This document shows, in pieces, positions 1 through 64,000 of a DNA stretch of 64,000 bases. The translations under genes were made by a program, and so were the position numbers. This DNA comes from an uncultured Candidatus Saccharibacteria bacterium (GTDB lineage Bacteria > Patescibacteriota > Minisyncoccia > Phycocordibacterales > Zambryskibacteraceae), in NCBI GenBank assembly GCA_964349945.1, contig CAYGIH010000001.1, positions 227,718 to 291,717 on the forward strand, in the 5' to 3' direction. The notes below the pieces were generated by a model. That model worked only from the letters and a program-made list of their open reading frames with translations, had not been told where the DNA came from and searched no databases. Numbering within the stretch: the first letter of the stretch is position 1; each line of letters opens with the position of its first letter.

Positions 1-92
1 AGTAATAGATCTTTTTCTATTTGTGGGTCATTCTCATTTTTATATAGAAGGCCTAAATTCCATGTTGTTTGCTTTTGGTTCATGGTGATGAA

Positions 93-959
93 TTATATCC
101 CCTCTTTCTTTAATTCTTCAACTAATTTCTTTTGTTCCTTAGATAATTTTTCTGGAATGTTTACTTTTATACGAACATAAAAATCACCACGGCGATTGAC
201 CGAGTGTGGGACACCCTTACCATTCACACGGAGAATGGTGCCCGTATTTGTGCCGTTAGGAACCTTGAGTTCTATTCGTCCATCTAGTGTATCTAGAGTC
301 TTTGTAGCCCCTAATAAAGCGTCTGTAAGGCTTATAGTGGTGTCCATAATGAGGTTATAGCCCTCTTTTCTTATATGTGGGTGCTTTTGGACAAATATTC
401 TAATAAAAAGGTTGCCTGGGTTTCCACCTTCAATAGTTTCTCCGTAGCCCGGCATTTTTATCATTTGACCGTTTTCTATACCCGCAGGTATTTGAATGGT
501 GACTTCCTTCTCTTTAACTGCCTTACTGTTTATAGAAATCTTTCTGGTGATACCAAAAATTGAATCATGAAAATTAATTTCTATATCTACCTGCACATCT
601 CTGCCTCTCTTCACTCTTCTACCACCAAAGATAGATGAGAGTATGTCTTCGATGTTGCCATTATCAAATCCTCCAGCATTTCCAAAACCAGAGAAATCAA
701 AACCAAAATCATTTGGATTAAATCCTCCTTGGAATCCTCCGCCCATGTTTGGACCAGTCGAACCGAATTGATCATACTGGGCCCGTTTATTCTTATCAGA
801 TAAAACACTGTACGCCCCACTTACCTCTTTGAACTTGGCTTCATTGCCACCCTTTTTGTCTGGATGATGCTCATGAGCAAGCTTTCTAAAAGCTTTTTTT
901 ATTTCTTCTTCACTCGCATTCTTAGAGACTCCTAAAATTTTGTAGTAATCCTTTGACAT
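93..959 (-). CDS. dnaJ: DnaJ-family co-chaperone with J domain, G/F-rich region and C-terminal domains; no Cys-rich zinc finger (type II, CbpA-like)
   Basis: N-terminal 'DYYKILGV...HPDK' J-domain with HPD motif, then a Gly/Phe-rich linker. No CxxCxGxG repeats. Lies downstream of dnaK in a grpE-dnaK-dnaJ order. Confidence 0.85.
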   Translation of the reverse strand: MSKDYYKILGVSKNASEEEIKKAFRKLAHEHHPDKKGGNEAKFKEVSGAYSVLSDKNKRAQYDQFGSTGPNMGGGFQGGFNPNDFGFDFSGFGNAGGFDNGNIEDILSSIFGGRRVKRGRDVQVDIEINFHDSIFGITRKISINSKAVKEKEVTIQIPAGIENGQMIKMPGYGETIEGGNPGNLFIRIFVQKHPHIRKEGYNLIMDTTISLTDALLGATKTLDTLDGRIELKVPNGTNTGTILRVNGKGVPHSVNRRGDFYVRIKVNIPEKLSKEQKKLVEELKKEGI

Positions 960-984
960 AGTTTATAGCTTACTAGCTTTTTAG

Positions 985-2883
985 CTAATTAGCTTTTGGT
1001 TCAGAGTTGTCTCCTTCTTTGAATTCAGCGTCTTTTACCTCACCTTCTGGTTTTGGCTCTGTTTGTGCAGGTTGCTCGGCTTGAGCCTTTTGCATTGCTT
1101 CTCCTATCTTTTGCATTTCAGTTGAAAGAGCCTCTGTAGCTGATTTGATAGATTCTATTGTGCCTGAATCTTTTTCTTTCTTTAAGGAATCTATTTTTGC
1201 TTGGACACTGGATTTTATTTCTTCACTTACACTAGCTCCATTGTCTTTCAAAGCTTTCTCCGCAGTGTAGACTAGTTGTTCTGCAAGGTTCTTTGCATCC
1301 ACTAAATCTTTTTTCTTCTGGTCCTCACTCGCATTAGCTTCTGCATCTTTCTGCATTCGTTCAATGTCTGTCTTAGAAAGTCCAGAAGATGCTTCAATTC
1401 TTATAGATTGTTCTTTGCCAGTAGTTTTATCTTTGGCTTTGACACTAAGGATACCATTAGCATCCACATCAAACGACACTTCGATTTGAGGCATACCACG
1501 AGGGGCCGGAGGTATTCCATCCAATATGAAGCGTCCAAGAGATTTATTGTCTCCCGCCATCGCTCTCTCTCCTTGGACAATATGAATCTCTACAGAAGTC
1601 TGATTATCTGCGGCAGTGGAGAATGTCTGTGATTTAGTTGAAGGAATAGTTGTATTTCTCTCTATGAGTTTAGTAGCTACACCCCCCATAGTCTCTATTC
1701 CTAGTGAGAGAGGGATGACATCAAGGAGAAGTACATCCTTCACATCACCTGCAAGTATTCCTCCTTGGATGGCAGCCCCGAGTGCCACCACTTCATCTGG
1801 GTTAATAGATTTATTAGGTTCCTTGTTGAAAAATTTCTTCACTGCATCGCTTATGGCTGGCATTCTGGTTTGTCCTCCCACTAGGATTATTTCTGCAATC
1901 TCATCTATTTTGAAGGGTGAAGCTTCCATGGCTCTCTTAGTAATGGTCATGGCTCTATCTATAAACTCAGCAGTAAGTTCCTCGAGTTTTGCACGAGTCA
2001 TTTTTAATAGGAGATGTTTTGGACCACTAGCATCAGAAGTTATGAATGGGATATTAATTTCCGTTTCTATTGCAGTAGAAAGTTCGATCTTGGCTTTTTC
2101 CGCGGCTTCATCCAATCGTTGTAGAGCCAGCGCATCAGAACGTACATCTATACCAGATTCTTTTTTGTATTCCTCGGCTATCCAAGCAATAATCTTTTGA
2201 TCGATATCTTTACCACCTAGATGTGAATCTCCATCTGTAGATTTTACTTCTACTACATCATCACCAACCTCGAGGACAGATACATCAAAAGTTCCTCCAC
2301 CGAAGTCAAAGACTACTATCTTCTCATTTTTCTTTTTATCGAACCCATAAGCTAAAGCAGCTGCTGTAGGCTCATTTATAATACGCATCACTTCGAGGCC
2401 GGCAATTTGCCCAGCATCTTTGGTGGCTTTTCTTTGAGCATCATTAAAATATGCAGGGACAGTGATAACTGCCTGAGTAATTTTTTCTCCGAGTTTTGCT
2501 TCTGCATCTACCTTCAACTTCTGAAGAATCATTGCTGAAATTTCTTCTGGACGTTGGTCCTTTTCACCAAGATGAACAATAACTCCTCCATCAGTAGAAT
2601 TTTTTACCTCGAATGGCACAACCGCTTTATCTTTTTGAACCGCAGGATCAGAAAATGTATGACCGATAAATCGCTTAATACCAAAGATAGTGTTCTTTGG
2701 ATTGGTGACAGCTTGCCTTTTAGCCAAAAGACCAACCAGTCTTTCGCCGGTTTTAGAAATAGCCACTATAGAAGGAGTGGTTCGTACACCCTCTGCGTTT
2801 TCAATAATTTTTGGACTGCCAACTTCCATGACTGCGACGGCAGAATTTGTTGTTCCCAAATCTATCCCAATGATTTTTGCCAT
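985..2883 (-). CDS. dnaK: Molecular chaperone DnaK (Hsp70)
   Basis: '[14 protein letters not shown]', 'DLGGGTFD' and '[14 protein letters not shown]' Hsp70 signatures. 632 aa. Sits between grpE and dnaJ. Confidence 0.97.
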
Positions 2884-2917
2884 ATTGTTTTGCAGTTAAA
2901 TTACTAATTGAGGCTTT

Positions 2918-2945
2918 ATTATAAGGGAATTTTAGCTATTGTCAA
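2918..2945 (-). promoter_or_regulatory. sigma70-type promoter of dnaK: TTGACA-N16-TATAAT on the minus strand; no CIRCE element seen
   Basis: On the minus strand TTGACA (+2940..2945) and TATAAT (+2918..2923) are separated by 16 nt and lie about 34 nt upstream of the dnaK ATG. Confidence 0.5.
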
Positions 2946-2950
2946 TAAAT

Positions 2951-3481
2951 TTACTCCTTGTATTCCCCTACTATTACCTTAGCTGGTCTTAAAATTCTCT
3001 CCCCTAACTTATAACCATTTTGAAGTACTTCTAGTACCTTATGGTCATCACTTTTCTCATTAGTTTGTCGCATACTTATAGCCTCACACACATTTGGATT
3101 AAATACTTCGTTTATTGGATTTACTTCTTCCAAACCATTTTGTTTAAGAATCTGTAAAAGTTGGTTCGAAATTGGTTCTACTTCTTTATGACCATGAGTC
3201 AGAGCGTGGTTGAAGCTATCCAGTACAGGAATAATTTGTGAAAGAATGTCAGATTTTGCAAATTTAATGAATTCAATTTTTGCTTCCTCGTCTCTCTTTC
3301 TTAGATTCACAAAATCAGCCTGAGCTCTTTGCCATCCATCTAAATTTTCTTTGGCTTTAGACTCCGCTTCTTTAAGTTTACTTCTTAACTTCTTTATAGT
3401 GTCTCCCTGAGCTTCTTCGGATAAGACAGAATCATCAATTCCTTCCTCTGTATCTAAAATTACATCCTGTTCGTCGTTCAT
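2951..3481 (-). CDS. grpE: Nucleotide exchange factor GrpE
   Basis: 176 aa with a coiled-coil N-terminus and a GrpE-like C-terminal region ('DFVNLRKR', 'GLEEVNPI'). Immediately upstream of dnaK on the same strand. Confidence 0.85.
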   Translation of the reverse strand: MNDEQDVILDTEEGIDDSVLSEEAQGDTIKKLRSKLKEAESKAKENLDGWQRAQADFVNLRKRDEEAKIEFIKFAKSDILSQIIPVLDSFNHALTHGHKEVEPISNQLLQILKQNGLEEVNPINEVFNPNVCEAISMRQTNEKSDDHKVLEVLQNGYKLGERILRPAKVIVGEYKE

Positions 3482-3502
3482 AGACTTAAAGAATATATTA
3501 AA

Positions 3503-3913
3503 TTAACGCTTGCTCCACTGTGGTGCCTTTCGGGCTTTCTTCAATCCGAACTTACGTCGTTCTTTTGCTCTAGGATCTCTCTTTAAGAAGCCCTTCACCT
3601 TAAGCTTAGTTCTTAGGTTTACATCATATCCAAGGAGTGCGCGAGCGATACCATGTCTAAGAGCATCAGCTTGGGAGGAAACTCCACCTCCTTTGATTTG
3701 GGCTGTGACAGCAAATTTTTGTTCAAGGCCTGAAGCGATAAATGCTGACTTTACTGTTTGTCTTAGTTCTGCAGTAGGAAAATAATTTTCGAATTCTCTA
3801 TCGTTTATAGTGATAGAAAATTTGGATGCAGGAGTAATGCGAACACGAGCAGTAGAGGTCTTTCTTCGTCCAACAGCACCAATATATTTCTCTGAATTCT
3901 TTACTGCAGTCAT
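3503..3913 (-). CDS. rpsI: 30S ribosomal protein S9
   Basis: C-terminal '...KKARKAPQWSKR' S9 signature. 136 aa. Follows rplM. Confidence 0.93.
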   Translation of the reverse strand: MTAVKNSEKYIGAVGRRKTSTARVRITPASKFSITINDREFENYFPTAELRQTVKSAFIASGLEQKFAVTAQIKGGGVSSQADALRHGIARALLGYDVNLRTKLKVKGFLKRDPRAKERRKFGLKKARKAPQWSKR

Positions 3914-3914
3914 A

Positions 3915-4259
3915 TTATTCTTTAATGGTTAAGTTAATCATCATCTTCTGTCGAAGTTTATTTTTGGGAAGCATTCCAAGTACTGCCATTCTCAAAACCT
4001 CCTTACCTCCTTTAGAAGCAATCATTTTCTCCATAGACTGGAGTTTGAGTCCTCCTGGGTAACCTGAATGAGTGGCGTATTTCTTGTCTATAAGTTTCTT
4101 TGAATTAAAACTCATTTTACCAGCATTAATTACCTCAATTTTTACTGGAGCAATAGTATTTTTAGAAAAATCAGTTCTGTTCTTACCCATAAGCAAGACA
4201 GCAAGCTCAGTAGCAAGTCGTCCGGGCTTTTTGTCTGTGGCGTCGATTGTGTGTTTCAT
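3915..4259 (-). CDS. rplM: 50S ribosomal protein L13
   Basis: 114 aa L13-like sequence directly upstream of rpsI (canonical rplM-rpsI pair). Confidence 0.85.
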   Translation of the reverse strand: MKHTIDATDKKPGRLATELAVLLMGKNRTDFSKNTIAPVKIEVINAGKMSFNSKKLIDKKYATHSGYPGGLKLQSMEKMIASKGGKEVLRMAVLGMLPKNKLRQKMMINLTIKE

Positions 4260-4260
4260 T

Positions 4261-4611
4261 TTATTTTACAAATTCTATAATTGCCATTTTTGCTCCATCG
4301 GATTGTCGAGCAATCATTTTGGTGATACGAGTATAACCACCATTTCTTTTCATATATTCAGGAGAAAGAATCGTAGCAATTCTCTTAGCTGCAATTTTAC
4401 CAACTCTAGATTCAAGTTCTCGTCTTGAAGCGAGAGTTTGCTTTTTTCCTAGAGTAATGAGCTTTTCTACAAAAGGGCGAATTTCCTTGGCTTTAGGCTC
4501 GGTGGTCTTAATTTTACCCTTAACCACAAGTGAGTAGGCCAAAGACTTTAAAAGAGCTTTTCTCTGGGACTGTTCTCTGCCGAATTTTCTGTTTACGTTA
4601 CCGTGTCGCAT
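4261..4611 (-). CDS. rplQ: 50S ribosomal protein L17
   Basis: 'MRHGNVNRKFGR' L17 N-terminus. Follows rpoA as in the alpha operon. Confidence 0.93.
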   Translation of the reverse strand: MRHGNVNRKFGREQSQRKALLKSLAYSLVVKGKIKTTEPKAKEIRPFVEKLITLGKKQTLASRRELESRVGKIAAKRIATILSPEYMKRNGGYTRITKMIARQSDGAKMAIIEFVK

Positions 4612-4625
4612 GGATGTATACCTTA

Positions 4626-5588
4626 CTAGTTTTTGAGCGTAATGCCAAATTCCCCTAGGGCCTTACGAATCTCATTAATACCCTTAGAGCCTAAACCGTC
4701 TATTTCTAATAGATCTTTCTCCTTTTTTCGTGCGAGTCCACCTACGGTTCTAATGTTTGCTTGTGCAAGTGCGTTTTGGGTTCTGGCAGACATATCCAGA
4801 GTTTCAACCCTGGTTTTTAGAACCTCAGGATCTACACTTGATGAAGAATGAGTGGTTGTTGGTGCTTCTGAATGCTCTTCGACAACAGGTGCCTCTTCTT
4901 TAAACCCGACAACAGCCTTCAGTTGATTAATCATTATCTCAATAGAACGAGTAAGGGCGTCTTTTGGAGAAATAGTACCATCAGTCTCAATAAATAATTT
5001 AAGCTTATTGAAGTCTGTCCTGTCGCCTATGCGCATGTTTTCAACCTCGTAGCTGGCTCGTCGAATAGGAGTAAAGATGCCATCTAATGAAATAGAGCCA
5101 ATATCAACTCGATTCTTTTCAAGAACTTCCTTGGCCACAAATCCAAGACCTTTTTCGGCGGTAATCTCCATTTCTAACTCTCCAGATTTACTTGTGACTG
5201 TAGCAATAATTTGATCAGGATTAAGAATTTCTACCTGACCGGGAACATCTAAATCTGCAGCGGTTACAACCTTCTCACCTTTTACTTTTAGGGTCATGGT
5301 CTGGGGTTCATCTGTTGAAAATCTCATCCTTACCTTCTTTAAGTTTAGAAGAATCGTTATAACATCTTCTTTTACACCATCCATTACTGAGAATTCATGA
5401 CTTATTCCCTTAATTTTCACTGATGTAATTGCTATACCAGGCAGAGAAGAGAGGATAATTCGTCTAAGACTATTACCTAAAGTATGACCATATCCTGGAT
5501 AAAGTCCTTCTATCTCATAAACACCACGCACCCCTTCTTCAGAGATGACTTTTGGTTTCGAAGGTAAAAGTATTGTGTAATCAGCCAT
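4626..5588 (-). CDS. rpoA: DNA-directed RNA polymerase alpha subunit
   Basis: 'GHTLGNSLRRILLSSLPG' alpha N-terminal-domain signature and a C-terminal alpha-CTD. In alpha-operon context. Confidence 0.95.
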   Translation of the reverse strand: MADYTILLPSKPKVISEEGVRGVYEIEGLYPGYGHTLGNSLRRIILSSLPGIAITSVKIKGISHEFSVMDGVKEDVITILLNLKKVRMRFSTDEPQTMTLKVKGEKVVTAADLDVPGQVEILNPDQIIATVTSKSGELEMEITAEKGLGFVAKEVLEKNRVDIGSISLDGIFTPIRRASYEVENMRIGDRTDFNKLKLFIETDGTISPKDALTRSIEIMINQLKAVVGFKEEAPVVEEHSEAPTTTHSSSSVDPEVLKTRVETLDMSARTQNALAQANIRTVGGLARKKEKDLLEIDGLGSKGINEIRKALGEFGITLKN

Positions 5589-5661
5589 TTGAATATAAAA
5601 AATATTAGGTTTAAATTATACGTTATTCTTGCGTTTGATGCAACTTTATGTCCGAACTAAC

Positions 5662-6267
5662 TTATCTACTATAATACTCGAGCACTGCCCCAAGATCGAA
5701 TACATGCTCCCCTGGTATATACACAGGCATGGCTACAATCTTGATTTCCTTTTTCTTTGGATCAAGTTCAATCCACGCGGGCGCGGCTTGAGTCTTGATT
5801 TTCTCTTCAATATCTGCAAACAGTGGGCTGTTCTTGCTTCCTTCTCTAATGCCCACCACGTCTCCAATGTCTAATTTGATTGAAGGAATAGTTACTCTTT
5901 TACCGTTTAGAGTGGTGTGTCCATGAGAGGCCATCTGCCTGCCTAATGCCCGAGTTTTTGCGAAGCCTCCCCTATAGAGAACATTGTCCAAACGAAGTTC
6001 AACAGAACGAAATAGTTTTTGAATTGGTTCTGAAGCACTCAAGGAAGCCTTTGAATACTTTGCGAATTGCTTCTCTGATATGCCATAACTGAATCTCGTT
6101 TTTTGTTTTTCTGTGAGCTGTTTACCGAATTCAGATTTTGGCTTCATTCGCCCCTTCATATTCTTCTCCTTTCTGGTTAGAGACAACGCGTACTTTGCAG
6201 TTTGAGTTTTCTCAAATATTGGGCTACCTAATCTCCTTGCAATTTTGTATTTTGGTCCGATTTTCAT
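5662..6267 (-). CDS. rpsD: 30S ribosomal protein S4
   Basis: 'KIGPKYKIARRLG' S4 N-terminus and an S4 RNA-binding domain. Alpha-operon context. Confidence 0.93.
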   Translation of the reverse strand: MKIGPKYKIARRLGSPIFEKTQTAKYALSLTRKEKNMKGRMKPKSEFGKQLTEKQKTRFSYGISEKQFAKYSKASLSASEPIQKLFRSVELRLDNVLYRGGFAKTRALGRQMASHGHTTLNGKRVTIPSIKLDIGDVVGIREGSKNSPLFADIEEKIKTQAAPAWIELDPKKKEIKIVAMPVYIPGEHVFDLGAVLEYYSR

Positions 6268-6272
6268 ATATT

Positions 6273-6719
6273 TTATGCTCTCCTTGGTCTAGGTGGTTTA
6301 GGACCATTATGTGGAACTGGGGTCATGTCCTGAATTGTTGTGATGTTTATACCTTTAGATATAAATCCTCTAATAGCAGATTCCCGACCAGAACCCACTC
6401 CTTTTACTACTACTTTTACTTCTTTTATACCAAACACAGAGGCTTTTTCTGCAAGTTTCTCTCCAATTTTTGCAGCTGCAAAGGGTGTTCCCTTCTTTGC
6501 TCCCTTAAATCCTATAGCTCCAGATGTAGACCAAGCAAGTGTGTTACCTTTGGGGTCAGTAAGTACTAGTTTAGTATTGTTATAAGTTGATTCTACACAG
6601 AGTATACCTGAATCAAAACGTTTCTTTGAACTAACTGAGGGTGTAGCAGCAACCGATGGGACTATTACATCCTTTTCTTTGTCTGTCTCTTCAGTTTTAA
6701 TTACAGCTCTTTTACCCAT
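6273..6719 (-). CDS. rpsK: 30S ribosomal protein S11 (with N-terminal extension)
   Basis: S11 core ('GSGRESAIRGF', 'ITDMTPVPHNGPKPPRPRR'). Confidence 0.92.
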   Translation of the reverse strand: MGKRAVIKTEETDKEKDVIVPSVAATPSVSSKKRFDSGILCVESTYNNTKLVLTDPKGNTLAWSTSGAIGFKGAKKGTPFAAAKIGEKLAEKASVFGIKEVKVVVKGVGSGRESAIRGFISKGINITTIQDMTPVPHNGPKPPRPRRA

Positions 6720-6737
6720 TTTAATATTTAAATATAA

Positions 6738-7118
6738 TTATTTCTTCTCTGCTATTTTACGACCAGTTCCCATTGTCTTTCGAACATTTCCTCTCCTGGT
6801 GCGAGAATTCGTTTTTGTTCGCTGTCCTCTCACAGGGAGACCTCTAGTATGTCTGACTCCTCTATAAGCCTTTATATCCTTTAATCTCTTTATATTAGAA
6901 GAAACCTCGCGCTTAAGATCTCCTTCGAGTGTCAATGTTTCTATAATGCCTCGAATCTTATTTTCATCCGCCAATTTAATGTCTTTTGGCCTCAAATCTC
7001 CAGACACCTTAGCTTCCTTAAGAATTGCTTGAGCTCTAGACCTTCCTATGCCAAATAAAACGGTCAAACCGATATCAATTCTTTTTTCTTCTGGAATGGT
7101 TATACCTAAAATTCTCAT
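6738..7118 (-). CDS. rpsM: 30S ribosomal protein S13
   Basis: '[18 protein letters not shown]' S13 N-terminus. Confidence 0.93.
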
Positions 7119-7119
7119 T

Positions 7120-7236
7120 TTATCCTTGTCTTTGTTTATGTCTTGCGTTAGCCTTGCAGATCACATAGACATAGCCTTTGCGCCTTACGATTTGGCATTT
7201 TGAGCATATCTTTTTGACTGAAGCTTTAACTTTCAT
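7120..7236 (-). CDS. rpmJ: 50S ribosomal protein L36 (38 aa; missed by the >=60 aa ORF track)
   Basis: Manual translation of the minus strand gives [38 protein letters not shown], the canonical L36 zinc-ribbon pattern. The ORF is 117 nt, sits between infA and rpsM as expected, and its stop lies 1 nt before the rpsM start. Confidence 0.88.
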
Positions 7237-7247
7237 AGTGAATAGCT

Positions 7248-7275
7248 ATTTTAGCTGACTTTGTAAATTTGTCAA
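7248..7275 (-). promoter_or_regulatory. Putative internal promoter (TTGACA-N16-TAAAAT) ending about 11 nt before the rpmJ ATG, giving a near-leaderless transcript
   Basis: On the minus strand TTGACA (+7270..7275) and TAAAAT (+7248..7253). The -10 is fused to an AGCTATT motif. No SD lies between the -10 and the ATG. Confidence 0.4.
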
Positions 7276-7300
7276 ACTGATGGATTTATAACTATGCTAA

Positions 7301-7516
7301 TTATAGTCGTTTTATAATTTTTGCCTTGCCTCCATATGGCTCTAACTGAAGAATAACCTTATCACCAACCAAAACACGTATTCGATGTAACCTCATTTTT
7401 CCTGACAAATATGCTAAGGTATCGACTTCTTCACCGTCAATTCTGACCTTAAACATAATATTTGGAAGGGCCTCCATCACAACCGCTGTTCTTTCTAAGT
7501 CTTTATTGTCTGACAT
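7301..7516 (-). CDS. infA: Translation initiation factor IF-1
   Basis: 71 aa S1-like OB fold ('VVMEALPNIMFKVRIDGEEV...'). Confidence 0.92.
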   Translation of the reverse strand: MSDNKDLERTAVVMEALPNIMFKVRIDGEEVDTLAYLSGKMRLHRIRVLVGDKVILQLEPYGGKAKIIKRL

Positions 7517-7540
7517 TAAATCATTATATACTAAAAACCT

Positions 7541-8878
7541 TTATTTTATAGAATTTTTTACAAGCTTGATGTCTTTAATGCTCAAAGGAAAAGTATTTTT
7601 CCAAAAAGGACGAATCTTGACATTAGCGTTATCAATACTTGGATATTTAGTGAGAATACTTGCCAAATTAGATTTTGATGCTCCTGCCAAATCCTTTTTG
7701 AGATTTTCTTCTGGTACCACGGCTACAGCTTGCGCATTTCCAGATAATTCAAAGCTGATTTGATCAGCTTTTATGAAATCAGTAGCTGTTTGCTTTTGAA
7801 GAGCAGCGCTTAATAAATCCAAGTCAATTATTTCTACGTTCCCAACAATTCCTTGATTAGCCTTTTTTGCAGTTAAATAGTTATTTAAATCGCTTCGTTT
7901 AAACATTATGCCGTAAAAATCAGCTTGTTCATTCAGTGTCACGGTGTCTGTTTTAGGAGATGTTTGCGGTAAATCATAATAGTTAATAACAACCAAATTG
8001 GGATAAAGTATAAAGTCGGCTGGTACCTGCGCTTTGGCTTGATTAAGTAGTTCTGACTTCAGTGATGTTTCCAGAGCAAGTTTTGCTTTAGCTAAATCCG
8101 ATTCACTGACCTGTTTTCTAAGACCAACATAACCACCAGACGTTGCAGTTTTGGAACGAGCATAAACATTTTCATATCTTGGGTCCCCTTTGAGTCCAGG
8201 GACTGTAAAATCAGTTAGTCCGATATTATATTCTGCCCCCGCTTGATCTGCATATAGGTTTACTTCAAGAGAACCAGGAGTTGTGCCTTTCTTTGCAGGA
8301 ATACTTATATCCGCCAAAATTCTAAAAACTTTATTTTCTAAGGATTGAAATCTAGTATTTCTAATTAGTTTGACTACAGAGCTAGTATTGTTATAAACAA
8401 TGGCTTTACCACTTGCTTTAATAGACACTTTTTCTTCACCACTGGCCTTTGCCTCGATTCCTTTTGTACCAGAAAGTTTAACAACACTAAACATCAAATC
8501 CTTTTCTCCTCCTGTCTTATATGCAGTAAAAGAATCTTTATTAAAAGTTAAATTAAATACCTTAGGACTATAAGTTAAAGTCGCACTTTTAAAAATAGAT
8601 AAAAGTGCGAACAATACTACCATCAAACCGATAATTGAAGCTATAACTAAAATCTTTCTTGAAGATTTGTTTTTAGATTTAAATACAAAATTAGAATTAT
8701 CAGTCAATTTCTTTTCCTTTGTCTCATCCGAAGTATTTATATGAATAGGAATTTTTACCTCATTTTTAACTCTTCCTTCTGGAATGGGGACATTCCTTAT
8801 AGATTTTTGATCACCTTTTTTATGAACAATTATGTCTTCAATATTTTTTGGCATATGTTTAATACAATTGTATATCAA
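7541..8878 (-). CDS. Hypothetical bitopic membrane protein (about 77 aa cytoplasmic N-terminus, one TM helix, about 340 aa extracytoplasmic domain)
   Basis: Single hydrophobic segment 'ILVIASIIGLMVVLFALLSIF'. No recognisable catalytic motif. Co-directional with, and 27 nt downstream of, the actin-fold gene. Confidence 0.5.
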   Translation of the reverse strand: MIYNCIKHMPKNIEDIIVHKKGDQKSIRNVPIPEGRVKNEVKIPIHINTSDETKEKKLTDNSNFVFKSKNKSSRKILVIASIIGLMVVLFALLSIFKSATLTYSPKVFNLTFNKDSFTAYKTGGEKDLMFSVVKLSGTKGIEAKASGEEKVSIKASGKAIVYNNTSSVVKLIRNTRFQSLENKVFRILADISIPAKKGTTPGSLEVNLYADQAGAEYNIGLTDFTVPGLKGDPRYENVYARSKTATSGGYVGLRKQVSESDLAKAKLALETSLKSELLNQAKAQVPADFILYPNLVVINYYDLPQTSPKTDTVTLNEQADFYGIMFKRSDLNNYLTAKKANQGIVGNVEIIDLDLLSAALQKQTATDFIKADQISFELSGNAQAVAVVPEENLKKDLAGASKSNLASILTKYPSIDNANVKIRPFWKNTFPLSIKDIKLVKNSIK

Positions 8879-8905
8879 ATTACCAACACTGCAATCTGTG
8901 GACGA

Positions 8906-10042
8906 CTATAAGGCAATGTTTGAGTATGCTGCCAAAATAGAAATTCTCTCATCAACTCTAACTTCGTCGATATAACCTGAAATTAATTTTACTAAATTAC
9001 TATTTTTCCCTACTTGTTCAACCTTATGATTATTGAATGTCCCAGATAAAAGTGTTTTTATTATTGATTCATTTTGTGCTGAACCTATTAGAAATATTTT
9101 ATAAGGGATAACTTGATCCTTAGGTATCTCGCTAGTCACTCTTTCCCATGAACTGGTCCATTCAGTTTCAATATCCCTGAACAATTCCTCAAATTTCCTT
9201 CTGGTATCACTATTAAGCGCTCCATCAGAAAATAGTGAAATATATGAATATGCGATCTCTAAAGGAACATTCATTTTCTTTTGTATGGCTCTGGCTATAT
9301 AGGCAGGTCCGAATGGTAAGGATATAGAAACCAGCGGATACGATTTTTTAACCAAAAGCAAATCAAGAGCTTCATTAGACATATTTACCAATAAAGCTGA
9401 ATGCATATTTTGAAAGGCTCTGGTAAAAACTTTCATAAATACAAACATGAAATTTTCAAATATCATATCGTTTTTAACTCCAATCAAATTAGTAATCTCA
9501 CGTTCTATATTATCTATTGAAGATTTTTGACCAGCGTACATCATAAATTGGATTTCTAAATCATTGGTCTGTTGTGATGCAAAAATATTTGATTCATAAC
9601 CATTTAAAGTAATGTTTGTAATCTTTGAACCAAAAATTTCACTTTTTTCTATATATCTCTTTTCCAAATCATTTTTAAAATTCTCTTCCTCCTCTTTCAA
9701 AATATTTGATATATGCTTTCTGTTTACTAAAAAAGGTTTTTCTGATTTCTGTACATAAGTTCTTAAACGCGATGTTATCCAGGGAGAAGAAAAAGAGACC
9801 AATACTGTATCTACACTAGAGTTTCCTATTTCTTGAATGATTCCTTTGATGTTTCTTAGAAGAGCCTTTTCTATAGAGTTCGAATCAGGTTTATCTTTTA
9901 AATAAAGAGGCACTCTTAAAGTATTAAGAACTAAGGGTATATTTCTTGGCTGTAATTTTATAAGGCCTGCACCCACTGATCCAGAGGATATATCTAATAC
10001 GAGAACAGTTTTAGCAGAACTGAATTTAGACCATAATTTCAT
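8906..10042 (-). CDS. Hypothetical actin-fold (ASKHA) ATPase-like protein, PilM/FtsA-like N-terminus, possibly degenerate
   Basis: N-terminal 'TVLVLDISSGSVGAGLIKL' resembles the phosphate-1 motif of PilM/FtsA/ParM. The second phosphate motif is not clearly conserved. Confidence 0.3.
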   Translation of the reverse strand: MKLWSKFSSAKTVLVLDISSGSVGAGLIKLQPRNIPLVLNTLRVPLYLKDKPDSNSIEKALLRNIKGIIQEIGNSSVDTVLVSFSSPWITSRLRTYVQKSEKPFLVNRKHISNILKEEEENFKNDLEKRYIEKSEIFGSKITNITLNGYESNIFASQQTNDLEIQFMMYAGQKSSIDNIEREITNLIGVKNDMIFENFMFVFMKVFTRAFQNMHSALLVNMSNEALDLLLVKKSYPLVSISLPFGPAYIARAIQKKMNVPLEIAYSYISLFSDGALNSDTRRKFEELFRDIETEWTSSWERVTSEIPKDQVIPYKIFLIGSAQNESIIKTLLSGTFNNHKVEQVGKNSNLVKLISGYIDEVRVDERISILAAYSNIAL

Positions 10043-10046
10043 TTCT

Positions 10047-11783
10047 TTATTCTAACACTGCTTTAATTCTTCTAACACCGGCTGATACTGCTTCTTCTTT
10101 AATAATTCTAAATCTACCTAAGTCTTTTGTGTTTTTTACATGAGGGCCACCACAAAATTCTTTTGACCAAGCTGACTCAAGTTTATCTCCAATAAAATAA
10201 ATTGAAATTTGATCTGGGTATTTTTGATCAAAAAAGTGTCTCGCTCCAGTTCTCATAGCTTCTTCTTTTGGAAGGATTATGTTTTGCATAGGTAAAGCTT
10301 CTTGAATCTTGTGGTTTACTATTTCTTCAACCTTTCCTTTTTCATCATCTGTTAACTTTCTAGGGAAGGAAAAGTCAAATCTAAGCCTTTCTGCTGTGAT
10401 GTTGCTACCTTTCTGTCCTACTTCATCTCCTAATACGTCATGTAAGGCTTGATGAAGTATGTGAGTGGCTGTGTGTAGTTTCGTATTCTCCTCACTTGCA
10501 TCAGATAAACCACCTTTAAACATTCCTGCAGAAGCTGTTCTCGAGGCATTTTGGTGCTCGGCAAATTTTTTATTAAATTCTTCTACATCTATTTTTTTTC
10601 CAGTTTCTTTAGCCATCTCTATACTTAACTCAAGCGGGAACCCATAGGAGGTAAACAAAGTAAATGCATCAACACCCTTTTCAAATTCCCTTAACCCATT
10701 CTCTAGGGTTTTTTCAAATTTTTCTTCTTCTTGCTGTAGATTAGAAAATATGAATTCCTTGTTGTTATTAAGTTCAGGATAAATGTTCTTGTATATCTGA
10801 ACGACAGCACTCGCAATCTCTCGAGTAAAATTATTTATACCTAACTGTTTGCCGTATCTAACTGCTCTTCTTACAAGTCTTCTTAGAACATAGCCTTGTC
10901 CAGTATTAGATGGAGCAATTCCCTTTTCATCTCCTAAAATAAATGTAGCAGTCTTAATATGGTCAGCTATAATTCTAAAAGGTCTTTCATTTCCTTTATA
11001 TTCTTTACCAGATATTTCCTCAATTTTCTTAATAATCGGCAGGAATATATCTGTTTTATAAACATCATCCAAACCATTTAAAGCAACCAGTGTTCTTTCT
11101 AGTCCTCCTCCAAAATCTATATTTTTTTGTTTAGCTTCCTCATAAATTCCCTCTTTATTTTTTATATACTGCATAAGAACATCGTTTCCTATTTCAACCC
11201 AGTTCTTGTTTTCTGGTTCAAATCCTTTCGGTACAGCTTCACTGCCGGTCCAATAAAACATTTCTGTATCTGGTCCACACGGGCCAACCTCTCCAGCTGG
11301 TCCCCACCAGTTATCTTTTTTAGGGAGAAAAGCAATTCTTTCTTTTGGGATCCCTAAGGAAACCCAAATATCAAATGATTCAATGTCTTTAGGAGCATCA
11401 TTATCACCAGCAAAACAACTGACAGCATATTTCTCCAAGGGAATTTTTAATACTTTAGAATGAAATTCAAGAGTCATTTCTATCGCGTCCTTTTTCCAAT
11501 AGTCTCCAAGTGACCAATTACCCATCATTTCAAAAAAAGTAAGGTGTGAGTTATCCCCTACTTCATCAATATCTCCAGTTCTAATACATTTTTGAATATT
11601 TACAAGGCGTTTGCCTGCAGGGTGCTTTTCTCCAAGCAAAAATGGCACAAGTGGGTGCATTCCGGCTGTGGTAAACAATACCGAAGGGTCATTTTCTGGT
11701 ATTAAGGATGCAGAAGGCAGTATTGTATGGCCTTTTTCTTTAAAGAAATTAAGATATTTATCACGAATGTCATTAGAATTCAT
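10047..11783 (-). CDS. alaS: Alanyl-tRNA synthetase, short form (catalytic and editing domains, no C-Ala domain)
   Basis: N-terminal 'FTTAGMHPLVPFLLG...IQKCIRTGDID...FFEMMGNWSLGDY' class-II AlaRS core. 'HTATHILHQALHDVLG' editing-domain motif. 578 aa. Confidence 0.9.
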   Translation of the reverse strand: MNSNDIRDKYLNFFKEKGHTILPSASLIPENDPSVLFTTAGMHPLVPFLLGEKHPAGKRLVNIQKCIRTGDIDEVGDNSHLTFFEMMGNWSLGDYWKKDAIEMTLEFHSKVLKIPLEKYAVSCFAGDNDAPKDIESFDIWVSLGIPKERIAFLPKKDNWWGPAGEVGPCGPDTEMFYWTGSEAVPKGFEPENKNWVEIGNDVLMQYIKNKEGIYEEAKQKNIDFGGGLERTLVALNGLDDVYKTDIFLPIIKKIEEISGKEYKGNERPFRIIADHIKTATFILGDEKGIAPSNTGQGYVLRRLVRRAVRYGKQLGINNFTREIASAVVQIYKNIYPELNNNKEFIFSNLQQEEEKFEKTLENGLREFEKGVDAFTLFTSYGFPLELSIEMAKETGKKIDVEEFNKKFAEHQNASRTASAGMFKGGLSDASEENTKLHTATHILHQALHDVLGDEVGQKGSNITAERLRFDFSFPRKLTDDEKGKVEEIVNHKIQEALPMQNIILPKEEAMRTGARHFFDQKYPDQISIYFIGDKLESAWSKEFCGGPHVKNTKDLGRFRIIKEEAVSAGVRRIKAVLE

Positions 11784-11798
11784 AGCTGAAATATAACA

Positions 11799-12395
11799 CT
11801 AAATGAGAGTTTTTAAAATTTTGAAATCCTCAAATAATATGCCTTTTGAATGTTGGTTATATATAGATACTGAAGGGTGATACAAGGTTACAATTTTTAT
11901 TTTTCCCCACGATACTTTTGCATCAAAAATTTTTCCATGAAGTTCTCCAATAGGTTTTATATCTTTGGTTAAACCATACTTATTCATAATATAAACCATT
12001 GCGAATCTACCTAAAGTAGCAATGACTTTGGGTTTAATAACTTCAATTTGTCTGTCGAGAAACGGAGTGTAAATCTCGATTTCTTCGGGTTTAGGATCTC
12101 TGTTTTTTGGAGGACGATCTTTTACAATACTTGTGATAAACACTGATTCTCTGGGGATTTTTACAGAAACAAGTAATTCATCAAGAAATTTCCCAGAACG
12201 ACCGATAAAGGGTTTTCCCGTTTTGGCCTCATTAGCACCAGGCGCCTCACCAACTAACATAATCGAAGCTTTACTGCTTCCCTCCCCAACCACAGGTAAA
12301 TAGTTATTCTTAATACGTTCATCAACCAAAAAAAATCCCCTAAGAGCCTCTACTTCGTTCGCAATTTCTTTTAATTTCTCTGTACGTTCGTCCAT
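11799..12395 (-). CDS. Uracil-DNA glycosylase superfamily protein (family 4/5-like)
   Basis: 'GEAPGANEAKTGKPFIGRSGKFLDELL' motif A and 'LYHPS' motif B. Confidence 0.8.
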   Translation of the reverse strand: MDERTEKLKEIANEVEALRGFFLVDERIKNNYLPVVGEGSSKASIMLVGEAPGANEAKTGKPFIGRSGKFLDELLVSVKIPRESVFITSIVKDRPPKNRDPKPEEIEIYTPFLDRQIEVIKPKVIATLGRFAMVYIMNKYGLTKDIKPIGELHGKIFDAKVSWGKIKIVTLYHPSVSIYNQHSKGILFEDFKILKTLI

Positions 12396-12862
12396 TAATT
12401 GACACTCTTTTTTAAACTATTACCAGTTATTTTGTGCTCAATAAACCACAACACCGTAAAGGCAAACAGAGTGGCGATAGTAACAAATAGTGCGATTGGC
12501 ATGTATCCATATCCTACAGCCGCTCCAATACCCGCAGTTATCCAAAGACCAGCAGCAGTGGTAATACCAGAAGTGTGATCCTGATTATTCGTGTGGTTAT
12601 GCAAAATAGCACCACCTCCAATAAACCCTATACCCATTATTAATCCTTGGAGTACATACATATGCCCAGGAGAACCTGGATCGACTACCGGTGTGACCAG
12701 TTTGCTTAAAATTATGAATAAACATGAACCCATGGCTACCAATCCATAAGTTCTCATACCAGCAGTCTTCCCGGCGAAAGTTCTTTCAAGTCCTAAGCAT
12801 GCACCTAGAAGCATTGCTATTATTAATTCAAAAAAGAAATTTATTATATCTGCGTTATACAT
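12395..12862 (-). CDS. MgtC/SapB family membrane protein
   Basis: 'LGACLGLERTFAGKTAGMRTYGLVAMGSCLF' MgtC signature. Multiple TM helices. Confidence 0.8.
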   Translation of the reverse strand: MYNADIINFFFELIIAMLLGACLGLERTFAGKTAGMRTYGLVAMGSCLFIILSKLVTPVVDPGSPGHMYVLQGLIMGIGFIGGGAILHNHTNNQDHTSGITTAAGLWITAGIGAAVGYGYMPIALFVTIATLFAFTVLWFIEHKITGNSLKKSVN

Positions 12863-12866
12863 TTGA

Positions 12867-13583
12867 TTATAAATTATTAGGAATTTCTAAAGAATCTAAA
12901 ATACCTGTTTCCTCAATCATATCCTGCAAATTTCCAGTTTCTGGATAATTCCATCCTATCATAGTTAAATTTTTACATTCTCCATAATGAATTGCTGTTG
13001 AAGAAAACTTTGTATTTGTGATTAACCAACCCTCATCCAAGACTCTTTTCTTTCCACCATAATTAAAAACTGTTCCGGCTTCTCGTATGTCATCAAAACG
13101 AGCTTTCACATAAAGTGCCACTTTTAAATCTGACTTGGTTCCAAGTTCATTATGATATTTTGCTTCACACATAATTAGTTTTTCCTTATTCCAAGCCACC
13201 ACATCTATTTCATGAGATACACAACTACCAAGGACTATTTGATCTGTGACAGTCTCATAACCCTTCGCTTCGAGTAGTCGTGCTACAAACTTTTCGAAAG
13301 GAAAACCAGATGGTCCAAGACTCATTACTATTCTTCTTATAGAGTATCTCCTCGCAACCTGTTTTTCGATTTTATGAAGTATGTCAAAAGCATATTTATA
13401 TATATCGCCAGTGCTCATATTATCCTTTAATTCACCTAAAATACGACTGACTACTTTCTCTATAGCACTGTCTGTGGCACCTGCTCTGAATAATGAGGAA
13501 CGCAACTTGTTCATATCAAACGGCTCCCTCTTGCCGTTTGCCTTTAATATAATGATTTCTCTTTCTTCGATGTTTTGATTCAT
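12867..13583 (-). CDS. ATP-cone domain fused to a restriction-endonuclease-like PD-(D/E)xK (Mrr-cat-like) domain
   Basis: N-terminal NrdR-like ATP-cone ('IILKANGKREPFDMNKLRSSLFRAG'). C-terminal 'HEIDVVAWNKEKLIMCEAKYH' D...ExK nuclease core. Confidence 0.6.
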   Translation of the reverse strand: MNQNIEEREIIILKANGKREPFDMNKLRSSLFRAGATDSAIEKVVSRILGELKDNMSTGDIYKYAFDILHKIEKQVARRYSIRRIVMSLGPSGFPFEKFVARLLEAKGYETVTDQIVLGSCVSHEIDVVAWNKEKLIMCEAKYHNELGTKSDLKVALYVKARFDDIREAGTVFNYGGKKRVLDEGWLITNTKFSSTAIHYGECKNLTMIGWNYPETGNLQDMIEETGILDSLEIPNNL

Positions 13584-13608
13584 TCAAAAATTATAGCTTA
13601 AAACTCAT

Positions 13609-14700
13609 TTAACTTATAATTCTATTAATTATCGCTCCACCAATACAATGTTCTCCATCGTAAAACACTATAGACTGACCTTCATTTACTCCCCTAGTTG
13701 GTGACAATAAATCAACAGTATTTGAGTCCATTTTAATAGATATCTTCTCTCCTCTATATCTTATTCGGGCACATAGATTTTTTATTTCCTTATTAACACT
13801 AAAATTAATATTTTTTAATTCTATTAGTCTTGGAGAAAAATTTAATACCTCTACATCGCTATTCGCAACTGTAACGGTGTTCTTCTTCATATCCTTTGAA
13901 ACAACATAATAAGCATTACTTGTTGGACTTTTTATTTCTATATCAAAACCGTGCCTTTCACCCTTGGTATAGTAAATAGCTCCTTTATGAGTACCGATTA
14001 TTTGACCTGATTTGTTTAAAACATTTCCAGGTTGAATGTTTGTGAAGTGTGGCAAAAAATCCTCTAAAGATACTTCTCCAAGGAAACATATACCTTGGCT
14101 ATCCTTTTTGTTTGAAACAGGTATTTCGTATTTTCTTGCGAGCTTCCTCACATATGCCTTATCCAAATCACCAATAGGGAAAATCACATGCTCCAAGTCA
14201 TCTTTTGTTAGTGTCCAAAGGAAATAACTTTGATCCTTCTCCTTATCTACTCCTTCAAATAGCTTTTGATTAATATTTCTTGCATAATGCCCTGTGGCTA
14301 TATAATCAGCTCCTAATTCTTTTGCCTTTCGCCAAAATGCTCCAAATTTAATTTCCCTATTACATAACACATCTGGATTTGGTATTCGACCATCTATATA
14401 CTCATTTATCATATAGTCAGCAACTTCCTTTTTATATTCTTTTTCAAAATCAAAAAAAATGAATGGAATATTCAACTTTGCAGCCACTCTCATTGCATCA
14501 CGCCTCTCATCCTTCCATGTGCAAGGTAAAAATTCAGGCGACCAAACCTTAATAAACACACCAGTGACGTCGAATCCCTGATCTTTCAGTAATGCTGCAG
14601 AAACAGCACTGTCTACACCACCAGACAGTCCAACGAAGACTTTTTTATTTATTGAGATATTTTGCTTTATTTGCTTTGTGCTCATCAAAAGTTCTTGCAT
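13609..14700 (-). CDS. mnmA: tRNA-specific 2-thiouridylase MnmA
   Basis: PP-loop 'VGLSGGVDSAVSAALL'. MnmA catalytic Cys region. 363 aa. Confidence 0.9.
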   Translation of the reverse strand: MQELLMSTKQIKQNISINKKVFVGLSGGVDSAVSAALLKDQGFDVTGVFIKVWSPEFLPCTWKDERRDAMRVAAKLNIPFIFFDFEKEYKKEVADYMINEYIDGRIPNPDVLCNREIKFGAFWRKAKELGADYIATGHYARNINQKLFEGVDKEKDQSYFLWTLTKDDLEHVIFPIGDLDKAYVRKLARKYEIPVSNKKDSQGICFLGEVSLEDFLPHFTNIQPGNVLNKSGQIIGTHKGAIYYTKGERHGFDIEIKSPTSNAYYVVSKDMKKNTVTVANSDVEVLNFSPRLIELKNINFSVNKEIKNLCARIRYRGEKISIKMDSNTVDLLSPTRGVNEGQSIVFYDGEHCIGGAIINRIIS

Positions 14701-15589
14701 AATGCATTATACCCATCTTATCAGTCAAGAAATAAAGGTAAGGAGAGTTTTTTGGGTACAAAGATGCTCTAATAGCATTCATACCGGGATTGTTTAGTGG
14801 ATTCTTTGGTAATCCAATTTCTTTGTATGTATTCATATCTGAATCAACTTGTAGAGGCATATTTATACTAAGTCTTTTCCAAAGAATTCCTGAAGCCATA
14901 GACATTTCTTCTGGTGTTTTTGCCTCTGCTTCTAGTATTGAAGCCATAATTATGATTTCACTTAATGTGCGCTTTGATTTAGATATGTCATCCAATAATG
15001 GAGCAATTTTTTTATTAAAATTATTTTCTAACAAATTTATAGTTGAGGTGGCTGTAGCACTCACCTCTATAAAATATGTATCAGGAAATAAATATCCTTC
15101 TCTCGCTGATTTTAAGAACAATTCATGATCAAATTTACTAAATTTTGGTGTAAATAACTCAGAGATATCTTGTTTTGTAAAACCCTCTGGAATTGTGATT
15201 CTAACTTCCTCTATGTTTCTCATTCCATGTAATATTCTCCACGCAAGTAGAACAGAGTTCTCTGGAGCCTTTAAATAATAGTCACCCGCTTTCATTTTAT
15301 TTTCCCCGCCCAAAAGAATTGCAAAGCTTCTAAAACCAATAGCCGAACGAACTATGTCCTTTTGCTTTAAATCAATTGATAGCGTGTATAAACCAGATCC
15401 TTCTTTTATATTGACGATGCTCTTTGATGGGAAATTAGTTGGAGGACTAATTAAAAGGATATAAAAAAATAATATTAAAAATAAAATTAAAAAAATAACA
15501 TTCTTTCTACTCTGAAAATTATACGTTTTAAGAAAACCATCTAACCAACTAAATAATTTTTCTGCACGAGATAAAAAGGGGTTCTCCAT
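14645..15589 (-). CDS. YceG/MltG-like endolytic transglycosylase paralogue (membrane-anchored)
   Basis: N-terminal TM helix. C-terminal 'GLPKNPLNNPGMNAIRASLYP...YLYF' YceG motif. The annotated 3' end overlaps the mnmA start by 56 nt. Confidence 0.7.
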   Translation of the reverse strand: MENPFLSRAEKLFSWLDGFLKTYNFQSRKNVIFLILFLILFFYILLISPPTNFPSKSIVNIKEGSGLYTLSIDLKQKDIVRSAIGFRSFAILLGGENKMKAGDYYLKAPENSVLLAWRILHGMRNIEEVRITIPEGFTKQDISELFTPKFSKFDHELFLKSAREGYLFPDTYFIEVSATATSTINLLENNFNKKIAPLLDDISKSKRTLSEIIIMASILEAEAKTPEEMSMASGILWKRLSINMPLQVDSDMNTYKEIGLPKNPLNNPGMNAIRASLYPKNSPYLYFLTDKMGIMHYARTFDEHKANKAKYLNK

Positions 15590-15594
15590 AGAAG

Positions 15595-16800
15595 CTACAT
15601 TGGTAAATTCGAAGGAGCTTCTCCCTTTTTAGAAGGTAAACGAGCAAGGGTAGGTGTAGCTGCCACTGTAGAACTAGGGAAATGCCATATAGTGGCCAAC
15701 TCCTCAGATGTCAGGATAAATGGTTTGCCATGGAAATGTTTGAATGGAGAGTTGAAAAATGATCGCCTCTTATAAGCTTCAAGTAGATTAATCTCATTTT
15801 TTCTCTTTCGGATACCCTTAAAATCCTGCCATGGATAATCGTAGCTTGCGTTAAAACTGGGTTTGAATCCATTCAAGTTATTAGAACCAAATTGTTTAAA
15901 ACTCCCTAAGAGACCCCCAATATTGTTTTTATTTAAAACATCCTTTTCTGCTATGTACGCAGCCCTAATCATTGTGTCAAAAGCTGGCTTAGCCAATGTT
16001 CTCTCTATTGCCTTAATCGTGTCATTTTGTGATTCTGATAAATTCAAATAACTAGTCTTCTTTTCATCAGCTGTCTTAAGTGTCGCTTTCTTTAATATTT
16101 CATTAATTTCTTTTTTAACTCCATCTGACCAATCAGGTTTAAGAGAAAGTCGACCAAATTTTATTCCTTCTTTTGTGTGTCCTTGCACTAAAATTTGAAT
16201 CCAAGCTTGCTCTCCTTTTTTTAATGAACCAAGAAATTCAAGTGTGGGTACTATTGGATCATTTTTATATTCCTCTTTTGGATCTTTATCCAGACCATAC
16301 TCTACATAAGTTTTTATCGGATATGCATCTGCCTTTGTGAGGGCAAACTGACCAATCCATCCAAACGAAATCTTCTCTGGATTATAATGAACATCTAAAG
16401 TGTAATCTTTAGCTTCGTGTACCTCTACATTTGGAAATTGAGCATAAAGTTGTGCTTCAATAATATTTTTAAATTTTGGGGAGGTCCAAATATAAAAATG
16501 AACATGCCCTCCTATGGAAGCTATTTCAAGCGAAAACCAAGATCTGACTCTGCCTTTAAAATATACATCTATTAAGCTCCCCACACTCGTTTGATGAAGA
16601 GTATTCATAAATATTTCCATTGATAACGGAGACTTGAGAATCTCATTCGGTATTTTAATCTCAAGAAGAGTACTGCCCTGTTCTTTTATATACTCACGTC
16701 TCTTATAATTCATCCAAGTATCAAACCAAAACAATAGAATAAACACTGGCACCCAAATAGGAGCGTAGTATTCTAATAGAGAAACAGCAGTCATTAACAT
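15595..16800 (-). CDS. Hypothetical protein with N-terminal TM helix (401 aa)
   Basis: Hydrophobic N-terminus 'VSLLEYYAPIWVPVFILLFWF'. No recognised catalytic motif. Conserved-looking C-terminal 'ILTSEELATIWHFPS'. Confidence 0.5.
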   Translation of the reverse strand: MLMTAVSLLEYYAPIWVPVFILLFWFDTWMNYKRREYIKEQGSTLLEIKIPNEILKSPLSMEIFMNTLHQTSVGSLIDVYFKGRVRSWFSLEIASIGGHVHFYIWTSPKFKNIIEAQLYAQFPNVEVHEAKDYTLDVHYNPEKISFGWIGQFALTKADAYPIKTYVEYGLDKDPKEEYKNDPIVPTLEFLGSLKKGEQAWIQILVQGHTKEGIKFGRLSLKPDWSDGVKKEINEILKKATLKTADEKKTSYLNLSESQNDTIKAIERTLAKPAFDTMIRAAYIAEKDVLNKNNIGGLLGSFKQFGSNNLNGFKPSFNASYDYPWQDFKGIRKRKNEINLLEAYKRRSFFNSPFKHFHGKPFILTSEELATIWHFPSSTVAATPTLARLPSKKGEAPSNLPM

Positions 16801-16834
16801 AATTATATTTTACACAACCTGCACACAAAAAGCA

Positions 16835-17917
16835 CTATGCAACTGAATATTTTCCTTCTTTGTCTTTCTTGAAGAATTTGCTGTTCTGAAGATTTACCAT
16901 AATAGTATTTTCTTTCACATACCTCTCTTTGAGAACTTTTTCAATAATTTTATCCTTACTGAGTGGTCCATCTTTCTCCAAAATCTTTTTAATAACATCC
17001 TTGACTACTCCGGACATATAACCCCATTCTGCAAGAGCGTATAAACCTCGTCCCACCAAAACAAATCTTGGATCCTTTATTAATTCATTATGTGTTGTAG
17101 CTACATGTGCTTTTTTGTCAAAATATTGAGAAATGGCCTTTGCTACTTCTTTAAAGTGTATAGGTGACCCATGCTTTCTTATAACCAAGAAAGCATAATC
17201 CCTCATACCTTTGGCATTTACATTTGGGGAAGTAGTTTTACCCCATTCACCTAGAGGGTTTTTGCCAATTTTATGAGAAATAGATAACCATCTCTTTATA
17301 ACTTCTTCATTTTTATATTTCTCATTTATATCCTTAACTTCATCAAGAAAATCATTAATAAGGTCACTCTCAACGACCAATTCATCATCTGAAAGCTTTG
17401 TGTATAATTTCCTTATTGCATTCTGAATTTTCTTTGCGAGCTCTGGGTCGACGTGCCATCTATGTTTAAATTCTTCGTCTTCTTTCTCCTTTTTAAATTC
17501 ATCTCCGATTACCAATAGAAAATTTATGTGATTTTGTGTAACTTGATCCTTAGATAAATGCTTCAATAAATCTTTCTCTGCCACAATACCCCCTAAGCTT
17601 AGAATCAATTCTTTTAATTCAGTGAATGCTAGTTGAGAATCCTTATATGACTTTGACTTGCGAATAGCTGCCAATGAGTGATTTTCAATCTGACGAACTC
17701 TTTCTCTAGTAATCCCATACTTCTTTCCAATAGAATCTAGAGTCATTTTTGTTGCCTTGGTGCCGAGTCCATATCTTGATTCTATGACATCTCGACCTCG
17801 TTTAGTGAGCCCAGAAAGAAGTGACTTGGTCACTTGTTTTGGCTTGAAGCTTAATGTTATTTTTTCACTCATATGTTTATAAAGTTTATTTGTATCACTT
17901 GACGCTATATCTGTCAA
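16835..17917 (-). CDS. Sigma-70 region-4-like HTH protein with C-terminal HARE-HTH-like domain (putative RNAP-associated regulator)
   Basis: 'DVIESRYGLGTKATKMTLDSIGKKYGITRERVRQIENHSLAAIRKS' closely matches the sigma region 4.2 pattern. The C-terminal 'FVLVGRGLYALAEWGY' resembles the HARE-HTH motif of the RNAP delta subunit. Confidence 0.5.
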   Translation of the reverse strand: MTDIASSDTNKLYKHMSEKITLSFKPKQVTKSLLSGLTKRGRDVIESRYGLGTKATKMTLDSIGKKYGITRERVRQIENHSLAAIRKSKSYKDSQLAFTELKELILSLGGIVAEKDLLKHLSKDQVTQNHINFLLVIGDEFKKEKEDEEFKHRWHVDPELAKKIQNAIRKLYTKLSDDELVVESDLINDFLDEVKDINEKYKNEEVIKRWLSISHKIGKNPLGEWGKTTSPNVNAKGMRDYAFLVIRKHGSPIHFKEVAKAISQYFDKKAHVATTHNELIKDPRFVLVGRGLYALAEWGYMSGVVKDVIKKILEKDGPLSKDKIIEKVLKERYVKENTIMVNLQNSKFFKKDKEGKYSVA

Positions 17918-17942
17918 ATTAATATCTTATTTATGAAAACAA

Positions 17943-20183
17943 TTATATCACAATATTGACAATTTTGCCAGCAACAATGATAATTTTTTTAATCTTCTTG
18001 TGGTTGAGCCATTTTTTTACTTCTTTTTGCTCTAAAACCATTTTCTTCAATTCTTCGTCAAAAATGTCAATATGAACCTTTATAGTAGATCTTAATTTGC
18101 CATTTATTTGAATTCCCATGATTACTTCCCTGTTTGTGAGTTTATTTTCATCAAATTTTGGCCACTCTTTATCAAATATTGAAGTTGAATTATTTATTTG
18201 AAGATTAAGTTCCTCACAAACATGAGGAGCAAATGGTGCTAATAATGAAATTAAGATTTCATATTCTTTCTTTGAAATACTTTCTCGCTTTTCTAGTGTG
18301 TTTGCATAAATCATTAAACTAGAGATGGCTGTGTTAAAACCAACATTCTCTAAATCATCTGTAACCTTTTTAATAGTTTGATGCATTAATATCTCATGTT
18401 CAGAAATGATTTCAGCATTTCCTGAATCAATTTTATTTTTTAGTTTCCAGACTTTTTCTATAAATCTCCTTGGACCAACAAGTGAACTTTCATTCCAAGC
18501 AATCGCTTGTTCAAATGGACCCATAAACATCTCATACAAACGAAGAGTGTCGGCACCAAAGCGCCTTATGATGTCATCTGGGTTGATAACATTACCAATT
18601 GACTTACTCATCTTTTCCCCTCCTTCCCCTAATACTAGTCCATGAGATGTTCTTTTTTTATACGGTTCGCTAGTGGGCACCAAACCTATATCGAACAAAA
18701 ACTTATTCCAGAAACGAGAATACAAAAGGTGCAGTGTGGTGTGTTCCATACCTCCGTTATACCAATCCACAGGCATCCAATGCTCTAGTTTTTTCTTCGA
18801 AGCAAACATTGTGTCATTTCTAGGATCTGCATAACGCATAAAATACCAACTAGACCCAGCCCAGTTTGGCATAGTGTCTGTTTCTCTTTTTGCAGCACCT
18901 CCACAGCTTGGACAACTGGTATTTACCCAAGAATCTATGGCTGCGAGTGGTGACTCTCCATTGTCTGTAGGTTCATATTTAGCCACCTCCGGCAACAAAA
19001 CAGGTAAATCTTCCTCTGGTACTGGCACGTTGCCACATTTAAAACAGTGTATAACTGGAATAGGTTCTCCCCAATATCTTTGTCTACTAAAAACCCAATC
19101 TCTAAGTTTGAACCTTGTAACTTTCTGTCCAAAATCCTCAAACCCCGCTTCTTTGTAATCTTTTATAATCGGTAGTTTGTATTTCTTTGCAAATTCCATA
19201 TCTCTCTCATCATCTGCAGGCACTCCCATAATGGCGCCTGTGCCATAATCTGCTGAGACATAATTCACTACCCAAACTGGTATTTTTTCACCACTGGCAG
19301 GATTTGTTACTACGAGCCCAGTATCAACACCAACTTTTTCTTTGTTTTCCCTATCTGTATCAAGAACTACACCAAAATCATCTCCAATCAATTTCTTTGA
19401 AATTTCTGGAGCAATAGCAAGAAAAGTGGCACCAAAGATGGTGTCAGGACGAGTGGTAAAAACTTTTATTTCTTTATCACCATTAAAGACAATCTCCGCT
19501 CCTTCTGACTTGCCTATCCAATTCTTTTGACTTAACTTTACTCTCAGAGGAAAATCTACTGACTCCAAATCCTTGTCTAACCTATCTGCATATTTGGTTA
19601 TGGAGAGCATCCATTGCTCCTTCTCTTTCTTTTCAACCTTTGTACCACACCTCTCACAACAACCATTCACCACTTCTTCATTGGCCAAACCTATTTTATC
19701 TTTTGGACACCAATTGATGGCAATCTTGGCTTTATAAGCTAAATCATGTTTAAGGAATTGCAGGAACAACCACTGGGTCCACTTATAGTATTTTGGATCC
19801 GTTGTATTTATTTCCCTCGACCAATCAAACGAAAGACCAAGAGCTTTTAATTGTCTTCTAAAAACATCGGTATTTTCTTTAGTAACAATTTTTGGGTCTT
19901 TGCCTGTCTTGATGGCATAGTTTTCTGTGGGTAAACCGAAAGCATCCCAACCTATTGGGTAAAGGACGTTGTAGCCCTCCATACGACGTTTACGAGCTAG
20001 TGCGTCTAATGCTGTATAACTCCTTACATGGCCTACATGGAGACCATCTCCTGATGGATATGGAAACTCAACCAACACATAATATCTGGGCTTATTTGAG
20101 TTTTCTTCGGCTGTGCCTGATTTATCCTCTTCCCAAATTTTTTGCCATTTTGATTCTATTTGTTTTGGATCGTAATCCTGCAT
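17943..20183 (-). CDS. leuS: Leucyl-tRNA synthetase (compact, 746 aa)
   Basis: 'PYPSGDGLHVGHVRSYT' HIGH region, 'KMSKSIGN' KMSKS motif, CP1 editing domain. Confidence 0.95.
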   Translation of the reverse strand: MQDYDPKQIESKWQKIWEEDKSGTAEENSNKPRYYVLVEFPYPSGDGLHVGHVRSYTALDALARKRRMEGYNVLYPIGWDAFGLPTENYAIKTGKDPKIVTKENTDVFRRQLKALGLSFDWSREINTTDPKYYKWTQWLFLQFLKHDLAYKAKIAINWCPKDKIGLANEEVVNGCCERCGTKVEKKEKEQWMLSITKYADRLDKDLESVDFPLRVKLSQKNWIGKSEGAEIVFNGDKEIKVFTTRPDTIFGATFLAIAPEISKKLIGDDFGVVLDTDRENKEKVGVDTGLVVTNPASGEKIPVWVVNYVSADYGTGAIMGVPADDERDMEFAKKYKLPIIKDYKEAGFEDFGQKVTRFKLRDWVFSRQRYWGEPIPVIHCFKCGNVPVPEEDLPVLLPEVAKYEPTDNGESPLAAIDSWVNTSCPSCGGAAKRETDTMPNWAGSSWYFMRYADPRNDTMFASKKKLEHWMPVDWYNGGMEHTTLHLLYSRFWNKFLFDIGLVPTSEPYKKRTSHGLVLGEGGEKMSKSIGNVINPDDIIRRFGADTLRLYEMFMGPFEQAIAWNESSLVGPRRFIEKVWKLKNKIDSGNAEIISEHEILMHQTIKKVTDDLENVGFNTAISSLMIYANTLEKRESISKKEYEILISLLAPFAPHVCEELNLQINNSTSIFDKEWPKFDENKLTNREVIMGIQINGKLRSTIKVHIDIFDEELKKMVLEQKEVKKWLNHKKIKKIIIVAGKIVNIVI

Positions 20184-20713
20184 TAGATTGAATCTTTAAA
20201 TTTCCTTACAGCAATCCAAATAAGGATACCAAGAGCTATGGCAAGAATAATAACTTTGATTAGATTGTCTGCACTGGTCCAATATCGCACTGAAGCAATG
20301 ATGAAAGACAAAACACCTGCAATTGATAATGCTTGGCTAATAACTAAATTATTCTTTAGATAATTTCCTAACAAGACACAAAGTGCACCAAGAATAACTA
20401 GAGTAACAAAAACATTTCTATCATAATTCTTTCTTGCTGCATCATATTCTGCTCTACAAGTGAATTGAAGGTCACAATAACCACTGGCTTCCATCTTTTG
20501 TGGAGCATAGGCGGTGTTTTGGTTCCATTGACCACCCTTCGAGACACAGAGGTCTTTTGTGTTTGCTTCTACGACCTGAGCCGTATTAGGACAATAAACA
20601 TCATATGCAGGCTCTTTATAAACTAAAGAAAGAGCATAATTAAAAAACATATTAAGGACTATCACTATACCAATAATAACTGACCACTTAAGAATTTTTG
20701 ATTGATTATTCAT
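20183..20713 (-). CDS. Hypothetical small membrane protein with a Cys-containing exoplasmic loop
   Basis: Three predicted TM segments and a Cys-rich loop ('CPNT...CVSKGG...CDLQFTC'). Confidence 0.45.
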   Translation of the reverse strand: MNNQSKILKWSVIIGIVIVLNMFFNYALSLVYKEPAYDVYCPNTAQVVEANTKDLCVSKGGQWNQNTAYAPQKMEASGYCDLQFTCRAEYDAARKNYDRNVFVTLVILGALCVLLGNYLKNNLVISQALSIAGVLSFIIASVRYWTSADNLIKVIILAIALGILIWIAVRKFKDSI

Positions 20714-20737
20714 TAAGTGATTATAGCAATAATTTAA

Positions 20738-20763
20738 TGAAAAAGGACTAGCTGTGCTAGTCC
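20738..20763 (-). terminator. Intrinsic terminator on the minus strand (GGACTAGC-tgt-GCTAGTCC followed by a U-run)
   Basis: Perfect 8-bp stem; on the minus strand it is followed by TTTTTC. Lies downstream of ychF and the GC-rich small ORF. Confidence 0.6.
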
Positions 20764-20975
20764 TGCTTAATTATAGATTTTCTAGCTTTCAAATCTGCTA
20801 GAATTTGTTTTACTCTTGCTCGTTTACCAGCTCGGACAGCTTCTAGCTGTCTTTTTCCTAACCGACGCTTCATGCCAGCAGTAACTAGCCCTATTTCGTA
20901 ATCACACTCCCGAATCTCTTGCCGGAGACGACGAATTTCAGCATACGGACCAGTCCCACTTATTCCGGGTGTCAT
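20757..20975 (-). CDS. GC-rich small ORF (72 aa, very basic); coding status uncertain, could instead be a structured RNA
   Basis: Has a GGAG about 6 nt upstream and a terminator downstream. Codon and GC composition are atypical for this genome, and there is an internal perfect palindrome at 20835..20851. Confidence 0.25.
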   Translation of the reverse strand: MTPGISGTGPYAEIRRLRQEIRECDYEIGLVTAGMKRRLGKRQLEAVRAGKRARVKQILADLKARKSIIKQD

Positions 20976-21013
20976 AAATGCTCCAGTTAGGGTCTAGATG
21001 AAAGATTACTCCT

Positions 21014-21829
21014 TTATATTAGAAACTCAACCACATCACCATCCTTCATAATATATTCTTTGCCTTCAGTTCTAACCCAGCCCTTAGAGCGAGCAATGGC
21101 ATAAGAGCCGGCTTCTAGTAGTTTCTCATTCTCTATAACTTCAGCACGGATAAACTTCTCCTTAAAATCATTGTGGATTGCTCTCCCAGCCTCTGGAGCT
21201 GTTGAGTTTCTCTTGGTTGTCCAAGCCCTAGATTCCTTTTCTCCAGTAGTGAAAAAAGTTATTAGATCCAAAAGGTCATATCCTGCCTTTATAAGATTAT
21301 CTAAGCCAGTTCCAAAGATTGGGTCTATTTCTATGTAAGGTCCAGGAATCTTTGAAAGCACTTCTCTATGATTCTCAGTAACTTCTGAAGTATTTATCAC
21401 ATATAAGATCGGCTTCTTTATCCCAGCTGCTTCAAGCTCCATATTTATAATCTCTATATCAAAAAGTGGATCTACCTTGTCGTGCACATGAATAATATCC
21501 TTATCTTCAAAAATTCGAACTACCTGAATAATCGCATCAACTTCTCGAATATGAGAGAGAAATTTATTTCCAAGACCAGCACCTTCTGAAGCTCCTTTGA
21601 CTAATCCAGCGATGTCTACGAATTCTACAACAGCAGGAATGACATTTTTGGACTTACTCATCTCAGCTAATTTTGTAAGTCTTTCATCCGGCACAGGCAC
21701 GATACCCACAGATGGGTCTATGGTGCAAAAAGGATAATTCTCTGCAGGCACAGACTTCTTAGTCAAAGCATTGAAAAGCGTAGATTTCCCCACATTTGGT
21801 AACCCAACAATGCCGATTGATAATTTCAT
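21014..21829 (-). CDS. ychF: Ribosome-binding ATPase YchF (short, 271 aa)
   Basis: 'IGIVGLPNVGKSTLFNALT' P-loop; C-terminal TGS-like domain. Confidence 0.85.
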   Translation of the reverse strand: MKLSIGIVGLPNVGKSTLFNALTKKSVPAENYPFCTIDPSVGIVPVPDERLTKLAEMSKSKNVIPAVVEFVDIAGLVKGASEGAGLGNKFLSHIREVDAIIQVVRIFEDKDIIHVHDKVDPLFDIEIINMELEAAGIKKPILYVINTSEVTENHREVLSKIPGPYIEIDPIFGTGLDNLIKAGYDLLDLITFFTTGEKESRAWTTKRNSTAPEAGRAIHNDFKEKFIRAEVIENEKLLEAGSYAIARSKGWVRTEGKEYIMKDGDVVEFLI

Positions 21830-21831
21830 AC

Positions 21832-22803
21832 TTAATTAGAATTTATGGTTTCGTTGCTAAAACTATAAAAAGTAATATTTTTAAATATCTTACTTTTAGT
21901 TATATAACTGTTTAAACTATAAATTCCAAACAATATAACCAAAACAATTAATCCATTAGTAATTAAATAGGGATGTCTTTTGTCTGTTCTTATAAACAAT
22001 TTTAGGATCAGTGCAAGTAAAATAATGGAACCAAATATGACGAAAATTATATTAGCCACATGTCCAGGAGAAGTGACATATTGCATAAATATATTTGACT
22101 TTTGATTTCTTGGTTGAGAAACATCATTATTTATAACTGCTTCAGCTCCAAGGACTTTAACCTCATTTATTTGGGTGGTTGCGGGCTTGCTATTTGATAG
22201 AACTTTCGTAGTTGATACAACAGCAGTTTCTGTCATAGGCCTTGCATAAACTTGAGCGATAAAAATTGTTGGATGGCCCTCAAAGGTACCACTCACTACA
22301 CCCGTACCCATTTCTGTATAAACACCCTTCACTATATTTGCTCTGTGTGTTGGAGAATTCATCCAAGCCAAAGTTACATCTTTAGAATCAGTAAAATCTA
22401 CTGCAAGGTTCTCCCCAGCAAATAGATATTTATAGCCAACTTTATCAAACCAGTACCACGGTGCCTTTCCCTCAGGACTTGTATGAGCGAAGTACCCCTT
22501 CTCAGCCATATCTCTAGCTTTTAATTCTGCTACCTCATTTAAAACAGGATTTATTCTCAAAAGAGCCAAATGATTTTCTTGTCTATTTTGATTCGAAAGA
22601 TCACCTAATACCCCAGGTAAAACTGCAGCAAGGTAACCATTGTATATTGGTCCAATCGTTGGTATATAAGGTATTGCAAATACTCCTAATTCCAAAACAA
22701 AAATTACCAGAATGACAACCCGGATGTTTTTAGAACGTAAAAAATGAGGCTGATGATCGTTCCCTTCATGAGGTATGAAGTGCTTTTTGAGCCATTTAAA
22801 CAT
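21832..22803 (-). CDS. CAP/SCP/PR1-like (YkwD-type) domain protein with N- and C-terminal TM segments
   Basis: 'MNSPTHRANIVKGVYTEMGTGV' CAP signature. Hydrophobic N-terminus and C-terminus. Confidence 0.65.
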   Translation of the reverse strand: MFKWLKKHFIPHEGNDHQPHFLRSKNIRVVILVIFVLELGVFAIPYIPTIGPIYNGYLAAVLPGVLGDLSNQNRQENHLALLRINPVLNEVAELKARDMAEKGYFAHTSPEGKAPWYWFDKVGYKYLFAGENLAVDFTDSKDVTLAWMNSPTHRANIVKGVYTEMGTGVVSGTFEGHPTIFIAQVYARPMTETAVVSTTKVLSNSKPATTQINEVKVLGAEAVINNDVSQPRNQKSNIFMQYVTSPGHVANIIFVIFGSIILLALILKLFIRTDKRHPYLITNGLIVLVILFGIYSLNSYITKSKIFKNITFYSFSNETINSN

Positions 22804-22819
22804 TTAATGATTATAAATC

Positions 22820-22852
22820 AAAAACTCACCCAAGTCTATGGGTGAGTTTTTT
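22820..22852. terminator. Bidirectional intrinsic terminator (ACTCACCCA...TGGGTGAGT flanked by A- and T-runs)
   Basis: 9-bp stem with a T-run on the plus strand and a T-run on the minus strand. Downstream of the beta-helix protein gene. Confidence 0.6.
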
Positions 22853-22873
22853 AAATTATTAGTCTTTGTCTTT

Positions 22874-24925
22874 CTACTGCATAGAGTTAATTTCTGCTTG
22901 TAGCAATACAATCAATTGTCTAATCAAATCTCTCAATTGAACCTTGATTGATTCTATTTGCTGAGCAACAGCCGCAGCATTTTCTGTCTCCGCACCAAGG
23001 ACACGTCCTACGGCTACAGGAGAAGCTTGAGATGGAAGTGATGAAGCAATTCTATTCGCTCCACTGCGTCCACCTGACCTTACTTCTGAGATGGGATCTA
23101 GGTCGCCAAAGGTTGTGAAGTGATATGTCCAGATAATTGTATTTCCAGAATCAGCTACATAACATTCACCAGAAGTGATACCAGGGACTGTCGCACTTGT
23201 ACATTGTGTTGATATGAGATGCCACTCTATAGAGCCTGCTGGTTTATAACCAACTCTACCTGTGACACCCGGAAGTGTAATTTTCACCGCTTTGTCGAAA
23301 GTTAAAGTGAAAAGAGGAGAACCCATTTCAATGACCATATCACCTACTGAGAAACTTGCAGGAGCTGTTCCCGAAGTGCTCCCAACTGTTGGAGCAGACA
23401 TTACTCCATCCCAACCAGCAGCTGTGACTGTTGTGTCAGCGGGAATTTCTACCGTTGCTATACTCGAAGTAAGTGTAGTCTCGGGAATTAGTCCCGTGCC
23501 AGTGACGTCGTCAATAAGTGAATCATAATTTATAGTTGCTCCCACAACGCTACCCAATTCGATTGTAACTGGTGTAGTTGCAGTGACAACAACTTCTTTT
23601 TCTGTTTCAGTTACCGTAGCAGTGCCAGTTTCATCTGGAGTTGTCTGACCTACTGCAAGTAAACTAAATACTCTTGTATTTCCATTATCAACATGAGAAT
23701 ACTGGTGATTTGTATCAATAACTGAAACTGCCTTAGTAGTGTCATCTTCCCAAATAGCAGTAGATTCTGTGTGAGAGCTTGTGCCATTTACTGTTAATGT
23801 AGCAGGACCAACTACTCCATTCCCCAAGTCTACGTTAATACCTCCCCATGAGTTATTTGCAGTTGTAATGTTGTTTACTGTCACAATCGAACCATTAACT
23901 GTTATACCTGATTTGTTGTTATTTGACGAAGTAACAGTATCAAGAATCACATTATTTGCTACGTAAATATTAAACCCATGAATTCCGGTACTTCCGGTTC
24001 CATTTTCAACTAAATTCTTAATTGTTACATCACTACTAGTAATTGTCATGGCAGAATTTGAACCATTGGTTACATTTGCGAATAGTGTATGGCCCAAACC
24101 ATCTATTGTTAGGGCCTTGTTAACAACAATTTGTGACGTTGTCGTTATATCAGAACCCAGTAGAACTGTGGCACCAGCTGAACTGTCTTCCATTACGTCT
24201 AGAAATGCTGCTAAATTTGATGCCTTTGAATACGATAATTTGTAACCACCGTTCCAATTTGAATGAACATAATCATAGTAACTTCCTGTAAAAGAATTAT
24301 TTGTCGCAAGTGACTGTTCATTACTTAGAGTTATTGTTGAGGAAGTTGTGCCACCCATTCCAACTCTTGACATATCTATTTCCTCTGCAATTAGAATTGC
24401 AGTTGAAGACCAACCAGGAACAGTTGCTCCATAACCCACAAAAGCGTTTCCAGTCGTATTAAGATTTGGAGTTGCACTACCATATGGCCAGACAACCACG
24501 CCGTTTCCAACTCCACCTCCAGCTGCTACTGCATCAGGATTGGGCATCTCAAATCTACAATTTGTAATATTCGCTGATTTTGAAACAACATTTACTGCAT
24601 TCTTCAACGAATCACTTCCACCCCCCCGGTTGTATACATTAAGACCGTCTAATGTATCATTGTCACCCTTAAGATTAAAAGTTCCATAAATCTTATTTCC
24701 ACTTGTACCATTAATTGTCACATTAGAGGATGTTACCTCATAAAGCGTATACTCTGTTGTGCTTCCCAATATGCCATCAACAGTAATAATATCTCCAGAG
24801 ATTGCGCTTGAAAGCGCGGCTGTTAACTCTGTTGGTGTTGTTACAGTTGTAGCTGCATAAGCATTTGCTGTAAATACAAAAAACATTGCAAGAAAAGCAA
24901 TAGAAACAAATCTAAGATTTTTCAT
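22874..24925 (-). CDS. Secreted parallel beta-helix (pectate-lyase-fold) repeat surface protein with Thr/Ser-rich region and C-terminal coiled-coil tail
   Basis: Signal peptide 'MKNLRFVSIAFLAMFFVFTANAYA'. Repeated 'NxTIxNxxF/GN' beta-helix rungs. 683 aa; low-complexity T/S/G-rich stretch. Confidence 0.6.
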   Translation of the reverse strand: MKNLRFVSIAFLAMFFVFTANAYAATTVTTPTELTAALSSAISGDIITVDGILGSTTEYTLYEVTSSNVTINGTSGNKIYGTFNLKGDNDTLDGLNVYNRGGGSDSLKNAVNVVSKSANITNCRFEMPNPDAVAAGGGVGNGVVVWPYGSATPNLNTTGNAFVGYGATVPGWSSTAILIAEEIDMSRVGMGGTTSSTITLSNEQSLATNNSFTGSYYDYVHSNWNGGYKLSYSKASNLAAFLDVMEDSSAGATVLLGSDITTTSQIVVNKALTIDGLGHTLFANVTNGSNSAMTITSSDVTIKNLVENGTGSTGIHGFNIYVANNVILDTVTSSNNNKSGITVNGSIVTVNNITTANNSWGGINVDLGNGVVGPATLTVNGTSSHTESTAIWEDDTTKAVSVIDTNHQYSHVDNGNTRVFSLLAVGQTTPDETGTATVTETEKEVVVTATTPVTIELGSVVGATINYDSLIDDVTGTGLIPETTLTSSIATVEIPADTTVTAAGWDGVMSAPTVGSTSGTAPASFSVGDMVIEMGSPLFTLTFDKAVKITLPGVTGRVGYKPAGSIEWHLISTQCTSATVPGITSGECYVADSGNTIIWTYHFTTFGDLDPISEVRSGGRSGANRIASSLPSQASPVAVGRVLGAETENAAAVAQQIESIKVQLRDLIRQLIVLLQAEINSMQ

Positions 24926-25292
24926 TAAAATATGTTTAAAATGTAAGGCTTATTTAAGAGTTATCAGATATATGGCAAACGGGCACATCTGAAGCAACCT
25001 ACATAAGCAGAATAAGTTGTTGTTCTCGGTATACGCCTTAGAACAAGAGGTGTCAATGTAGACAAAGTGCTTAAACTGTGGAGAAACTGTTTACAAGATT
25101 AAACCCTAGAATTTGACTCATAATCCGGCTTTCGGATTACATGGCGCTGTTGCCAATCAGAAACAATGTAGTAGCAAGTATTACTCCAATTGCTATTGGA
25201 TTTTTGGCTGATTCTAATAGTAATTTCATATTGTTGTTATTAATTAACGATTTCTATAACAACAATGACGATATGGACTTTAATCCATTACA

Positions 25293-25970
25293 TTATTTCT
25301 TAAATTTATCCTTACTATCCAAAACTCTTATAACAGTACCCTTGAGTCTCTCAACTTTATCCAACTGATCATCGTTTTGACTATTTTCTGTCCCTTCCTT
25401 CCCTTCTTTAACCTTGGTTTTGATTTTGTCCCTAAAATCCTGTTTTATTTTCTCTGTTTTTTCCTCAACTGCAGAAACTGAATCCTCTGTAGAAGAAGCG
25501 GCAGTATTTATTGCTTCAGCAAATGCTTTGGAATTCTTCTCAAGATTAAAATTTAATTCTTCGGCTTTCTTGTCATCAAGCTTATTTTTGACCGCAAGGG
25601 ATTCTGCTTCTTCAATACGACGAATAACCTTTTCTTCTGTCCAAGCCAAATTTTCTTCTGTAGAAACATTAATCACTCCAATTAATGGTTCGATGGCTCT
25701 TATTTTCATAAAATACAAAACGTCTCCAGGTAATGATTCATCAGAAGCATAAACAACACCTCCACCAATCAATACAGTCACAAAAAAGCTCGCGAACATT
25801 GCCTGTCTTTGATTAGAAAGCACAAATGCGAACATCCGACTATGTTTCATATACGGAGACTTTATGGGTGTTGAGGAGAAGATTCTTTGGAGCATACTGG
25901 CTTTTTCTTCACTGCTCATATTGATTTTCTTTATTTCCTCTATTCCTTTTTTAAATTCTGTTTCATTCAT
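25293..25970 (-). CDS. Putative anti-sigma factor (single-TM membrane protein) cognate to the upstream ECF sigma
   Basis: The ECF sigma stop (25972) and this start (25970) are 1 bp apart, so the two are translationally coupled. TM helix 'FASFFVTVLIGGGVVYA' with cytoplasmic N-terminus. Confidence 0.55.
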   Translation of the reverse strand: MNETEFKKGIEEIKKINMSSEEKASMLQRIFSSTPIKSPYMKHSRMFAFVLSNQRQAMFASFFVTVLIGGGVVYASDESLPGDVLYFMKIRAIEPLIGVINVSTEENLAWTEEKVIRRIEEAESLAVKNKLDDKKAEELNFNLEKNSKAFAEAINTAASSTEDSVSAVEEKTEKIKQDFRDKIKTKVKEGKEGTENSQNDDQLDKVERLKGTVIRVLDSKDKFKK

Positions 25971-25971
25971 A

Positions 25972-26493
25972 TTATTGTTCTTTAATACCCATAAGCTTTC
26001 TCAAATCCTCTAACCCTCTATTGATTCGCACGGATACAGTACCCGCATTAATATTCAACATTAGTGCAATGTCCTTTGGTGGGAAACCTTCTATATAATT
26101 TAGATATATTACCTCTCTGTATAGTGGATTCATATTATTAAGTATTGTAAGTGCTTTCTTCGCATCAGAATGTATTTCAATATTTGAGAGGGCCTCTTCA
26201 TCTGGTACTTCAAACTTAATACCATCCTCTTCAGAAAGTGACTCTAATGAGATTGATTTGCTTTTTTTATACCAATCTATAATAAGATGTCTGACCACCA
26301 CAAAGAGATATGCTCGAGGGTTCTCTATGGCTTTACCAGATGAGACTGCGACCCAATAGCGAGTGAAGCTCTCGGCCACAATATCAAGCGCTTGCTCCCT
26401 GTCCGAAACCCTAAGTAAACAAAATCTAAAAAGAGAGCCACTTTCTCTATTATAGATTTCAGTAAAACGCTTTTTATCATCTTCTACTATCAT
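25972..26493 (-). CDS. ECF-type RNA polymerase sigma factor (sigma-70 regions 2 and 4)
   Basis: Region 2 'FTRYWVAV...AYLFVVVRHLIIDWYKK'; region 4 'YREVIYLNYIEGFPPKDIALMLNINAGTVSVRINRGLEDLRK'. Confidence 0.85.
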   Translation of the reverse strand: MIVEDDKKRFTEIYNRESGSLFRFCLLRVSDREQALDIVAESFTRYWVAVSSGKAIENPRAYLFVVVRHLIIDWYKKSKSISLESLSEEDGIKFEVPDEEALSNIEIHSDAKKALTILNNMNPLYREVIYLNYIEGFPPKDIALMLNINAGTVSVRINRGLEDLRKLMGIKEQ

Positions 26494-26500
26494 AACGATT

Positions 26501-26515
26501 AGGAAATTGTTTCCT
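26501..26515. promoter_or_regulatory. Perfect inverted repeat AGGAAA-ttg-TTTCCT in the divergent sigma / FN3-protein control region
   Basis: 6-bp arms with a 3-bp spacer, 8..22 nt upstream of the sigma start codon. A candidate operator or autoregulatory site. Confidence 0.35.
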
Positions 26516-26656
26516 TACAAAGAAACTATTCTAAACATTATGCTTTAAATTTTGTATTTGTCCATGAAAGACTTGCTCCAACTCACTCGTCTCTATTTAT
26601 AGCGGCGAATATTGACGCTGAGTAATTACTGAAAATTAATAATTAAATTAAAATGC

Positions 26657-27520
26657 ATGTCTAGTAAATTTTTAAAGAACTTCATGTTGGGTACAATGGT
26701 CACTCTCTTCGCAGTTACCCCGATGTTGTCGTACGCGAAGGATAAAGATAAGGAGAAGAACGAGAATTCACGTTCTAACTCTTCATCATGTATAAAGGCC
26801 TTTGGTCATCTCATCGCTCCTGGGTATATCAAAATAAAGGGGGAAGCAGATTTTAGACAGAGTTGTTTCTACCCTTTCGGTATAAACAAAAAAATTGGTG
26901 GTAATGCAAGCTCAACTCCTGACACACTAGCTCCAATCATTAGTAATGTTTCAATCTCACCAAAGATTACAACTGCCAATATTGTTTGGAAAACTAATGA
27001 GAGGTCAAATAGTACAGTTTTTTGGAGTTTATCTACTCCAGTGAATACTGTCAGTGCTTCATCCACGAGCCAAAACAAGCTTACCAAGGATCACAAGCTA
27101 AAGATAAGTGGGTTGGTTGCGGGCACTGCGTATCACTTCGTAGTTAGATCTACTGACGTTGCCGGCAATGTTTTCACTTCAAACGAAGGCACGTTTACTA
27201 CTAAAACTCCTGACTTGGATGCAGTCACTCCAATAATATCCAATGTTGCCTCTCTTGCTGGGTCTACTACAATAAATGTTAGTTGGAAGACAAACGAGCA
27301 ATCTTCATCTAAATTATTTTATTCGACCGTGAACCCACTTGTTATCTCTGCCAGCACCACGAACTTCGTTTCATCTGAATCACTTGTATTAAACCACGCC
27401 TTAGGTATTACTGGACTAGCCACTGGCACTCCATATAGCCTAGTAATTCAATCAAAAGATTCTGCTGGGAACATCACCACTTCTCCACAGTTTACGTCCA
27501 CTACTACTTCTGGATTATAG
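26657..27520 (+). CDS. Secreted protein with two tandem FN3-like repeats
   Basis: Signal peptide; internal duplication 'PIISNVSISPKITTANIVWKTNERSNSTVFWS' and 'PIISNVASLAGSTTINVSWKTNEQSSSKLFYS'. Divergent from the ECF sigma gene. Confidence 0.6.
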   Translation: MSSKFLKNFMLGTMVTLFAVTPMLSYAKDKDKEKNENSRSNSSSCIKAFGHLIAPGYIKIKGEADFRQSCFYPFGINKKIGGNASSTPDTLAPIISNVSISPKITTANIVWKTNERSNSTVFWSLSTPVNTVSASSTSQNKLTKDHKLKISGLVAGTAYHFVVRSTDVAGNVFTSNEGTFTTKTPDLDAVTPIISNVASLAGSTTINVSWKTNEQSSSKLFYSTVNPLVISASTTNFVSSESLVLNHALGITGLATGTPYSLVIQSKDSAGNITTSPQFTSTTTSGL

Positions 27521-27550
27521 GTATCTCCTATTGAATTCATGATCAACTAA

Positions 27551-27580
27551 AAACAGCGCTCCCGCGCTGTTTTTATTGTT
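27551..27580. terminator. Bidirectional intrinsic terminator (CAGCGC-tccc-GCGCTG with flanking T/A runs)
   Basis: GC stem followed by TTTTTATTGTTTTATTTT on the plus strand and by a T-run on the minus strand. Lies between convergent genes. Confidence 0.65.
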
Positions 27581-28168
27581 TTATTTTGCCTTTTGCCCGA
27601 GGTTATAAACACTTTTTTTCATCCTCTCTCTGCGCCACATACCAAAATGCTTTAAATAACCAAATTTGTGTACATATATAGGACCAAAACCTGCAAACCA
27701 CAAAATCCCTTTTCTCAATTCATTCGTCGTATCACCAAAAACAATTCGTTGAACAATTGGAGCAGTATCAGAAGTCACAATCATTGAAGCGGATTTACCT
27801 TTTAATAATTTTTTCCACATATAACCACCATCAACAAAACTATATGCAAAATTTGGTAACCAAGCCCTATCAAAAAGGCCCTTAAGCTTCGCTGGCATAG
27901 AAGACCACCAAGAAGGATAAATAATTACTAAATGATCAGCCCATCTCACGTTTTCTTGAAAAGCTAAAAGATCTGGTTCAAGTTCCTGCTTGAGTCTGTA
28001 ACCATGATGGAGCATTGGATCAAAGTTCATTTCCCCAACATTCATTCTTCGTACATCATGGCCATTTTCCATAGCCCCTCTTTCGTATTCGTTAGCCAAA
28101 GTTGCGTTCAAGCTATCCGTGTCTGGGTGCCCAAGCAAAATAAAGATTTTTTTGGTTTTCTTACTCAT
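27581..28168 (-). CDS. Flavodoxin-like fold NAD(P)H-dependent oxidoreductase (NQO1/KefG/MdaB family)
   Basis: 'KIFILLGHPDTDSLNATLANEY' N-terminal signature of Flavodoxin_2 family. Confidence 0.7.
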   Translation of the reverse strand: MSKKTKKIFILLGHPDTDSLNATLANEYERGAMENGHDVRRMNVGEMNFDPMLHHGYRLKQELEPDLLAFQENVRWADHLVIIYPSWWSSMPAKLKGLFDRAWLPNFAYSFVDGGYMWKKLLKGKSASMIVTSDTAPIVQRIVFGDTTNELRKGILWFAGFGPIYVHKFGYLKHFGMWRRERMKKSVYNLGQKAK

Positions 28169-28389
28169 AGCAACTTTTGGAATTCTGCTTGATGCTTGCG
28201 CATTACCTCCATAGAAGCTTCCATCTCTGACTTCCCCGCTTTCTTCTTGGCCTCAATTTCCTCTCCAATCATCTTAAAAAATTCTGGATTTCTCTCCATG
28301 GCTCCAAGGAGCTTCTCCTGCTGAGCCTCTGGTACTCCCTTCATTTTAGATTTTAATATTTGTCTGGTGAAAAAGCTTTTGATTCCCAT
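28165..28389 (-). CDS. Hypothetical small protein (74 aa); its 3' end overlaps the start of the oxidoreductase gene by 4 nt (ATGA)
   Basis: Charged, helical composition. The TATAATAGCTAT motif directly abuts the ATG. Confidence 0.4.
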   Translation of the reverse strand: MGIKSFFTRQILKSKMKGVPEAQQEKLLGAMERNPEFFKMIGEEIEAKKKAGKSEMEASMEVMRKHQAEFQKLL

Positions 28390-28428
28390 ATATAGCTATT
28401 ATACTTGCACTAACTCATATTTCCAAAC

Positions 28429-28452
28429 AAAAAAACAGCCGAAGCCGTTTTC
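28429..28452 (-). terminator. Intrinsic terminator on the minus strand (AACGGC-UUCG-GCUGUU followed by a U-run) after the zinc-ribbon gene
   Basis: UUCG tetraloop hairpin followed on the minus strand by TTTTTTTG. Confidence 0.55.
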
Positions 28453-28476
28453 CTGAATAAACATTATTTTATTAAA

Positions 28477-28644
28477 TTACTTCTTTGCTGAAGGAAGGAT
28501 TTTGTACATTCCTGTGCCACAAACGGTACAAGTACCCTTTGCTGCTGGACGTCCAGGCTTGATTTCAACCTTTTTAACATCCTTCATCTCTCTCTTCTCT
28601 TTGCACTTTACACAATAACCTATGATTTTTTCATTTGTATCCAT
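28477..28644 (-). CDS. Small zinc-ribbon protein (CxxC...CxxC), about 55 aa from the internal ATG
   Basis: 'YCVKCKEK...CTVCGTGMYK' four-Cys ribbon. The longer track ORF relies on a TTG start; the ATG at 28642..28644 is the likelier start. Confidence 0.5.
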   Translation of the reverse strand: MDTNEKIIGYCVKCKEKREMKDVKKVEIKPGRPAAKGTCTVCGTGMYKILPSAKK

Positions 28645-28698
28645 CCGAGTACTATACCATTTAGCAAACAAAAAGCAATACAATCAAGCCTAAATATG

Positions 28699-28769
28699 TG
28701 GACCTAGCGGGAATCGCACCCGCGATTCGTCCATGCCATGGACGCGTGTTACTACTATACTATAGGCCC
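28699..28769 (-). tRNA. tRNA-Ala (anticodon GGC)
   Basis: Cloverleaf with 7-bp acceptor stem carrying the G3:U70 alanine identity pair, anticodon loop AUGGCAU, and a GC-rich T-stem GCGGG/CCCGC. The T-loop UGCGAUU is slightly non-canonical. CCA is not encoded. Confidence 0.6.
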
Positions 28770-28908
28770 AGAATAGCTATTAGCTGATAGCTTTTTAGCT
28801 ATTTAGTTTTAATACTTTATCAAAATAACATTTGAAAATAAATCAATTTCCCTGTATTCTAGTAATTCAGCTAAAAAAGCTAACAACTGAAAGCTGAAAG
28901 CTGTTTTA

Positions 28909-28984
28909 GGGCCCTTAGCTTAGTTGGTAGAGCGCCTCATTTGCAATGAGGAGGTCACCGGTTCGAATCCGGTAGGGTCCACCA
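28909..28984 (+). tRNA. tRNA-Ala (anticodon UGC), CCA encoded
   Basis: GGGCCCU acceptor with G3:U70, D-arm AGCUUAGUUGGUAGAGC, anticodon loop UUUGCAA, T-arm GGUUCGAAUCC, 3' ACCA. Confidence 0.9.
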
Positions 28985-29364
28985 TGACGAGCGTAGTTGA
29001 GAAGTTGTTTGATAAAGAAAACGGGAATTTAGTTGTCCCGTTAGCTCTGTTTATATTGTTTTTTATTCTTAAAGCTTTTGCTGGCTTTTCTGAACTGACT
29101 TCAACAATAATCGCGATATTATTCAGTGCCACCATCTTTAAGGTCAGAATTCATAAAGGTGAATACAAAGTATTTCTGCTTGGTCTATTTATTGGCTCTT
29201 TTATAGAAATTGTTCTCGGCCTAGTATCAAGAAAACAATTCTGGGATGATGCGTCTCTTTTGGGTGTGCCTGCTTGGCTCCCTATTGCTTGGGCTATAGG
29301 TTTTGTAGTCATCACAAGAGTTGGAATGACTATTGAAGGTTTTAAATGGAAAAATGGGGATTAA
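28984..29364 (+). CDS. Hypothetical small membrane protein (about 126 aa from the ATG at 28984)
   Basis: Three or four hydrophobic helices. The longer track ORF begins with TTG inside the tRNA; the ATG overlaps the last tRNA base. Confidence 0.4.
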   Translation: MTSVVEKLFDKENGNLVVPLALFILFFILKAFAGFSELTSTIIAILFSATIFKVRIHKGEYKVFLLGLFIGSFIEIVLGLVSRKQFWDDASLLGVPAWLPIAWAIGFVVITRVGMTIEGFKWKNGD

Positions 29365-29576
29365 GCGACTTCCCTCTTTCTCTCTTCGTTTGCCTTTAGT
29401 ATATCTCTTGCAGCCTGACGAGCTCTCTCCATTATTTGTTCATCATTTAATCCTTCTTTTTCTTTCATTCTTTTTATTGCCTCAATAGGAAATCTTACAA
29501 ATGGAATATCAGGATTACCTATATCTGGTCCTTCTTTCTTTTCTGGTTCCTGTGGAGGAATATCAAAATTAAGCAT
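29361..29576 (-). CDS. Hypothetical small charged protein (71 aa)
   Basis: ORF only; no motif recognised. Confidence 0.3.
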   Translation of the reverse strand: MLNFDIPPQEPEKKEGPDIGNPDIPFVRFPIEAIKRMKEKEGLNDEQIMERARQAARDILKANEERKREVA

Positions 29577-29615
29577 TTATGTGATTATTACTCTTAATAG
29601 GTTAATTATATCAAT

Positions 29616-30608
29616 TTATTTAGTTTCGCGCGCCAGTACGAGTACATGCTCCAAAAATCTCTCAGGACTTGAGCCTATATAATCCAACGATTTATGTAAG
29701 AGCGAATCTTTAGAAAAATCAGGTAAAGCTCCAGTTTCTAAGACATAAACCTTGCCTTGCGGGGTGAGAATCAAATCAGAATATGAATAATGCCTTAAAC
29801 CTAATGCTTCATGGGCCTTCTTAGCTGCATGTTCTAAAATCTTCTTTTCATTAGGAGAGAAACTGGTTTCGTGTAGATATTCATGAACAGAATTAAATTT
29901 TTTATCATAATCAGGCATTAGCTGATTACGTTTTGGGGTAAATACTTCAACAGGAACAAGTGCATAATGTTTTTCTCCTCTAAATCCCTCTATGACTCCA
30001 CATCTAGCTTCCCTACCCCTTATAAATTCTTCAACAATCACTTTTGGAGAATATTCTAAAGCTTCATCAATATATTTGGCTAACTCTTCAAATGTATAAG
30101 CCAATCTAACTCCTCGTCTATAATTCTCACTACTAGGTTTAATTACCAAGGGGTGCATATAATTCCTAAATATTTCCACCAATTTTTCTAATTCTTCTTC
30201 TCCTGTAAGTATTTCAAATCTTGGAGTGAGAAGTCCATAGTTTGAATAAGCATTTTTAGCCAAATCCTTGTTTAGCGCCATAACTGATCCAAGCGCTGTT
30301 GAACCTGTATAAGGTTTGCTCATTGATGCAAGCATTTTTTGAACACTACCCTCATCGGCAAATTTACCTTGAAGTGCATTAAAAGCAATGTCTGCATATT
30401 CAAGAGCCTTATGCGGTGGAACTTTTACTCCCTTTAAATGCCATTCACCATTTTTGGATATAAAAATATCTATTGGTTCATAATTATCAAGTTTTTCTCT
30501 AAGAAGATAAAGTGCATGCTCTCCTGTTTTAAGAGACGCATCATACTCCTCTGAAGGTCCACCACGTAAAACCGCAACCTTAATTTTTGAATTAGAAGAA
30601 ATACCCAT
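29616..30608 (-). CDS. ddl: D-alanine--D-alanine ligase family ATP-grasp enzyme
   Basis: 'KVAVLRGGPSEEYDASLKTGEHAL' Ddl N-terminal domain. ATP-grasp core. 330 aa. Confidence 0.75.
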   Translation of the reverse strand: MGISSNSKIKVAVLRGGPSEEYDASLKTGEHALYLLREKLDNYEPIDIFISKNGEWHLKGVKVPPHKALEYADIAFNALQGKFADEGSVQKMLASMSKPYTGSTALGSVMALNKDLAKNAYSNYGLLTPRFEILTGEEELEKLVEIFRNYMHPLVIKPSSENYRRGVRLAYTFEELAKYIDEALEYSPKVIVEEFIRGREARCGVIEGFRGEKHYALVPVEVFTPKRNQLMPDYDKKFNSVHEYLHETSFSPNEKKILEHAAKKAHEALGLRHYSYSDLILTPQGKVYVLETGALPDFSKDSLLHKSLDYIGSSPERFLEHVLVLARETK

Positions 30609-30615
30609 GAGGAAA

Positions 30616-31809
30616 TTATATCCTAAATCCCTTGCTTCGCAATTTACGGTGATAGGTTATAGCGAACCTATGAGCTTCAGTGTTCGCAAGGAGAATTGAT
30701 TTGCCCCATTTTTCTACAGTACCTTTGAGGCCCAAAATATCTTTAGCTTTATGCCTTTCATCCTTTACTACAGAAACAATTTCGATTAGGAAGCCTCTAT
30801 CTTTCAAAATACTTCTAGCTGCATTAATCTGCGCAGTACTTCCGTCTATGACTATTAAATTTGGAAGAGACCATTCTGCATGACCAAGACGTCGTCTAAT
30901 TATTTCCCTTAAATTCGCTGTATCATCTATACTAACTTTTTTGTTTTGTCCAATTATTTTAAACTTTCTGTATTGATCTTTAGCCAATTCTCCATCTATA
31001 ACTACAGTCATCACCCCAACAGTATCTTTACCTGAAAGATGCGCAATATCAAAAGCCTCTATTCTATATGCGCTTTCATTATTATCTCTTTCTATATCTC
31101 TTCTAATTAGTGCAATATCTTGAATATGCTCTAGAGAGTAGATGGTTCTTTTCAACTGCTCAGCTTGCTCAAACCTTTCTTCTTTGGCCGAAGATTTCAT
31201 CTCTTTCTCTAAATCCTTAATAAGCAAATTTTTTTTGGCTTCAAAAAATAGTTTTATGTATTTAATTCTTTTTTTATATTCCCTTTTGTTCATTAACCCT
31301 GCACAAACTCCAGGACATAGTCCAATTTGTGAGTTGAAACAGGGTTTCTTCATAGTGCATTTGTTATCTCTATATGGGAATATTCGTCTAATTATCTTTA
31401 AAGCTTCTCTTAATTCACTACTATTTGGGAATGGACCGTATGTGCCGTTACCACGAGTTATAAATATTTGAGGAAAGTCTTCGTCGGTGACAGTCACATA
31501 GTTATAACTCTTATCATCTTTCTCTCTCGAATTAAAATACGGTTGATGTTTCTTTATTTGATTAGCTTCCAGAATCAAGGCTTCAAGCACTGATTGAGTT
31601 TGAATAAATTTTATATCTTGAGCCCTTTCTAACATTTGTACTAATCTTGGTCCACGAGTATTCATGAGGTCTCTGGAGAAATAACTTTTCACTCTGTCTC
31701 TCAAACTGGTAGCCTTGCCTATATATAAAATTTCTTTTTTTGGTCCAAAGAAAAAATACACCCCAGGAGCGTCAGGTAATTTGAGTTTTTTATAGCCTTG
31801 ACTGTTCAT
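30616..31809 (-). CDS. uvrC: Excinuclease ABC subunit C (compact UvrC, about 397 aa from the internal ATG)
   Basis: GIY-YIG 'GVYFFFGPKKEILYIGKATSLRDR'. The 59-codon N-terminal extension of the track ORF depends on a GTG start running through a GC-rich island and is probably spurious. Confidence 0.8.
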   Translation of the reverse strand: MNSQGYKKLKLPDAPGVYFFFGPKKEILYIGKATSLRDRVKSYFSRDLMNTRGPRLVQMLERAQDIKFIQTQSVLEALILEANQIKKHQPYFNSREKDDKSYNYVTVTDEDFPQIFITRGNGTYGPFPNSSELREALKIIRRIFPYRDNKCTMKKPCFNSQIGLCPGVCAGLMNKREYKKRIKYIKLFFEAKKNLLIKDLEKEMKSSAKEERFEQAEQLKRTIYSLEHIQDIALIRRDIERDNNESAYRIEAFDIAHLSGKDTVGVMTVVIDGELAKDQYRKFKIIGQNKKVSIDDTANLREIIRRRLGHAEWSLPNLIVIDGSTAQINAARSILKDRGFLIEIVSVVKDERHKAKDILGLKGTVEKWGKSILLANTEAHRFAITYHRKLRSKGFRI

Positions 31810-31864
31810 TATTTCTATCTTACTATCATAAAAGACTAAGCACAAACCCTTTCTGAGAGGCACT

Positions 31865-32038
31865 ATGACTGTCGCCAAGGACGGCCAGAATGGTCCACGA
31901 GCCGAAAGAACTGTTCGTGAACTCGACAAGGAAACTCTCAATTTGCTCAACAGTGCAACTCCTGACAACTCAGCACATGTTGACACAAGAGTGAGGAGCG
32001 ACGGAGTAACCGAAACCAGACCAGCATCGTCTGAGTAG
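31865..32038 (+). CDS. GC-rich small ORF (57 aa, hydrophilic, likely disordered) with SD and terminator; coding status uncertain, RNA alternative
   Basis: GAGAGG lies 5 nt before the ATG. The ORF ends inside the terminator hairpin. Antisense to the flanking genes. Confidence 0.3.
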   Translation: MTVAKDGQNGPRAERTVRELDKETLNLLNSATPDNSAHVDTRVRSDGVTETRPASSE

Positions 32039-32061
32039 CAGAGCTAGCGCTCTGCTTTTTT
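32038..32061 (+). terminator. Intrinsic terminator on the plus strand (GCAGAGC-uagc-GCUCUGC followed by UUUUUU)
   Basis: Perfect 7-bp stem followed by T6 on the plus strand. Overlaps the uvrA stop codon on the opposite strand. Confidence 0.65.
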
Positions 32062-34683
32062 CTTACTCTTTTTTAATATTTTTCTTAGATAAACACCTGT
32101 ATGAGTATCTGTGTTTGCCACTTCTTCCGGTGTCCCACAGGCGACTAATTCCCCACCACTATTTCCACCTTCTGGGCCAATATCTAATACGTAGTCACAA
32201 CTTTTAATAAAATCTAAATTATGTTCAATGACTATAACTGTATTACCTTTGTCTACTAGTATTTGGAGAATTTCTATAAGCTTCTTTACATCCTCATAAT
32301 GAAGTCCAATTGTTGGCTCGTCCAAAATATATATGGTTTTTTGATGTTGAGGACGATAAAGCTCCGAAGCAATCTTCACTCGTTGAGCCTCTCCACCAGA
32401 GAGAGTGGTGGCTGACTGACCGAGTTTTAAATAGCCTAGCCCCACATCACTCATACATTTTAATCTGTCATAGATAGCAGGTATATCCTCATAGAAAGTC
32501 TGTGCCTCCTCAACTGTCATTTCCAATACCTGAAATATATTTTTCTTTTTATATTCAACCTCTAACGTCTCTTTCATAAACCTCTTACCCTTACAGACAT
32601 CACAAGGCACATAAACAGTAGGAAGAAAATGCATTTCAACTTCAATCATCCCATTGCCTTGACATGTCTCACATCTACCACCCTTCACATTGAACGAAAA
32701 TCTATTAGCCTTCCATCCACGTGCACGTGCTTCTGTAGACTCAGCGAACAAATCACGAATAAAAGTAAACGCTCCAGTATATGTGGCTGGATTACTTCGA
32801 GGAGTTCGACCGATTGGAGATTGATCAATCATAATCGCTCTCCCCAGATACTCACTGCCAGTGAAAGATTGTGCATTGTATGTTTCTGCACTTCTATATC
32901 TCTTCTCTAATCGTGCTTGTAGATTTTTATATAAAATTTCATAAACAAAAGAAGATTTACCTGAGCCTGACACTCCGGTGACTGCAATTAGACGATTTAA
33001 AGGAATGTCCACATTCAAGTGCTTAATGTTGAATATTTTTCCAGCGCGAATTTTTATTTCCCCCTTCTCACCTGTTCTACGTACTTCTGGGGTTTCAATT
33101 TTTGTTTCCTCTCGCAGATATGAAAGTGTGAGCGACTTTGAATCATTTTTCTTGGCAGTAAGTAAGGTGTCCAAATAGTCAGCCACCACCACGTGTCCTC
33201 CATGAGTACCTGCACCTGGACCTATATCTACAATATAATCAGAAGAGTAAATTGTATCTTCATCATGCTCAACAATGAGTATGGTGTTTCCTAAATCACG
33301 TAGTTCATGGAGAGTTTTAATAAGCCTATCATTATCTCTACTGTGTAGTCCTATCGTTGGCTCATCGAGCACATAAAGTGCTCCCACGAGCCCAGAACCG
33401 AGCTGAGATGCAAGTCTAATGCGCTGTGCTTCTCCACCCGAGAGAGTGTGCGCCCGTCTATCTAGGGTCAAATAATCAATGCCTACATTCAACATAAATT
33501 CTAATCTGGCCTCAATTTCTTTGGTCACCACCTTAGAAATATTCTTCTCTCTAATTGTTAATTTAAGTTTCTTAAAGAATTCATTTGCATCATGAATAGA
33601 CAGAGACACTAATTCAACAATATTCTTGCCACCAATCAAAACATGCAGAGCCTCTTCTCTGAGTCTCTTACCTTTACACTTTTCACACGGAGTACTACCA
33701 AACAAATATTTTGTCCCTAGACCATTACATTCTGGACATGCTCCGTAAGGAGAATTAAATGAGAACAAACGAGGTTCAATTTCTGGGAAGGAGAAACCGT
33801 CTTTTGGACAAGCCCACTTCGCAGACATAAGGAATTCTTCTGCTTCTTTTTGTTCTTTTTTTGGTTTCTGTTCATTAGCCAAATCTCTAAATCTCACTAC
33901 CAAAAGTCCATCTGATTCATGAATAGCTTTCTCTATTGCTTCACTCAACCTTTCGTTGGCAGTTTTCTCATCTGTCTTAAACTCATTCAAACTAATCGAA
34001 TCAACCAATACTGATATGTTGTGCACTTTGGTTTTAGTTAAAACAATTCTCTCTCGCAGTTTTTTTCTTTCTCCATCGACTAATACTTCTGTGTAACCCT
34101 TACCTAATAAGTCATACAAAAGTTGATAGTATTCCCCTTTTCTCCCTCTTACTATTGGAGAATATATTTCCACATAAACAGGCAATTCAAGTTTTTTATT
34201 TTTTGGTTTACTGGATTCATATTCACCAATTTTCTCCAATACAAAAGTTTTTATTTCTTCGTTAGAAAGTTTTTTTATCTCACTTCCGCACACCAAACAA
34301 TGTGGTCGACCAATGCGTGCATACAAAATTCTTAGATAGTCATAAATTTCTGTGATAGTAGCAACTGTTGAGCGTGGATTATTAGAACGAGATTTTTGAT
34401 CAATCGAAATGGCTGGTGAAAGACCACTAATCTCATCTACATCTGGCTTTTGCATTTGCTTCAAAAACTGACGAGCATATGAAGAAAGTGATTCTACATA
34501 ACGCCTTTGTCCCTCGGCAAAAATAGTGTCGAAGGCCAAGGAAGACTTGCCCGAACCAGAAAGTCCAGTGAATACAGTCATTTTGTTGCGTGGCATCTCC
34601 ACACTTAAGTTCTTTAAATTGTGTGTTCGAGCGCCCTTCACTATAATTTTATCTTCTTTGTTTTTATTTTTGTTTTTATCCAT
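32044..34683 (-). CDS. uvrA: Excinuclease ABC subunit A
   Basis: Two ABC modules ('[10 protein letters not shown]', 'GVSGSGKSS') with zinc-finger Cys clusters. 879 aa. Confidence 0.95.
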
Positions 34684-34769
34684 ATACTCAAATTCCCCAC
34701 GGTTTGGCCCATGGGGTTTGACACGAACGGATTATATCATCCTAAATAATTCTTATCCACTTTTTTCTA

Positions 34770-35127
34770 TATAAATAAAAATTACACGTGATATTTTAAA
34801 TAAGGGTCAGTTCCTTGTTAAACCTTAAAGCACTGGGCCATGCTAACCTTCGCAGAGTTCAAGCAGAGGAGCTGCACGGAAAAAATTCCATATGCAAGAC
34901 GTGGAATTGCATGGGCTGAGGCACAGAGACTCGGAGAGGGAAACCAAGTCTATGAATGTCTCTTTCACAAACACTATCATGTTGGTCGGCCTGCATCGAA
35001 GCAGATAATTAGGCGCATGTTACTCAAGCTTTTGGTTTTTCGTGAAGTAGAGAGAAAGAGAAGGCACCATCGCAGGATGCGCTTTCTCAATCGTCCTGGT
35101 GCACGCAGGCAACACTTCAATTACCGC
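34770..35127 (+). ncRNA. Candidate structured RNA or foreign mini-gene: GC-rich island between uvrA and uvrB ending in a plus-strand terminator; class unassigned
   Basis: About 50% GC against an AT-rich background. Contains a 98-aa Arg-rich ORF (34840..35136) with no SD, typical of translating a structured RNA. Antisense to both flanking genes. Confidence 0.3.
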
Positions 35128-35156
35128 GCAGCCTAGATATTGGGCTGCTTTTTCTT
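35128..35156 (+). terminator. Intrinsic terminator on the plus strand (GCAGCC-loop-GGCUGC followed by a U-run)
   Basis: 6-bp GC stem with an 8-nt loop, followed by TTTTTCTTTTC. The uvrB stop codon lies inside it on the opposite strand. Confidence 0.6.
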
Positions 35157-37166
35157 TTCTAATTTTGCTTCGAGCATTCTGATTTCATCCCTTATAAGTG
35201 CTGCTGTTTCAAAGTCTAAATCTTTCACCGCTTCTTCCATTTCTTGCCTCTTCACTTTTATAAATTTCTTTGGATTTTTATTAAACAAAGCTTCATCAGT
35301 TTCCATGAGCAATCCAACAGCATTATGATGTTCTCGCTCAAGGGTGTCTGTAATATCTTTAATTTTCTTTTTGATACTAATCGGAGTGATGTTGTGCTTT
35401 TTGTTGTAGGCCATTTGTATTTTCCTTCTTCGAAGCGTCTCACTCATTGCTCTTTCTATAGATCCAGTGACATTGTCCGCATAGAGAATTACTTTGCCCT
35501 CAAGGTTTCTGGCTGCACGACCAATAATTTGAATCAATGATGTTTCTGAACGAAGAAAACCTTCTTTGTCTGCATCAAGTATTCCTATGAAAGTCACTTC
35601 AGGAAGATCTAACCCCTCTCGTAGAAGATTCACTCCAACCAAACAGTCAAACGTGCCCTTTCTAAATTCTGTAAGGATCTCTATGCGTTCTATGGTTTTT
35701 ATCTCACTATGTAAATACCTTGCCTTTATCTTTTTCTCCTTTAGGTATTCAGCCAAATCTTCGGCCATTTTCTTAGTCAGAGTAGTAGCTATCACTCGTC
35801 CACCTTTCTTAATAGCTTTTTCTGTTTCTTCTATGAAGTCTTTCACTTGCCCTTCATACTTACCTTTGCTCTGTATTGGGCGAACTGTCACTTCTGGATC
35901 AATAAGACCGGTTGGACGAATCACCTGCTCCACCAATTCCCCACTATGTTCTAGTTCAAATTTTCCTGGAGTAGCGCTGGTAAATATTATCTGGCCGACT
36001 CTTTCCTTAAATTCTTCTATCCTAAGAGGTCTATTGTCTCTAGCACTAGGTAATCTAAAACCATGTTCAATAAGAGTATCTTTTCTGGATTTATCTCCCG
36101 CATACATACCTCCGATTTGCGGGAGTGAGACGTGGGACTCATCAATGATAGTCAAAAAATCTGGTGTACCATCTAGTTTATGAGGAAAATATGAAAGCAA
36201 AGTGTCTGGAGCTTCCCCAGGTCTTCTGTTTGAAAAAAGCCTGGAATAATTTTCTATCCCATTGCAATAACCCACCTCTCGAATAAGTGCGAGGTCATAA
36301 GAAGTTCTGCGCTTTAATCTTTCAGCTTCGAGTAACTTCCCTTCTTTTTTGAATTTTTCTAATTGTTCTTCTAGTTCTAATTTGATTTTTTGTATTGCTT
36401 TCTTGTTTGTATCATCATTAGTGATGAAGTGCTTCGCAGGGAAAAGGAAAAATGAATCTGGTTCACTAATAATTGTTCGACTGACAGCATCAATACGTTT
36501 TATAGATTTGATTTGTCCTTCTTCTAATTCAATTCTATAAATTATCCTTTCTCCTGTGGGCATTATCTCTACTGCATTACCTAAAGCCCTAAATGTCCCT
36601 GGCTTCACATCAGCATTTGTTCTAGAAAAATGAATATCTATAAGATCGCGTATAAAATCAGCACGACTAAGTTTGTCCCCTTTCACTATCTTCATGTTCA
36701 CCCTCTCATATTCTGCTGGAGAACCAAGGCCATAAATACAAGATACAGAAGCTACAATTATTACGTCCTTCCTAGTAAGTAAGGCTTGGGTCGAAGCATG
36801 ACGAAGTCTATCTATCTCTTCATTAATCATCGCCTCCTTCTCAATATAAGTATCTGTGACCGGCATATAAGCCTCTGGCTGATAGTAGTCATAGTAAGAC
36901 ACGAAGTAGTGCACTGCATTGTCTGGGAAGAATTCTCGATATTCTTGGGCTAACTGTGCCGCAAGGGTTTTGTTGTGCGCAATGACCAAGGTTGGCTTAC
37001 CAATTTTCTCTATCACATTCGCCGCGGTGAAAGTCTTTCCAGAACCAGTCACGCCCAAAAGAGTTTGATATCGTTTACCTTTCCTTAGTCCTTCGACCAA
37101 CTCTTTGATCGCTTTTGGTTGGTCTCCAGCTGGTTTAAAGTCATTTTTTATCTTAAAAACTGTCAT
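35133..37166 (-). CDS. uvrB: Excinuclease ABC subunit B
   Basis: 'LLGVTGSGKTFT' Walker A, helicase motifs, C-terminal UVR domain ('ALIRDEIRMLEAKL'). Confidence 0.95.
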   Translation of the reverse strand: MTVFKIKNDFKPAGDQPKAIKELVEGLRKGKRYQTLLGVTGSGKTFTAANVIEKIGKPTLVIAHNKTLAAQLAQEYREFFPDNAVHYFVSYYDYYQPEAYMPVTDTYIEKEAMINEEIDRLRHASTQALLTRKDVIIVASVSCIYGLGSPAEYERVNMKIVKGDKLSRADFIRDLIDIHFSRTNADVKPGTFRALGNAVEIMPTGERIIYRIELEEGQIKSIKRIDAVSRTIISEPDSFFLFPAKHFITNDDTNKKAIQKIKLELEEQLEKFKKEGKLLEAERLKRRTSYDLALIREVGYCNGIENYSRLFSNRRPGEAPDTLLSYFPHKLDGTPDFLTIIDESHVSLPQIGGMYAGDKSRKDTLIEHGFRLPSARDNRPLRIEEFKERVGQIIFTSATPGKFELEHSGELVEQVIRPTGLIDPEVTVRPIQSKGKYEGQVKDFIEETEKAIKKGGRVIATTLTKKMAEDLAEYLKEKKIKARYLHSEIKTIERIEILTEFRKGTFDCLVGVNLLREGLDLPEVTFIGILDADKEGFLRSETSLIQIIGRAARNLEGKVILYADNVTGSIERAMSETLRRRKIQMAYNKKHNITPISIKKKIKDITDTLEREHHNAVGLLMETDEALFNKNPKKFIKVKRQEMEEAVKDLDFETAALIRDEIRMLEAKLEKKKQPNI

Positions 37167-37188
37167 ATTTGCGCATTATAGCAAATTA

Positions 37189-38394
37189 CTATTTTAAGTA
37201 TTTTTTCAAAAAACTATCTTTATACTCCTTGAAATTTCCATCCAAAATACTTTGTCTCATTTTCTTTACTAAATTTATTATAAAGTAGAGATTATGAATT
37301 GAACCAAGGGTAGCAAACAGCATCTCATGAGAACGATTAAGGTGAGATAAATATCCTAATGAATAGTTTTTACAAGTAGAACATCCACATTCTGGATCTA
37401 TTGGTCCTTGAGCATCTACAAATTTAGCATTACCTATATTAATAGTTCCATTATTTGTATACAAAGTTCCTCCGCGTGCTCGACGAGTAGGAGCCACACA
37501 ATCAAACAAATCCACTCCATTTTCTACACCCATAAACAAATCCTCCGGTTCCCCTATACCTAATAAATGTCTAGGTTTATCTTTGGGTAATATCTCATTC
37601 ACCCATTTGACCGCAGTACTCATATCTTCCTTGGCAAAACTGCCACCAATACCAAAACCATCAAAATCTAAACTAGAAATATATTCTGCAGATTTTTTTC
37701 TAAGTGATTCTTCCCTGCCACCCTGAACAACTCCAAACAATGCTTGTGTTTCTGCATTGGGTTTCGATTTATGATACTCCAAACTCTTCTTCGCCCATCT
37801 ATGTGTTCTATCTAAAGCCTCTTCTTGATATGCAAATTTTTCTGTTGGAGAAGTACATTCATCGAATGCAAATATGATATCTGCTCCGAGATTGTGCTGA
37901 ATCTCTATAGATTTCTCAGGAGTGATGTAGTGTAGAGAACCGTCAATATGTGAGCGAAAAGACACACCATCAGAACCAATGGTGGCCAAACGTGGAGCAT
38001 CTCCTTCATTTGAGCGTTCAGAGATAAGTAGTGATGGATCAGAAATAGACACTACTTTATTCAACGCCTTGCCATACGCAGCACCGAGTGAAAATACTTG
38101 GAAACCACCAGAATCAGTCATAAGTGGTCCATGCCAATTCATAAACTTATGTAAACCACCAAATTTTTTTACCCTCTTATCTCCTGGTTGAAGATAAAGA
38201 TGGTAGGTATTTGCAAGCACCACATCCGCTCCAGCTTTTAAAATATCTTCTGGACTAAGTGCTTTCACTGTTGCCTTGGTACCCACAGTCACAAACGCAG
38301 GAGTCAAAATATCTCCATGTGGAGTTTGAATTTTCCCCGCTCGACCCATTTCGCCATCGAGTTCTTTTTGGATAGTAAACTTTATTGGCTTCAC
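37189..38394 (-). CDS. tgt: Queuine tRNA-ribosyltransferase (tRNA-guanine transglycosylase)
   Basis: 'LMTDSGGFQVFSL', 'FDEC', and zinc site 'CGCSTCKNYSLGYLSHL'. Confidence 0.9.
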   Translation of the reverse strand: MKPIKFTIQKELDGEMGRAGKIQTPHGDILTPAFVTVGTKATVKALSPEDILKAGADVVLANTYHLYLQPGDKRVKKFGGLHKFMNWHGPLMTDSGGFQVFSLGAAYGKALNKVVSISDPSLLISERSNEGDAPRLATIGSDGVSFRSHIDGSLHYITPEKSIEIQHNLGADIIFAFDECTSPTEKFAYQEEALDRTHRWAKKSLEYHKSKPNAETQALFGVVQGGREESLRKKSAEYISSLDFDGFGIGGSFAKEDMSTAVKWVNEILPKDKPRHLLGIGEPEDLFMGVENGVDLFDCVAPTRRARGGTLYTNNGTINIGNAKFVDAQGPIDPECGCSTCKNYSLGYLSHLNRSHEMLFATLGSIHNLYFIINLVKKMRQSILDGNFKEYKDSFLKKYLK

Positions 38395-39411
38395 TTATCT
38401 CTTCGCTATTATAGATTTCTTATAAACATCCAAATGGTCAAGGGCTACACCAGTTCCTTTAGCAACACAATAAAGTGCATCTTTGGCTAAAACCGCTTTC
38501 ACTCCGGTTCTACGAAAAACTAATTCAGGAAGGTGTCTAAGCATTGAAGAACCACCAGTCATAATGATACCTCTATCAATAATATCTGAAGAAAGTTCTG
38601 GTGGAGTTTCTTGGAGAACATCTTTTATTGCCTTAATCATTTCTCTTAGCTCCTTACTTATTGCTTTAGTAATCTCGTTTGATTTTATTTCAATTGTTCT
38701 TGGGAGGCCTAAAACATAATCCCTACCCTTCACACTCATCACTAATTCCTCATCAATGGGCATAGCCGAACCAATTTTTATTTTTATATCTTCTGCGGTT
38801 TTATCACCGATTGCAAGATTATATGTTTTCTTTATATAGTCTGCGATAGCTAAATCAATTTTGTTGCCAGCCACTTTCACTGAGGTTGAAGCCACAATAC
38901 CTCCAAGAGAAATAACCGCCACGTCTGTGGTACCCCCTCCAATATCAACAATCATATGTCCAGCGGCCTCTTGGATAGGAATACCCGCACCTATCGCTGC
39001 GAGGATTGGCTCTTTCACCACATATGCATTTTTAGCTCCAGCTTTAATAGCTGCTTCTACTACCGCTCGTCGTTCCGTGGAAGTTACTCCAGCTGGCACA
39101 GAAATCAAAACATCTGGTTTGAAAATATTCCATTTACCTAATGCTTTGTTAATGTAATATCGAAGCATTGCTTCAGTCACTCTATAATCCGCAATAACTC
39201 CATCCTTCATAGGTCTATATGCCACAATGTTGTCTGGTGTCCTACCAATCATGGTCTTAGCTTCTGCACCTATAGCAAGTATTTTGTTGTCATCCTCAGA
39301 AACAGCCACCACAGAAGGCTCATTAAGAACAATGCCTACTCCAGGCACAAAAACGAGTATATTTGTAGTACCTAGGTCAATTCCTAGTTTTTTTGTCCCA
39401 AAAGCTGTCAT
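38395..39411 (-). CDS. mreB: Rod-shape determining actin homologue MreB
   Basis: '[14 protein letters not shown]', 'IVDIGGGTTDVAVIS'. Confidence 0.9.
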   Translation of the reverse strand: MTAFGTKKLGIDLGTTNILVFVPGVGIVLNEPSVVAVSEDDNKILAIGAEAKTMIGRTPDNIVAYRPMKDGVIADYRVTEAMLRYYINKALGKWNIFKPDVLISVPAGVTSTERRAVVEAAIKAGAKNAYVVKEPILAAIGAGIPIQEAAGHMIVDIGGGTTDVAVISLGGIVASTSVKVAGNKIDLAIADYIKKTYNLAIGDKTAEDIKIKIGSAMPIDEELVMSVKGRDYVLGLPRTIEIKSNEITKAISKELREMIKAIKDVLQETPPELSSDIIDRGIIMTGGSSMLRHLPELVFRRTGVKAVLAKDALYCVAKGTGVALDHLDVYKKSIIAKR

Positions 39412-39439
39412 TCCAATATGATACCGTTATAATAGCCTT

Positions 39440-41353
39440 ATGAAAAGAGAACGAAAAAGCGACGTACTTAAAGTAGTAACTGTCATCCCTGTGAGTAAAT
39501 CAATGCTTCGTTCGACCCTTTCTTACTTCACCAAAGATGATGTCTCTATCGGTTCATTTGTAAAAATTAGCATTAGAAATAAAACTAGTCTCGGTTTGGT
39601 GACGAATGTGGCTAGCGCAAGATCAGTAAAATCTGACTTGAAAAATTCCTCCTTTGCACTAAAGAAATTATCAAAAGGAAACTCTGCAAAACTTTCTGCT
39701 GGGTTTATTAAAGCTTGCGAACAAACTGCCTTTTATTATGCAACCACGACTGGAAGCGTCCTTAGTACTATATTACCTAAATTTTTTCTTGAATTTCCTG
39801 AACTTATCCAAAGTTACAAAAAAAATGAAAATAAATCAGATACATTGCATGAACCTTATCTAATTCAATTACCACTAGAAGAAAGATTTGGCGAGTATAA
39901 AACTATAATTCGTGAATCATTTGCACGGAGCAGTTCTGTACTATTCATTGCTCCCACTATTGAGGAAGCTCAAAGATCATATGAAATCTTATCCAAAGGT
40001 ATACATGAGTACGCTTTCACTACCGTTGGCCAAAGCCAGAAAAAACTAAAAGAAATATTTATTGAATGTCACAAAGAGAAACACCCAATTATGCTTATTA
40101 CTACTCCGTCTTATGGGGCATTTGATAGACCAGACTTAAATACTATCATTCTAGAAAGAGAAAATTCTCGGTCATATAAAACTCTTTCTAAACCATATAT
40201 AGACATAAAAACATTTTTTGAAATGCTGGCCAAGGAAACTGGCAAGACACTAATTCTCGGTGATTCTGTACTATCTATAAAATCCCTTTGGTTAGAAAAG
40301 CAAGGCAAGTTTGCTGAGTTGTCTCCATTGAAATGGAAAACTCGCTTTGATACACAGACAAGGATAATAGATATGAAGGCACCACTCATTAGTGAAGATG
40401 AGGTTCAAAAATTTAGAATACTTTCAAAGGAAATTATTGAACTTATTAATAAGTCTATTAGTGAGAAAAAAAAAGTTTTTCTCTTCGGAACTCGTAAGGG
40501 ATTGGCTCCATCAACAATATGTGTTGATTGTGGAAATTTACTTGAATGTTCAAATTGCAAAGCGCCTTTGGTACTCCATGAGAGCAAGGGAAAGGAGAGA
40601 ATTTATCTTTGTCATGCCTGTGGAGCCAAAAGAACTTCTGAGACCAGATGCGACAAATGCAATAGTTGGAATTTGAATCCATTGGGAATAGGTATAGATA
40701 AAATTGCGAACGAAGTTAGAAATGAATTTCCCACAGCAAATGTGTATGTCTTAGACAAAGATAAAGCCACCACACCTCAAAAAGCTTCAGCAATTATTAA
40801 TAAATTTCTAAATGATGACCACGGTATACTCGTGGGAACTGAATTAGCTCTACTTTATACAGAGAAAGTTCCTTATGTGGGTGTAATATCACTTGATTCA
40901 TTATTTTCTATCCCAGATTTTAGTGTTAATGAAAGAATATTTTATTTAGTAAACAGAATCATAGAAAAATGCGAATCTCAATTTATAATTCAAACAAGAA
41001 ATATTGGACGAGAAATCCTTAGTCTAGCTACCAGAGGTGACATTCTCGAGTTTTATAGAAAAGAAATTCAAGAAAGGGATGAATTACAATATCCACCCAT
41101 CTCTCTATTCATTAAGGTTATCACTGAAGGTGCATCAATAGATCTAGAAAAAAAATCTATCTTCCTGCTTCAATGTTTTGGTGAACACAATCCAGATTTT
41201 ATTAAATCGAAGGGTATGAAAAGTGGCAAAATTAGCCTTTCGATGATCATTAGATTAAAGCGCGGTGATTGGCCAAATAAAGACTTGATTGAAAAATTAC
41301 TTTTGCTAAGTCCTGAATTTTTGATTAAAGTAGACCCTGAAAGCATCATATGA
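39440..41353 (+). CDS. PriA-like primosomal helicase homologue with degenerate Walker A/B but intact Cys-rich zinc-ribbon region
   Basis: Cys-rich region 'CVDCGNLLECSNCKAPLVLH...LCHACGAKRTSETRCDKCNS' matches the PriA lobe-2 insert. Motif Ia-like 'VLFIAPTIEEAQ'. Walker A position reads 'FGEYKT' (no GxGKT), and the DEEH-box position reads 'ERENSRSYK'. Confidence 0.6.
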   Translation: MKRERKSDVLKVVTVIPVSKSMLRSTLSYFTKDDVSIGSFVKISIRNKTSLGLVTNVASARSVKSDLKNSSFALKKLSKGNSAKLSAGFIKACEQTAFYYATTTGSVLSTILPKFFLEFPELIQSYKKNENKSDTLHEPYLIQLPLEERFGEYKTIIRESFARSSSVLFIAPTIEEAQRSYEILSKGIHEYAFTTVGQSQKKLKEIFIECHKEKHPIMLITTPSYGAFDRPDLNTIILERENSRSYKTLSKPYIDIKTFFEMLAKETGKTLILGDSVLSIKSLWLEKQGKFAELSPLKWKTRFDTQTRIIDMKAPLISEDEVQKFRILSKEIIELINKSISEKKKVFLFGTRKGLAPSTICVDCGNLLECSNCKAPLVLHESKGKERIYLCHACGAKRTSETRCDKCNSWNLNPLGIGIDKIANEVRNEFPTANVYVLDKDKATTPQKASAIINKFLNDDHGILVGTELALLYTEKVPYVGVISLDSLFSIPDFSVNERIFYLVNRIIEKCESQFIIQTRNIGREILSLATRGDILEFYRKEIQERDELQYPPISLFIKVITEGASIDLEKKSIFLLQCFGEHNPDFIKSKGMKSGKISLSMIIRLKRGDWPNKDLIEKLLLLSPEFLIKVDPESII

Positions 41354-41886
41354 AAACCTTAATCAAGCAAATGACGGCACCTGTTCTGAGAGAGCAAGCA
41401 AAACACGTCAAAATAGAAGAGATAAAAACCAAAAAAATCCAAACAATTTTGGATAAGATGAAAAGCGCCCTCAAAAAGGAGGAGGATGGCGTGGCTATAG
41501 CCGCGCCCCAAATAGGAGAAGGTTTACGAATTTTTATAATTAGTGGTCGAACAATTTCGATTATAAATAACGAAGGTGAAGATATAGACAAAAATATCAT
41601 ATACCCCGATCAAGTTTTCATAAATCCAATAATTAAAAAACTATCAAAAACAAAGAAGAAAATGGAGGAAGGATGTCTTTCTGTTAGGTGGTTATATGGA
41701 CAAGTAGAGAGAAGTACAAAAGCCACAATAGAAGCCTATGATGAACACGGTAAAAAGTTTCAGAAAGGAGCCTCTGGACTAATGGCTCAAATATTTCAAC
41801 ATGAAGTAGATCACTTGAACGGTATACTTTTTATTGATAAAGCAGAAAATATAGAGAATATTCCTCCACAAAAAAATGCAAAATAA
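41350..41886 (+). CDS. def: Peptide deformylase
   Basis: 'GVAIAAPQIG', 'EGCLSV', 'QHEVDHLNG' motifs. Confidence 0.92.
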   Translation: MKTLIKQMTAPVLREQAKHVKIEEIKTKKIQTILDKMKSALKKEEDGVAIAAPQIGEGLRIFIISGRTISIINNEGEDIDKNIIYPDQVFINPIIKKLSKTKKKMEEGCLSVRWLYGQVERSTKATIEAYDEHGKKFQKGASGLMAQIFQHEVDHLNGILFIDKAENIENIPPQKNAK

Positions 41887-42619
41887 TATTCGTTTTATTT
41901 ATTTTGGTTCATCAGAATTTTCTAAACATGTTTTAAACGAACTTGAAGCCAAAGGGTTAGTGCCGGTTTTGTCCATTACTTCTGCTCATGAACCATTGGA
42001 TAAAGAAAAGCTTGAATCAATGAAAGCTGACGTATTTATAGTGGCTTCTTTTGGGAAAATCCTCCCTGATTGGCTCATATATATGCCGAAGTTTAAGACC
42101 TTGAATGTTCATCCATCTCTCCTCCCTAAACTTCGTGGCCCCTCACCTATTCAGGGAGCAATTTTATCTGAAGAAAAAACCGGTGTTACTATACAGAGAA
42201 TAAATGAAAGGATGGATGAAGGACCGATTATTGCTCAAAGAGAAGTGGAACTATCAAGCAACATTGGTTATATAGAAGCAGAAAAAATATTGGCTAAAGT
42301 TGGAGGAGAAATGCTTATAGAAATTTTACCTAAATATATAAGTGGTGAAATAAAAGAAGTTGAACAATCGAGTGAAGGTGCTACTTACACAAAGATGATA
42401 AGGAAGGAAGATGCTGACATCTCAAATGACTCTGCAGAAATTGCTCTAAGAAAAGTCCGTGCATATGAAGTTTGGCCCAGAGCTCGCAAGGGAGAATTAG
42501 TTATCACTAAAGCCCATATTGAGGGTGACAAATTCATGCCAGACAGAGTTATTCCTCCGGGTAAGAAAGAGATGGATTATAAAGATTATCTTCGAGGCAA
42601 CCCAAAAGTAATTTTATAA
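41876..42619 (+). CDS. fmt: Methionyl-tRNA formyltransferase (compact)
   Basis: 'LNVHPSLLPKLRGPSPIQGAIL' formyltransferase core. Follows def. Confidence 0.85.
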   Translation: MQNNIRFIYFGSSEFSKHVLNELEAKGLVPVLSITSAHEPLDKEKLESMKADVFIVASFGKILPDWLIYMPKFKTLNVHPSLLPKLRGPSPIQGAILSEEKTGVTIQRINERMDEGPIIAQREVELSSNIGYIEAEKILAKVGGEMLIEILPKYISGEIKEVEQSSEGATYTKMIRKEDADISNDSAEIALRKVRAYEVWPRARKGELVITKAHIEGDKFMPDRVIPPGKKEMDYKDYLRGNPKVIL

Positions 42620-42628
42620 AAGTAATAA

Positions 42629-42840
42629 GCGCCCACTCGTGAGAGGGGCGCTGCAATAATAATAATTATGTGTGTCAGTGACCGAAGTCACAGAAAGAGC
42701 GAGTGGTAGTGCGGTGTTCGCTGACACCGCACTACCCGGCGACCCATCGACTATACTTCAGTCCGCGCCTAGGCGTAATGCTACTACGGCTGGCCATGAG
42801 AGGGTCACCGAAACCATCCAAGTGAGGTAATTTTCACCCC
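42629..42840. ncRNA. Candidate structured RNA: GC-rich, hairpin-dense intergenic region between convergent fmt and hpf; class unassigned
   Basis: GCGCCC...GGGCGC hairpin (42629..42651). Perfect 12-bp hairpin GTAGTGCGGTGT-ucgcug-ACACCGCACTAC (42706..42735). GC far above background; no ORF. Confidence 0.3.
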
Positions 42841-42926
42841 ACTCCTCAAGTATACACCTTTCATGGGTTTTGTCAAGCACTTCTATTGATATGTGAAAAT
42901 AGGCCTATTTTGAGCCATTTTACAGA

Positions 42927-43322
42927 CTAAAGCTTTGGTTTTCTAAAACGCTTTAATGCCCATGGGAAATCTTTCATTAAATCTTTGATAGCTCTCTGCC
43001 CACGACGAAGTAGTTTGAGTCTTCTACTCTTCCCTTGTACTAATTCTCTCTGTACATCTGCCTCTACGAGGTCTATGGCCGCATATAAATCTTCGGCTTC
43101 AGCTACTGAATATATATCGAGCCCTCCACCAGTAACATTTACCTCTGCCTTAAACACATCACCTCCTTTATGATGTTTTGTTGTCTTCCCTACTTCAATT
43201 CTAAATATTACTCCATCGGATCTTTTGTCTACAAACTTCTCAAGGGTTTTAATTTTCTTAGTAGCATAATCTGTAATTGCGTCCGTTAACTCTATTCCTG
43301 TTCCCTTGAGATTTATTTTCAT
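42927..43322 (-). CDS. hpf: Ribosome hibernation promoting factor (HPF/RaiA family)
   Basis: 'MKINLKGTGIELTDAITDYATKKI' S30AE family N-terminus. Confidence 0.85.
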   Translation of the reverse strand: MKINLKGTGIELTDAITDYATKKIKTLEKFVDKRSDGVIFRIEVGKTTKHHKGGDVFKAEVNVTGGGLDIYSVAEAEDLYAAIDLVEADVQRELVQGKSRRLKLLRRGQRAIKDLMKDFPWALKRFRKPKL

Positions 43323-43379
43323 GAAGTTTTTACAAATTACTTTTAATACTCACATTATACTATGCACCTCACATTTAAA

Positions 43380-43778
43380 TCATTCTGTAGTCACACCATC
43401 AAATTCTGGTCCATTGGCCTCTGCTTCGGCCTTAGTTAATCTCACCACACCATCTTTATGATGTGCTGGTGAATATATCGTGTAAAGCTTTAAGTCTTCT
43501 GTTGTAGAAGTATTTATAACATTATGCTTTGCTCCAAAAGGTACCACTATGGCTGAACCGTCACTTAGTTCGTATTCGTTTCCATCAATAATACATTTAC
43601 CGCTTCCCTTTTCTATTCTAAAAAACTGGTCATTTTCTGTATGAATTTCTTCTCCAATTTCTTCTTGGGGTTTCAAATTCATCAATACTAACTGACTATG
43701 TTTACCTGTATAGAGCACTTTTCTAAAGTTGCTATTCTCTAACGTGTCGTTTTCTATATTTGAGTGAAAGCCTTTCAT
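43380..43778 (-). CDS. Cupin-fold protein
   Basis: 'IVVPFGAKHNVINTS' cupin motif-2-like region. 132 aa. Confidence 0.5.
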   Translation of the reverse strand: MKGFHSNIENDTLENSNFRKVLYTGKHSQLVLMNLKPQEEIGEEIHTENDQFFRIEKGSGKCIIDGNEYELSDGSAIVVPFGAKHNVINTSTTEDLKLYTIYSPAHHKDGVVRLTKAEAEANGPEFDGVTTE

Positions 43779-43819
43779 ATTTTTATTATTTATTCTTATT
43801 ATTATTTATTCTTATTATA

Positions 43820-44902
43820 CTACTTTCCCTGTCCGTAATACTTCTTCAGTTGCTTCACGTGGTCAGCATAGGTATCTGAACAATGAAATCCTCCTCTTCT
43901 ATCATGAAAATAGAACAGACAAGTAGTTTTAATGGGATTAAGAGCAGCAAGGATAGCAGCCACAGAAGGGTTGGCTATGGGGGCTGGAGGCAATCCAGAA
44001 TTCAAATAAGTATTATACGGTGACTTTATATATTTATCTTTGGATAAAACAGTTGGCCACCAGATTGAAGTGCTCTTGCTACTGGCCCTTGCATATTGGA
44101 GAGTAGCGTCTATCTGTAGATTCATACCTTTAAAGATTCTGTTCCAAATAATGCCTGATATTTCTCTCATGTCTTCTGTGCCCAAAGTCTCTCTTTCTAT
44201 AAGTGACGCGATTGTTAAGGCGGTTTTGAGTGGCACAATTTTCTCTACAGATGCACCATAGTGAGAAAGTACTTCTTCGCTGAATCTTTTATTTACTAAC
44301 TCTTGCGCTTGTTCTGGGGTTGTACCAAGATTAACTAAATATGTTTCTGGGAAAAAAGAACCCTCAATATGCGGTAGCAAGGAACCACTCGGCGCTGTCA
44401 AAAAATTAGTTCTATCATCCGTATCCCAAGAAAGGGCCTTAGAGAATAAATTCGCAACTTGTTCTTTTCTTAGACCGGGTGTAATGGTGACTAGTTTGCC
44501 TCCTCCAGCGAATGCCAGATTTTGATACACGGACGTGTTTGCTAAGGCTATTGAAATCCATTTATATATATCCCCGACCGTTTCAGAAATATTAAAAACC
44601 GAGGCTTGAAGTGGAGAATCTGGACTAGTTAAATACTGATTAACTAACTCGTTCTCTGTTATAGTTTTATTTTGAGGGTCCACAGTTACTGGGAATTGAC
44701 TCTGTATGTTTGAGGCTCTTCGTTCTTGCCAATATTTAACTTGAACAATAAACACTGCGGGCAGAACCAGGATTAAACATCCAACTATGAATAATGCAAT
44801 AAATGTCTTGCGAAATTTCTTTATTGAAGCATTAAAATTATTTAATACCATGATCTTTATAATTATAATCATATTTGCTTGAATCACTAAATTTGATATC
44901 AT
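43820..44902 (-). CDS. mltG: Endolytic murein transglycosylase MltG (YceG)
   Basis: N-terminal TM helix. 'YNTYLNSGLPPAPIANPSVAAILAALNP...YFHDRRGGFHCSDTYADH' canonical MltG motifs. Confidence 0.85.
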   Translation of the reverse strand: MISNLVIQANMIIIIKIMVLNNFNASIKKFRKTFIALFIVGCLILVLPAVFIVQVKYWQERRASNIQSQFPVTVDPQNKTITENELVNQYLTSPDSPLQASVFNISETVGDIYKWISIALANTSVYQNLAFAGGGKLVTITPGLRKEQVANLFSKALSWDTDDRTNFLTAPSGSLLPHIEGSFFPETYLVNLGTTPEQAQELVNKRFSEEVLSHYGASVEKIVPLKTALTIASLIERETLGTEDMREISGIIWNRIFKGMNLQIDATLQYARASSKSTSIWWPTVLSKDKYIKSPYNTYLNSGLPPAPIANPSVAAILAALNPIKTTCLFYFHDRRGGFHCSDTYADHVKQLKKYYGQGK

Positions 44903-44910
44903 CAGAACAT

Positions 44911-44983
44911 TCCGCGTTAGCTCAGTCGGTAGAGCGCCTCCCTGTTAAGGAGGATGTCCTAGGTTCGAGCCCTAGACGCGGAG
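44911..44983 (+). tRNA. tRNA-Asn (anticodon GUU)
   Basis: Acceptor UCCGCGU/ACGCGGA, D-arm GCUCAGUCGGUAGAGC, anticodon loop CUGUUAA, T-arm CUAGGUUCGAGCCCUAG. Confidence 0.85.
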
Positions 44984-45029
44984 CATTATATATGTGGGTG
45001 GAATTCTGACTTTTTGATATACTACAAGT

Positions 45030-45575
45030 ATGAAAACACTCTTTAAAATAATCGTTGTTGTCCTAATAGTTCTGGGTATTTGGTTTCTTTATAATAAAAC
45101 ATCAAACGCCCCAACTTCAGACGATATAGTAAATCAAGCCTTACTAACTCACCCTGACCCATCCAATGCTACCTTTGAATTTGAGGATGAATCCGTAACA
45201 TTAAAAAATGGGATTCACGAAGGGAAGATTGAAAATAGTTCTGCCACCGTTGAAACAACATTATTAGATGTAATTGGTTACGGTGACCTAAACAATGACA
45301 AAAAGGAGGATGCAGTTGTAGTACTTCTTCAAGATGGCGCTGGTTCAGGATTATTTGTATACGTTGCCGGTTACGTTTCTGCGCCACTAAATTACATTGG
45401 TTCAAATGCTCTATTTATTGGTGATAGAATAGAACCAAAATCTATTGCTATTAAGAATGAATTAATTACTCTCACTTATTTAGACAGAAAAGCAAATGAG
45501 CCAATGTCTGCAGAGCCGACTGTTATGAAAACAAAGAATTATAAGTATACAAAGGGAACGTTGGCTGAAATATAA
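45030..45575 (+). CDS. Hypothetical secreted or membrane-anchored protein (181 aa)
   Basis: N-terminal hydrophobic segment 'LFKIIVVVLIVLGIWFLY'. Confidence 0.45.
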   Translation: MKTLFKIIVVVLIVLGIWFLYNKTSNAPTSDDIVNQALLTHPDPSNATFEFEDESVTLKNGIHEGKIENSSATVETTLLDVIGYGDLNNDKKEDAVVVLLQDGAGSGLFVYVAGYVSAPLNYIGSNALFIGDRIEPKSIAIKNELITLTYLDRKANEPMSAEPTVMKTKNYKYTKGTLAEI

Positions 45576-45907
45576 TAAACCAAAAGCCTCCGCATTTAGC
45601 GAAAGGCCTTGGTGTTGCAGCTCACCCCTCTTAGGAAGCGACCACTTTAATTAAATTATTATTGTCTCTAATCAGGTTCATAACTCCCGACAAAACGAGA
45701 CTTTTATCTATTGTTGGTGCTCCTCACAAGGACTGAGGTATCTTAATTGTTGACCCTATACAATATAAGTCAATGTAGTGCAACTAGTCATTTGGTGCAA
45801 AACCTGTGCACTAATTGTGGGTAAGTAGAGAAAATAGTGGAAAATTTGATTGCCTATTTCTTTTTTTTATGCTTTAATTGTTTCTCTCGGCACTAGCCGT
45901 TTTTATT

Positions 45908-47713
45908 ATGGAAATTCGTAACATAGCCATCATAGCTCACGTTGACCACGGCAAAACAACCTTGACTGATGCTTTAATGCGCCAGACAGGTATGGTTGAA
46001 GAAGGTGTGTCTATGGACTCAAACGACCTTGAAAAGGAACGTGGTATTACTATATATTCAAAGAACACTTCAATCTTTTATAAAGATACAAAAATTAACA
46101 TAGTAGATACACCCGGTCACTCTGATTTCGGTTCGGAAGTAGAACGAGTACTTCGTTCAATAGACACAGTTTTACTTGTTGTTGACGCTCAAGAAGGACC
46201 GATGCCTCAAACTCGTTTTGTGTTAAAAAAATCTCTTGAGCTCGGACTTAAGCCGATTGTTGTTATAAACAAAATTGATAAGCCTGCAGCTAGACCTGAA
46301 ATAGTGCATGAAATGGTATTAGAGTTATTCCTCGAACTTGGAGCCAACAATGAACAAATAGATTTCCCTACTGTTTATGCCATAGGTCGAGAAGGTGTGG
46401 CTAAGAAAAATTTATCTGATGAATTCCCTACAGGTTCAAACGGTCTTGCCCCTTTATTGGACGTAGTTCTAGATCACGTTCCTCCTGCTCCACAAAATAC
46501 CGAAGCAGTAGTTCGTCTCCAACCTTTTAACCTCGCATATGATAACTTTCTCGGTCGTTTAGCTATTGCCCGTGTTTATGAAGGAACAATCAAAAATGGT
46601 CAAGAAGTTTGGGTAAAAAAACCAGATGGGAAAACTTATAAAGGCAAAATTACTAAATTATTCACATTTGAGGGAATAAAGAGAATTGAAAATGAGTTCG
46701 CCATAGCAGGAGACATTTGTATGGTAGCTGGATTATCAGAAATTTATATTGGTGATACTATCGGCGGTTCTGACTCCATAGAGGCCCTTCCTGCTATTAA
46801 TGTAGATGAACCAACTATTTCCTTAAACTTCTTTGTGAATGACTCTCCTTTCGCTGGAAAAGAAGGTAAATATGTGACTGGTCGACAGATACGAGAGCGA
46901 TTAGAGCGAGAGCTTGAAGTAAACGTTGGTCTAAAGGTGGATTTTTCATCTACAGATGAGCTAACGGTCTATGGTCGTGGTGAACTACACATTGCTATTC
47001 TTCTTGAGAACATGCGACGTGAAGGTTTTGAGGTTCAGGTGTCTCAACCACATGTAATCATTAAAGAAGAAAATGGTAAAAAACAAGAGCCATATGAAGA
47101 AGTAGTCATTGATGTACCAGAGGAGGCCAGTGGTGGAGTTATTTCTAAACTAACAGAAAGACGTGCGATTCTAATGGACATGAAAACAGAGCATGGACAA
47201 ACACGCCTTATACTCGAAGCCCCTACTCGTGGACTACTTGGATATCGTGGACAATTCGTGGTGGACACTCGAGGATTGGGCATATTCTCATCTCGCTTCA
47301 CAAACTTCAAGGATTATGCTGGAGAAATCAAACATAAACATGTAGGTGCCATGGTCTCAATGGAAAACGGAAAGGTCTTGGCCTTCTCACTCGATAACCT
47401 CCAACAACGAGGAGTATTATACATCTCTCCAGGTACTGAAATTTATGAAGGTCAAGTAATAGGCAATACTTCAAAGGGTGAAGATTTGTATGTAAACCCA
47501 ACCAAAGGCAAACAGCTGACAAACATGCGTGCTTCAGGTACTGATGATGGTATTTTCTTGGTGCCAGCTTGGACACTTACTATAGAGCGAGCCATGGAAA
47601 TTATGAACGAAGATGAATATATTGAAATCACACCAACTTCAACCAGATTGCGTAAGCAACATTTAACTCAACAAGAACGTTCAAAGGCACTCAGAAAAGA
47701 TTTGAAGCTATAA
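45908..47713 (+). CDS. typA: Translational GTPase TypA/BipA
   Basis: 'IRNIAIIAHVDHGKTTLTDALM' G1 motif and 'DTPGHSDF' motif; EF-G-like domains. Start moved to the ATG at 45908 (the track ORF extends 10 codons upstream). Confidence 0.9.
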   Translation: MEIRNIAIIAHVDHGKTTLTDALMRQTGMVEEGVSMDSNDLEKERGITIYSKNTSIFYKDTKINIVDTPGHSDFGSEVERVLRSIDTVLLVVDAQEGPMPQTRFVLKKSLELGLKPIVVINKIDKPAARPEIVHEMVLELFLELGANNEQIDFPTVYAIGREGVAKKNLSDEFPTGSNGLAPLLDVVLDHVPPAPQNTEAVVRLQPFNLAYDNFLGRLAIARVYEGTIKNGQEVWVKKPDGKTYKGKITKLFTFEGIKRIENEFAIAGDICMVAGLSEIYIGDTIGGSDSIEALPAINVDEPTISLNFFVNDSPFAGKEGKYVTGRQIRERLERELEVNVGLKVDFSSTDELTVYGRGELHIAILLENMRREGFEVQVSQPHVIIKEENGKKQEPYEEVVIDVPEEASGGVISKLTERRAILMDMKTEHGQTRLILEAPTRGLLGYRGQFVVDTRGLGIFSSRFTNFKDYAGEIKHKHVGAMVSMENGKVLAFSLDNLQQRGVLYISPGTEIYEGQVIGNTSKGEDLYVNPTKGKQLTNMRASGTDDGIFLVPAWTLTIERAMEIMNEDEYIEITPTSTRLRKQHLTQQERSKALRKDLKL

Positions 47714-48457
47714 AAAATATTCCCCTACTCTGGTGCGTTTTATCCAAAAAGCTATGGCTTCACTTCCAAAGTATTTACCCATTTCATTAGCTAATCCGCG
47801 TATATATGTGCCACTACTGACACTTGCATTAAATTTTGATATGAGAAAGTTTTCTTCTCCTGATTGTTTTATTGCATCATTCCATTTTCCCAATATTTCC
47901 TGTTGACGAAAATCTCCTTTTACTAAACTAACTCTAGTGTGGATCTCATTAAGTAATTCTTGTTTTGAAACAAGTCTAGAATCAACATGATTTATAGAGA
48001 AAATTTTAATTCCTCTTTCTGGTACATCAATTTCTTCAATTCTATTTTCTCTTGCCCATTCAAATAATGGTTTACCATTAACTGTTTTTGATGAATATGG
48101 AGGATAAGATTGATTTTTCTTTTCTCTAATAGTATCCAAAAGACTTGGCATTCTTTCCTCAATTCTTTTTGGAGTAACACCTGTACCAATTGTAACTAAA
48201 CCTAAAATATCATAAGTATCTGTTCCAAATCCCCAAAGAATTTCAAATTCGTATGTTTTATCCATAGACAAATACACTTCCTTCTCCTTTGTATTATGAG
48301 CAAGCACCAATAGTAATCCTTCAGCCAAGGGATCAAGACGCCCCAAATAAGTCATTTTAGTTTCCTTATACGTAGGATTATCCAGTCTAAACCGCTCGAT
48401 ACACTCAAGTGGGGTTTCTCCGAGCTGTTTATATAAGGTTAAAACTTTAGTTTCCAT
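47708..48457 (-). CDS. truB: tRNA pseudouridine(55) synthase TruB
   Basis: 'LGRLDPLAEGLLLV' catalytic Asp motif. Confidence 0.85.
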   Translation of the reverse strand: METKVLTLYKQLGETPLECIERFRLDNPTYKETKMTYLGRLDPLAEGLLLVLAHNTKEKEVYLSMDKTYEFEILWGFGTDTYDILGLVTIGTGVTPKRIEERMPSLLDTIREKKNQSYPPYSSKTVNGKPLFEWARENRIEEIDVPERGIKIFSINHVDSRLVSKQELLNEIHTRVSLVKGDFRQQEILGKWNDAIKQSGEENFLISKFNASVSSGTYIRGLANEMGKYFGSEAIAFWIKRTRVGEYFL

Positions 48458-48493
48458 GCAATGCTTAACCCAATATAGATAATTTGCTATACT

Positions 48494-49573
48494 TTGTCCA
48501 TGTCAAACAAACTAAGTACAGATTCATATAAGGGGGTTCGAGATTTTTACCCAGAAGACCAATTCGTTCAAAACTACATTTTTGGAGTTTGGAAGAAGAC
48601 TGCAGAAAGTTTTGGTTATGTTGAATATGGAGCATCTATCCTCGAACCTTCAGAGATTTATAAAGAGAAATCAGGTGAAGAAATAGTGAACGAGCAGACA
48701 TTCACTTTCATAGACAGAGGAGAAAGAGAGGTGACACTCAGGCCCGAAATGACACCTACAGTGGCTCGTATGGTAGCAGCGCATAAACGAGAGCTCGGAT
48801 TTCCTCTTCGTTGGTATTCTGTTCCTAATTTATTTCGCTATGAAGCGCCGCAAAGAGGTCGACTAAGAGAGCACTGGCAATTGAACGTAGATATATTTGG
48901 CTCTGGGGCACTTGAAGCAGATGTAGAAATAATAAATATTGCATATAGAATAATGTGCAATTTTGGGGCAAAGGATAGTGACTTTGAAATTAGATTAAAC
49001 AGTCATTCTAATAATGATGATTTAAACAAAGTCGTCTCAGCTCTGCGAGGGTTAGGTATTAATAATACTAAAATTGATGAAACCTTGGCTCGCGGACAGG
49101 CATACTATACAGGAGTGGTTTTTGAATTCTTTGATACTGATCCTGCGAACCCTCGTTCAATTCTTGGTGGTGGAAGATATGATAATCTCATAGATTTATT
49201 TTCTAGTGATAATGTCCCCGCTGTTGGCTTTGGAGCTGGTGACGTAACAATCAAGGATTTCCTTATAACTCACAATCTTTTACCTTCATTTAATTCAACT
49301 ACAAGCCTATATATCGCTTTATTATCTACTGACTTTATTCAATACGCAGGAGAGATGGCTGACACCCTAAGACAAAATGGAGTAAATGTTGAGATAGATT
49401 TTAGTGGACGCAAGGTTGGCGATCAGATTAAAACTGCCGACAAACACAAAATACCGTTTTTGATTGTTATTGGTGACGAGGAAATTAATTCCAATACCTT
49501 TAAACTCAAAGATCTCAGAACTGGAGAGGAAAAGCAGGTGACCGCAAACGAAATCCCAACATGCGTAAAATAG
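48494..49573 (+). CDS. hisS: Histidyl-tRNA synthetase (compact, 359 aa)
   Basis: 'GVRDFYPED' motif, motif-2-like 'FRYEAPQRGRLREHWQLNVDIFG'. C-terminal anticodon-binding domain ('IPFLIVIGDEEI'). Confidence 0.8.
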   Translation: MSMSNKLSTDSYKGVRDFYPEDQFVQNYIFGVWKKTAESFGYVEYGASILEPSEIYKEKSGEEIVNEQTFTFIDRGEREVTLRPEMTPTVARMVAAHKRELGFPLRWYSVPNLFRYEAPQRGRLREHWQLNVDIFGSGALEADVEIINIAYRIMCNFGAKDSDFEIRLNSHSNNDDLNKVVSALRGLGINNTKIDETLARGQAYYTGVVFEFFDTDPANPRSILGGGRYDNLIDLFSSDNVPAVGFGAGDVTIKDFLITHNLLPSFNSTTSLYIALLSTDFIQYAGEMADTLRQNGVNVEIDFSGRKVGDQIKTADKHKIPFLIVIGDEEINSNTFKLKDLRTGEEKQVTANEIPTCVK

Positions 49574-50136
49574 TTTTTGATATAGAAACAAAAAATGTCT
49601 TTGCAGATGTGGGTAAAAATGATCCTTCACTATTAGACATATCTGTTGTTTGTATTCATGATTCGGAAACCGATTCATATTCTTCGTATTTAGAAGAAGA
49701 TTTACCAAAACTTTGGCCAATACTTGAAAGGGCTGACATGCTCATAGGGTACAACTCTGATCATTTTGACATACCACTACTAAACAAATATTATCCTGGT
49801 GATTTAACCAAAATTAAATCCTTGGATATCCTTAAAGAAATACAAAAATCATTTGGTCGCCGTATGAAACTTGACCAAATTGCTGAAGGCACATTAGGAA
49901 AGAATAAAACAGGTCATGGCTTTGATGCGATAACCTGGTGGAAAAAAGGTGAAATAGATAAGATAATTAAATACTGTCTTGAAGATGTGAAGATAACTAA
50001 AGAAGTATATGAATATGCCAGAGCAAATAATAAACTAATTTTCAAAGAAGGAGGGGTTATGAATGATATTAAGCTTGATACTTCAGGCTGGGAGGAACCA
50101 AAAGAAAATAAATTAACCTTTACTCTACCTTTTTAG
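49561..50136 (+). CDS. Stand-alone DEDD 3'-5' exonuclease related to the PolB exonuclease domain
   Basis: Exo I 'FDIET', Exo II 'YNSDHFDIPLL' (PolB-type YN..FD), Exo III 'YCLEDVKITKEVY'. Confidence 0.65.
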   Translation: MRKIVFDIETKNVFADVGKNDPSLLDISVVCIHDSETDSYSSYLEEDLPKLWPILERADMLIGYNSDHFDIPLLNKYYPGDLTKIKSLDILKEIQKSFGRRMKLDQIAEGTLGKNKTGHGFDAITWWKKGEIDKIIKYCLEDVKITKEVYEYARANNKLIFKEGGVMNDIKLDTSGWEEPKENKLTFTLPF

Positions 50137-50930
50137 AAAAAATATAATATTAGAACAGCAAGGCCAATACGATACCAGATAAATATATAAAGTTTGTGAG
50201 TTTTTAAATACTGTATCAAAAAGTGAATGGATGCTAACCCCACGGTAAATGAGACTAGAAAGCCTATACCCAGAGGGAGTGAACCAATCGACGCTATCTC
50301 ACCCGCTCTATAAACTTCCATAAAGGATTTTAAGCCCGCTCCAACAATAATTGGGAAGGATAGTAAGAAGCTAAATCTAGTTGCCATCTCTCGAGTTAAA
50401 CCTAAAAATAATCCACCAGAAATAGTTGCGCCAGAACGAGATACACCAGGCACAAGAGCTAAACTTTGAAACAAACCAATAATAAATCCCTTACCTGTGC
50501 TTAAAATTTTATTTTGCCTTGCATATTTCTCTGCCAAAAACATTAATAACGATCCAGCCAGAAGTGACCAGGCCACTAGATGAGCACTCCTAAACGTAGT
50601 TTCCATATATTTCTCTACATAGAGTCCAATTATTACAGCAGGTATAGTGCTTATAATAATTGCTTGAATCATAATTTTATCTTCATTTGCAACAATTTTC
50701 CTAAGACCCATCCTTATAAATACCTTGAAAAGATGACATAAATCAGACCAAAAATATACTAAAACAGCCAAAATTGTCGCAGATTGAAAAATAGCATCAA
50801 CACTGAGACTTTCTATACCTTGAATATTTAATATTTTATGGCTCAAAATTAAATGGCCAGAGGAAGATATAGGAATAAATTCTGTTGCCCCTTCCACAAT
50901 GCCTAAAATTATGGCGTGCCAAACTGACAT
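50133..50930 (-). CDS. uppP: Undecaprenyl-diphosphatase UppP (BacA)
   Basis: 'PGVSRSGATISGGLFLGLTRE' BacA signature. Polytopic. Confidence 0.88.
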   Translation of the reverse strand: MSVWHAIILGIVEGATEFIPISSSGHLILSHKILNIQGIESLSVDAIFQSATILAVLVYFWSDLCHLFKVFIRMGLRKIVANEDKIMIQAIIISTIPAVIIGLYVEKYMETTFRSAHLVAWSLLAGSLLMFLAEKYARQNKILSTGKGFIIGLFQSLALVPGVSRSGATISGGLFLGLTREMATRFSFLLSFPIIVGAGLKSFMEVYRAGEIASIGSLPLGIGFLVSFTVGLASIHFLIQYLKTHKLYIFIWYRIGLAVLILYFF

Positions 50931-50987
50931 ATTTACATTTTAGCATACGTGATATAATTCACTGCATACAAATTAATTTTTAGAATA

Positions 50988-51716
50988 ATGATTAAAAAAG
51001 ACAATCCATTAGTTGTTCCAATATCTATAATTATTGCTGGCGGACTTATTGCCATTGCAATATATTTAGGTGGAAAGAGTAACCAACAATATGCAGCCGC
51101 CCCTACAAATAACAACCAACAACAGCAACAACAGCAACCACAACAACCACAACAACCAAATGGACAAGTGGCTCCTGTTACTGATAAAGATAATATTGTT
51201 GGAAGCAGGGATGCCAAGGTTATCATTGTGGAATATTCCGATTCTGAATGTCCTTTCTGTAGATCATTCCATAAAACTATGCTTCAAGTAGTAAAGGAAT
51301 ATAAACCAAGTGAAGTAGCTTGGGTTTATAGACAATTCCCTATTGCCCAGCTTCACCCAAATGCACCTAAGCAGTCAGAAGCAATGTATTGTGCGAACGA
51401 TCTCGGAGGAAACAAGGGCTTTTGGTCATTTACAAATAGACTCTTTGAAGTTGCTGGAGCAGGTGGACCATTAGATATGAATGAACTCCCTAAGATTGCT
51501 AGTTTTGCTGGTCTCGATACAGATGCATTTAATCAATGCCTATCAAGCGGTAAGTTTACTAAGGCTGTTCAAGATGCAGTGAGTGCAGCAGGCGCAGCAG
51601 GAGCACAAGGAACTCCATACTCAGTAGCTATTAGTAAGTCAGGACAGCAACTTGTTATCAGTGGCGCCCAACCATTTGAACAAGTAAAGTCAACAATTGA
51701 TTCTCTACTAAAATAA
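50988..51716 (+). CDS. DsbA-like thiol:disulfide oxidoreductase with N-terminal TM anchor and Gln/Pro-rich linker
   Basis: 'CPFC' CxxC active site in a thioredoxin fold. 'NNNQQQQQQQPQQPQQPNG' linker encoded by a CAA/CAG/CCA-rich repeat. Confidence 0.75.
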   Translation: MIKKDNPLVVPISIIIAGGLIAIAIYLGGKSNQQYAAAPTNNNQQQQQQQPQQPQQPNGQVAPVTDKDNIVGSRDAKVIIVEYSDSECPFCRSFHKTMLQVVKEYKPSEVAWVYRQFPIAQLHPNAPKQSEAMYCANDLGGNKGFWSFTNRLFEVAGAGGPLDMNELPKIASFAGLDTDAFNQCLSSGKFTKAVQDAVSAAGAAGAQGTPYSVAISKSGQQLVISGAQPFEQVKSTIDSLLK

Positions 51717-51718
51717 AA

Positions 51719-53227
51719 TTGGAAAACAAAAAGCAAGTTATTCTATCTAAAACTAATTACATTCTCTACAGAGATTGTCCGAAGAATACTTGGCTCAAAA
51801 TCCATAAACCAGACGTTTACTTCAAGTCAGAGCTTTCTGATTTTGAAAAATCAATTATAGAAACAGGAAACGAAGTAGAATTAGAAGCTAGAAAACTGTT
51901 CCCTACTGGTGTTCTCATCGAAGGACGTGATGAAGACGCTCAAAAATTAACGGCAGATTATATTAGAGAAAAACAGCCAACATTCTTTCAGGCTGTTTTT
52001 TCTATTAATGACTATCTGGCAGCTACAGACATTTTGAAATTTCATCCAGAAACTAATTCGTATTCTATATACGAAGTGAAAGCTTCAAATAGTGTAGATT
52101 TAAAGGTTCATATTCATGACCTGGCCTTTCAGGTTAATGTCTTACGACAAGTTGGGTTAACAGTCACAAGTGCCGTTGTTATCCATTTGAATCCAGAATA
52201 TGTAAGAGATGGAGAACTTGAGATTACTAAGCTCTTTCAGGAAACAAATGTTACTAAACAGGTCGAAGAAATTTCTATGGAGGTTTGGGATGAAATGAAT
52301 TTTGCCTTAAAGTATTTGAGAGATGAGAATGAACCCACTGGTCCATGTTCATGTCTACGCAAGGGCCGTTCGAAACACTGCACTACATTCCACTACTCAA
52401 ACCCTCAAGTACCTGATTATAGTGTCCATGATATAGCCAGAATTGGTTTGAGTAAGGTTAAACTTACTGAGCTTGTTGACTCAAACATCTTTCACATCAA
52501 AGATGTGCCTAGAGAATTTGAACTATCAGAAACCCAGAGAAATCAAATTGATTCATATGTTTTCGACAGAGTTATAATTGACCATGACAAAATCAAAGAA
52601 GAATTTGAAGATTTAGTGTTCCCTCTTTATTTCCTAGACTATGAGACCTTCCCCGCTGCCATACCACGCTTCGATGGATTTTCACCCTATCAGCAAATTC
52701 CCTTTCAATATTCTCTACATGTTGTAGACAAGCCAGAAAGTGAGCCAAAACATTTTGAATTTCTCTATACAGAAAACGGTGACCCTAGTCACTCCTTTGT
52801 AGAGTCAATGCAAAAACACATAGGTAAAGTTGGAAGTATAATTGTCTGGCACAAAAGTTTTGAATGTAGCAGAAATAAGGAATTAGCCACAAGAATACCC
52901 GAAGCAAAAAGTTTCTTAAATGACATTAATAACCGCACTTATGACCTTGAGGATATCTTCAAGAAGCAATACCATGTCCACAAAGACTACAAAGGTAGTA
53001 GCTCTATCAAGAAAGTTTTACCAGTTCTTGCTCCAGATTTGTCATATAAGAACCTAGAAATCCAAGAAGGCGGCAGCGCAACTCAAGCATGGAACAAAGT
53101 TGTCACTGCAGAATTAGAACCATTTGAACGGGAAACAATTATAGATAACCTTAAAAACTATTGTAAGTTAGATACTTACGCCATGTATGCTATTTGGAGA
53201 GAACTCAATAGTCTAATATCCTCTTAG
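51719..53227 (+). CDS. PD-(D/E)xK (Cas4/RecB-like) nuclease fused to a C-terminal DUF2779-type RNase-H-like exonuclease domain
   Basis: N-terminal '[10 protein letters not shown]' followed by 'IYEVKAS' ExK core. Central Cys cluster '[12 protein letters not shown]'. C-terminal 'LYFLDYETF' and '[13 protein letters not shown]' DEDD-like motifs. Confidence 0.6.
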
Positions 53228-54457
53228 ACGGTTTATTTTATCGTGCTGACGAATCTTCTCATGAGCCTTGGCTTCGATTTGTCGAATACGCTCTCGAGTG
53301 ACACCAAAGACTTTTCCCACTTCCTCTAGTGTATGAGTATATCCATCAAGGAGGCCGTGGCGCATTTCAAGAATTTTACGTTCCTTTGGAGGAAGATCAT
53401 TAAGGATTTCTCTCACTTGGTCCTGAATAATTCTACGAGAGGATTCCATATCTGGAGAAAGAATTTTGTCATCAGCGATGAAATCTCCGAGCTTGCTCTT
53501 ATCATCTCCGTCATCCCCCACTGGGTTCTCCAAAGATACAGTTGATTGATCAATCTTTTCAATTTGATAAATCTTATCTACATCAAGGTTCATCTCTGTG
53601 GCAATTTCCTCCTGTAGAGGCTCACGACCCAAATCTTGTGTTAAACGTCTTACAACTTGTTTATATTTAGCAATAGTTTCCACCATATGCACTGGCACGC
53701 GGATAGTCCTAGATTGGTCGGCCAAAGCACGTGTAATAGCCTGTCTAATCCACCAAGTGGCGTAAGTAGAGAACTTATAGCCCTTTGTCCAATCAAACTT
53801 GTCTACGGCCTTAAATAGCCCCAAATTACCCTCTTGGATGAGGTCTAGGAGAGTTAGATCAGGTGAACGGTTAGCGTATTTCTTGGCTATAGAGACAACC
53901 AAACGGAGGTTAGCCTTGGCTAGGAGGTTTTTAGCATCCTCATCTCCGGCTTCAATTCTCTTTGCCAGTTCCTTCTCCATATTCCCAGAAATAAGTGGGT
54001 ACTGCCCAATTTCCTTGAGATACATTTGGATAGAATCGTATGCAGAATCAGACTTTCCATAAGAATATTTTTTACCTGTTTCCTCTACGGGCATTTCTAG
54101 TAATCCTCCACTTTCAAGTACATCAATGCCTAATATGTGAAGTTTGGTGTATAGCTCGTCTAAGAAAATAATATCATTTTCAATAGTTGGAAATTCCTTT
54201 AATATTTCATCATAAGTAACAAATCCTTTTTCTTTACCCCTTGATGTTAGCTTATTAAGCTTATGTAGAATATCCAAATCTTTTTTAGAAGTAGAAACCT
54301 TTTTAGTTTTCTCAACTTTTTTTGAAACCTTTTTGGCTTTAACTTTTTTAACAACTTTTTTCTTTATGCTTTTTGCCTTTTTGGAAACCCTTTTAGCCAA
54401 CTTTTTAGCGGGCTTGGTTTTCTTATTCAACTTTTTTATTTTTTTATTTTTGGGCAT
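53213..54457 (-). CDS. rpoD: Primary RNA polymerase sigma factor RpoD with Lys-rich (histone-H1-like) N-terminal extension
   Basis: Region 2 '[40 protein letters not shown]'. Region 4 '[22 protein letters not shown]'. N-terminal about 55 aa is K/A/V-rich. Confidence 0.93.
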
Positions 54458-54468
54458 TTATGTATATA

Positions 54469-56061
54469 TTATACGAGTTTTCGTTTCTCCACATCTCTTT
54501 TCTTATCTATAGCATGAATTTTTCTATTTATCTCCTCATCATCACCTCCACTATGCAACTCATCTACTAATCCTTGCCGTTCTTCATCTAGAACGGCAAT
54601 ATTTAGACGAATCTTGAGTTCTTCTTCCTCTTTTATTAAAGCTTCCAATTCTTTTGACTCAGGAGCAAACTCCTTTTGCCATTCTAGAACTTCTTGCAAA
54701 CGGGCTTCAATTTTTTCCCTTGGAGAAACTATGAGTGAAGAAATTTCTTCTGTTTCTATATTACTTTCAACAAGATTCTCAATCTGAACACTTTTTACCT
54801 TTCTCAAATCGTCCCAAATTATTTCTTCTTTTATTCCTGATTTTTTTGAAATCAAAGAAATAAAATGTGATTTCTCAATCGTGCTCTCGATTAAACTCAC
54901 AAGTGGCAAGATATTTCTTTCTATTAGTTTGCCAACTTTTCTTTTGTCCTTCTCCTCTCTAATAATTCTATCTAACGCATACTCTATTGCATGCTTTGCC
55001 TCTCTAAGAATGTCCTTCCAACTATCTGGTGACTTATTAGCTTGATCTGCGGGGTCACTTCCATCTGGGAGCTTTGCTATCTTTACCTCCATTCCTATAG
55101 ATAGTCCCAAAACAGCACTTTTTTCAGCAGCCTTTTCTCCAGCCATATCCCCATCAAAGGCAAGTAACACTCTATTTGAAAGCTTTTTAAGTCTTTCTAA
55201 ATGCTCCCTAGTAAAGGCTGTGCCAGATGAAGCCACTGTATTCTTGACTCCAACCTGATGAGACAGAACCAAATCAATCTGTCCTTCTACTAAGACAGAG
55301 TAATTCTTCTTGCGAATTTCATCTTTGGCCTTATCTAAACCATATAAAACTTCGCTTTTGTTAAAGAGTACTGTCTCCGGGGTATTTAGATACTTTGCCA
55401 AAGCATCTTTCTCCAAAGATCTACCAGAAAACGCGATAACCCTACCTGTTGAATCAAAGATTGGGAAGATAATACGGTTTCTAAAAACATCGTAAGCCTC
55501 TTTGCCCAAATCTTCTCCTTGTTTAATGAGTCCGGCCTTCAATAGTAATTCTTTGGAGTACCCAAGTGACTTGAGATACTCAAACGCGCTCCGCCACTCA
55601 TCGAGGGCGAATCCTAATCTCCATTCTTTGATTGATTCTGAATTAATACCTCTGGATTTTAAATATTCCAAGGATAATTCACTGTTTTTTAAGTTATCTT
55701 CAAAGAATAGAGTGACAGCGTTTAAGACTTCATAGAGCTTTTCTTTCTCTTCTTTTGATTCACCACTTTTACCCCTGTATTCCTCAAGTTCCACTCCCGC
55801 TCTTTCGGCCAAAGATTTTAAAGCGGTTTTAAAATCCACACCTTCCATCTCTTGAACAAAAGTAAATATGTCACCTTTAGCTCCACAACCAAAACAATAA
55901 TATCCTTGACGGTTTTGAGACACTGAAAAAGATGCTGTTTTCTCGTTGTGGAACGGACATTTACCCTTATAGTTTTTGCCCGCTTTCTCGAGTTTAATGT
56001 AGGAACCTAATACTTCGACTATATCTAGTCGATCTTTGATGGTGTCGACTGTTCCTCGCAT
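54469..56061 (-). CDS. dnaG: DNA primase DnaG
   Basis: CHC2 zinc finger 'CPFHNEKTASFSVSQNRQGYYCFGCG'. TOPRIM domain ('EGQIDLVLSHQ', 'LAFDGDMAG'). Confidence 0.92.
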   Translation of the reverse strand: MRGTVDTIKDRLDIVEVLGSYIKLEKAGKNYKGKCPFHNEKTASFSVSQNRQGYYCFGCGAKGDIFTFVQEMEGVDFKTALKSLAERAGVELEEYRGKSGESKEEKEKLYEVLNAVTLFFEDNLKNSELSLEYLKSRGINSESIKEWRLGFALDEWRSAFEYLKSLGYSKELLLKAGLIKQGEDLGKEAYDVFRNRIIFPIFDSTGRVIAFSGRSLEKDALAKYLNTPETVLFNKSEVLYGLDKAKDEIRKKNYSVLVEGQIDLVLSHQVGVKNTVASSGTAFTREHLERLKKLSNRVLLAFDGDMAGEKAAEKSAVLGLSIGMEVKIAKLPDGSDPADQANKSPDSWKDILREAKHAIEYALDRIIREEKDKRKVGKLIERNILPLVSLIESTIEKSHFISLISKKSGIKEEIIWDDLRKVKSVQIENLVESNIETEEISSLIVSPREKIEARLQEVLEWQKEFAPESKELEALIKEEEELKIRLNIAVLDEERQGLVDELHSGGDDEEINRKIHAIDKKRDVEKRKLV

Positions 56062-59000
56062 ATGAGTTTTTCTTTATAGCCTCCCTTAAACCCTGTACCC
56101 GCTGGAATCATACGACCAATAATAACATTCTCCTTCAAGCCTAATAATTCATCCTCCACACCTCTAATCGCAGCTTGTATAAGAACACGAGGGGTATGTT
56201 GAAATGAAGCAGCAGAGAGGAAACTTGCTCTTGAGAGAGAAACCTCGGAGATACCCATGATAACTGAGTCACCCTTTGCTTCTTCTTTGTTTTTACCTTT
56301 AGTTTCTTCATTTACAGCCATATAATCTGACATCTCAACGATATCTCCTCTGGTAAATGTTGTTTCTCCAATACTTCTAATTTTTCGTCTTGAGAACATT
56401 TGGCGAACAATGAGTTCAATATGCTTGTGAGACACAGCTGCACCTTGTAGTTCATAAAGTTTGGAAACTTCATGAATAATATAATTTTCTGTCTTCTCTC
56501 GACCAGCATATCTAAACAATTCATCTAAGTCAGCAGATCCATCTGTTAGGAAGTCCCCCTTTTTCACTTCTTGACCAACCTTTACCAAAATAGTTCTCAT
56601 CACACTAACCCCATATTCATTATCAAGTTTTTTTGTTTTCTTCTTTTCCTCTTTTATCTCTGGAGTAATGACAATTGTTCTATCGCTTCCATCAATTCTG
56701 ATTTCAGAAATAATACCATCCATATGAGCAATAGATGCTGGATTCTTTGGCTTCCTCTTCTCAAAGATTTCTTCAACACGAGGCAAACCAGCGGTAATAT
56801 CTCCACCAACTGAGGCGATACCTCCAGCGTGGAAGGTACGCATTGTAAGCTGTGTTCCTGGTTCACCAATAGCTTGAGCCGCGATTGTTCCTACTGCTTC
56901 TCCAAGTTCTACGATTTTGTTTGTTCCCAAATCTGCACCATAACATTTAATACATACTCCTTGGAGAGATTTACAGGCCATCGGTGAGCGAACGGCGATT
57001 GCGGGTACATTAGCTTTGTCTATAATTTCAGCATCATTCTTGGTGACAAAGTGTCCTTTCTTAAAGAGAACATTTCCATTTGAATCCACAACATCAGCCG
57101 CAAGGAATCTGCCCTTGAGAGTTTTTGTATATGGCATTTCTATTCCTGATGCAGTCATCTTGGTAATAGTTGTGAATTCTTTTGTACCACATTCTTCTTC
57201 TGAAACTATCTCGTCTTGTGCTACATCAAAGAGTCTTCGAGTTAGATAACCCGCCTTCGAGGTATTTAGAGCTGTGTCTGTGAGACCTTTTCTTGAACCG
57301 TGAGTAGTGATGAAATATTCAAGCGGAGTCAAACCCTCCTTATAACAAGAAAGAATTGGGAATTCCAAGGCTTCTCCAGAAACATTTTGAATAATACCTA
57401 TCACTCCAGCCATCTGGTTAATCTGACCCAGGGATCCTCTGGCTCCTGATTTAATCAAGTCGTGGACAGAACCTTTGTCTCCTAAAGTTGCAGGGATAAG
57501 AGCTTCTACTTCACCCTTAACTCCTTGCCAAGCTTCGACTGATTTCTGGATACGTTCACGTTCAGAAATAAGTCCGTCATTAAATTGATCAACAATAATC
57601 TTTATGCTTTCGCGTCCAGCCTGAATCAATCCCTTCTTTTCTTCTGGAATTTTAACATCAGTTAAACTCCATGTAGTTCCTGATTGAGTAGCGTATTTGA
57701 AGCCAAATGATTTAATTCGATCAATAATTGGAGGAATATTCTCTAAAGTATAATGTTCTATCAAATCATCAATGAGAGTTCCCATTTTTTTATTGTTGAT
57801 TTCATAGTTTTGGAACGGATAATCAGCTGGCAAAACAGCATTGAAGAGAAGACGCCCAACAGAGGTCTCAAATATTTTGCCTTCAAAGACTTTGTACTTT
57901 GGAGAATCAGTAGGCATGACATGAATCTTGGCTTGAAGACTTATGGCATCAAAATCTTTCAAAAGAATCGCGCTATTAGGACTAGAGAAATATTTCCCTT
58001 CTCCTTTTTCACCTGCCACAATTCTAGTCGCCCAATAACTTCCTAGAACTAAATCCAATTTATCGATTGAGAGAACGAGATTTCCGTTACCTGGTTTAAG
58101 TATATTTCTATCTGCAGCCATGATAAGTCTCGCTTCAGCTTGAGCCTCATCTGAAAGTGGTACATGAACAGCCATTTGGTCTCCATCGAAGTCCGCATTG
58201 AAGGCAGTACAAACAAGAGGGTGAAGCTGAATAGCATTCCCTTCAATCAAAACTGGTTGAAAAGCCTGAATACCAAGTCTGTGCAGAGTAGGAGCACGGT
58301 TTAAGAGCACATATTTTCCTTTAATTATTTCTTCAAGAATAGCCCATACTTCAGGAATGGCATCTTCTATTAATCGTCTTGCTCCAGGAATATTGTATGC
58401 AAGTTCTTTTTTTAGAAGTTCAGAAATTATGAAGGGTTTAAACAATTCAAGAGCCATATGTTTAGGCAACCCGCATTGATGAAGATGAAGTTCTGGACCC
58501 ACCACAATTACCGAACGTCCAGAATAATCTACACGCTTTCCTAATAAGTTTGCACGGAACAATCCTCGTTTACCTTTGAGGTTATCTGAAAGAGACTTTA
58601 GGGGACGACGCTGAGATTGATTACCTGAAGCTTGTCCATGTCGAATTGAGTTATCAATAAGTGCGTCTACTGCTTCTTGAAGAATTCTTTTTTCATTACG
58701 GAGAATAACATCAGGAGCGCTGATATCCATAAGTTTCTTTAGACGATTGTTTCTGTTTATTACTCGTCTATAAAGATCATTCACATCGCTTGTTGCATAA
58801 CGCCCTCCATCCAAAGGCACCATTGGACGTATGGCTGGAGGAATAACTGGAATACGTGTAAGGAACATCCATTCAGGACGTATGCCCGCGCGCTTCATCC
58901 ACTCTATAGTGCTTGAACGTTTATGCAGTCTTGAGATTTCAGTAGCTGGTGCTGTTTCTATTTGAGTCTCGATTTCCTTGAGCAACTTGTCCATATCTAC

Positions 59001-59687
59001 CGCCTTCAGAATATCGAAGATTGCCTCTGCACCAATCCCCGCTTCGAAGATTGTTGAATATTTCATGGAGAAACGATGATATTCAACTTCATCAAGAACT
59101 CTACCCAATTCAATTGATTCAATATCTTTTTTGGCAGCAAGGGCAAGTTCCTTTAGAGCGTCTTTTGACTTTTCATCTTGAAGAGACTTTGTTTTTGATT
59201 TAAATTCTGAATCAAGATCTTTTAGAACTCTAGTTTTCTCTGCTTCTGAGACCGCGGTCACAATATATCCAGCGAAGTAAATTACCTTCTCAAGATCAGC
59301 AACTGGAATACCCATTACTAATGAAATTCTTGAAGGTACATTTTTAAGGAACCAAATATGTGCGACAGGAGAAGCGAGTTCAATGTGACCCATTCTCTCT
59401 CGACGAACAATTGAGCGAGTTATCTCTACCCCACATTTCTCACAAACAATCCCCTTATATCTTATACCTCTATATTTACCGCAATAACATTCGAAATCCT
59501 TGTCTGGACCGAATATTTTTTCATCAAAGAGACCGTTTCTCTCACTTCGTTGAGTTCTATAGTTGATGGTTTCTGGTTTGGTAACTTCACCGAATGACCA
59601 CTCCTTGATTCTCTCTGGAGACGCCAACTTGATAGAAATCAAATCGAAATCATTTGTGTCTATGTTTTTGTTTCGTGGGATGTTCAT
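56025..59687 (-). CDS. rpoC: DNA-directed RNA polymerase beta' subunit
   Basis: 'NADFDGDQMAVHVPL' active-site motif. 1220 aa. Its 3' end overlaps the dnaG start by 37 nt. Confidence 0.97.
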   Translation of the reverse strand: MNIPRNKNIDTNDFDLISIKLASPERIKEWSFGEVTKPETINYRTQRSERNGLFDEKIFGPDKDFECYCGKYRGIRYKGIVCEKCGVEITRSIVRRERMGHIELASPVAHIWFLKNVPSRISLVMGIPVADLEKVIYFAGYIVTAVSEAEKTRVLKDLDSEFKSKTKSLQDEKSKDALKELALAAKKDIESIELGRVLDEVEYHRFSMKYSTIFEAGIGAEAIFDILKAVDMDKLLKEIETQIETAPATEISRLHKRSSTIEWMKRAGIRPEWMFLTRIPVIPPAIRPMVPLDGGRYATSDVNDLYRRVINRNNRLKKLMDISAPDVILRNEKRILQEAVDALIDNSIRHGQASGNQSQRRPLKSLSDNLKGKRGLFRANLLGKRVDYSGRSVIVVGPELHLHQCGLPKHMALELFKPFIISELLKKELAYNIPGARRLIEDAIPEVWAILEEIIKGKYVLLNRAPTLHRLGIQAFQPVLIEGNAIQLHPLVCTAFNADFDGDQMAVHVPLSDEAQAEARLIMAADRNILKPGNGNLVLSIDKLDLVLGSYWATRIVAGEKGEGKYFSSPNSAILLKDFDAISLQAKIHVMPTDSPKYKVFEGKIFETSVGRLLFNAVLPADYPFQNYEINNKKMGTLIDDLIEHYTLENIPPIIDRIKSFGFKYATQSGTTWSLTDVKIPEEKKGLIQAGRESIKIIVDQFNDGLISERERIQKSVEAWQGVKGEVEALIPATLGDKGSVHDLIKSGARGSLGQINQMAGVIGIIQNVSGEALEFPILSCYKEGLTPLEYFITTHGSRKGLTDTALNTSKAGYLTRRLFDVAQDEIVSEEECGTKEFTTITKMTASGIEMPYTKTLKGRFLAADVVDSNGNVLFKKGHFVTKNDAEIIDKANVPAIAVRSPMACKSLQGVCIKCYGADLGTNKIVELGEAVGTIAAQAIGEPGTQLTMRTFHAGGIASVGGDITAGLPRVEEIFEKRKPKNPASIAHMDGIISEIRIDGSDRTIVITPEIKEEKKKTKKLDNEYGVSVMRTILVKVGQEVKKGDFLTDGSADLDELFRYAGREKTENYIIHEVSKLYELQGAAVSHKHIELIVRQMFSRRKIRSIGETTFTRGDIVEMSDYMAVNEETKGKNKEEAKGDSVIMGISEVSLSRASFLSAASFQHTPRVLIQAAIRGVEDELLGLKENVIIGRMIPAGTGFKGGYKEKLICEEQSTPSKID

Positions 59688-59691
59688 GGTT

Positions 59692-62600
59692 TTATTCGTT
59701 AGTTGATGAAGCCTCTGGTAATACTCTCTTTTTCTTTTTTAACTCCATGTCCAAACCTAAGCCACGAAGATTATTCAAGAGCACATTAAATGATGCTGGT
59801 GTATTCGGAAGAGGAATCTTTTCTCCTTTCACTATGGCATCAAAGGCGGCTGAACGTCCTGTAATATCATCAGACTTTATAGTAAGCATTTCTCGTAGAG
59901 TATGTCCTGCGCCGTGTCCAAGAAGTGCCCACACTTCCATTTCTCCGAATCTCTGACCTCCATTTTGAGCTTTTCCTCCAAGAGGTTGTTGAGTGATAAG
60001 AGAATAAGGACCGATAGAACGCATGTGAATCTTGTCTTCAACCATGTGGTGAAGTTTGAGGATATACATATATCCAACAGCAATATCCTGTTCGAATTCC
60101 TCACCGGTTCTTCCGTCAAACAATTTAACCTTGCCTGATTTTTCGAATCCTGATTTGACTAATTCTTCTCTAATTTCTTCTTCTGTTGCTCCAGCAAATG
60201 GAGGCACAATAGCTTGATAATTTAGAGTGTGAGCTGCAAGCCCAAGGTGAAGTTCAAGGATTTGTCCTAGGTTCATACGTGAGGGCACCCCGAGTGGTGT
60301 GAGGATAATGTCTATAGGAGTTCCGTCCGCCATATATGGCATTTCTTCTACTGGTAGAATCCTTGAGATAACTCCCTTGTTTCCATGCCTTCCGGCGAGT
60401 TTATCTCCCACAGAAACATTTCTGAGTTCTGCTACTTGGATGTGAATTTGTTTAATGATTCCTGAATCCAATTTGTCTCCCTTTTCTCTAGAAAATACTT
60501 GAACAGAAATAATACGTCCTCGTTTTCCTCCTTCCATTCTCTTCGAAGTATCCTTTACATCACGAGCTTTTTCTCCGAATAGTGAGCGAAGCAATCTTTC
60601 TTCTGGAGTAAGTTGAGACTCGCCCTTTGGAGTAATCTTGCCTACTAGGATGTCTCCTGGACGAACTTCTGCACCAACACGGATGATACCGTCCTCAGCA
60701 AGGTTCTTGAGTTTTGATTCACCAACATTTGGGATGTCACAGGTAGTGACTTCTGGTCCAAGTTTTGTCTCTCGAACGTTTATGGTGAAGTCTTCAATGT
60801 GAACAGAAGTAAACTTTGATTCTTTAACCAATCTTTCAGAAAGAATAATGGCGTCTTCATAGTTTGCTCCTGACCAAGACATAAAGGCTACTAATATATT
60901 TTGTCCAAGTGCCATTTGACCATGGTCTGAGGTAGAAGTATCTGCGAGCACATCACCTTTCTTTACTTTTTGCCCAATTTCTACAATTGGTCTCTGATGA
61001 AAAGCGGTAAAAGTGTTGGTCATAGAGAAGTTTACGAGTTTGAAATTAATCTTTTCTCCCTTGGTATTCTCCAAGACTATTTTCTTACCATCTACAGCAA
61101 CAACTGTGCCTGCTTCTGGAGCAATAACTAATCTACCTATATCTCGAGCAGCCTTTTCCTCTATACCTGTAGCCACAAGTGGTGCTTCAGGGATAATACA
61201 AGGAGTACCCTGTTTCTGCATGTTAGAACCCATGAGTGCTCGACTCGCATTGTTGTGGTTCAGGAAAGGAATCATTGAAGTCACAATAGAAAAAGCTTGA
61301 TTTGTAGCCACATCAATATAATTAACATGACTTCTTTCTACTGTAATAGGAGTGCCTTTGTGTCTGACTTCTACAGTATCTGGAATAATGTGACCACTTG
61401 GATCAATTGGAGTTGCTCCGTGGGCAATATTATGTGCTTCCTCTTCAAGAGCATTGAGATATTTTATCTCCTTTGTTACCTTTCCATCCTTCACAACTGC
61501 ATAAGGTGTCTCTATCATGCCAAAGTCATTTACACGTGCATATGAAGCGAGACGCAAAATAAGACCGATGTTTGGTCCTTCTGGAGTTTGAATAGGACAA
61601 AGACGACCATAATGAGATGGGTGAACATCACGCACTTCATAACCAGCACGAGCACGAGACAAACCTCCAGGACCTAGAGCTGAAAGTGTTCGAAGGTGTT
61701 CGAGCTCTTCTGTGGCATTTGTTTGTTGCATGAACTGAGAGAGTTGGTTCGTAGTGAAGAACTCCTTCATTCTGGCTTGAAGTGGTTTAGGAGAAATAAA
61801 GTTCACAGGCAAAGTCACATCCGTATCAATAGTGGACATCCTGTTTTGAATATTTCTCTTGATTTGAGCCATACCAACTCGGATTTTTTGCTGGAAAAGT
61901 TCACCGACGTATCTAACTCGTCTTGAACCAAGGTGATCTATGTCATCTTCAACTGAACCAGGAGTAGAGTTGAGCATCGCTATGTGCGACAAAATCAAAA
62001 CTAAATCTTCAATCGAAAGGGTTCTGCGCTCAATCTCTTTTGGGGTCTCCTTTAATCCAAATCGCCTTATAAAAGCGTAGCGACCAACTTTGTGTATGTC
62101 GTATCTTTCTTCATTAAAGATTGATTCGACGAATTCACGCGCATTATCTGCAGAAGCGAGATCTCCATCTCGAAGTCTTTTATGGATTTCTATACAAGCT
62201 TCATCAACATTTGTGGTATGATCCTTCGCTAGTGATTTCTCAATAAAATGCTTTGCATCAGGATAATCCTTAAATAGAGCCATTATTTTCTCATTTGTGG
62301 CTACTCCAAAGGCTCGAAGAAGAACTGTGACAGGGAATTTTCTCTTTCTGTCTATACGAACATAAATAACTCCGTCTAAATCTGTTTCAAACTCTATCCA
62401 GGCTCCACGAGCTGGGATGATTTTCCCTCCAAATGTTTTCTTGCCTTTTAATTCCTGAGAAGTAAAAAACACACCGAAAGAACGAGCTAATTGTGGAACG
62501 ATCACACGCTCGATGCCAGAGATAATAAATGTTCCATGGGAAGTCATGAGTGGGAAATCTGCCATGAAAATCTCTTGTTCCTTCTCTGTCTTCATGATGT

Positions 62601-62919
62601 GATTCTTCAAACGAATCTTCACCTTTAGAGGTGCTTCGTATGAGAGCTTCAAATCCTTTGCCTCATATTCATTTAGCTTTGGTTTCTCTAATTCAAATCC
62701 AACAAAATCAAGCTGGAATTTTCTTCCAGAGAAATCTTGAATTGATGAAAACTCCTCAAATACTTCCTTGAGACCCTTTTCTATTAACCATTTAAACGAA
62801 TCTACTTGAGAGATTACCAGGTTTGGCATCTCTGTCAGCGGTTCACGAAACTTTCCGAAAAACTTCTTCTCTCGGAGCTTCATCGTAGGATTAGCTCCTT
62901 TTGTTTTATGTATAGACAT
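59692..62919 (-). CDS. rpoB: DNA-directed RNA polymerase beta subunit
   Basis: 1075 aa with beta-subunit conserved regions ('GPGGLSRARAGYEVRDVHPSHYGR', 'NMQKQGTP'). Immediately upstream of rpoC. Confidence 0.97.
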   Translation of the reverse strand: MSIHKTKGANPTMKLREKKFFGKFREPLTEMPNLVISQVDSFKWLIEKGLKEVFEEFSSIQDFSGRKFQLDFVGFELEKPKLNEYEAKDLKLSYEAPLKVKIRLKNHIMKTEKEQEIFMADFPLMTSHGTFIISGIERVIVPQLARSFGVFFTSQELKGKKTFGGKIIPARGAWIEFETDLDGVIYVRIDRKRKFPVTVLLRAFGVATNEKIMALFKDYPDAKHFIEKSLAKDHTTNVDEACIEIHKRLRDGDLASADNAREFVESIFNEERYDIHKVGRYAFIRRFGLKETPKEIERRTLSIEDLVLILSHIAMLNSTPGSVEDDIDHLGSRRVRYVGELFQQKIRVGMAQIKRNIQNRMSTIDTDVTLPVNFISPKPLQARMKEFFTTNQLSQFMQQTNATEELEHLRTLSALGPGGLSRARAGYEVRDVHPSHYGRLCPIQTPEGPNIGLILRLASYARVNDFGMIETPYAVVKDGKVTKEIKYLNALEEEAHNIAHGATPIDPSGHIIPDTVEVRHKGTPITVERSHVNYIDVATNQAFSIVTSMIPFLNHNNASRALMGSNMQKQGTPCIIPEAPLVATGIEEKAARDIGRLVIAPEAGTVVAVDGKKIVLENTKGEKINFKLVNFSMTNTFTAFHQRPIVEIGQKVKKGDVLADTSTSDHGQMALGQNILVAFMSWSGANYEDAIILSERLVKESKFTSVHIEDFTINVRETKLGPEVTTCDIPNVGESKLKNLAEDGIIRVGAEVRPGDILVGKITPKGESQLTPEERLLRSLFGEKARDVKDTSKRMEGGKRGRIISVQVFSREKGDKLDSGIIKQIHIQVAELRNVSVGDKLAGRHGNKGVISRILPVEEMPYMADGTPIDIILTPLGVPSRMNLGQILELHLGLAAHTLNYQAIVPPFAGATEEEIREELVKSGFEKSGKVKLFDGRTGEEFEQDIAVGYMYILKLHHMVEDKIHMRSIGPYSLITQQPLGGKAQNGGQRFGEMEVWALLGHGAGHTLREMLTIKSDDITGRSAAFDAIVKGEKIPLPNTPASFNVLLNNLRGLGLDMELKKKKRVLPEASSTNE

Positions 62920-63114
62920 TAGACAGAAAATTTAAACACCACCACACTAGGTTGTGTTTCTTATAAAATTAACTATTAAGCAAAACGGAACTTTTTTAAC
63001 AAATGCGCCTTGTTATTTCCACTTTTTGCTTCGATTTGGTCATAACTAAATCGTTCTCGAAGTTGGGCATAGTATATAGACTGCATGAATATGTGTCAAT
63101 CACCTTATCCCCAG

Positions 63115-63143
63115 TTAAAAAAGAACCATCACTTGGATGGTTC
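63115..63143 (-). terminator. Intrinsic terminator on the minus strand (GAACCAUC-loop-GAUGGUUC followed by U6) between trmD and the rpoB promoter region
   Basis: 8-bp perfect stem followed on the minus strand by TTTTTT. Confidence 0.6.
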
Positions 63144-63326
63144 AATCTGTCTCTCGTGTCTGGGCTCCATGAACCCACCTCTCTCCACACATTCAACGAT
63201 AGTGTAGAGACGACCCTTCCTTACCTTCTCAGTATCGACGTATCCGACGATAAGTGTATTGGTCTTGAGCGCCACATGGTCAATCTCTTGCCAACCACAC
63301 CGCCCACAAGGAAGCTTGCTATACAT
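63129..63326 (-). CDS. GC-rich small ORF (65 aa, CxxC-containing) with strong SD, ending in the terminator; coding status uncertain
   Basis: GAGGG lies 6 nt before the ATG. 'LPCGRCGW' motif. Locally elevated GC. Occupies the slot where rplS would normally follow trmD, but it is not L19-like. Confidence 0.3.
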   Translation of the reverse strand: MYSKLPCGRCGWQEIDHVALKTNTLIVGYVDTEKVRKGRLYTIVECVERGGFMEPRHERQIEPSK

Positions 63327-63376
63327 GGTTAATCCCTCAATAACCGGGTTTGAAGAACATCTACAACTACCCTATA

Positions 63377-64000
63377 TTATTTTCTCTTTTTCTTCCACTC
63401 CTCTATTTTGGCTTGATGGCCTGAGAGTAAAATTTTAGGCACTTTATATTTCTTACCTTTATATTCAAATACTTCTGGGCGAGTATAAACTTCACTAGTT
63501 GATATTCGACTTTCTTCTAAAGAATCAAAATTACCCAAAACTCCTTCAACTTGTCTGGCCATCACATCTATCATAAGCATTGCTGGAAGTTCCCCACCAG
63601 TGAGCACAAATGGTCCGATAGAAATATCCTCCATTTTGAAAACCTTTTTGATGCGTACATCTATACCTTCGTAGCGTCCAGAGACAATAATGATGCTTTT
63701 GTACTTCTTTGAAACATTCTTCGCATATTCGTTTGTGAACTGCTTGCCCGAAGGACTTAGAAAAATAATCTTAACTGGTTTACCCTTTGCAGTCTTAACA
63801 GCTTTCTCTATAGCCTTTATAACTGGCTCGGCCTGAATAACCATCCCTGGACCACCACCAAATGGACGTCTATCTATACGGTCATGTTTATTGTCTGCGA
63901 AGTCTCTTGGATTATAAAAGCTAACCCTAAGCTTTTTGTCTTCTATGGCGCGCTTAAGAATCGACTCACCAAGGTAGGAGTCAAATGCATGTGGGAAAAG
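63377..64000 (-). CDS. trmD: tRNA (guanine37-N1)-methyltransferase TrmD, 5'-partial (continues past the window edge)
   Basis: 'GRYEGIDVR', 'ISIGPFVLTGGELPAMLMIDV' SPOUT knot motifs. The in-frame translation continues upstream to position 64000 ('RDFADNKHDRIDRRPFGGGPGM'). Confidence 0.85.
   Translation of the reverse strand, partial: LFPHAFDSYLGESILKRAIEDKKLRVSFYNPRDFADNKHDRIDRRPFGGGPGMVIQAEPVIKAIEKAVKTAKGKPVKIIFLSPSGKQFTNEYAKNVSKKYKSIIIVSGRYEGIDVRIKKVFKMEDISIGPFVLTGGELPAMLMIDVMARQVEGVLGNFDSLEESRISTSEVYTRPEVFEYKGKKYKVPKILLSGHQAKIEEWKKKRK

Follow-up and report, generated by a model that had tools for sequence, protein, structure and literature searches.

Gene content and signals of the trmD-rpoB interval

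The window (the whole 64-kb stretch of DNA analysed here) ends within trmD, the 3' part of which lies on the minus strand at 63377..>64000 and runs past the window end. tblastn aligned this part with the TrmD protein of a related locus, L001, at 90% identity over 207 amino acids, the last 61 TrmD residues being identical. Downstream on the same strand, the ORF list contained rpoB (59692..62919, assigned with RpoB relatives), rpoC (56025..59687), dnaG (54469..56061, supported by Pfam) and rpoD (53213..54457, supported by the Pfam sigma-70 match). These four genes form a same-strand cluster (53213..62919) behind a single strong promoter. Between trmD and rpoB, the minus strand carries an ORF of 65 codons at 63129..63326, with its ATG at 63326 and its TGA at 63129; the corresponding protein begins MYSKLPCGRCGWQ. 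Gene callers left this ORF uncalled both in the window's genome and in a close relative, L003.

Reading the sequence upstream of the ORF revealed a GAGGG Shine-Dalgarno sequence (63334..63338, minus strand) 7 nt 5' of the ATG, and GAGGA or AGGA was present at the equivalent place in L001, L002 and L003. A terminator scan placed an intrinsic terminator after the ORF at 63117..63143 on the minus strand, made of an 8-bp hairpin and U6. The hairpin (GAACCATC-CAAGT-GATGGTTC at 63123..63143, followed by TTTTTT) has 8 pairs, 4 of which are G-C, and a 5-nt loop, in agreement with the consensus used in the scan, which returned 3 sites where 0.6 were expected. The TGA stop of the ORF falls within the loop and 3' arm of this terminator. 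A hairpin followed by a U tract was retained in the homologues described below with another stem sequence (GACCAC...GTGGTC in L002 and L003), so that both the Shine-Dalgarno sequence and the terminator hairpin are kept in 4/4 family members with differing stems. No promoter-like site was found between trmD and the ORF. The GC content of the ORF is 0.495, against a mean of 0.373 for the 64-kb window, and only 0.4% of 198-nt windows are as GC-rich. A sequence-only reading of this DNA had drawn attention to the 65-aa ORF with its GAGGG sequence, the strong hairpin with U6 and the local GC richness; all of these features are present as it described them, and its observation is confirmed.

The trmD-rpoB junction is common in the clade and variable in content

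In the classical operon, rpsP-rimM-trmD-rplS, rplS comes last. Gene order was compared by tblastn across 80 related rpoB loci from Parcubacteria (Zambryskibacteria-like), and rpsP, a KH-domain gene and trmD were located upstream of rpoB, within 10 kb, in 54 of them. rplS followed trmD in 0/54 of the loci with trmD. With E. coli proteins as tblastn queries, genes for L19, L7/L12 and L11 were undetected in the 64-kb window and the related loci, as were those for L1 and L10 in one tblastn search of the window and related loci; the orthologues of E. coli S11 and S9, used as positive controls, were recovered from the window at 4e-26 and 2e-30. In this clade the rpsP-trmD operon has neither rimM nor rplS, and the rpoB promoter lies directly at its end. 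Since rpsP-KH-trmD stands before rpoB in 54/80 loci and rplS never follows trmD, the clade contains no vacated rplS slot. The sequence-only reading had correctly noted that rplS is missing after trmD and that rpoB is without rplKAJL upstream. Its placing of the ORF in a slot usual for rplS has to be given up for this clade, as neither rplS nor rplKAJL is present there in any of the loci compared, and so does its description of the operon context as unusual: the adjacency of trmD and rpoB is typical of the clade and unusual only by comparison with model bacteria.

The distance between trmD and rpoB varied from 63 to 9609 bp in the 54 loci with both genes (median ~800 bp), and the rpoB -35 element lies against or overlaps the stop codon of trmD in several to many relatives. 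Pfam identified DUF1761 and TSCPD proteins among the genes filling the gap; others were judged by eye to be methyltransferase-like and CapA-like proteins. In L004, L009, L014 (DUF1761), L025, L032 (TSCPD), L006 and L007 the fillers are unrelated between lineages. Judging from these comparisons of gene order, the trmD-rpoB junction appears to be a gene-insertion hotspot. Because the junction is empty or otherwise filled in relatives, the 65-codon gene would be a lineage-specific addition, and we have good confidence that this lineage gained it in a variable slot and that it does not substitute for rplS.

Homologues of the 65-codon frame and signs of selection

Three homologues of the 65-aa ORF were found, all occupying the same slot in close relatives, with 38-69% identity. 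A metagenome scan yielded L001, where the order is rpsP, KH-domain gene, trmD, homologue, rpoB and the homologue (protein P0001) has 64 amino acids and 68% identity. L003, a Minisyncoccia MAG and the closest GTDB genome, has an RpoB N-terminus 97% identical to that of the window and was reached only via its rpoB; it encodes a 65-aa homologue at the same place (~67% identity). The third homologue, P0004, is a 60-aa protein with 38% identity found by HMMER on L002, a contig of 594 bp on which the end of trmD comes first. When 1.84 billion representative proteins were searched in full with HMMER, two real relatives were returned, P0001 and P0004, along with four further matches that were judged spurious, being repeat-rich or low-complexity proteins. 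A word-index search gave nothing with the single 65-aa protein and recovered the two known relatives only with the family alignment. No additional member was detected by an HMM of the four family members in 1.4 Mb of related loci, by peptide patterns in GTDB genomes or among the viral contigs of IMG/VR.

By the Nei-Gojobori method, the three closest pairs of the small gene had dN values of 0.23-0.29 and a dN/dS of 0.16-0.20, and pairs that include L002 gave a dN/dS of 0.2-0.6; dS was about 1.5 or saturated. For the flanking rpoB, dS was 0.75-1.26 and dN/dS 0.027; the dS of the small gene is similar to that of rpoB. An early idea that the locus was a hypervariable cassette in near-identical genomes was dropped in view of this rpoB dS. 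Differences between the window and L001 were distributed over the three codon positions as 16/12/28, third positions making up 28/56, and indels among the homologues consisted of whole codons and stayed in frame. On the other strand, the window has an antisense ORF of 109 amino acids that is absent from L001 and L003. A frame that stays open in diverged relatives, together with low dN/dS and in-frame indels, is the signature of a vertically inherited coding gene under purifying selection. On this pattern, and with the bias towards third positions, the 65-codon frame is very likely a real coding gene under selection. The sequence-only reading had described the ORF as unlike L19, which stood. 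It had also treated a conserved small protein family as something that would speak against its account, and such a family does exist, as three same-position homologues under purifying selection. Within codons 6-16 synonymous sites are also conserved (6/8 codons identical), which codon preference could explain.

Two further features of the gene and its neighbourhood were observed. In all four genomes, the small gene has a higher third-position GC (0.43-0.55) than the genes next to it (0.29-0.35), a difference not expected from vertical inheritance when dS is saturated. L002 contains an extra ORF of 89 amino acids (113..382) downstream of trmD and ahead of the small CCHC gene, with its stop 2 nt before the next ATG and with no family match. 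The flanks of this ORF in L002 are present in the window and in L001, as though the ORF had been cleanly deleted. The 89-aa ORF and the small CCHC gene may form a two-gene module, the logic of which is perhaps unrelated to trmD.

Conserved residues of the predicted protein

Sixteen residues are invariant in the four homologues (P6, C7, C10, G11, W12, Q13, E14, D16, H17, K37, G38, E45, C46, G50, G51 and P55), giving the motif PCxxCGWQExDH...KG...EC...GG; the family consists of four members only, and invariance within it is of limited weight. Four conserved Cys/His residues, C7 and C10 in a CxxC knuckle, H17 and C46, would be able to hold one metal ion, and the C-terminal tail of the 65-aa protein is basic. 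Pfam gave 0 families at E<=10, and searches of NCBIfam, PHROGs and PADLOC gave no match to the 65-aa protein. The best results of a PDB profile search with the family had E = 0.65 and 2.2, both non-significant. AlphaFold2 models of the small protein were of low confidence (pLDDT 43 and 55), too low for metal-site geometry.

From the conserved ligands, we give about an even chance to the product being a small single-metal protein that binds zinc via C7, C10, H17 and C46. Motif and operon context together suggest, as a best guess that we put forward very tentatively, an RNA- or ribosome-related role in translation; membership in the operon is weak evidence for function because other lineages place unrelated genes in the same slot. 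Two more specific identities, a C4 zinc ribbon and an HNH nuclease, were rejected, as the defining features of each are missing. A C4 ribbon has two CxxC/CxxH knuckles, and here there is one CxxC, the other candidate ligands being a lone H17 and a lone C46. HNH nucleases carry a DH-N-H/N catalytic triad on a beta-beta-alpha fold; here Pfam was negative at E<=10, NCBIfam and PADLOC were negative, and the protein has no second CxxC and no conserved Asn.

The RNase P-like 13-mer lies within the coding sequence

The sequence-only reading had also pointed to a resemblance between the strand opposite the ORF and the 5' strand of RNase P helix P4. The corresponding 13-mer, GTCTGGGCTCCAT (63158..63170, plus strand), differs from the string used in that reading by one mismatch and is located inside the coding sequence, in codons F-M-E-P-R-H. 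A match as good occurred in 6/100 shuffles of the window, and the string had been picked post hoc. The 13-mer is changed in L001 and L003, at synonymous as well as non-synonymous sites. At gathering score, Rfam identified three tRNAs only in the whole window and no RNase P; at E<=10, both strands of 62850..63450 gave nothing relevant, with two chance matches to unrelated families. A bacterial RNase P RNA combines both P4 strands with a conserved core over ~300-400 nt, and here one 13-mer resembles one P4 strand. Folding z-scores of the ORF region were -1.0 and -0.5 for the two strands, no better than shuffles, and RNAalifold on the four homologous regions gave a covariation term of 0.06 without a compensatory pair. 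With Rfam models negative on both strands and the 13-mer embedded in codons and unconserved, the RNase P lead was abandoned; the resemblance is due to chance.

A promoter and a DnaA-box-like site precede rpoB

The rpoB promoter, TTGACA-17-TATACT (63071..63099, minus strand), agrees with the consensus at 11/12 positions. TTGACA and TAtAcT were found in the same place in almost all of 75 aligned rpoB-upstream sequences, a set to which one locus contributes two.

Five nt upstream of the -35 element, the plus strand carries a DnaA-box-like 9-mer, TTATCCCCA (63105..63113), which reads TGGGGATAA on the other strand. It conforms to the DnaA box sequence TTATCCACA with <=1 mismatch; in the window alone, a match of this kind is non-significant. 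Across the clade, TTATCCACA with <=1 mismatch was present in the 45 nt that precede the rpoB -35 in 40/71 loci (23 of them perfect), where ~1 would be expected. L015, L029 and L039 have two or three such sites. This recurrence suggests a candidate DnaA input to the rpoB-rpoC-dnaG-rpoD operon.

A conserved leader lies between the promoter and rpoB

The promoter is followed by a 5' leader of rpoB that is 151 nt long (62920..63070, minus strand). The leader is identical to that of L001 at 147/151 positions and to that of L003 at 146/152, whereas the third codon positions of rpoB differ by 41% and 32%, respectively. Iterative nhmmer placed a single homologous element immediately before rpoB in 74 of 82 loci (81 related loci and the window), for example at 9803..9994 in L007 and 9795..9984 in L005. 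Across the clade, the leader is ~80-360 nt long and ~10 times more conserved than synonymous sites.

A hairpin occupies the 5' part of the leader, in which CUUCGA (63057..63062) pairs with UCGAAG (63029..63034), as ACUUCG...CGAAGU. Its loop contains GAUUUAGU at 63045..63052, which is GAUUGAGU in most relatives and nearly invariant. With a covariance model of this hairpin, matches at E<0.03 were obtained in 54 loci and always at this position, the match in the window being 63027..63065. In the fitted alignment 79% of cells were paired, against <=55% when the partners were slid. The innermost pair changes from G-C to A-U in six sequences, and divergent members that fall below the model threshold keep a helix made of other sequences (ACUAUUGA/UCAAUGGU in L054, AACAUU/AAUGUU in L038, GACAU/AUGUC in L081 and CCUCG/CGAGG in L074). 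Three loci have an additional hairpin inserted in the loop. Support from covariation for the leader hairpin is moderate and not decisive.

At its 3' end the leader has a second hairpin (62935..62958), which differs in sequence from one lineage to another, and then a U-rich tract (62920..62934) immediately ahead of the AUG. When scanned strictly, 16/41 loci showed a 3' hairpin with a U tract against 2/41 shuffles, and the arrangement is more widely visible by eye. The rpoB start codon (62917..62919) is without a Shine-Dalgarno sequence and is preceded by the U-rich tract UAAAUUUUCUGUCUA, an arrangement conserved in relatives. An AAGGAG sequence 9 nt before an in-frame ATG at rpoB codon 13 is present only in the window, L001 and L003.

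Over the clade as a whole, long-range pairing between the GAUUGAGU loop and complements further downstream was not enriched (4.79 nt against 4.56 nt in shuffles). As striking single cases, perfect complements of 8 and 9 nt to their own versions of the loop were seen in L005 (13 nt before the rpoB AUG; complement ACACAAUC for loop GAUUGUGU) and in L015 (16 nt before the AUG), respectively. This suggests that in some lineages, though not clade-wide, the loop may pair with the region around the translation start. A leader peptide starting MPNFEND was considered and rejected: the likely start of transcription coincides with its ATG or follows it, and both L003 differences are non-synonymous. An Rfam cmscan of 62850..63450 at E<=10, which included Lacto-rpoB and Rhodo-rpoB, left the leader without a match. 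Collectively, these comparisons make the leader, which is absent from Rfam, a candidate for a new cis-regulatory RNA in the rpoB operon.

Discussion

The explanation that we consider probable for the region is that the 65-aa ORF is a lineage-restricted coding gene, the last cistron of the trmD operon, and that it encodes a probable small zinc-binding protein. From the sequence signals, the ORF would end an operon made of rpsP, the gene for the KH-domain protein and trmD, and the transcript would stop at the hairpin-U6 terminator, with which the stop codon of the ORF overlaps. Transcription of rpoB-rpoC-dnaG-rpoD would then start behind this terminator, from its own sigma-70-type promoter and with a long conserved leader. 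The gene would have been inserted in this lineage at a permissive junction that is empty in many relatives. Its product could be a small zinc-binder contacting RNA or a partner protein, with a role in translation or ribosome maturation like its operon partners.

The same observations were weighed against other accounts of the patch. A frame open by chance, in a region that holds only a terminator and spacer, would suit a short ORF without any recognised domain and with very few family members; we nevertheless consider it very unlikely, as the frame is open in four genomes with saturated synonymous sites, dN/dS is 0.16-0.2 in the closest pairs, indels are in frame, the Shine-Dalgarno sequence is conserved and sixteen residues are invariant. 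A non-coding RNA gene or remnant on either strand, RNase P RNA or another, with the ORF as an incidental feature, deserves next to no weight. The region is GC-rich for this genome and contains, at 63158..63170, a 13-mer that departs from the P4 5' strand at one position; yet Rfam gave no RNase P or other relevant family, either in the window at gathering score or in 62850..63450 at E<=10, fold energies are ordinary on both strands, the four homologous regions show no covariation, substitutions follow the pattern of the coding frame and the 13-mer itself is altered in L001 and L003.

Two other accounts accept the gene and differ on what it does. If it were foreign cargo in the permissive junction, its function would be unrelated to trmD and rpoB, and it could be half of a two-gene module, represented in L002 by the 89-aa and 60-aa ORFs. 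Its third-position GC of 0.43-0.55 against ~0.31 in host genes, seen in 4/4 homologues, fits such an origin, as do the unrelated genes carried at the junction by other lineages and the extra ORF that lies 2 nt away in L002, the flanks of which are kept in the window as if after a clean deletion. Searches of PHROGs, PADLOC and IMG/VR contigs were negative, however, repeats, an integrase or a transposase were not found at the junction, and a dS like that of the flanking genes fits long vertical residence. We regard this account as unlikely; it overlaps the explanation preferred here and differs from it on function only. That the protein is a small zinc subunit or regulator of RNA polymerase, analogous to archaeal Rpo12/RpoP, is an extremely unlikely reading. 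The gene adjoins rpoB, and the PDB profile search lists archaeal Rpo12/P over residues 4-22, but this match is non-significant (E = 2.2), Rpo12 is a C4 ribbon with two CxxC of which the second knuckle is absent here, a terminator and a separate promoter lie between the ORF and rpoB, and the gene is missing from ~78 relatives with the same rpoB and leader.

Returning to the lineage-restricted gene as the preferred explanation, the 65-aa protein is, taken alone, ordinary: one more lineage-restricted orphan small protein with a Cys/His motif. The gene is worth annotating because gene callers missed it in the window's genome and in L003. The rpoB promoter and leader region is more notable than the ORF that was originally flagged, and deserves follow-up. 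To our knowledge, little is known about the regulation of RNA polymerase genes in bacteria with reduced genomes. The leader, on which purifying selection is very strong in dozens of species, and the DnaA-box-like site lead to two testable hypotheses, replication-coupled and RNA-based control of the operon. In a wider view, which is possible and which we hold to be rather doubtful, the trmD-rpoB junction would be an undescribed control module for an operon encoding RNA polymerase, primase and sigma factor: it would combine the DnaA box, the promoter and a leader forming a third class of rpoB leaders, new in structure, that senses a protein or a small molecule, and the 65-aa CCHC protein would act in trans as a lineage-specific partner of the transcription/translation machinery.

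Relation to known systems

The small protein can be set beside three known families. With bL19 (rplS) it shares the place right after trmD, being likewise the final cistron ahead of a terminator; the 65-aa protein is without sequence similarity to bL19 and half its length, in agreement with the lack of any Pfam match at E<=10 and with the negative tblastn search using E. coli L19 in the window and 1.4 Mb of related loci. Archaeal Rpo12/RpoP resembles it in small size, in an N-terminal CxxC knuckle and in a weak local likeness over residues 4-22 (KxxCGxCxWxExD). This likeness is non-significant (E = 2.2), and the 65-aa gene is bacterial and separated from rpoB by a terminator. The HNH, or beta-beta-alpha-metal, finger, with the pattern CxxC...DH...GG...CxxC, has in common with the 65-aa protein a CxxCG, then a D-H and a GG pair. 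In the 65-aa protein, in contrast, the DH follows the knuckle by 5 residues and the GG comes after the last Cys, so that order and spacing differ.

Like the known rpoB leader motifs, the rpoB leader is conserved, apparently structured and found exclusively upstream of rpoB in one clade. The known motifs belong to another phylum, and the leader described here has an architecture of its own: a 5' hairpin with the GAUUGAGU loop, blocks in the middle, and a hairpin with a U tract at the AUG.
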